Shown here piece by piece: positions 1 through 9,049 of a DNA stretch of 9,049 nt (the stretch's first letter is position 1; each line of letters begins with the position of its first letter). The notes below the pieces were generated by a model that did not search any database, was not told the DNA's origin, and saw nothing but the letters and a program-made list of their open reading frames with translations. Source of the DNA: Nanobdellota archaeon (GTDB taxonomy: Archaea > Nanobdellota > Nanobdellia > Pacearchaeales > GW2011-AR1); the NCBI GenBank assembly GCA_038044405.1, contig JBBTAC010000013.1, positions 1 through 9,049 on the forward strand. The letters are read 5' to 3'. Both the position numbers and the translations under genes were made by a program.

Positions 1-7
1 TATAATT

Positions 8-265
8 TCACCTATGAACACACCCAGCGAAACAGCATACTCTCCGTTTTCCATGCGAGAGCATGCTGAGAGCTTTCTCAATCCGAATCTTGCGCGTTTC
101 TGCCAGCTTGCCAGAGATAATCCAGCATATCCAGTCACTGCGTGCGATTGGCGTAATATCTTCCCATGCTGCCCGTGCCAAAGGAGCAGAAGTAAGGGCT
201 TTTTGTAAATCCGCGGGCATTTTATGTAAAGAGGATTTATTTCTTTGATTATTTGTTCTTTTCAT
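8..265 (-). CDS. YdeI/OmpD-associated (OmdA-domain) family small protein, 85 aa
   Basis: Complete ORF, ATG 263-265 to TGA 8-10. PADLQKAL..AWEDITPIARSDWICWIISGKLAETRKIRIEKALSMLSHGKRR fits my recollection of the YdeI/OmdA consensus. It is followed by a CCFAGCVHR tail that I recall from bacterial members. About 50% GC by hand count, against a much more AT-rich remainder of the window. Confidence 0.7.
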   Translation of the reverse strand: MKRTNNQRNKSSLHKMPADLQKALTSAPLARAAWEDITPIARSDWICWIISGKLAETRKIRIEKALSMLSHGKRRVCCFAGCVHR

Positions 266-407
266 AATAGATATTATTTAAAAAGTATTTATATATTTTT
301 ACAAAATATTTTATAATAATTAACTTTTTTATTATTGCTAAGTTTGTTCTCAATGAAGATAAGGTTGTGAAGAAATATTTTTTTAGTTGATAAAAAAAAG
401 AATAAGC

Positions 408-413
408 TTATAA
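408..413 (+). promoter_or_regulatory. TATA-like box (TTATAA) upstream of tRNA-Ser
   Basis: Lies -30 to -25 relative to the tRNA 5' end at 438, the spacing expected for an archaeal box A. The surrounding sequence is AT-rich, so specificity is limited. Confidence 0.3.
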
Positions 414-437
414 GGTAATACTTTTTCTATATTTTTG

Positions 438-519
438 GCCCAGATGGCACAATGGTACTGCGACAGATTGCTAATCTGTTTTCCTTCGGGATATCCAGGT
501 TCGATTCCTGGTCTGGGCG
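438..519 (+). tRNA. tRNA-Ser (anticodon GCU), type II with long variable arm, no encoded CCA
   Basis: Hand-folded. Acceptor 438-444/512-518 (GCCCAGA/TCTGGGC). D stem 447-449/459-461 with GG at 454-455. Anticodon stem 463-467/475-479 (ACAGA/TCTGT). Loop TTGCTAA gives anticodon GCT at 470-472. Variable arm 480-494 has a TCC/GGA stem. T arm 495-499/507-511 with loop TTCGATT. Discriminator G519. Confidence 0.93.
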
Positions 520-520
520 T
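511..520 (+). repeat. Direct repeat copy 1 (GTCTGGGCGT), the 3' end of tRNA-Ser; candidate attL core
   Basis: Exact 10-nt match to 1630-1639. Covers the last T-stem base, the 3' acceptor strand, the discriminator and one more base. Confidence 0.6.
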
Positions 521-576
521 AAATCTATTTTGACTAGTTTGATATGTGCCTCTAATAAATGTCCTAACTAGAAAAG

Positions 577-584
577 TTTAAATA
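577..584 (+). promoter_or_regulatory. TATA-like box (TTTAAATA) for the NTase/HEPN operon
   Basis: Lies -32 to -25 from ATG 609, consistent with a leaderless or near-leaderless transcript. No SD is visible before 609. Confidence 0.4.
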
Positions 585-608
585 GTTCTATTTTATAACA
601 TATGTTAT

Positions 609-1193
609 ATGAAGAAACCAATGGGTCTTAAAAAAGAACAAACGTTTTATATAGAAACTGCTAGGCAAAAAGTTCTGCAGCTTTTCTACACATTTCCAGA
701 CAAAGAATTTAGTCTAAGTGATATAGCCAAGGAAGCAGGAGTAGCAAAAGCTAATTTGGGAGTTATTTTGGGCTCTTTAGAAAGTGCAGGGTTAATTAAA
801 ATAGAAAAGCTAACAAAGATTTGGCGTATCAGGGCGAATCAAGAAAACTGGATTTTTAAGAGAACTAAAATAGTATACAATCTTAATTTCATATACCAAA
901 GCGGATTGGTCGAGTTTCTTAATGAAACTTATCAGAATCCAAAATCTATTATTTTATTTGGCAGTTTTAGAAAAGGAGAAGATACATCTACTTCTGATAT
1001 AGACATAGCAATAGAATCGGAGATGGCTAAAGATTACAAAATACTAGGTCTAAGACAGCTCACCGATTTTGAAAAAACCATAGGTCGAAATATTCAAATT
1101 CATGAATTTAATCGCAAGTCCATAGATGATGGTTTATTTAATAGTATAGCAAATGGTATCGTCTTGATGGGATTCTTGGAGGTCAAAAAATGA
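609..1193 (+). CDS. wHTH-fused minimal nucleotidyltransferase (MNT/MntA-like, Pol-beta superfamily), putative antitoxin, 194 aa
   Basis: The C-terminal half has the classic ILFGSFRKGEDTSTSDIDIAIE motif (G-S-x9-11-D-x-D). The N-terminal ~90 aa looks like a winged HTH (FSLSDIAKEAGVAKANLGVILGSLESAGLIKIEK). There is a 4-nt ATGA overlap with the next gene. Confidence 0.8.
   Translation: MKKPMGLKKEQTFYIETARQKVLQLFYTFPDKEFSLSDIAKEAGVAKANLGVILGSLESAGLIKIEKLTKIWRIRANQENWIFKRTKIVYNLNFIYQSGLVEFLNETYQNPKSIILFGSFRKGEDTSTSDIDIAIESEMAKDYKILGLRQLTDFEKTIGRNIQIHEFNRKSIDDGLFNSIANGIVLMGFLEVKK
1178..1183 (+). promoter_or_regulatory. Shine-Dalgarno GGAGGT for the HEPN gene
   Basis: Perfect GGAGGT 6 nt upstream of ATG 1190, inside the 3' end of the NTase gene. 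Confidence 0.6.
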
Positions 1194-1612
1194 ACTTAGA
1201 TTTTACAAAACTTATTAAAGAGAAAAGATTGCGAGCAAGAGAAACTAACAAAGATAAAATAAAAAGTTTAATTGATTCTGCTAAAAATAATGTAAGCGTA
1301 GTTTCTTCTTTACCTTTAAATGAGAAAAATGCTACCGTCATCTTTAGGGAAGTGTACGAGTCCATTCGACAGCTTGGCGATGCACGTTTTTGGATTCTGG
1401 GTTACGAACCTTTAGATCATGGAATTAGCTTAGATTCACTAAAAGGGCTCGATATTAAAGAAAAAGTCAAGCTAAACTATTTGGAAAGATTCAAACAAAT
1501 ACGTCACGATGCTAATTATAGAGGATTCAATGTTTCCGCAATGCAAGCTAAAGAAATATTAGATTTTTGGAATATTTGCACTCCTGAAATAATAAATCTT
1601 CTCAAAAAATAG
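1190..1612 (+). CDS. HEPN-domain protein (HepT-like putative toxin), 140 aa
   Basis: All-helical-looking 140-aa protein immediately downstream of, and overlapping, an MNT gene. LERFKQIRHDANYRG contains R-x5-H (RFKQIRH) and the R..a.Y signature I associate with PF05168-type HEPN. A trailing A.e.l helix (AMQAKEILDFW) is also typical. Confidence 0.7.
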   Translation: MNLDFTKLIKEKRLRARETNKDKIKSLIDSAKNNVSVVSSLPLNEKNATVIFREVYESIRQLGDARFWILGYEPLDHGISLDSLKGLDIKEKVKLNYLERFKQIRHDANYRGFNVSAMQAKEILDFWNICTPEIINLLKK

Positions 1613-1629
1613 GAAATTTGTACACGTTT

Positions 1630-1639
1630 GTCTGGGCGT
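1630..1639 (+). repeat. Direct repeat copy 2 (GTCTGGGCGT); candidate attR core
   Basis: Exact copy of 511-520, located in the 45-nt spacer between the convergent HEPN and CDP-alcohol transferase genes. Confidence 0.6.
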
Positions 1640-1657
1640 TTTAAATAAAATTAAAAA

Positions 1658-2248
1658 TTATTTCTTAGTCTTCTTCTCTTCTATTCTCTGGACGTCAGCT
1701 ATATAATGAAATCCTGACGCTGTTCCCACAATCCCTAAAATTATTGAAAGAGGAAGCGCAAGATTTTGCCAGGCGGGATAATATATGCTTAACATTAAAG
1801 CTGGAAGTGCAAAGCCTTGAGCGAATGTAGTTACTTTTGCAACATACCTTGCATTAGGAAATCCTTTTCCAGAAAAGAATGCAACAATTGCAGATGGCGC
1901 GCTAATTATTTCTCTAGACATGATTAATAATAATTGTATTCCATGAAGAATATTTAATTGATCGCGAATTCCAAATACGACAAAGAAAGCAAACGCTGTA
2001 CAGATCCATAAAAATCTATCTGCAACCATATCTGCTTTTCTGCCAAAATCATTAACAAGATTATATTTGCGTGCAATTCTTCCGTCAAACCAATCTGTAA
2101 TAGCCGCAATTGCAAAAACAGCAACAATATATTTTATAGAACGATTTGTAATTATCATATAAACAACAACAAATGTAAGAACTATTCTAGCAAGGTTAAG
2201 AAATGTCGGAACATTAATAATATTTTCTTTTTTCTTTTTTCTTTCCAT
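1658..2248 (-). CDS. CDP-alcohol phosphatidyltransferase family protein (archaeal polar-lipid head-group synthase), 196 aa
   Basis: Perfect family motif D-G-x2-A-R-x8-G-x3-D-x3-D in DWFDGRIARKYNLVNDFGRKADMVAD. Multi-pass hydrophobic profile and a typical N-terminus (NVPTFLNLARIVL). The head-group specificity cannot be read from the sequence. Confidence 0.9.
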   Translation of the reverse strand: MERKKKKENIINVPTFLNLARIVLTFVVVYMIITNRSIKYIVAVFAIAAITDWFDGRIARKYNLVNDFGRKADMVADRFLWICTAFAFFVVFGIRDQLNILHGIQLLLIMSREIISAPSAIVAFFSGKGFPNARYVAKVTTFAQGFALPALMLSIYYPAWQNLALPLSIILGIVGTASGFHYIADVQRIEEKKTKK

Positions 2249-2269
2249 CTACTTTCATAAACAAGAAGG

Positions 2270-2276
2270 TTTAAAA
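2270..2276. promoter_or_regulatory. Single TTTAAAA/TTTTAAA box shared by divergent tRNA-Met (+) and CDP-alcohol transferase (-)
   Basis: Lies -31 to -25 from the tRNA 5' end (2301), and 22-28 nt upstream of ATG 2248 on the other strand. It is the only strong TATA-like element in the 52-nt divergent spacer. Confidence 0.4.
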
Positions 2277-2300
2277 GTTCTTCTTTTTCTCTATAGTTAT

Positions 2301-2375
2301 AGCGGGATAGACCAGCCTGGAGTGGTCGCGAGGCCCATAACCTCGAGGTCGGAGGTTCAAATCCTTCTCCCGCTA
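2301..2375 (+). tRNA. tRNA-Met (anticodon CAU), probably the initiator (A1:U72); no encoded CCA
   Basis: Hand-folded. Acceptor AGCGGGA 2301-2307 / TCCCGCT 2368-2374. D stem GACC/GGTC 2310-2313/2324-2327. Anticodon stem CGAGG/CCTCG 2329-2333/2341-2345. Loop CCCATAA gives anticodon CAT at 2336-2338. 5-nt variable loop. T arm GGAGG/CCTTC with loop TTCAAAT. Discriminator A2375. Confidence 0.9.
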
Positions 2376-2386
2376 TTAATAATAAA

Positions 2387-2959
2387 ATGGCAAAAAGACT
2401 TTTCATAATCCATGGTTGGGGAGGAAGTCCTAAAGAATTATTGCATGAGAATTTAAAAAAACGTTTTTCCAAAAAAGGATTTGAAGTTTTTGTTCTAGAA
2501 ATGCCTAATACAAATAATCCTAAAATAGAAGAATGGGTTCAATATCTAAATAAAATTGTAGGAAAATCAAATGAAGACGATTATTTTATAGGTCACAGTA
2601 TAGGTTGCCAAGCAATTATGAGATATGTAGAAAGTCTTAATGAAAATAAGAAAATCAGAGGTTGTATTTTTATCGCTGGCTGGTTTAAATTAGCTAATAT
2701 GGAGTCTAAGGAAGAAGAAAAAATAGCAGAGCCCTGGATAAAAAATAAAATAAATTTAGCTAAAATAAGAAAAATGATAAAAGAAATAATAGTTTATTTG
2801 TCAAGTAATGAATATTATGGATTTGTAGAAGAAAATTCAAAGATTTTTCATGATAAGTTGGGTGCTAAAGTGATTATTGAAAAAGACATGGGACATTTTA
2901 CAGATGAAGAAGGTTTAGAAAAAATCGCTAAGTTCGTTGATAAATTATCTTTTCAATAA
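2387..2959 (+). CDS. Alpha/beta serine hydrolase of the YdeN/RBBP9 family, 190 aa
   Basis: LFIIHGWGGSP, MPN..NP....W, nucleophile elbow IGHSIGCQAIMRYVE and C-terminal GHFTDEEG all align by eye with B. subtilis YdeN as I remember it. Confidence 0.82.
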   Translation: MAKRLFIIHGWGGSPKELLHENLKKRFSKKGFEVFVLEMPNTNNPKIEEWVQYLNKIVGKSNEDDYFIGHSIGCQAIMRYVESLNENKKIRGCIFIAGWFKLANMESKEEEKIAEPWIKNKINLAKIRKMIKEIIVYLSSNEYYGFVEENSKIFHDKLGAKVIIEKDMGHFTDEEGLEKIAKFVDKLSFQ

Positions 2960-2967
2960 TGAATAAC

Positions 2968-2977
2968 TTTTTATACA
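2968..2977 (+). promoter_or_regulatory. TATA-like box (TTTTTATACA) for rnhB
   Basis: The TTTATA core lies -27 to -22 from ATG 2997, which supports 2997 over the in-frame ATG at 3006 as a leaderless start. Confidence 0.35.
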
Positions 2978-2996
2978 AATACCATTTAGATAAAAT

Positions 2997-3665
2997 ATGT
3001 TAATAATGGGGGTTGATGATTCTGGAAGAGGGCCTATAATAGGGCCTATGATTTTAGCAGGAGTATTAATAGATAAAAAAAGTGAAGAATTTTTGAAAAA
3101 GCAGGGAGTAAAAGATTCAAAGCAAGTCTTGCATCCTAAAAGAATGCAATTAGCGAGAATTATAAAAGAGCTGGCAGTTCATTATTTTATTGTAAAAGCA
3201 TATCCTGAAGAAATTGATGGTATGATAAAAAAGGGAACAAATTTGAATACTCTGGAAGCAATGAAATGTGCAGAAGTCATAAACGAATTAAATAATAAAA
3301 AAGATAAGATAACTGTTGTAGTAGATTGTCCATCAACAAATAGGTCTGCCTGGAAAAATACTTTATCTACATTTATAGACAATGAAGAAAATTTAAAAAT
3401 ATTGTGCGAGCATAAGGCGGACGTTAATCATGTTGTAGTATCTGCTGCATCAATATTAGCAAAAGTTGCGAGAGAAGAAGAGGTTGAAGAGTTAAAAAAG
3501 AAATATGGGAATTTTGGCTCTGGATATCCTGCTGACCCCTTAACAAAGAAATTTCTTGAAGAACATGGAGAGAGATTAAAAAATTCAGGAATATTTAGAA
3601 GAAGCTGGCAAACTTGGAAAAGATTATACCCAGAAAAAGATCAAGCAACTTTAAGAGGTTTTTAA
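2997..3665 (+). CDS. rnhB: Ribonuclease HII, archaeal type, 222 aa
   Basis: GVDDSGRGPIIGPM, VVVDCPS, HKADVNHVVVSAASILAKV, GSGYPADP and the C-terminal QATLRGF match archaeal RNase HII (Thermococcus/Pyrococcus type) almost motif for motif. Confidence 0.93.
   Translation: MLIMGVDDSGRGPIIGPMILAGVLIDKKSEEFLKKQGVKDSKQVLHPKRMQLARIIKELAVHYFIVKAYPEEIDGMIKKGTNLNTLEAMKCAEVINELNNKKDKITVVVDCPSTNRSAWKNTLSTFIDNEENLKILCEHKADVNHVVVSAASILAKVAREEEVEELKKKYGNFGSGYPADPLTKKFLEEHGERLKNSGIFRRSWQTWKRLYPEKDQATLRGF
3655..3659 (+). promoter_or_regulatory. SD-like GAGGT for the vWA gene
   Basis: Lies 5 nt upstream of ATG 3665, inside the last codons of rnhB. The stop and start overlap as TAATG. Confidence 0.45.
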
Positions 3666-4798
3666 TGAAAAAGGTAATTAAAAATACAATAAAAAAAAAT
3701 AGAATAATTAGGGAAAAAGAAAGTGTTTCAGACATATTAGTAGTTCTATTATTTATCATTCTAGGGATTATGGCTCTTGGAATAATATTTTTAATAGCCA
3801 AAAATTTCATAATAGAAAATAAAGAAATATCCGAAGTAAAAGTCAGATTTTTTACTGAAACTATAGAAGTTACAGGGTCAGAATTTAACCCCTTCGACCT
3901 TTCTCAGATGAATATGACCATAACCAAAAAATCTGGTAAAGTGGAGTTAGTTGGGACAGAGACTACTACAAAAATAATTTCCCCAGTCATAGATGTTATA
4001 TCTGTAGCAGATTTATCAAGCAGCATGGCTGGACCTAAATTAACTGCTTCAAAGGCAGCCAATATAGCCTTGATAAATTCAATATTAACTAGAAATGAGA
4101 ATCGAATGGGATTAGTTGCGTATAGTAGTATTGTAAGTCCAGGAAACTCTTCTGATTTAACAAGAGATTCTAATTTATTAAATAATATAGTAAATAATTG
4201 GACATTAGGATCAGGCACTAGAATATGCAAAGGCATTGAAGAAGCTATGAAAAAATTTCAAGTACAATCTTCACAAAGCAGTACAAAGATAATGGTTGTA
4301 ATGAGTGATGGACAAGCAACTAGAGATTGTACAGGAGGCAATAATGCGGCGAAAGCAAGGCAAGATGCAATTGATGCCGCCTGTATTGCTAATAGTACAT
4401 TAGATAATTTAGTAATTTATTCCATAGGTTTTAATCTCCAAGGAGATCCACTTGCTCAAAATACTATGAATCAAATAGCTCAATGCGGAAACGGTAAATA
4501 TTTTGAAGCCGCACAAATTAGTGATTTAATCGACATTTATGATTTGGTTGTTGAGGAAATTGAAAGTAAAATTTTTAAATCATTAAAAGTAATTGGGGGA
4601 TTAAAAGTTGTATTCTATAATAGCACGGATTCTTATTCAGAATTAATAACCGACGTGCCTTTAGAGATATTCGAAACAAAAAAATATCAATTTTATAATA
4701 GAATAACTAATCTAGAAAGAATAGAAATTTATCCTGTTATTACAACGTCGTCTGGAAAAGAAGTAATTGGTCCTTTAATTTGGATAAAAGAGTTTTAA
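3665..4798 (+). CDS. Membrane-anchored von Willebrand factor A (vWA) domain protein with complete MIDAS, 377 aa
   Basis: N-terminal basic stretch plus one TM helix (ILVVLLFIILGIMALGIIFLIA). MIDAS elements are DLSSS (4010-4024), GSGTRICKGIEEA and VVMSDGQAT. A ~100-aa beta-rich C-terminal region has no motif I recognise. The start is chosen at 3665 (TAATG coupling plus SD) rather than at the ORF-track ATG 3614. Confidence 0.8.
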   Translation: MKKVIKNTIKKNRIIREKESVSDILVVLLFIILGIMALGIIFLIAKNFIIENKEISEVKVRFFTETIEVTGSEFNPFDLSQMNMTITKKSGKVELVGTETTTKIISPVIDVISVADLSSSMAGPKLTASKAANIALINSILTRNENRMGLVAYSSIVSPGNSSDLTRDSNLLNNIVNNWTLGSGTRICKGIEEAMKKFQVQSSQSSTKIMVVMSDGQATRDCTGGNNAAKARQDAIDAACIANSTLDNLVIYSIGFNLQGDPLAQNTMNQIAQCGNGKYFEAAQISDLIDIYDLVVEEIESKIFKSLKVIGGLKVVFYNSTDSYSELITDVPLEIFETKKYQFYNRITNLERIEIYPVITTSSGKEVIGPLIWIKEF

Positions 4799-5226
4799 TC
4801 TTCTCTTTCGGCCAATAGCTCAGAAAATTCATCAGTTAATTTTTGTGTGTCTTCAAATAATTCTACCTCTCCTTTCGATACATCTCCTATTTCATAACCA
4901 GGAGCAACAAAGAAATCAATGCCCTTTACTTTATTGCGTTCTATATTTGCAAAATCGCTAAAACAATTAAAAGGAGCCATGCCACAACCATGTTCTCTAT
5001 ACTTTCCTCCAGTATATATTGCACCGTTAATTTCTATTGAAGTTAATCTTGGATAATTATGGGCAATATCTCTAAAATTGAATCCAACACTTTCATTTCT
5101 CTTTATACTATATTGTATTTGAGAAGACAATCCTCTTGATAGATATACAAATAATTCTCTGATTTCATCTTCTCCTAATCCTCTGCCAAATTCAACATGG
5201 GAAATTTCCCTTAATGTTTTTTGCAT
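4795..5226 (-). CDS. Hypothetical soluble protein, 143 aa, acidic C-terminus
   Basis: Clean ORF with a TATA-like box 24-29 nt upstream. Composition matches the neighbouring genes. No family recognised; the only notable strings are YREHGCGMAPFNCF and FFVAPGYEIGD. Confidence 0.55.
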   Translation of the reverse strand: MQKTLREISHVEFGRGLGEDEIRELFVYLSRGLSSQIQYSIKRNESVGFNFRDIAHNYPRLTSIEINGAIYTGGKYREHGCGMAPFNCFSDFANIERNKVKGIDFFVAPGYEIGDVSKGEVELFEDTQKLTDEFSELLAERED

Positions 5227-5247
5227 AAAAGTTTATTAATAATATCC

Positions 5248-5258
5248 TTTTTAAATAT
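5248..5258 (-). promoter_or_regulatory. TATA-like box (minus strand ATATTTAAAAA) for the 143-aa gene
   Basis: The TTTAAA core lies 24-29 nt upstream of ATG 5226 (minus strand). Confidence 0.35.
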
Positions 5259-5275
5259 TATTCTAATTTATTTTT

Positions 5276-5352
5276 AGACTTCCGTAGTACAACGAGTCTC
5301 CTTTCAGACGAGCTGTAACGGGAACGTCTGCGTTGACCAAGATGTGTAGACG
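5276..5352. repeat. GC-rich intergenic element with five AGAC/GTCT-core words in alternating orientation (candidate structured RNA or protein-binding array)
   Basis: AGACT 5276-5280, AGTCT 5295-5299, CAGACG 5305-5310, CGTCTG 5325-5330 and AGACG 5348-5352. They give overlapping, mutually exclusive hairpins: 5276-80/5295-99, 5296-99/5306-09, 5305-10/5325-30 and 5325-29/5348-52. Confidence 0.45.
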
Positions 5353-5359
5353 ATGTAAC

Positions 5360-5686
5360 TTAGGGAAAAAAGCCAAAGAAGAGGATCATGATGAATGCAT
5401 TTATTGGTATCCAGATACACAAGATCAGCAAGTTGCCGATTAAGAGCAGACTATCAAATCTACCATTTTTTGGGCGAATAATTGAAAGGATTGGAATGAA
5501 CACCAATATTATAGTAACATAAAAGAACCAAGAGGCGAGGAAGAAAGCACCCAGAATTATGAAAAAAAGTCCTAGTTGTATCAATAGGCAAATGAGGGTC
5601 GTAATGGCGATCGGCATTCGTAGCCGTTGACTGAAGCGAGTGCGCGGTGCTGACGTAGATATAGGTTGAGTAGTTGCGAGTTTCAT
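5360..5686 (-). CDS. Hypothetical small membrane protein, 108 aa, about 3 TM helices
   Basis: Polar Arg-rich N-terminus (TSAPRTRFSQRLR) followed by three long hydrophobic segments. The palindromic TATA-like TTTATAAA at 5712-5719 lies 26-33 nt upstream of ATG 5686. No family recognised. Confidence 0.5.
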   Translation of the reverse strand: MKLATTQPISTSAPRTRFSQRLRMPIAITTLICLLIQLGLFFIILGAFFLASWFFYVTIILVFIPILSIIRPKNGRFDSLLLIGNLLILCIWIPINAFIMILFFGFFP

Positions 5687-5711
5687 CTTGATATTGTTAA
5701 TGCTGAAAGGT

Positions 5712-5719
5712 TTTATAAA
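5712..5719 (-). promoter_or_regulatory. TATA-like box (TTTATAAA) for the small membrane protein gene
   Basis: Lies 26-33 nt upstream of ATG 5686, in the 93-nt spacer after the smc stop codon. Confidence 0.35.
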
Positions 5720-5779
5720 CTTTCTTAGAAATGTTCGGTGTGCTCCCCACAGACATATGTCCCTTGGCTATACATTTAA

Positions 5780-8647
5780 TTAATTTATCTTCAGACTCAA
5801 AATCTTAGAAATACCCTCATGCATACTAACGCCGTATAATGCATTTGAATTATTGATTATGGCGTCATTATGAGTTATAACAATGTATTGTCCTGATTTC
5901 ATATACTGATTTAACAGCGCAGACAGTCTTTCTGAATTTCTTTTATCCAAAGCGGCATCAATTTCATCAAAGACGTAAAAGTGATATGGCTTATGTTCCT
6001 GAATAGCAAATAATAAAGAGAGTGCAACCATAGTCTGTTCCCCGCCAGACAATGAAGTAACATCAAAATACTTTCCTTTAGCTAATTTTACAACAATATT
6101 AACTCCTGCTGAAAAAATATCTTCCTTATTTTCAATTTCCAAATAAGCTATTCCTTTAGTGGACAATTTAGAGAAGTTCTCGGAAAATATAGTATTTATA
6201 GCCCTGAATGTCTTCATAAAAGTCTTAGATTTTTTATTATCTATACTTTCTATAATCTTCATAATATCATCTTTTTCTTTCTGCAATGTATTTACCTTTT
6301 CTTGAACGGCATCATATTCTTTCTTTACCTCATCATATACTTCGAGGGCTCGCATATTAATTGAGCCTATATTCTGCATCATTTCCTGCGACCTTTTCAG
6401 TTTTTCCTCTAAAACATGAATGCTTTCTTGAATTAATTCTATGCCTGCGAATTCAGATAACTCCATTTGCACTGATTCGTGTTCTGCATCTAATTTTGCC
6501 TTGCCTATTCTAAGATAGTTAATCTGGTCATCGAGCTGGCGCATCTCTTCTCTTGTTTGAGATAAATTAAGACTCTCTTCTTGCATCTCTTTTTGCATTT
6601 TATCTCTTAAAGAAAACATTTTATTAAATTTAATTTCCATTTCCTCTTCTTTTTTGCTTAAAACTAATAGTTTTTCAGATTTACCATCGATACTCGTAAA
6701 TATATCTTCAATTTTAGATTCTATGTCAGAAAGATCTTCCCCGCTTCTTTTTATTATGTTGCCCATATTTTCAAGCTCTCTTTCCTTATAGAGAAGAGTC
6801 GTATCAATATCTTCAATTGTTCTTGAAGAGACTTCTTCTATATCCAGCATCTTATTTTCATACTGCTCTTCGATAATAGATAATTCAGAAGATTTATTTT
6901 CAAGATTTTTTATTTTTTCTTGAATTTCAATTATTTCTTTCTTTAAAGTTGCTTCTTCATTAACAAGCCCAGATAATCTTTCTTTCCTTTCCTTTATGTT
7001 TTTGTGGCTTATCAGTTCTAATTCCCATTTGGAAATTTTCTTTCCAATATCATTAATTTCATTATTAAGGAGATTCTTTTTAGTTTTAAAATTATTTAAT
7101 TCTAAAACAGCTTTATCTTTATTTTCTCGAGCTATTTTTATTCTAGATTCAACATCAGAATGAACATGGGCTTTATGTTCTTCTGTTATTTTTGTCTGGC
7201 ATAAAGGACAGACATCTAGTTTTTCAATTTTTGATTTTATAACGCTTGAATTTGCAATCTCTGCATCCGCAACTGAAAAAATCTTCTCATTAGACAACTC
7301 TTCAGAAATTATTAATTCTAATTCTTTTCTTTTTTCCAATAATTTATCTCTAAAAGATTTAATTGCTTCAGAACATTTTATATATTCTTCATAGTCCAGA
7401 TTTGAAGATTCCTCTTCTATTCTATCTACAATCAATTTTCCTGTAGTGTTTACATTTGTCAATTGCCTTTCTTTTTCCTTAATTCTATCTCTCAATGCAT
7501 GCAACTCTGTTTTTACTGTAAATAGCCTCTTTCTTTCTTTCTCTATTTTTCCTAATTCATCTTTCTTTTTCCTCAATTCCTCTGATTTTTTTGCAACAAG
7601 AGGAGACTGTTCTCTCAAAGATTCAATTTCTTTTTTTATTTCTGGAATAGATTTAGAAAGCTCCTGTATTCTTCTTTTAATTTCAATCTGTCTATTTTCA
7701 TAACTTTCTTTTCTTACTTTCAAACCCTCTAATTCAGCTTTCAGATTAGTGGTTTCGTTATGCAAGGCATCTTGTTCTACACCTGTTGCTTGTTGAATGC
7801 CTTTGTTTATCTCTTCAATTTTAATATTTAATTCGTTTATTTTAGTTTGTTTAGAATTCATCTTAACTGTTATTTTGCCCTTGTCTTCAGTCTTATCAGT
7901 AATAGAATTAAAAATCGCAAGAACTTCTTTTTCCTTTTCTTTTGATTTCTTATTTAAAATTGACGCCTTTATTCTTTTAATAGTCAATTCAGTGTCTTTA
8001 TAGCGTTTTGCTTCTGCTCTTTCTCTTTCCAAATTTTTTAAATAAGAAGTTCTTTCTCTTAAGATTGTAGATATCTCTTTTAATCTTTCATCGGTTTTTG
8101 CTAGTTCATGCAAGGATTTTTCTTTTCGTGCCTCATATACCGATATACCTGCAACTTCTTCAACAATTTTTCTTCTTTCTTCTGGATGCATTCGAACTAT
8201 AGATTGAATTTGACCTTGCATTATTAAATTAGCCCCATAAGGGTCAATACCTGCTTGTGCAAGCATTTCTATAACTTCTGATCTAGTTTTTGCCTCTTCA
8301 TTTATTTTATAGATTCCTTGGCCATTAGACCTAACAATCCTCTTTAAATGCACTTCATCATTATCTATCGCAAATCCTCTATTTGAATTGTCAAAAACAA
8401 GTTCAACAAATGCTTCTTTAGAAGGCTTAACATATTTTGAACCCATAAAAATTAGGTTTTTGGCCTTTGCAGCCCTCATTGACTTAATAGATAGTCTGCC
8501 TAGGACAAATAATATTGCATCAGCAATGTTTGTTTTTCCAGAGCCATTTGGCCCAACAAATAAATTTATCTCTTTATCAAAAGGGATTTCTGTTTTCTTG
8601 GCAAAACTTTTGAATCCCTGCATAACCATCTTTTTGATATAGGTCAT
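5780..8647 (-). CDS. smc: SMC-family ATPase, atypical: hinge-less, with a central CxxC zinc-hook-like motif, 955 aa
   Basis: N-terminal head: MQGFKSFAKKTEIPF, Walker A GPNGSGKT (8531-8554), Q-loop MQGQI, then PEERRKIVEEVAGISVYEARKE. C-terminal head: LSGGE (6038-6052), Walker B FYVFDEIDAALD, ITHN, YGVSM. About 600 aa of K/E-rich heptad-like sequence lies between them, with no globular hinge. Confidence 0.9.
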   Translation of the reverse strand: MTYIKKMVMQGFKSFAKKTEIPFDKEINLFVGPNGSGKTNIADAILFVLGRLSIKSMRAAKAKNLIFMGSKYVKPSKEAFVELVFDNSNRGFAIDNDEVHLKRIVRSNGQGIYKINEEAKTRSEVIEMLAQAGIDPYGANLIMQGQIQSIVRMHPEERRKIVEEVAGISVYEARKEKSLHELAKTDERLKEISTILRERTSYLKNLERERAEAKRYKDTELTIKRIKASILNKKSKEKEKEVLAIFNSITDKTEDKGKITVKMNSKQTKINELNIKIEEINKGIQQATGVEQDALHNETTNLKAELEGLKVRKESYENRQIEIKRRIQELSKSIPEIKKEIESLREQSPLVAKKSEELRKKKDELGKIEKERKRLFTVKTELHALRDRIKEKERQLTNVNTTGKLIVDRIEEESSNLDYEEYIKCSEAIKSFRDKLLEKRKELELIISEELSNEKIFSVADAEIANSSVIKSKIEKLDVCPLCQTKITEEHKAHVHSDVESRIKIARENKDKAVLELNNFKTKKNLLNNEINDIGKKISKWELELISHKNIKERKERLSGLVNEEATLKKEIIEIQEKIKNLENKSSELSIIEEQYENKMLDIEEVSSRTIEDIDTTLLYKERELENMGNIIKRSGEDLSDIESKIEDIFTSIDGKSEKLLVLSKKEEEMEIKFNKMFSLRDKMQKEMQEESLNLSQTREEMRQLDDQINYLRIGKAKLDAEHESVQMELSEFAGIELIQESIHVLEEKLKRSQEMMQNIGSINMRALEVYDEVKKEYDAVQEKVNTLQKEKDDIMKIIESIDNKKSKTFMKTFRAINTIFSENFSKLSTKGIAYLEIENKEDIFSAGVNIVVKLAKGKYFDVTSLSGGEQTMVALSLLFAIQEHKPYHFYVFDEIDAALDKRNSERLSALLNQYMKSGQYIVITHNDAIINNSNALYGVSMHEGISKILSLKIN
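7199..7210 (-). other. CPLC motif (Cys480-x-x-Cys483), putative zinc hook at the coiled-coil apex
   Basis: Minus-strand codons TGT CCT TTA TGC. The position is residues 480-483 of 955 (midpoint 478). The context is KLDVCPLCQTKITEEHK. Confidence 0.6.
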
Positions 8648-8668
8648 ACAAGAATTAGAAAATCGCTC

Positions 8669-8675
8669 TATTTAA
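8669..8675 (-). promoter_or_regulatory. TATA-like box (minus strand TTAAATA) for smc
   Basis: Lies 22-28 nt upstream of ATG 8647 on the minus strand. Confidence 0.35.
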
Positions 8676-8723
8676 GGATTTTTGACAATTAACTTAGTTC
8701 CATTATTCTGCAAAATAACAAGG

Positions 8724-8730
8724 TTTTTAA
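8724..8730 (+). promoter_or_regulatory. TATA-like box (TTTTTAA) for the lipobox protein gene
   Basis: Lies -29 to -23 from ATG 8753. Confidence 0.35.
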
Positions 8731-8752
8731 GACAATTTTCCCAAACCCCTAT

Positions 8753-9049
8753 ATGAAGACTAAAAAACTTATAAATCTCTTAGCCCTATCTTTATTGCCT
8801 ATATTAGGATGCGAAACAACGCCATATGAAAAGCGTTTAGAGATGTTTGAAGAAGGTAAACATCTTCAAGACTGGCCATGGGTTAACAATCCTAAAGAAT
8901 ATCTGCGTAATAATTATTTTATGGGAACAAGAACAGTATTATGGTATAATTGCGTCATGCTTAGATATAGAAATGACGACAGATGTTTTCTTGATTCAGA
9001 GATTGCTAAAAATTTACGAGACGAATATAAAAAAGAGTCTGAATATAAA
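8753..9049 (+). CDS. Putative secreted lipoprotein, 3'-truncated by the window end (99 codons seen)
   Basis: Not in the ORF track because no stop is reached. I translated it by hand: MKTKKLINLLALSLLPILGCETTPYEKRLEMFEEGKHLQDWPWVNNPKEYLRNNYFMGTRTVLWYNCVMLRYRNDDRCFLDSEIAKNLRDEYKKESEYK. It is open to the last base. It shows a basic n-region, a hydrophobic core and the lipobox-like ILGC. Confidence 0.55.
   Translation, partial: MKTKKLINLLALSLLPILGCETTPYEKRLEMFEEGKHLQDWPWVNNPKEYLRNNYFMGTRTVLWYNCVMLRYRNDDRCFLDSEIAKNLRDEYKKESEYK

Follow-up and report, generated by a model that had tools for sequence, protein, structure and literature searches.

How might a condensin hold its two arms together if the domain that normally joins them were missing? 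The window analysed here, a 9,049-nucleotide stretch of DNA from a Nanobdellota archaeon (GenBank assembly GCA_038044405.1, contig JBBTAC010000013.1), raises this question through a single gene, whose product combines the ATPase heads of an SMC protein with a CPLC motif at the place of the hinge. The SMC hinge (PF06470) serves both as the constitutive dimerisation domain and as a DNA-binding domain. We consider it likely that the gene, from a Pacearchaeota-type DPANN archaeon, encodes its SMC (the prokaryotic condensin ATPase), and that in this SMC the two chains are joined not by a hinge but by a zinc hook of Rad50 type that has taken its place. The original prediction, made from the sequence, had proposed just such a combination of SMC-type heads and Rad50-style hook, and it was upheld when the heads were compared with known families, the assembly was checked and the CxxC motif was followed through the homologues. 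The features on which the argument draws are collected in Table 1.

Table 1. Positions of the hook-type SMC gene, its structural elements and the neighbouring RNase HII gene within the window
Feature	Residues	Position (nt)	Strand	Basis or remark
RNase HII gene		2997..3665	+	Neighbour common to hook-type, hookless and hinge-type relatives
Hook-type SMC, complete gene	955 aa	5780..8647	-	ATG 8645-8647, stop 5780-5782
C-terminal half of SMC ATPase head	~801-955	5783..6247	-	Includes D-loop
H-loop	H926	5870-5872	-	
Walker B FYVFDE	890-895	5963-5980	-	
Signature LSGGEQ	866-871	6035-6052	-	
Returning (C-terminal) coiled-coil arm helix	489 to ~800	6248..7183	-	Opens with TEEHKAH
Partner elbow break, returning arm	608-613	6809-6826	-	
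Zinc-hook loop EKLDVCPLCQTKIT	475-488	7184..7225	-	Arm apex
CPLC, C480 and C483	480-483	7199-7210	-	Proposed Zn ligands; invariant in close family
Outgoing (N-terminal) coiled-coil arm helix	169-474	7226..8143	-	AlphaFold2 secondary structure and pLDDT
Elbow-like break, outgoing arm	346-350	7598-7612	-	AlphaFold2
N-terminal half of SMC ATPase head	1-168	8144..8647	-	Aligns 1-242 with P. yayanosii Smc head 5xei
Q-loop MQGQ	143-146	8210-8221	-	
Invariant R58, N-terminal head half	58	8474-8476	-	
Walker A GPNGSGKT	32-39	8531-8554	-	
Short region upstream of SMC gene		8648..8690	-	TTAAATA box ~25 nt before ATG; sequence reading

The absence of a hinge is apparent at several levels. Against the closest hinge-bearing relative (1142 aa) the window protein is 187 aa shorter, close to the ~200 aa first claimed; the centre is without a Gly-rich segment, as had been noted, there being not one Gly between residues 404 and 534; and the CPLC motif lies where it had been placed, 2-5 residues off the protein midpoint. 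No Pfam match to SMC_hinge was obtained for the window protein, and the same profile was found in the hinge-bearing relatives P0152, P0153 and P0204 at 1e-33 to 1e-35. In the AlphaFold2 model the centre is not globular. Rather, two helices of ~305 residues are separated by a 14-residue loop carrying CPLC and are predicted to pair as a long antiparallel coiled-coil arm, with pLDDT of ~90 near the apex; a model of the apex fragment forms a helical hairpin (pLDDT 94.4).

What occupies the apex most resembles a Rad50 hook. When the modelled apex was searched with Foldseek against 350,542 PDB chains, the three best matches were Rad50 hooks (1l8d_A, 1l8d_B and 5gox_A), at E-values of 0.1-0.2. The Pfam family Rad50_zn_hook (PF04423) was matched by 26 of 29 hook fragments, the best at 5.3e-7; the window's own fragment scored 23.0 bits, slightly below the cut-off of 24.3. 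The likeness to the Pyrococcus hook that had been pointed out in the original prediction is real, CPLCQTKITEEH aligning with CPVCGRELTDEH of P. furiosus Rad50 with identical spacing, in agreement with these Pfam and fold matches. The similarity to the hook is one of a short motif. As in the Rad50/SbcC hooks (PF04423; 1l8d, 5gox, 6zff), the CPxC caps an antiparallel coiled coil; unlike in Rad50/SbcC, the heads are not of Rad50 type, no Mre11 gene is adjacent, and the arms have SMC length with SMC-like discontinuities.

The motif is also strongly conserved, and its placement is no chance event. CP.C occurs at the same place in all of the 120 best homologues, in 19/19 full-length representatives chosen at 50% identity from this length class, the most distant being 37% identical, and in 27/27 full-length or central-region copies from 28 gene-carrying GTDB species genomes, the twenty-eighth copy comprising the C-terminal third only; the species scan was a limited one, such that at least 28 species carry the gene. 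The orthologues thus retain the cysteines, and it is precisely there that the coiled coil reverses direction in the model. The lengths of the arms are almost constant: Walker A and CxxC are 448 aa apart in 113 of 136 homologues, and CxxC and LSGGE 386 aa apart in 107 of 136.

A zinc site need not join two chains, and one reading of the apex has H491 and H494 complete, with the CxxC, a C2H2-like zinc knuckle within a single chain that does no more than steady the hairpin turn; apex dimerisation would then be absent or achieved by other means, and the protein would work as a head-engaging dimer whose apex is not closed. Among 111 close homologues H491 is indeed invariant and H494 is conserved in more than 90%, a viral zinc finger of CCHC type (2l7x, E=0.62) heads the matches of the hook profile to PDB sequences, and hookless derivatives within the clade show that the lineage can manage without a hook. 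In the same profile search a Rad50 hook ranked second at a non-significant E=0.69 and served as an alignment only. Yet many hook-type representatives have E, K or I in place of H494, and four have Y, E or A in place of H491, while CPxC is universal, so that four intramolecular ligands cannot be a family-wide property. Moreover, H491 is the counterpart of a His in the P. furiosus Rad50 hook, and the best fold and Pfam matches of the apex are Rad50 hooks, not zinc fingers. With the histidines not kept in distant members, we judge an intramolecular C2H2 site unlikely. Hook-type proteins contain only 3-7 Cys in total, and because only two of these are universal in the distant members, four Zn ligands would require two chains. 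Zinc binding and intermolecular dimerisation through the hook are what we would expect from the examples of Rad50 and of a B. subtilis Smc engineered to bear the P. furiosus Rad50 hook, which is functional.

The heads, at the other end of the arm from this putative zinc hook, are those of an SMC protein, not of Rad50. All the SMC-specific strings from which the original prediction had started are present (FKSF at residues 12-15, GPNGSGKT, MQGQ, PEERRKIVEEVAGISVYEARKE, LSGGEQ, FYVFDE, ITHN and YGVSM), and 111 homologues show no variation in Walker A, R58, the Q-loop, the signature, Walker B, the D-loop or the H-loop. The window protein matches Pfam SMC_N (PF02463) at E=5.6e-49 (167 bits) and the NCBIfam SMC equivalogs TIGR02169 and TIGR02168 with 503 and 493 bits, below the equivalog cut-offs of 729 and 567 bits, each match falling into two stretches and passing over the model's hinge positions. 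Searches of PDB sequences returned the Smc heads of P. yayanosii and P. furiosus at 1e-101 to 4e-85, and Rad50 heads at 8e-16 or weaker. Structure agrees with sequence, the full-length model finding its best matches in condensin Smc4, 5xei and 4i99 (TM to target 0.70-0.89) with Rad50 behind, and the head fold itself matching 4i99 at TM 0.89. On every one of these comparisons, Pfam, NCBIfam, PDB and full-length fold, the heads fall on the SMC side.

These same comparisons bear on two families of hook-bearing proteins to which the window protein might otherwise be assigned. The archaeal ASRPs (ClsN/coalescin, Sph1/Sph2; NF045487) are SMC-related proteins with a zinc hook and a role in organising chromosome compartments (PMC9389158), and the window protein matches the ASRP model at E=2e-32. 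That match amounts to 112 bits against a cut-off of 300 and consists of three partial stretches, the best covering residues 640-925, whereas the SMC equivalogs score 4.5 times higher. Furthermore, ASRPs are proteins of ~600 aa with divergent heads (the model has 593 positions as against 955 aa here), and the window protein, far closer to canonical SMC, belongs to a clade among canonical archaeal SMCs, of which a hinge-type Woesearchaeota member likewise lies near RNase HII. Membership of the ASRPs is accordingly very improbable. Still less credible is an ordinary Rad50/SbcC, the double-strand-break repair ATPase, annotated as an SMC. Such a protein would have its CxxC hook amid a coiled coil and lack a hinge, as is seen here, and the NCBIfam Rad50 models do align over residues 4-949. 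They do so with at most 117 bits against a cut-off of 700, however, scores that are 6-10 times under the Rad50 cut-offs and 4 times under the SMC scores, and the PDB head matches quoted above (1e-101 for Smc, 8e-16 for Rad50) point the same way; these two lines of evidence refute the assignment. The protein's nearest relatives, at 38% identity, are SMCs that possess a hinge, and no gene for Mre11 or another metallophosphatase was found among the window's ORFs or among the genes called in L001-L010, the ten loci for which Pfam annotation had been precomputed. Finally, an assembly or gene-calling artefact that deleted a hinge-coding segment might be suspected in a short 9-kb metagenomic contig, and is refuted by the identical gene and protein in the ENA assembly and an independent Logan assembly, by 7340 homologues at E<1e-10, by the same architecture in 27/27 GTDB species genomes covering the central region (including contigs of 150-640 kb) and by arm lengths conserved to the residue.

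Having SMC heads and a Rad50-type apex, the protein had been thought a possible evolutionary intermediate between SMC and Rad50. This part of the original prediction did not hold, because the hook-type proteins are derived, grouping in one clade amid archaeal SMCs that have a hinge, and they occupy a similar genomic position near RNase HII. In an unrooted neighbour-joining tree of 343 head columns, the hook-type proteins, with hookless ones nested among them, were recovered as one clade in 185/200 bootstraps amid 88 hinge-bearing representatives. By full-length score the nearest hinge-type relative is Woesearchaeota P0152; the heads are 38-40% identical to those of DPANN hinge-type SMCs. RNase HII lies within 10 kb of the SMC gene in 29 of 39 loci (25 of the 33 non-redundant hook-type and hookless loci), and is also found near a hinge-type Woesearchaeota SMC. 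We regard RNase HII as a positional marker and do not propose it as a partner of the SMC. The tree and the position together provide moderate evidence of orthology with hinge-bearing SMCs, the tree being a neighbour-joining one and the synteny loose. The hook-type SMC is, then, a derived hinge-to-hook swap.

The clade is not uniform in its apex. In several of its lineages the hook has been deleted entirely, leaving derivatives of ~800 aa. A clean split of all CPxC proteins on the tree failed because four short hookless proteins nest within the clade; the bootstrap figure given above was reached once these were added. Given these losses, apex dimerisation may matter less here than our model supposes. 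In a fuller scenario, one less likely than not, Pacearchaeota-type DPANN archaea may have adopted this natural swap as their only SMC, with a hook probably captured from a Rad50 gene, after which some sub-lineages would have deleted the hook and 60-150 residues of each arm.

How the hook-type protein may work can be proposed from its relatives. Each chain would double back to form an arm of antiparallel coiled coil, ~305 residues long, with the ABC-ATPase head at one end and the CPLC loop at the other, and two chains would join tip to tip through one Zn2+ held by four cysteines, C480 and C483 of each. Tips joined in this manner would yield a constitutive dimer, V- or rod-shaped, just as a hinge does, and ATP-driven engagement and disengagement of the heads may then act on chromosomal DNA as in Smc-ScpAB, by entrapment or loop extrusion, to organise and segregate the chromosome. 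A chromosomal function of this kind, and the use of a kleisin partner, are inferred. A kleisin-closed ring is an assumption, since neither ScpA, ScpB nor any other conserved candidate partner was found within ±10 kb in 33 non-redundant loci. An ScpA profile, built from the B. subtilis, G. stearothermophilus and S. pneumoniae proteins, gave nothing better than E=0.07 when run with hmmsearch against 1,900 ORFs from 39 loci (648 kb, ±10 kb around the gene); the B. subtilis sequence was confirmed against PDB entries, from which the aligned regions of the other two were taken. The precomputed Pfam annotation of L001-L010 showed no ScpA either. Clustering of all neighbouring ORFs likewise produced no conserved kleisin-like candidate, and the supplementary tables of a DPANN study (PMC7414124) hold no ScpA or ScpB information on Pacearchaeota. 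The 143-aa ORF directly downstream in the window occurs in no more than 4 loci. The absence from the window of any ScpA, ScpB or Mre11 gene adjoining the SMC gene agrees with what had been stated at the outset. In several ordinary archaeal lineages smc and scpA are unlinked (PMC7055376).

Set beside the Smc-ScpAB SMCs (Pyrococcus 5xei/4i99 and Woesearchaeota P0152), the window protein shares all the SMC head motifs including R58, a long antiparallel coiled coil interrupted by elbow- and joint-like breaks, a similar RNase HII neighbourhood and the same annotation; it differs in lacking the ~190-aa hinge, for which it has the 14-residue CPxC loop, in arms that are each ~25 residues shorter, and in its score of 503 against 729 bits. 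Beyond joining the arms, the roles of the hinge are debated, and DNA binding, a DNA entry gate and obstacle bypass have all been considered. The need for a hinge has so far been put to a direct test only in B. subtilis, where Smc(Zh), engineered to carry the P. furiosus Rad50 hook for its hinge, was functional, its cells growing normally on rich medium (Burmann et al. 2017, PMC5344682). In Rad50, too, hook and hinge can stand in for each other, as a chimera of Rad50 with the MukB hinge demonstrates (Tatebe et al. 2020, PMC6969161). Smc(Zh) has exactly the architecture of the window protein, and still needs correctly phased arm lengths (PMC5344682); the essentially invariant arm lengths of the window family fit this 'tuned arm' constraint. 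Both chimeras are laboratory constructs, however, whereas the window protein is natural, ancient and widespread in a whole archaeal lineage.

As far as could be found, the hook-for-hinge design had previously been only artificial: our literature search, outside of which most subscription papers fell, located no published description of a natural hook-bearing SMC, and a prior description is possible. The 'hinge-less' SMC of marine Actinobacteria-like bacteria (Sussfeld et al. 2025, PMC12153180) has SMC-type heads and a hinge-free coiled coil; being bacterial and explicitly without CXXC, it is closer to the hookless ~800-aa derivatives than to the window protein. Evolution has made the same chimera as the laboratory and kept it across a large and diverse archaeal lineage, in thousands of sequences. 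The family can serve as a natural test case for which of the hinge's functions can be done without and for what restricts arm phase, and the hookless derivatives provide a way to ask if apex closure is needed at all. Should the hook-type and hookless proteins be functional condensins, the SMC hinge, and possibly any apex dimerisation, would be dispensable in nature, and reduced genomes might run a kleisin-less or otherwise re-wired SMC machine. Surveys that gather SMCs by their hinge or Rad50s by their hook will misfile the hook-type proteins.

A further observation concerns the expression of the gene. The TTAAATA box in the short region upstream of the ATG may represent an archaeal TATA box, and the transcript may be leaderless.

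The window, with a G+C content of ~32%, is one entire metagenome contig of 9,049 bp from groundwater (ENA ERZ1292625, Hain_H41). All sequence strings named in the original prediction were found in the 955-aa open reading frame of the SMC gene, including CPLC at the residues and nucleotides assigned to it. The identical gene is also present in a Logan assembly made independently from run ERR3858120, which excludes loss of a hinge by misassembly.

For the ATPase heads, Pfam detected SMC_N (E=5.6e-49) and no SMC_hinge, and the top NCBIfam models were two prokaryotic SMC equivalogs (503 and 493 bits), both scoring below their cut-offs because the match to each is split in two and omits the hinge. 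Searches of PDB sequences returned Pyrococcus Smc heads at 1e-101 to 4e-85, eukaryotic SMC1-4 at 1e-52 to 1e-27 and Rad50 heads at 8e-16 at best, the others being weaker. Across 111 aligned homologues, Walker A, R58, the Q-loop, signature motif, Walker B, D-loop and H-loop are invariant. The heads are therefore SMC heads, as first proposed, and they look catalytically intact. Zinc hooks are known from Rad50/SbcC and from the archaea-specific SMC-related proteins (ASRP: ClsN, Sph1/2) (PMC9389158), but the protein does not qualify as a member of either group: the best Rad50 model reached 117 bits (cut-off 700) and the ASRP model 112 bits (cut-off 300).

The arm and its apex were examined in a full-length AlphaFold2 model built on the 111-sequence alignment (mean pLDDT 76.9, ~90 near the apex). 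As anticipated, the coiled coil turns at CPLC: helices spanning 169-474 and 489 to ~800 are connected by a non-helical loop (475-488) that contains the motif, and the model has no globular central domain. Breaks of low confidence interrupt the modelled helices at 346-350 and 608-613 and resemble an elbow. Condensin Smc4, P. yayanosii Smc (5xei) and P. furiosus Smc (4i99; TM to target 0.89) outrank Rad50 as matches to the full-length model. Modelled separately, the 84-residue apex fragment (440-523) forms a helical hairpin (pLDDT 94.4), for which the top three Foldseek matches among 350,542 PDB chains were Rad50 zinc hooks, namely 1l8d A and 1l8d B from P. furiosus and 5gox from human (probability 0.82-1.00, TM <=0.73); their weak E-values of 0.1-0.2 are expected for so small a hairpin. 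The suggested resemblance to the Rad50 hook extends to the motif itself, which aligns with P. furiosus CPVCGRELTDEH with identical spacing. Among 29 apex fragments from the family, 26 match Pfam Rad50_zn_hook (best E=5.3e-7); the one from this protein scores 23.0 bits (E=7.2e-5; cut-off 24.3).

At E<1e-10, a word-indexed search yielded 7,340 homologues. The top 120 share 58-66% identity and are labelled Nanoarchaeota or Pacearchaeota 'chromosome segregation SMC'. All 120 carry D-x-CP[LVM]C-x7-H at the same position. An exhaustive search among 50%-identity representatives extended the hook-type proteins (946-1023 aa) to identities as low as 37%, with CPxC still universal; databases annotate them merely as SMC. 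A single scan placed the gene in 28 GTDB species-representative genomes, and CPxC was present in all 27 whose sequence covers the central region, that of the 28th (locus L032) covering the C-terminal third only. Arm lengths are strikingly constant: of 136 sequences, 113 have 448 residues from Walker A to CxxC and 107 have 386 from CxxC to LSGGE. Length variation (946-1082 aa among homologues) is confined to a tail that follows the C-terminal head half, the span after LSGGE ranging from 89 to ~215 residues, and the present protein is the minimal, tail-less form. Approximately 8% of close hook-type SMCs reach 1,480-1,575 aa through an intein (Pfam Intein_splicing and LAGLIDADG_3) inserted directly after ~residue 35, within the Walker A P-loop (homologues P0004, P0010, P0029, P0056, P0061, P0073, P0078, P0099 and P0106; loci L016, L022, L037 and L038).

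How the metal might be held can be judged from the same representatives. CPxC is the sole universal feature, whereas four representatives have a substitution at H491 and many have one at H494; this argues against a four-ligand intramolecular site and for a Rad50-like site shared by two chains. Zinc-mediated tip-to-tip dimerisation would replace the hinge, with SMC heads and arms presumably working as in Smc-ScpAB. Experiment on an engineered equivalent supports this reading: a B. subtilis Smc chimera carrying the P. furiosus Rad50 hook in place of its hinge sustains normal growth on rich medium (PMC5344682). In the converse construct, a MukB hinge leaves Rad50 functional in fission yeast (PMC6969161). 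The 'hinge-less' SMCs of marine Actinobacteria-like bacteria differ in explicitly lacking CXXC (PMC12153180). No account of a natural SMC with a hook turned up in the literature searched, which leaves out most subscription journals.

The next-ranking representatives are 1,070-1,200-aa proteins with Pfam SMC_hinge, the nearest by full-length score being a Woesearchaeota SMC (P0152; 38% identity). The head halves of 111 representatives were compared in a neighbour-joining tree (343 columns, Kimura distances). In 185 of 200 bootstraps, 19 hook-type and four ~800-aa proteins formed a single clade apart from the 88 remaining SMCs, hinge-bearing or otherwise. The idea of an SMC/Rad50 evolutionary intermediate does not accord with a single hook clade among hinge-bearing SMCs. 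Because the hinge is otherwise universal, one hinge-to-hook replacement in an ancestor of this DPANN group is the simplest reading.

The four shorter representatives (P0139, P0140, P0142 and P0148; ~780-805 aa) have neither hinge nor central CxxC and lie scattered within the hook clade. These SMC_N relatives come from Pacearchaeota, PIU75690.1 from a Pacearchaeota MAG among them. In pairwise alignments, P0139 and P0142 have 6-20 residues where hook-type proteins have ~130-190, and P0140 and P0148 have ~125-225 unalignable residues in place of ~300-420. The pattern looks like several separate losses of the hook together with its adjoining arm segments. The 804-aa P0278, which belongs to the P0139 cluster, lies at the same syntenic position (Ser hydrolase, RNase HII, SMC ... 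AP endonuclease; P0139 and P0278 loci L008 6279-8693 and L009 6069-8483). For an SMC without an apex dimerisation element, the standard ring picture offers no explanation.

The lack of an adjacent kleisin, scpB or mre11 that was first noted held over ±10 kb around the SMC gene: ScpA, ScpB and any other conserved candidate for a partner were absent, as was Mre11 from the window and from loci L001-L010. RNase HII is encoded at a distance of up to 10 kb in 29 of 39 loci examined and in 25 of 33 non-redundant hook-type and hookless loci, including the ~800-aa type, and also at a hinge-type Woesearchaeota locus. Other recurrent neighbours in the 33 loci are a ~418-aa secreted Ig-like protein (27), DUF7557 (24), AP endonuclease 2 (21) and a DnaG-type Toprim protein (18), with no kleisin-like protein among them. 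The absence of a kleisin nearby says little, because Thaumarchaeota and Methanococcales likewise carry smc and scpA at unlinked sites (PMC7055376). The 143-aa and 108-aa ORFs that immediately follow the SMC gene on its own strand were rejected as conserved partners, since the former recurs in four loci only and the latter is confined to the window.

Features of the contig and their coordinates
Feature	Position (nt)	Strand	Remarks
tRNA-Ser(GCT)	438-519	+	
wHTH + nucleotidyltransferase protein	609-1193	+	resembles type VII toxin-antitoxin MntA antitoxin (NF047752, E=3e-9)
140-aa ORF	1190-1612	+	no family match; 4-nt overlap with MntA-like gene
ORF	2182-2472	-	overlaps tRNA-Met gene; probably spurious
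tRNA-Met(CAT)	2300-2376	+	
RNase HII	2997-3665	+	SMC neighbour
143-aa ORF	4795-5226	-	no family
108-aa ORF	5360-5686	-	hydrophobic, membrane-like
SMC gene	5780-8647	-	955 aa
CPLC motif	7199-7210	-	residues 480-483 of SMC
ORF	8753-9049	+	divergent from SMC gene; runs off contig end

The ORF at the contig end has no homologue in the other SMC loci compared; its N-terminus, MKTKKLINLLALSLLPILGC, is a lipoprotein-type signal peptide with a lipobox-like Cys. The 140-aa ORF may encode a divergent HepT-like partner of the MntA-like protein, and this gene pair recurs in two other SMC loci (L012 and L034).
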